NCBI GenBank assembly: GCA_043818275.1
Contig: JBDRFY010000030.1
Span: 1-12,021, forward strand
Reading direction: 5' to 3'
DNA: 12,021 bases
From: a bacterium
GTDB taxonomy: Bacteria; Babelota; Babeliae; Babelales; JAUWHS01
Made by a program: the position numbers and the translations under genes. Shown one piece after another: positions 1 to 12,021 of the stretch. Positions within the stretch are counted from its first letter, which is position 1. Each line of letters begins with the position of its first letter. The notes under the pieces were generated by a model. That model saw only the letters and a program-made list of their open reading frames with translations. It did no database searches and was not told where the DNA came from.

Positions 1-41
1 TTGCCAAAATCATGACTATTTTCTTTAAACTCTATTCTCAT
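1..41 (-). CDS. 5' end of an unidentified gene running off the left edge (MRIEFKENSHDFG...)
   Basis: Minus-strand ATG at 41-39, AAGGAG Shine-Dalgarno at 55-50 (8 nt upstream), open frame to window edge; only 13 codons visible. Confidence 0.55.
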   Translation of the reverse strand, partial: MRIEFKENSHDFG

Positions 42-93
42 TTTTCCTTCTCCTTTGTAAAAATTTTTCTCTTTTCTTTTTTACAAAAGTTTT

Positions 94-843
94 TTGTTTA
101 AATCAAGCGTTGGCGGCATTTTTGTTCAGAATGGTATAAGACGTGTTGATCAAGTATGTAAAATATTAGATGAAGCTCCAAAAAATGATAAATCCTTGAT
201 TATTTCAGATGAATTATATAATTCAACAGCAGAAGATGTAGCAACTGCCTTGGCTTATGGAACATATAAACTTTGGGGAAAAGATTATCCGGGCTTGATT
301 CTTTTTTCAGCTTCACATTTTTCAAAATTATCTTCATTAGTTAATGATGAAGATGTTGCTGGATTGACCAAAAATTGGAAAATTAAAGAAGCAACTTTTG
401 ATGAAAAAGGTATGCCTGTTTGGAGTCGTACAATTATGCCTGGAGTTAATGAGCAAAATATTGCAATTGATATTGCTAGACAAGCAATTTCAAATGAAGA
501 TGTATCTTTTCAGGCAGATAAGGCATTTAAAAAATTGTACGAAAAAGGTGGATTAGATCCGGATAGTGAAATTTCTAAAAAGGCACAAAAAGAGCTTAAT
601 CGATTAAAAGATAAATATAAAAAACTACGCGGAGAGAAGAAAGAGCTCTCTCAAAAAAAAGAAAGTAAAACCCGTGCTTACAGAGAATTGGAAGAAAAAC
701 ATAGAAAGCTAATAAAACAATTTAAATTTTTAAAGAAAGAATCAGCTGACATGGAAAATAAACTTACTAATTGTAGAAATGGTATATCTATTTTAGAACA
801 AGAAAATGAGGATTTGAAAAAAAAGTTGCTGAATTTAAAATAA
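94..843 (+). pseudogene. 5'-truncated MutS domain V-like (ATPase) protein fragment with C-terminal coiled coil
   Basis: SLIISDELYNST (MutS-type Walker B, LxxxDExxxGT), ATALAY helix and SASHF (cf. ATHF/ATHY), followed by a K/E-rich heptad-like tail. No Walker A in the ORF, in-frame TAA at 58-60, TTG start with no clear RBS. Confidence 0.6.
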
Positions 844-857
844 TATAATCTTTAAAT

Positions 858-885
858 AAAGAGCTCGATTTTAATCGAGCTCTTT
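858..885. terminator. Bidirectional intrinsic terminator between convergent genes
   Basis: AAAGAGCTCGATT-TT-AATCGAGCTCTTT perfect 13-bp inverted repeat between stops at 843 (+) and 898 (-). Confidence 0.85.
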
Positions 886-897
886 GCAATAAAAGAA

Positions 898-2484
898 TTA
901 CTTTTTCCACTCTTTATAATATTGATCCATAATTGTTTTAATGTTTTTTCCTATTGTTGGATATGCTTTGTCTGGTAAGTTGGCCAAAGCAATTCGAATT
1001 GACCATTTTGGTCCAGCAAAACCTTGCCCAGGCAAACAAATAGTATATTTTTCTTTTGCTAATCTGAATAAGAAATCGATAGCGGTAAAATTTTTGGTTA
1101 AGTAATTTGCAAAATTTTGGCCATATTGATCTTTTGCCATTTCACCTAAATTGAGCAAAGTATAATAATATGTGTGCTCAGGGCCTTTTTCTAATTTAAC
1201 TTTTAAGTTTTTGTAAAGATCATCTATTCGTTTTTCCAAAATTGATTGAATCGATTTTTTATATTTTTTTTGTTTATCCAATAGTTCGAACAATGAAAGG
1301 AGTGACATCATACATTGTTGTGGGCAAGAAAGTCCACCAGTGTGCGCGAGGGCAACATCGCGACTGTCCATTTCTAATCTATCAATAAATTTAATTTTTT
1401 CCGGAGTTGCCGAATCCATTTTGTAACGTTTATCTAATCGTAAAATTTCTTTTTTAGGTAAGTTTTTTATGAGTTTATCAATTACATTGTCTTCATGAAG
1501 CATTATTACACCAAGTCGCCAACCGGTTACACCAAAATATTTTGAATATGAATAAACGCAAATTGTATTTTTTGGAATAACGCCAACGATGGAATTAAAT
1601 TGTTTAGGAAATGTTGCGTACACGGTATCGGTAAGCGCAATTAAATCTTTCCTTTTTGTGCGTACTAGTTTTTCAATTTTTTCTAAAGTTTCCTTATTTA
1701 AAGCAACAGATGTTGGATTTGTTGGGTTAACAAAATACAGAGCTTTTATTTTTTTATTTTCCAACTTTTTAATTTCTGAATCAGGAATTTGCCAACCTTT
1801 TTCTTCATCCCCTTCAATATAAACTTCTACAAGTTGGTAATCGTTTAATTCCGGAATTTCCAGATAAGGCGAAAAAATTGGTGTGATAATTGCAATTGCA
1901 TCCCCTTTGTTTAAAATGCAGTTTTCTTTTAATGATTTAAATGTATAAACCATTGATGCTGTGGCACCCTCATTTGCAAAAAGCTGAAATTTTCCTTGCC
2001 TGGAAAGTTTTCCATTGAATAAAACCTGATTTAAATATTCAAAAACAATTTTTTCAGTATTTGGAAAAATTCTTGGTGGTGATGGATAAAAATCTCCAAG
2101 TGAAGCATCTGCTAATTCAAAAACAACATCATCGGGATTAAGTTTTAATTCTTTAATGCAATAGGCGATTGATTTTTTCAAAAGTGTGGTTGCGTCATTT
2201 TTCTTTTTATCTAAAAAAGTATTTAATTTTTTTGCGATTCCTTTTTTTTCAGGCCGTAATCCTAAATCTTTAATTTTTGTGTTTTTAGACGCTAGATCAG
2301 TTGCAAAAAAATTTAAAAAGCAAAAAGCTTCCCGGGTTGTTGTATTTAAAAAATTTGGATTACCTCTTCCTGCGTTTAACATTTCTTTATTTTTTTTCTT
2401 TGCTGATTTTTCGGCCATATCAATTAAAACATTTTTTAATTCAAATGGACTCATTGATGTATATTTTTCCATGTTTTTGTTCAT
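898..2484 (-). CDS. aspD: Aspartate 4-decarboxylase (bifunctional aspartate transaminase/beta-decarboxylase, PLP-dependent)
   Basis: SPFELKN, LNAGRGNPN, EGATASMVYTF, VNPTNP, SYSKYFGVTGWRLG (PLP lysine), DSRDVALAHTGGLSCPQQ. Start placed at ATG 2484 (AGGGGA RBS upstream) rather than TTG 2517. Confidence 0.92.
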   Translation of the reverse strand: MNKNMEKYTSMSPFELKNVLIDMAEKSAKKKNKEMLNAGRGNPNFLNTTTREAFCFLNFFATDLASKNTKIKDLGLRPEKKGIAKKLNTFLDKKKNDATTLLKKSIAYCIKELKLNPDDVVFELADASLGDFYPSPPRIFPNTEKIVFEYLNQVLFNGKLSRQGKFQLFANEGATASMVYTFKSLKENCILNKGDAIAIITPIFSPYLEIPELNDYQLVEVYIEGDEEKGWQIPDSEIKKLENKKIKALYFVNPTNPTSVALNKETLEKIEKLVRTKRKDLIALTDTVYATFPKQFNSIVGVIPKNTICVYSYSKYFGVTGWRLGVIMLHEDNVIDKLIKNLPKKEILRLDKRYKMDSATPEKIKFIDRLEMDSRDVALAHTGGLSCPQQCMMSLLSLFELLDKQKKYKKSIQSILEKRIDDLYKNLKVKLEKGPEHTYYYTLLNLGEMAKDQYGQNFANYLTKNFTAIDFLFRLAKEKYTICLPGQGFAGPKWSIRIALANLPDKAYPTIGKNIKTIMDQYYKEWKK

Positions 2485-2617
2485 TTTTTCCCCTTGTTTT
2501 TTATTTAAGATTTTCAATTGTTTGTTGATGCTTTTTCCTCCTTATTAATTTGATAAACCTTCTTTTTTGTTTTTTATTCTTTTGACAATTGGGAGTATGT
2601 TTGGATGTTTGTGTGAT

Positions 2618-2861
2618 AAGCCTGATAAGGGCGACATAAGTTAGCCCAGTGCAAAACGCAAAGCGTTGTAGCTCTGGGTTTAGGTATATGTAAAAAAATT
2701 AGCCCCGCTTGCGGGGCGACAGAATTATTTTTTGTAAAATTTTTTATTGTGCCGCCCCGCAAGCGGGGCTGAAACAATATTATGAATTTTATACCCAGAG
2801 CTGCAACGCTTTGCGTTTTGCACTGGGCTAACTTATGTCGCCCCTCGATAAACTCGGGACT
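2618..2861. repeat. Compound palindromic REP/REPIN-like doublet (family C)
   Basis: Outer arms 2629-2679 / 2793-2843 are reverse complements at 50/51 nt. Inner arms 2701-2721 / 2750-2770 match at 20/21 nt, each itself a GCCCCGC-NN-GCGGGGC hairpin. AT-rich spacers separate the units. Confidence 0.9.
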
Positions 2862-2984
2862 TGTCAAATTAATAAGTAAGTTTTCTTACAAATTTAAACG
2901 TAATATTTCAAATAATTAATCTTAATTGTTTGCCATGATGCTGAGCTATGTCGAATGATTGAAGGGTTTTATCGGACGATTTTC

Positions 2985-4388
2985 TTATTCTTTAACTTTC
3001 CAGCCTGGTTTTCTTAATTGAAAGATTATAAAAGGCATAGAAAGAACAATTATTGCTCCAACAACTAAAATTGTTTCATATAAATTTTCATTACCTGCTG
3101 GAAGTTGTGATGGAGGAAAGAATGCAACTATGTATCCGCATAATAATGTTACTAATCCTAATACCGTAACAAACCACATTCCAAAATTTCCACCAGGAAT
3201 TTTATATGATCTTTTAACTTTAGGTTCTTTATATCGAAGTCTAAGTCCAGCAAGCAGCATAAGCGAATACATTGTAAAATAAATTAACATTGCAATTGCA
3301 ACTGAAGTCCAAAAAGCAATATTTAAATTTGGCATTAATAAAAGTCCGCCTCCAATTAATGAAACCAGAATGGCCTGAATAATTAAAAGATTTTTTGGCG
3401 CGCCATTTTTATTTGATTTTTGAAAGTATGGTGGTAGTTCTCCATTTTTGGCGCTTGCAAATAAACCTTTAACCGGACCCATTATCCATGTATTAATGGC
3501 ACCAATTGCGCCGCCGGCAACAAGAATACCAATGAAAGGAACAATCCATTTCATGTTAAATTTTTCAAAAAAATCTCTAAATGCTTCCATTAAACCGGCA
3601 AGCAAACTAATTTCTTTTTGAGGAACTACTGTCGCAACTGAAAGAGAACCTAAGATATTTATAAGCAGTCCGATTAAAATTACAAAGAAAATTGCGATAG
3701 GATAATTACGTTTTGGATTTTCAACTTCTGCCGCATGTGATGATGATGCTTCAACACCGCAAAATGTTCTCATAAATCCAACAAGTAAAACAAGAGTTGT
3801 TATTTGACGAAAGCTGGGCAAAATTTTACTAAAACTAAATGACATATCAATTTGTGAAGGATTTCCCTGTAACCAATAAATGAACCCAAGAATTATTATT
3901 AATGTTCCCGGGAGTAATACCCCGCCTAAAAATCCAACTGAACTAATAGCAGAAGATGTTTTTTGGCCTCTTAATGCTAAAAGAGTTGTTCCCCATAAAA
4001 CAATTAATAAAACTGATAATAGAAATAATTTATTATTGGCGAGCTGTGGGGCAAAAATAAAAGCTAAAGAACCGCCTACAAAATAAAGCTGCGAAATTAT
4101 TCCAATGATCATATAACTCCACTGAAACCAGATACTTGCAAATCCAAGTCTGTCTCCGAATGCTTCGCGAACCCAGACGTAAATTCCTCCTTGTTTTGGC
4201 CAACCGGTTGCAAGTTCTGCTGCAACTAAAGCTACAGGAATAAAAAATCCGATTGCCGCGATAAGCGCAAAAAATATCATGTGCATTCCTGTTTCTGCTT
4301 CTGTTGGTAAATTTCGCACACTTATTGTAAATGCCGAAGAAATCATAATGAGTGTAAACAAACTCATTTTATTTGATCTTTTTGCCAT
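2985..4388 (-). CDS. APC-superfamily amino acid permease, GadC-like antiporter
   Basis: 467 aa, about 12 hydrophobic segments, FFIPVALVAAELATGWPKQGGIYVWVREAFG, GVEASSSHAAEVENPKRNYP and LRYKEPKVKRSYKIPGG motifs; AAGGAG RBS. Confidence 0.9.
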   Translation of the reverse strand: MAKRSNKMSLFTLIMISSAFTISVRNLPTEAETGMHMIFFALIAAIGFFIPVALVAAELATGWPKQGGIYVWVREAFGDRLGFASIWFQWSYMIIGIISQLYFVGGSLAFIFAPQLANNKLFLLSVLLIVLWGTTLLALRGQKTSSAISSVGFLGGVLLPGTLIIILGFIYWLQGNPSQIDMSFSFSKILPSFRQITTLVLLVGFMRTFCGVEASSSHAAEVENPKRNYPIAIFFVILIGLLINILGSLSVATVVPQKEISLLAGLMEAFRDFFEKFNMKWIVPFIGILVAGGAIGAINTWIMGPVKGLFASAKNGELPPYFQKSNKNGAPKNLLIIQAILVSLIGGGLLLMPNLNIAFWTSVAIAMLIYFTMYSLMLLAGLRLRYKEPKVKRSYKIPGGNFGMWFVTVLGLVTLLCGYIVAFFPPSQLPAGNENLYETILVVGAIIVLSMPFIIFQLRKPGWKVKE

Positions 4389-4483
4389 ACACCAATCTCC
4401 TTTTTTGATTTTGGATAATAAATACGATTAAAAAAGGTTATTAAATTTGAATAGCGTTTGTAAAAGGTTTTTTAATTTTAAAA

Positions 4484-4517
4484 ATAAAGACCGCCGGTTT
4501 AAACCGGCGGTCTTTAT
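4484..4517 (-). terminator. Intrinsic terminator (perfect 34-bp palindrome) downstream of the 364-aa gene
   Basis: ATAAAGACCGCCGGTTT/AAACCGGCGGTCTTTAT; on the minus strand it is followed by a U-rich run; 16 nt after the stop at 4534. Confidence 0.85.
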
Positions 4518-4533
4518 GGATTACTAATTTTGA

Positions 4534-5628
4534 TTACGCAATTTGTGTTAAACTTGCAAAAGCTTTTTCAAGTTCTGTTCTTAGATTTGTAACTTCTTCT
4601 TTTTCCCATAAAGATTTATCTTTGCGAATAAATGTTGTTTTATCAATTCTGTTGTCAAGTTTTCCGATTGGAAGATAATATTCTTTTCCGTGAGCGTTAA
4701 CAGTAATTGTATTTGGTTTTTTAGAATTTTTTGCCAACCAGTCCATATCATCACAACCGTAATCAGAAAACATAACAGATCTCGCGACTCCATGATTTAA
4801 AATTGAACCTGGATCTTTTGGATCAGCTCGTTCTTCATTTTTCCTTCGTGATTCTTCAGGTGTTACCCAAATGTAAAAAATCGATGCTTTTTCAAGTATC
4901 TGTGGACTTAATTGGGAGTAGGCATATTTATATCCATAGGGATCGGGTAATGGCATTGGCGCGCAATCAGCGCCTCCTCTTGCAAATTCAATTACAATAG
5001 TTTTTTCTTTTAAGTTTTTTGCTCTTTCAATTTCTGCGTTTTTTTCATTTAATAATTTTGCGGCATCTTTTTCTACATTTTTTTCTATTATTTTTCTGGT
5101 TTTTGAATCCAGCTTACTCAAAAGCGCTTTTCCACCCGACTTAATTCTTGCATCATCCATTCGGTCAAAAAGCCACAATGCCGCAGACTTGGGATTTTCT
5201 ATTTTTTCATTAACAAGATCATCATAATCCTTGTTAATTAATTGCATTAAAGTTCCCCACTCTCTTTGATTGCGAAATGAAAATGCCGGAGCCAAAAAAT
5301 ATTCGCCACGTTTTCCGAGGCTATTTAATGTTTCGCTAATTCTTCGCATCATGTGAACATAAGGAAAATCATCAAGTTGTACGGTTGGATTTATTCCAAA
5401 TTGTTCTTTGCATTCTTTTTCACTTAAACTGGCCAAATATTTTCGCGCTTCAGATTTTCCGGAGGCAGGAAGCGCATTTAAAAGTAAAATGTCGATAGAT
5501 TTTGCTTTTTGTATTTCCTGTCTTTGTTTAACTGTTTTTTTAAAAAAATTAATATTTTTGGAATTTAAGTTTGATAATGTTGCCATGCAAAAAAGCATCA
5601 ATAATAATTGACTGTTTTTTATGTTCAC
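4534..5628 (-). CDS. Hypothetical protein with P-loop (kinase-like) motif and signal-peptide-like N-terminus
   Basis: 364-aa ORF; ILLLNALPASGKSE Walker A-like, TIVIEFARGG Walker B-like strand, IFYIWVTPEESRRKNEER lid-like motif; hydrophobic N-terminal stretch. Confidence 0.75.
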   Translation of the reverse strand: MNIKNSQLLLMLFCMATLSNLNSKNINFFKKTVKQRQEIQKAKSIDILLLNALPASGKSEARKYLASLSEKECKEQFGINPTVQLDDFPYVHMMRRISETLNSLGKRGEYFLAPAFSFRNQREWGTLMQLINKDYDDLVNEKIENPKSAALWLFDRMDDARIKSGGKALLSKLDSKTRKIIEKNVEKDAAKLLNEKNAEIERAKNLKEKTIVIEFARGGADCAPMPLPDPYGYKYAYSQLSPQILEKASIFYIWVTPEESRRKNEERADPKDPGSILNHGVARSVMFSDYGCDDMDWLAKNSKKPNTITVNAHGKEYYLPIGKLDNRIDKTTFIRKDKSLWEKEEVTNLRTELEKAFASLTQIA

Positions 5629-5731
5629 TAACTTTTCCTTTCTTTTAAAAAATAGATAAAATAGACGTTTTAAGCGGTAATAATATATTTACTTTATGTT
5701 TTAAGCAAGGTCTTTTTTTGTGGAGATTGAA

Positions 5732-6157
5732 ATGAAAAATAATAATTTTAAAATCGAATTTTTTGATTATGTTCCAGATGATATTTCTACATTTGCGTAT
5801 GAAGAATTTAAAAAACACAATATCAAACAAATTGGTTATTTTGGAATTTTTCAATGGTGTTTTGTTGCAAAAGAGGGTGAAAAAATAATTGGCATTGCTA
5901 CTGGTAAATTAATTTTTGGTGGTTTGCATGTAAAAGATCTTGTTATTGCTTCAGAATTTAGAGGCAAAGGTATTGGCACAATGTTATTGCAAAAAGTTTT
6001 AAATTATGGAAAAGAAAATAAATGTAAGTTTGCATATTTGGAAACATTAAGTTTTCAGGCTCTGGATTTTTATAAACGCTTTGGATTTGAAGTTGATTTT
6101 GAACGTAAGGGTTATGATGAAGGAATAACTCTGTATTATTTAAGTAAGGAATTATAA
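5732..6157 (+). CDS. GNAT-family N-acetyltransferase
   Basis: LVIASEFRGKGIGTMLL acetyl-CoA motif A and LETLSFQALDFYKRFGF motif B; GGAG RBS upstream of ATG 5732 (GTG 5720 is an alternative start). Confidence 0.92.
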   Translation: MKNNNFKIEFFDYVPDDISTFAYEEFKKHNIKQIGYFGIFQWCFVAKEGEKIIGIATGKLIFGGLHVKDLVIASEFRGKGIGTMLLQKVLNYGKENKCKFAYLETLSFQALDFYKRFGFEVDFERKGYDEGITLYYLSKEL

Positions 6158-6184
6158 ACTTTTCTTGTCATCCTGAACTTGATT

Positions 6185-6429
6185 TACTACTGTCCGAAGT
6201 GTTTGAAATGCTTTTGAATAAGCATGTAATTTCCCCTCCCGTTCGCCCTGAGGAGAAATTTTGAAAAAATTTCGTCTCGAAGGGTTTTCCAAATAAAAAA
6301 TTAAATTTTATAAGGAATATCCTTCGAGACGCTCTCAAACGCTTACGCATTTCGAGCTCCTCAGGACGAACGGATTGGGAGTTAAAATATTCGATTAAAA
6401 CAATGGTTTTTAAACTTCGGACAGTTATG
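6185..6429. mobile_element. MITE-like element copy 1 (245 bp) with 9-bp target-site duplication
   Basis: Ends TACTACTGTCCGAAGT (6185-6200) and ACTTCGGACAGTTATG (6414-6429), 13/16 complementary with a 12-bp perfect core; flanked by AACTTGATT at 6176-6184 and 6430-6438; no transposase. Confidence 0.85.
6239..6373. repeat. REP-like doublet (family B variant) inside MITE copy 1
   Basis: CCGTTCGCCCTGAGGAG (6239-6255) pairs with CTCCTCAGGACGAACGG (6357-6373, 16/17); CGTCTCGAAGG (6273-6283) pairs perfectly with CCTTCGAGACG (6321-6331). Confidence 0.85.
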
Positions 6430-6533
6430 AACTTGATTCAGGATCTCTATGTGGGATTAATTAAGGCCACGAAAAAAATAAGAGTTTAAAAAAATTAGAT
6501 TTATATTAAATTAACGAGACCCTGAATCAAGCT

Positions 6534-6805
6534 TACTACTGTCCGAAGTGTTTGAAATGCTTTTGAATAAACGTAAAATTAATCCTACCCGCTCGTCCTG
6601 AGCGAAGTCGAAGGATCACGAGCGGCAAAATTGATTAAGTAAAATTATTGCTATTGTAAAAAAAATGCGATAAAAAAATTACAATTCAATAAATAGTATT
6701 CATGATTTTAACGCTCGTAATCCTTCGACCTTGCTCAGGACGAGCGGGTGGACTTAAATGAATGCATAATAGAAACAATGTTTTTCATAACTTCGGACAG
6801 TTGTG
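6534..6805. mobile_element. MITE-like element copy 2 (272 bp), no target duplication
   Basis: First 37 nt identical to copy 1 (6534-6570 = 6185-6221); right end AAACAATG...ACTTCGGACAGTTGTG resembles copy 1; TIR 14/16; flanks differ (AATCAAGCT vs GTTAGGGAC). Confidence 0.85.
6587..6749. repeat. REP-like doublet (family B) inside MITE copy 2
   Basis: Arms 6587-6624 and 6712-6749 are reverse complements at 35/38 nt (CCCGCTCGTCCTGAGCGAAGTCGAAGGAT core) around an AT-rich spacer. Confidence 0.88.
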
Positions 6806-6904
6806 GTTAGGGACGAAGGTGACTAGCCTCGGGTGAGGCGCGTTTCGCGCCATAACCCGTGGTAAGTAAAATACCAAACATTATCCGCCCCATTTTATGG
6901 GGCG
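6806..6904. repeat. Single truncated arm of a family C-like compound hairpin repeat
   Basis: Same order of parts as 2629-2721: GGGACGA..TAGCC, a long stem (6826-6863, with GGCGCG-TTT-CGCGCC at the tip), AT-rich spacer, then hairpin CGCCCCAT-TTT-ATGGGGCG (6886-6904). Confidence 0.6.
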
Positions 6905-7007
6905 ATGGGATTCATAAATTTTGTTAATTTTTAATTTCCTGATTTGATTACAAATAAACTTGTCAAAGTAAGTATGCTACAAATAAAATTTGACTAAAAA
7001 TCAAGAA

Positions 7008-7055
7008 CCGCCTACTTTTGTATTTCTATGTATTAGAGAGTAGGCGGCTTTTTTT
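7008..7055 (+). terminator. Intrinsic terminator-like hairpin upstream of murF
   Basis: CCGCCTACT (7008-7016) / AGTAGGCGG (7039-7047) followed by CTTTTTTT; loop unusually long. Confidence 0.55.
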
Positions 7056-7085
7056 CTTACAGCTTAAAATAAAATAAATAAAAAT

Positions 7086-8495
7086 ATGCATTTAAATTTA
7101 TCCTTTATAACGCAAAATTTTTCACAAGTTTCATTTTTAAATTTACCTAAAAATTTAAATCTGGCTGTTGATATTTCAATTGATTCAAGAACAATTAAAC
7201 CTGGCCAATTTTATCTGGCATTAAAGGGCGAAAATTTTGAAGGGCATCTGTTCATTAATGATGCTCTAAAAAATGGAGCCAGAGGTATAATAATAAATGA
7301 AAATCAAAAAAAACATCTTGAAAAAGTTAATAATAAATTTTTAGATGAAATTATTTTTTTGATTGTGGAGGATACACATAAATTTTTATTGGATTTAGCG
7401 CATTTATGGCGGCAAAGCTTTGACATTCCGGTTGTTGGTATTACCGGTTCAGTTGGCAAAACAACAACAAAACAAATGCTCGCTAATATTTTAAAAACAT
7501 CAAATATTAATTCTTTCATTTCTTTTAAAAATCAAAATAATTTAATTGGTCTTCCCTTAAATATTTTGAAATTAACCGATGAATATAAAGTTGCGGTTTT
7601 TGAATTGGGAATAAGCCGGCCAGGGGAAATGGAAATTTTGGCTGATATTTTGCGGCCAACGATTTGCATAATTACAAACATCTCTTCGGCGCATGTCTCT
7701 GGCCTGGGCAATCTTAAAAAAATTGCTGAAGAAAAATTAAAGATTTTTAAGTTTTTGAAAAATGATCAAATAGGTATTTTGTGGGGGGATCAGAATTTAA
7801 TAAAAAAATCCTTTAATCATCCGGTTGTTAAATTTGGATTTAAAAAATCAAATCATATTCAGGCCAGAAAAATAAAACTTATTTCAACTGAAGACAAAAA
7901 AATACAAGTTTCGTTTGAAATGTTTTTTTATCAACAAAGATTTCAGGTTAATTTAGCCATTGGTCATTCAGGATTTGTAAATAATGCGCTTGCAGCTGCC
8001 AGTGTTGCGCATTTTTTGGACATAGATTTAAAAACAATAATAGATTCACTTGAGAGTTATTCCGGTTTTGAGCAACGCTTTGAACAAGTTGAATTAAAAA
8101 ATAAAAAAGGTTTTTTAATTAATGATTGTTATAATGCATGTCCACAAAGTATGAAAGCTGCAATTCAGGCTTTTGATGAAATTAAAAATAATGGTCCAAA
8201 GATTGCAATTTTAGGAGACATGCTTGAATTGGGTAAAAAAAAGCTTTATTGGCACAGGCAGATTGGCCGCCTGATTGCCAAAAGTAAAACCATAACTAAT
8301 TTAATTTTAGTTGGGCAATGTAGCAAAGTGATTGCGCAAGTTCTTCCTTTTTCAATTAAAGTTGAAGTTGTAAACGATTGGCATGAAGCCAAAAATATTT
8401 ATTCAAAATTAATAAATCAAAAAAATAATTTAACTTTAGTAAAAGCATCCCATGGAATTGAGCTTTATAAATTGGTTCAGGAATTTATTCAGTAA
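7086..8495 (+). CDS. murF: UDP-N-acetylmuramoyl-tripeptide--D-alanyl-D-alanine ligase
   Basis: IDSRTIKPG, ALKGENFEGH, GITGSVGKTTTK P-loop, NNLIGLP, NNALAA, INDCYNACPQSM, ILGDMLELG, LVKASHG. Confidence 0.93.
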   Translation: MHLNLSFITQNFSQVSFLNLPKNLNLAVDISIDSRTIKPGQFYLALKGENFEGHLFINDALKNGARGIIINENQKKHLEKVNNKFLDEIIFLIVEDTHKFLLDLAHLWRQSFDIPVVGITGSVGKTTTKQMLANILKTSNINSFISFKNQNNLIGLPLNILKLTDEYKVAVFELGISRPGEMEILADILRPTICIITNISSAHVSGLGNLKKIAEEKLKIFKFLKNDQIGILWGDQNLIKKSFNHPVVKFGFKKSNHIQARKIKLISTEDKKIQVSFEMFFYQQRFQVNLAIGHSGFVNNALAAASVAHFLDIDLKTIIDSLESYSGFEQRFEQVELKNKKGFLINDCYNACPQSMKAAIQAFDEIKNNGPKIAILGDMLELGKKKLYWHRQIGRLIAKSKTITNLILVGQCSKVIAQVLPFSIKVEVVNDWHEAKNIYSKLINQKNNLTLVKASHGIELYKLVQEFIQ

Positions 8496-9039
8496 ATTTA
8501 AACCCGATTGATTTTTCTTTTCTACCATCTGATTTTATAGAAACGGTAGCAAAAAAAACTAAATCATTATTTTTGTCTCTATATCCAGGAATTTGACAAT
8601 AAAAGAATGCGCCTTTTTCTAATTCTATGTTTTCTAATTCGTCGGGGGTATACCTTTTTTCGATTAATTCATTAGCTTGCTCGTGAGAAATTTCTTTTAC
8701 TTGCATATCGGTTACAATCATAAATTTTAAATTTTGTTCTTCAGCTAAACAGTCAGGATTAATTCCAAGAATCCATTCATCAGACAGCTTATCGCTTTGT
8801 TCTTTTAATATCGGATAGGCAATCCATTTATAATTTGCATAAGAATAGTCTGACAGATAAGCAAAATAATCAAGCTTCTTGGGTTCAATTATTATTTCTT
8901 TTGTTAAGGAATTTGTGTCCGGTAAGGTTTCTCCTGTTGTAAGAGAGTTCTTTCGATTGATTTCATTTTCATCTAGCGCAAAAATATCGCAATTTAAAAT
9001 TACAGTTAAAATTAATAATAAATTTTTTAAAATTTTCAT
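8485..9039 (-). CDS. Hypothetical secreted protein
   Basis: 184-aa ORF, signal-peptide-like MKILKNLLLILTVILNCDIFA, GAGG RBS; 11-bp convergent overlap with murF. Confidence 0.7.
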   Translation of the reverse strand: MKILKNLLLILTVILNCDIFALDENEINRKNSLTTGETLPDTNSLTKEIIIEPKKLDYFAYLSDYSYANYKWIAYPILKEQSDKLSDEWILGINPDCLAEEQNLKFMIVTDMQVKEISHEQANELIEKRYTPDELENIELEKGAFFYCQIPGYRDKNNDLVFFATVSIKSDGRKEKSIGFKFTE

Positions 9040-9383
9040 TATTCCCTCGAATATTGTTTAGTTAAATATTTAATTATCTTTTAATAAATGTAATTAATTT
9101 TTAATTGCATTTCAACTGTGTCCATCCTTTTTTAGCAACATTCGCTTAAAAAACAGTAAAGAAACAAGCTTTTTGACTAAAGAGTTTTTCTGGCTGAATA
9201 ATTTTAGAAATGGTTCATATTTTTTTATTCTATCTTTAAAAATCAATATGTTTTGCCCCTAATTTTTAGTTGCTTGAGTGGTTGTAAAAAAATCTATAAG
9301 ATTCAAAATATATGTTTTGCTATACGCATTAAGATTCAATCAAAACTTTTGATTAAACAATTTGGGAGCGAGAGGGGAGAGCA

Positions 9384-9935
9384 ATGGAGCAAGAAGTTTT
9401 ACGGGAAACTTTTGAACAGCAACAAAGTATCATTAGATATCTTTCAGCATTACCACATAAGATTTTACAATTTCATGATCTTGATGGTCTTGCTCAGATG
9501 ATTTTGCATGAGCTTGCGCACAAGCCGGCATTTAATTTAAAAAGAGCAACATATCTGGTTGATAATCCAGACTTTGATCATTTGATTGGCGTTGCCGGTT
9601 TTGAAGAGCAAGAATGTCATTTGCACAAAGTTGATTTGTGGCAAAGTCCTGATTTATTTTCAAATGATATGCAGGAGGCAAATTTTCATAATGATATTAA
9701 AAAGTTTCTTAAAAATAGTCTGAAAAAAAATGATATAAATCTAAACAATTCACAAGAGGTTTCTGGGTTGGGGCATTTTTTGGGCATGAAAGAACCGGAT
9801 TATTTTTCCTGGAATATGAAACATGGTAATCATGGAATTTTGCTTTTTGATAAGGGAGAGCATGATTTGCCAGAATGGAAGCGAGAACTTTTAATGAACG
9901 CGGCGGCTCTTTTAAGTTTGTGTAGTATTTTATAA
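9384..9935 (+). CDS. Hypothetical protein, possibly GAF-like fold
   Basis: 183-aa ORF with a purine-rich RBS (GAGGGGAG); helix-helix-strand start and terminal GILLF strand plus helix are reminiscent of GAF domains (inference). Confidence 0.75.
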   Translation: MEQEVLRETFEQQQSIIRYLSALPHKILQFHDLDGLAQMILHELAHKPAFNLKRATYLVDNPDFDHLIGVAGFEEQECHLHKVDLWQSPDLFSNDMQEANFHNDIKKFLKNSLKKNDINLNNSQEVSGLGHFLGMKEPDYFSWNMKHGNHGILLFDKGEHDLPEWKRELLMNAAALLSLCSIL

Positions 9936-11732
9936 TTTTGTAAAAATGATTTTTATATTATCAAAAGATCCATTTTTTTGTCCGGTTAATTTTAAGCAGG
10001 GCTCAATTTTTCCATATGATTCAGAAAAAAATCCATTCGATTTTTCAAATTTTATATCTGAATATATTTTCAAAATTTCTTTTTTATCTTTTTTTATTAA
10101 CCAATAATTTTTTTGCTTTTCCAAAATTATTTTAGGGTGAAATATAAAATTCCATTCAATATCAAGATTTTTATTAAATGAATCATAAATTTCCAGTGTC
10201 TCTTTATCTGGATTATGAATTAATTTTCGATAAAGATTATTTGTATGATTTGAAAGAATTATATTATTTTCTCTATGTTCTATTGTTGCAATATCATTCT
10301 GTTTTTTCCTTGGTAATTGAAACAAATCTTCGAATTTACTTTGTTTTTTTTCAAAGAACGTATTATGACTTTGATAACTTCTGAAATAATTTCGGGCAAA
10401 AGAATTAGCTGTATAAACATATGTTCCTGGATCTACCAGAATTGGTATTCGATCAACACTTAAAGTGATGCTTAATTCATCCTGATGAAAATGACCTGTT
10501 GGTTGTTTTTTATTGAATGTTGGATGGCGAAACGTTATGTGACAATTATTTTTTTTAATAATTGTTAATCCAAAATTAGGATAGTGGGAATAATTTGATC
10601 GCTCGAATCCTTCGACTACGCTCAGGACGAGCGGGGGGCAATTTTTTTTTATATCCGTAAAAAATTGTTTTTTTGTTTTATATTTATTTTGAATAAAATT
10701 TGGCAAAGAATCCTTTCTTCGCTCGTCCTGCCTGCCCGTCGAAGTGCCGCCGTCTGGCGGTACGAAGACTGGAGCGTAGTCGAATGATAGCGAGCGATCA
10801 TCTAAGATCCTTCCGCTATCGTTATCTCCAATTTGTACAAAATTACCTGATTGATCGGTGCAATCATTTATAAATCTAATCATTTTGTTAAATTTTTCAT
10901 AAAAATGTTCAGGTAATTTTATATGATTGTTTTGGCAGAGTATTTTGAGATGCCAAAAAATTTCAGTTACAAATTTGTGATAATTTGTTGATCCTTCGTA
11001 ACTTGTTCCATCATCCTGAATTTGTTGATCAAATTGTTTTAATAATTTTTTAATAACCCATTTTTGTTTTTTTAAATTTTTAAAAAAAATTGTTAAATAA
11101 AAATATCCAATTAAATCAGATAAATAATGATTGTTTGGTTTATCTGATTCTTCAAAGTTGCCTTCAAGATAAATCATGTGTTCATGAAGAGAATTGGTAA
11201 ATTTTTGCAAAAAATCAGGTGAAATTGTTTTTGAATTTTTAAAAAATTGAAAAGCATAAATCCAATTTATTGCACGAATTGCAACTTCCATCGGACAAGC
11301 CCAATTTACGCCGAGCAAAAATGGATTATTATCAATCCAGTTATTTACTTGTTTTTGAAATTCTTGTGCGTTTTTTTCATCGTTTGTTTTGTGATAATCT
11401 TGTCCTAAGGAATATAAATTCTGAAATCGAGATTTTTCCCATGGAATTTTTATATCGGGATGGTAATCGAAAATATTATTATTTTTTACTGATTCTATTT
11501 TAATATCAGAGAAAAAAAGTAATTTATTTCCCCATGTCTTTGCTGCTTTTACAGTGTTGAAATCTTTTTGCCAACTTAAATCACATTTGTTTTTATTTTT
11601 TTGTAGGATTTTTTTTTTGAATTTAAAAAGGAATAACTTTTTTTGAGCTTTATTTTTTATTCTTTTGATTGTTCCAATTGGTCCGAGTTCAATTAATCTA
11701 TTTAATCTTTTGATAATATTTGTTTTATTCAT
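9930..11732 (-). CDS. Heparinase II/III-family protein carrying an in-frame palindromic insertion
   Basis: DIKIPWEKSRFQ, NWACPMEVAIRAINW, NNHYLSDLIG, EGSTNYH, IGDNDSG, GHFHQDELS, DPGTYVYT, RSYQSHNT motifs; 600 aa uninterrupted. Confidence 0.88.
   Translation of the reverse strand: MNKTNIIKRLNRLIELGPIGTIKRIKNKAQKKLFLFKFKKKILQKNKNKCDLSWQKDFNTVKAAKTWGNKLLFFSDIKIESVKNNNIFDYHPDIKIPWEKSRFQNLYSLGQDYHKTNDEKNAQEFQKQVNNWIDNNPFLLGVNWACPMEVAIRAINWIYAFQFFKNSKTISPDFLQKFTNSLHEHMIYLEGNFEESDKPNNHYLSDLIGYFYLTIFFKNLKKQKWVIKKLLKQFDQQIQDDGTSYEGSTNYHKFVTEIFWHLKILCQNNHIKLPEHFYEKFNKMIRFINDCTDQSGNFVQIGDNDSGRILDDRSLSFDYAPVFVPPDGGTSTGRQDERRKDSLPNFIQNKYKTKKQFFTDIKKNCPPLVLSVVEGFERSNYSHYPNFGLTIIKKNNCHITFRHPTFNKKQPTGHFHQDELSITLSVDRIPILVDPGTYVYTANSFARNYFRSYQSHNTFFEKKQSKFEDLFQLPRKKQNDIATIEHRENNIILSNHTNNLYRKLIHNPDKETLEIYDSFNKNLDIEWNFIFHPKIILEKQKNYWLIKKDKKEILKIYSDIKFEKSNGFFSESYGKIEPCLKLTGQKNGSFDNIKIIFTKL
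10596..10800. repeat. REP-like doublet (family B) inside the heparinase-family coding sequence
   Basis: Arm 10596-10633 (TGATCGCTCGAATCCTTCGACTACGCTCAGGACGAGCG) is complementary to 10720-10730 + 10773-10800 and closely matches 6712-6746. Confidence 0.88.
10731..10772. repeat. 42-bp GC-rich hairpin element interrupting the family B arm
   Basis: CCTGCCCGTCGAAGTGCCGCCGTCTGGCGGTACGAAGACTGG splits CGCTCGTCCTG|AGCGTAGTCGAA; internal stem GTGCCGCC-GTCT-GGCGGTAC; length is a multiple of 3. Confidence 0.8.
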
Positions 11733-11828
11733 AATGCCTTTTTAATTAAGTTAAGTTTGATTTTTAATACAAAATAAAGTATTTTTTGATTTTTTTCTAA
11801 CTCAATTTTAAAACATAGGCTTTTTGGC

Positions 11829-12021
11829 GTGATTAAAAATTTTTTAAAACTTTTCTTTCTATCATTTTTTTTATTAGGCAATTCTTTTTGTATTCCGCCA
11901 AAAAATAAAATTGGAAAATCAGTTGGGCCATGGCCTGCTTCAGAAGAAAAAAATAAGGATGAGGAAAATCGGCTTATTATGGAAAAGCTAAAAGAAATCC
12001 TGGAAAAAGAAGAAAAGAGCC
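11829..12021 (+). CDS. 5' end of a probable secreted protein running off the right edge
   Basis: GTG 11829 opens a frame to the window end: MIKNFLKLFFLSFFLLGNSFCIPPKNKIGKS...EILEKEEKS, signal-peptide-like; RBS weak. Confidence 0.55.
   Translation, partial: MIKNFLKLFFLSFFLLGNSFCIPPKNKIGKSVGPWPASEEKNKDEENRLIMEKLKEILEKEEKS

Follow-up and report, generated by a model that had tools for sequence, protein, structure and literature searches.

The targeting of REPs by IS elements is well established, and insertion of IS4 elements at the axis of the palindrome is part of this literature (PMC3184786 and PMC10969869 among the sources, as far as their accessible text goes). The closest described system is ISRm22/ISRm16 of Sinorhizobium meliloti. 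In the accessible parts of PMC1525189 and PMC2266710, it resembles the elements studied here in its IS4Sa-type transposase, in inserting at the axis of a REP palindrome and in having hybrid copies with unmatched duplications; the end core CA-nnn-CTGTCCG is also common to both. It differs in protein sequence (~25% identity) and in its REP family, and the mobile copies described here are gene-less and carry REPs as cargo. Conserved left and right target arms of ISRm22 were noted by De Palmenaer et al. 2008 (PMC2266710). The repeats of ISRm22 were given as 6 bp by Tobes and Pareja 2006 (PMC1525189), whereas we measured 9 bp in two S. meliloti IS4Sa copies, which have CAGGGCTGTCCGG ends and lie at the centre of a palindrome or hairpin. 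One record annotates these copies as ISRm16-family, and they are presumably ISRm22.

A MITE of a REP-targeting IS110 element and a REP-containing MITE are also known already. MITEPpu9 of Pseudomonas putida (PMC12288879, accessible text) is likewise the non-autonomous companion of a REP-targeting IS, but it belongs to the RNA-guided IS110 family, has no terminal inverted repeats and carries an sRNA gene. In Coxiella burnetii, the MITE QMITE2 (PMC5896051; 150-190 bp, direct repeats of 7-11 nt) likewise includes a REP and is itself targeted by IS. It differs in that the accessible part of the paper names no transposase and reports no REP-axis insertion, and it carries one GTAG REP, in contrast to the several exchangeable doublets or nuclease cassettes found here.

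The host repeat of the present elements reads TGTC-ATCCTGAA-N5-TTCAGGAT-CCA/CTC and frequently forms inverted pairs. It shares with the CGTC REPs (Di Nocera 2013, PMC3733652, accessible text) the TGTC tag, an 8-bp stem starting with AT, a 5-nt loop, a CCA-like tail and head-to-head dimers, which places it among CGTC-tagged REPs. The Ssn GIY-YIG/SRM cassettes (Chenal 2025, PMC11893778) resemble part of the cargo described below, namely single-domain GIY-YIG genes of 97-99 aa flanked by such hairpins. The SRM pattern as printed in the accessible text of PMC11893778 had no exact match in the genome, and the host site of the first element described below, emptied of that element, fails to match it with 1 mismatch allowed. 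The accessible parts of PMC3733652 and PMC11893778 report no repeats or cassettes within IS4 ends. Our literature search, which covered openly accessible article text, found no IS4-type MITE that targets CGTC REPs or carries REP-GIY-YIG cassettes. Axis targeting is a known, published habit of IS4Sa elements, and the gene-less, REP-laden nested form is apparently new.

A REP doublet with two MITE insertions

We analysed a stretch of 12,021 nucleotides (the window), which is contig C30 of a bacterial assembly of 1.33 Mb (30.8% GC, 92 contigs, 94% complete). The feature sits between a GNAT acetyltransferase gene and a Mur ligase gene that we take to be murF-like. Its parts are as follows:

5720-6157, + strand: GNAT acetyltransferase gene; the REP doublet lies downstream of its stop codon
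6166-6184, + strand: host REP 1, left half, of family A with TGTC tag and ATCCTG arm; its last 9 nt are the duplicated 9-mer
6185-6429, + strand: MITE copy 1 of interior type I (245 bp); four more type I copies have 85-90% identity
6239-6373, no strand: cargo of copy 1, an inverted REP-like pair with arms 6239-6255 / 6357-6373 and inner arms 6273-6283 / 6321-6331
6430-6447, + strand: 9-bp duplication, second occurrence (6430-6438), with the right arm of host REP 1, CAGGATCTC; spanned by the X1 contig 6235-6503
6448-6515, no strand: AT-rich spacer within the host REP doublet (inverted repeat I5); intact doublets stand elsewhere, e.g. C50:40110/40215 and C62:59341/59447
6516-6533, + strand: left half of host REP 2 (mirror arm GAGACCCTG) with the 9-mer AATCAAGCT (6525-6533); the matching right half follows 6805 in run X2
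6534-6805, + strand: MITE copy 2, interior type II, 272 bp, with ends 6534-6549 and 6790-6805; hybrid as assembled; type II pieces on C1, C59 and C60
6588-6748, no strand: cargo of copy 2, inverted pair 6588-6625 / 6712-6748; the same hairpins flank a GIY-YIG gene at C75:30805
6806-6903, + strand: right part of a family B repeat, a different repeat found beside Y1 transposase genes
7086-8495, + strand: Mur ligase gene, naturally preceded upstream by the ftsK-like gene of C59

The two host REPs form an inverted doublet, 68 bp apart, and intact doublets of the same kind occur on C6, C50, C53, C56, C62 and C90. Host REP 1 reads TGTCATCCTG[N9]CAGGATCTC around copy 1, a CGTC-type REP hairpin with the insertion at its axis. 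The 9-mer AACTTGATT flanks copy 1 on both sides (6176-6184 and 6430-6438), in agreement with the preliminary description of this locus, which held that copy 1 had duplicated the central 9 bp of the host hairpin. Both junctions are present in contigs of public run X1 (6082-6193 and 6235-6503), the independence of which from the source sample is uncertain. The ends of copy 1 lie at 6185-6200, with the outer 4 nt decayed to TACT, and at 6414-6429; the full 16-bp end is CAYAACTGTCCGAAGT. The copy 1 region folds into a single long hairpin (z -9.2), and its cargo also exists in an end-less version at C27:11376-11523. The sole ORF of at least 60 aa in copies 1 and 2 is a 60-codon antisense frame, and both copies have the form of MITEs: short, bounded by TIRs and without a transposase.

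An Rfam search of the window returned zero matches. Further observations in the window concern other genes and repeats. The minus-strand frame 4534-5628 encodes a 364-aa protein with no Pfam match, whose ALPASGKS we read as a P-loop-like motif, and the plus-strand frame 94-843 encodes a 249-aa protein with a MutS_V match under the cut-off and a charged, coiled-coil-like tail. A stand-alone nested palindrome with type III interior and without IS ends lies at 2620-2860, between aminotransferase and permease genes; its 54-nt arms are 96% complementary and recur on either side of the Y1 transposase gene at C36:2823. A type II-like REP doublet at 10590-10800 is situated in frame within a heparinase II/III-like gene (9930-11732, minus strand), where it adds ~65 residues between the two Pfam domains of the protein.

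The right end of copy 2

Copy 2 starts at 6534, directly after the equivalent 9-mer in the mirror arm (GAGACCCTG followed by AATCAAGCT), as had been described. The extent first given, to 6549, captured this left start, but the copy runs on to 6805. The left junction of copy 2 is real, and the copy genuinely inserted into REP 2 of the doublet. We rejected a tandem duplication of copy 1, as the two interiors are of different type, though their first 36 nt are identical.

The right flank of copy 2 is GTTAGGGAC (6806-6814) instead of AATCAAGCT, so that no duplication exists as assembled; the following 6815-6823 reads as a partial target half-site. This GTTAGGGAC forms a duplication with the one beside another copy, which lies on contig C59. 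The terminus of C59 consists of a gene that we take to be ftsK-like, then GTCCC-GTTAGGGAC, then a type II end, and the window holds the other end, GTTAGGGAC and murF. The ftsK-like gene and murF are neighbours in three of the four searched genomes having the gene (G119, G120 and G005, but not G139). The right junction is thus that of the ftsK-murF copy, which makes copy 2 hybrid at its right end. The earlier caveat that copy 2 might prove to be a tandem duplication or a misassembly therefore applies by half, with a hybrid right end and a real left insertion.

We consider the right join in the window to be probably a misassembly rather than a product of recombination. A real chromosomal rearrangement between two type II copies, which would leave the rest of our reading unchanged, is a lesser but appreciable possibility: hybrid copies with unmatched duplications are known in 3/9 ISRm22 copies (PMC1525189, accessible text), and contig C30 is unbroken through the repeat. 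Two observations argue against it. Several contigs end 139-144 nt inside the element, indicating that the repeat troubled the assembler. Moreover, a 327-nt contig of run X2 is identical to 6541-6805, with the variant end that only copy 2 has, and runs on from 6805 into AATCAAGTTCAGGGTGAC, that is, 8/9 of the duplication plus an arm complementary to CCCTG, the expected REP half; this run is shallow and may represent another strain. In the source assembly itself we found no right flank of the kind expected for copy 2. Positions 6825-7040 are without coverage in all four public runs, and we gave this gap no evidential weight.

Target sites in the source genome

A search of the source genome with the core ACTGTCCGAAGT (at most 1 mismatch) gave 25 matches, of which two chance-like ones (C18:2669, C62:41032) and one flankless end were dropped, leaving 22 flanked ends. 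In total, 23 real ends lie on 15 contigs and represent at least 13 copies, counted by eye. The motif ATCCYG (at most 1 mismatch) stands exactly 9 bp outside the end in 16 of the 22 flanked ends, or 19 by eye, against a background rate of 0.0059 per position (binomial ~1e-31, though the ends are not independent). The three additional family A ends show a 2-T slip, a 1-nt loss and 2 mismatches, respectively; among the remaining three, one retains the 9-mer only and two lie in another repeat. Tabulated in this way, the flanks show a fixed register and not the random sites without 9-bp duplications that would have spoken against targeting.

Six copies are complete in this genome. The C27 copy and copy 1 have a perfect 9-bp duplication and the C6 copy has one with a 2-T slip, while C30 copy 2 and the C50 and C71 copies have none. 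Ends on broken contigs pair up by 9-mer (C60/C1, C83/C57 and C59/C30). At the off-target C59/C30 site the repeat is exactly GTTAGGGAC, 9 bp, with mismatches on either side, which excludes duplications of 11 or 13 bp and settles for 9 bp the choice that the preliminary description had made over 11. The apparent 11 bp arises because TG terminates both the host arm and the element.

Empty family-A REPs, suggested earlier as a comparison, number ~27 (32 pattern matches, ~5 of them chance-like) and are paralogous only. By-eye counts give ~12 occupied REPs of ~39, and with ~30% of these REPs occupied, one doubly hit doublet is unsurprising. Site-specific targeting, first proposed from the two neighbouring copies, is thus carried by the genome-wide register, and the double hit is weak as its proof.

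At orthologous sites we found no family-A REP that was empty, and G119, a genome of the same genus, lacks those REPs too. Its orthologous intervals at C50, C71 and C6 (3/3 tested) and at ftsK-murF are short, without REP and MITE, and its GNAT orthologue has no repeat downstream; six exact family-A sites are present elsewhere in G119. As REP and MITE are both missing from these intervals, both layers were either gained in this lineage or lost in G119. The flanks of the C50 copy mirror each other and its two ends share one mutation, while the genes around it are collinear in G119; this suggests local arm-to-arm conversion. Large-scale recombination at C50 and C71 was rejected, since the flanks are collinear in G119. 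Mirror-image rather than direct-repeat flanks, as in this C50 copy (L147, G000:C50:25416-25688), were also recorded at L031:1338-2632 (G155). Viral contigs contained no REP-plus-end junction.

A probable autonomous IS4-type partner in a related genome

We searched 261 genomes of the phylum with the ends only and obtained matches in 12; all 13 ends given by a pattern containing the host arm were recovered by this search. G119 carries an autonomous element of 1258 bp (C130:3719-4976), both ends of which are CACAACTGTCCGAAGT, identical over 16 bp to the MITE ends. It is placed after GGATCCTG and AAACAAGTT in the same REP register, and the contig stops after AA, which truncates the far flank. Its 388-aa transposase matches NF033592 (IS4) at 168.5 bits (cut-off 115) and contains DUF4372 and DDE_Tnp_1. 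Residues D121, D192 and E303 and the YREK signature (Y296-R299-E303-K310) are invariant in 21 aligned relatives; alignment and tree hold 21 of 30 sequences, and the tree has no other IS4 subgroups. The ends and REP target in common with this element support the family named in the preliminary description, IS4, and a DDE transposase predicted from sequence to act in trans; the autonomous IS with the same TIRs that it had proposed to look for exists in G119.

Named plasmid matches include ISRel1, ISGme2 and ISRm16 (23-28% identity), all of which are listed in IS4Sa (PMC2266710, accessible text). Table 1 of that paper gives IS4Sa a size of 1150-1750 bp, CA------T ends and duplications of 8-10 bp. 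The G119 element fits in its 1258 bp, CA ends and 9 bp; it has T at position 7 and C at 9, so the T position of the table is not matched literally. The C59 end equals the 5' end of the G119 IS over 25 nt, and both type II ends resemble that 5' end. L036, an 80% relative, has the same ends and lies in a GTCA-tagged hairpin.

In the source assembly, which is 94% complete, the G119 protein had no tblastn match and NF033592 found nothing over the cut-off, so that current activity of the MITE is only putative. Three DDE_Tnp_1 loci of this genome were rejected as the partner because their ends are unrelated, and no DUF772/IS1182-type gene was found in it. No solved structure matched the transposase by sequence. 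Other IS in the genome (L001, L002, L003, G000:C33:18482) comprise an intact 294-aa DDE element with 18-bp ends, presumably IS982-like, two split-frame elements, presumably IS5-like, and an IS200-like Y1 gene.

Targeting in related elements

The strict motif was present at 31 of 44 flanked ends from 10 related genomes and one metagenome contig, and four further ends lie in GTCA-tagged hairpins with a 10-nt centre. These counts omit a single G034 match, two foreign ends without flank and duplicate loci. A perfect 9-bp duplication was found in 7 of 10 complete copies elsewhere. None of the 7 ends in G137 is at the strict motif, and one complete copy there occupies a non-REP site. The specificity is thus not absolute, as G137 and the one family-B site in the source genome show.

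We fetched 80 metagenome relatives and examined 36, most of which have CAYnnnTGTYCG-like ends; nine have an exact 9- or 10-bp duplication, and many lie mid-palindrome by eye. L037, L039, L040, L044, L052, L057 and L060 encode related IS4 transposases, each in its own palindrome family with 9-10 bp duplications, which suggests a clade with diversified arm preference.

What the transposase probably reads

The reading that we consider very likely is that a MITE with IS4Sa-type ends sits at the axis of a CGTC-type REP with a 9-bp duplication, having probably been moved in trans by the matching DDE transposase, predicted to recognise the arms of the REP and not its centre. The central 9-mer varies among sites (AACTTGATT, AATTTATTT, GGCTTGACC, GACTTGATC, AACGTGATT, CCCCCGGAT) and the arms are constant, which favours read-out of sequence. 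A transposase dimer would contact both arms (GTCATCCYG / ATCCYG), which are separated by 9 bp, and cut in staggered fashion around the hairpin loop. The long self-complementary copies may later recombine and homogenise their arms, giving rise to hybrids.

Recognition of shape, in which the transposase would accept an extruded cruciform or a single-stranded hairpin regardless of sequence as long as the stem has 8-9 bp and the loop 5 nt, appears unlikely. It would accord with the relatives at 33-44% identity, which by eye also lie at the centres of unrelated palindromes, and with the axis insertion of ISRm22 (IS4) and ISPsy8 described by Tobes and Pareja (PMC1525189, accessible text). However, every relative retains its own arm sequence on both sides, and among 146 perfect GC-containing 8-bp stems in the genome (family A included) family A alone takes insertions at its axis. 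In the family-B case the insertion is off the hairpin axis but in register with a GTCA-type half-site: among eight family-B repeats, the occupied one alone has a 6/9 half-site at the correct spacing, and the remaining seven score 2-3 of 9. As the target is palindromic, arm read-out and cruciform recognition are inseparable in silico, and this off-target clue is a single case.

Loose insertion with survival only in REPs, or spread of REP and MITE as a unit by the Y1 or GIY-YIG enzyme of the REP, is very improbable, because selection cannot fix a one-base register, the autonomous IS keeps the same register, and 9-mer, orientation and interior differ among copies, each fitting an intact REP variant, despite the gene-dense genome, the 9-mer, orientation and decayed TACT end shared by C27 and copy 1, and the joint absence of REP and MITE at the orthologous G119 sites.

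REP doublets and nuclease cassettes as cargo

The source genome has three interior types, all of them REP doublets that also occur without ends. Type II arms flank the GIY-YIG gene and type III arms the Y1 transposase gene mentioned above. Six further interiors, from G137 (2), G140, G148 and G149 (2), are also REP pairs, so that 9/9 distinct MITE interiors are REP pairs and no REP-free MITE was seen among the nine types; by eye, two autonomous elements have no such cargo.

In two elements sharing these 16-bp ends, an entire hairpin-GIY-YIG-hairpin cassette lies between the ends. The G148 element (L011:888-1516, 629 bp) lies in a family-A-like REP and is flanked by a perfect 9-bp duplication, and the G149 element (L125:265-821, 557 bp) has unmatched 9-mers. 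Their cargo genes encode 97 and 99 aa, match PF01541 over the cut-off and have hairpins on either side, which makes them predicted Ssn-like single-domain GIY-YIG genes. The G149 cargo contains intact family-A targets, and L024 (2260-2584) holds a MITE in a REP behind the end of another element. Nested ends, with an element in a REP 50-70 bp inside another end, were noted at L024:2260-2584 and at L020:1501-1582 and 2480-2561.

REP doublets or REP-nuclease cassettes may become enclosed by IS ends and then be carried along. The enclosure could have come about by insertion of a cassette into a minimal MITE, by double hits around a cassette, or by copying of an end across a hairpin. We tentatively propose, as an idea that may well not hold, that REP doublets and REP-GIY-YIG-REP cassettes are packaged time and again between IS4Sa ends and carried to CGTC REP axes, a DDE route of spread and nesting.

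Four small GIY-YIG genes of another type were also noted (G000:C50:67836, C18:26387, C21:10479, C6:11653). By eye, three of them follow tRNA-like 3' ends, some with GC-rich hairpins.

Implications

Nested repeats of this kind break, and probably mis-join, metagenome assemblies. The prediction for the 388-aa protein-only transposase is that it hits a 21-bp palindrome with a free 9-bp centre; this is testable and may serve site-directed insertion. The proposed packaging offers a route for the movement of CGTC-type REPs and small nuclease cassettes, for which the accessible text of Di Nocera 2013 (PMC3733652) gives no dedicated transposase. If it is true, cargoes bearing target REPs would seed the future landing sites of the element itself. 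An uncharacterised repeat family is now tied to a concrete enzyme and a target rule.
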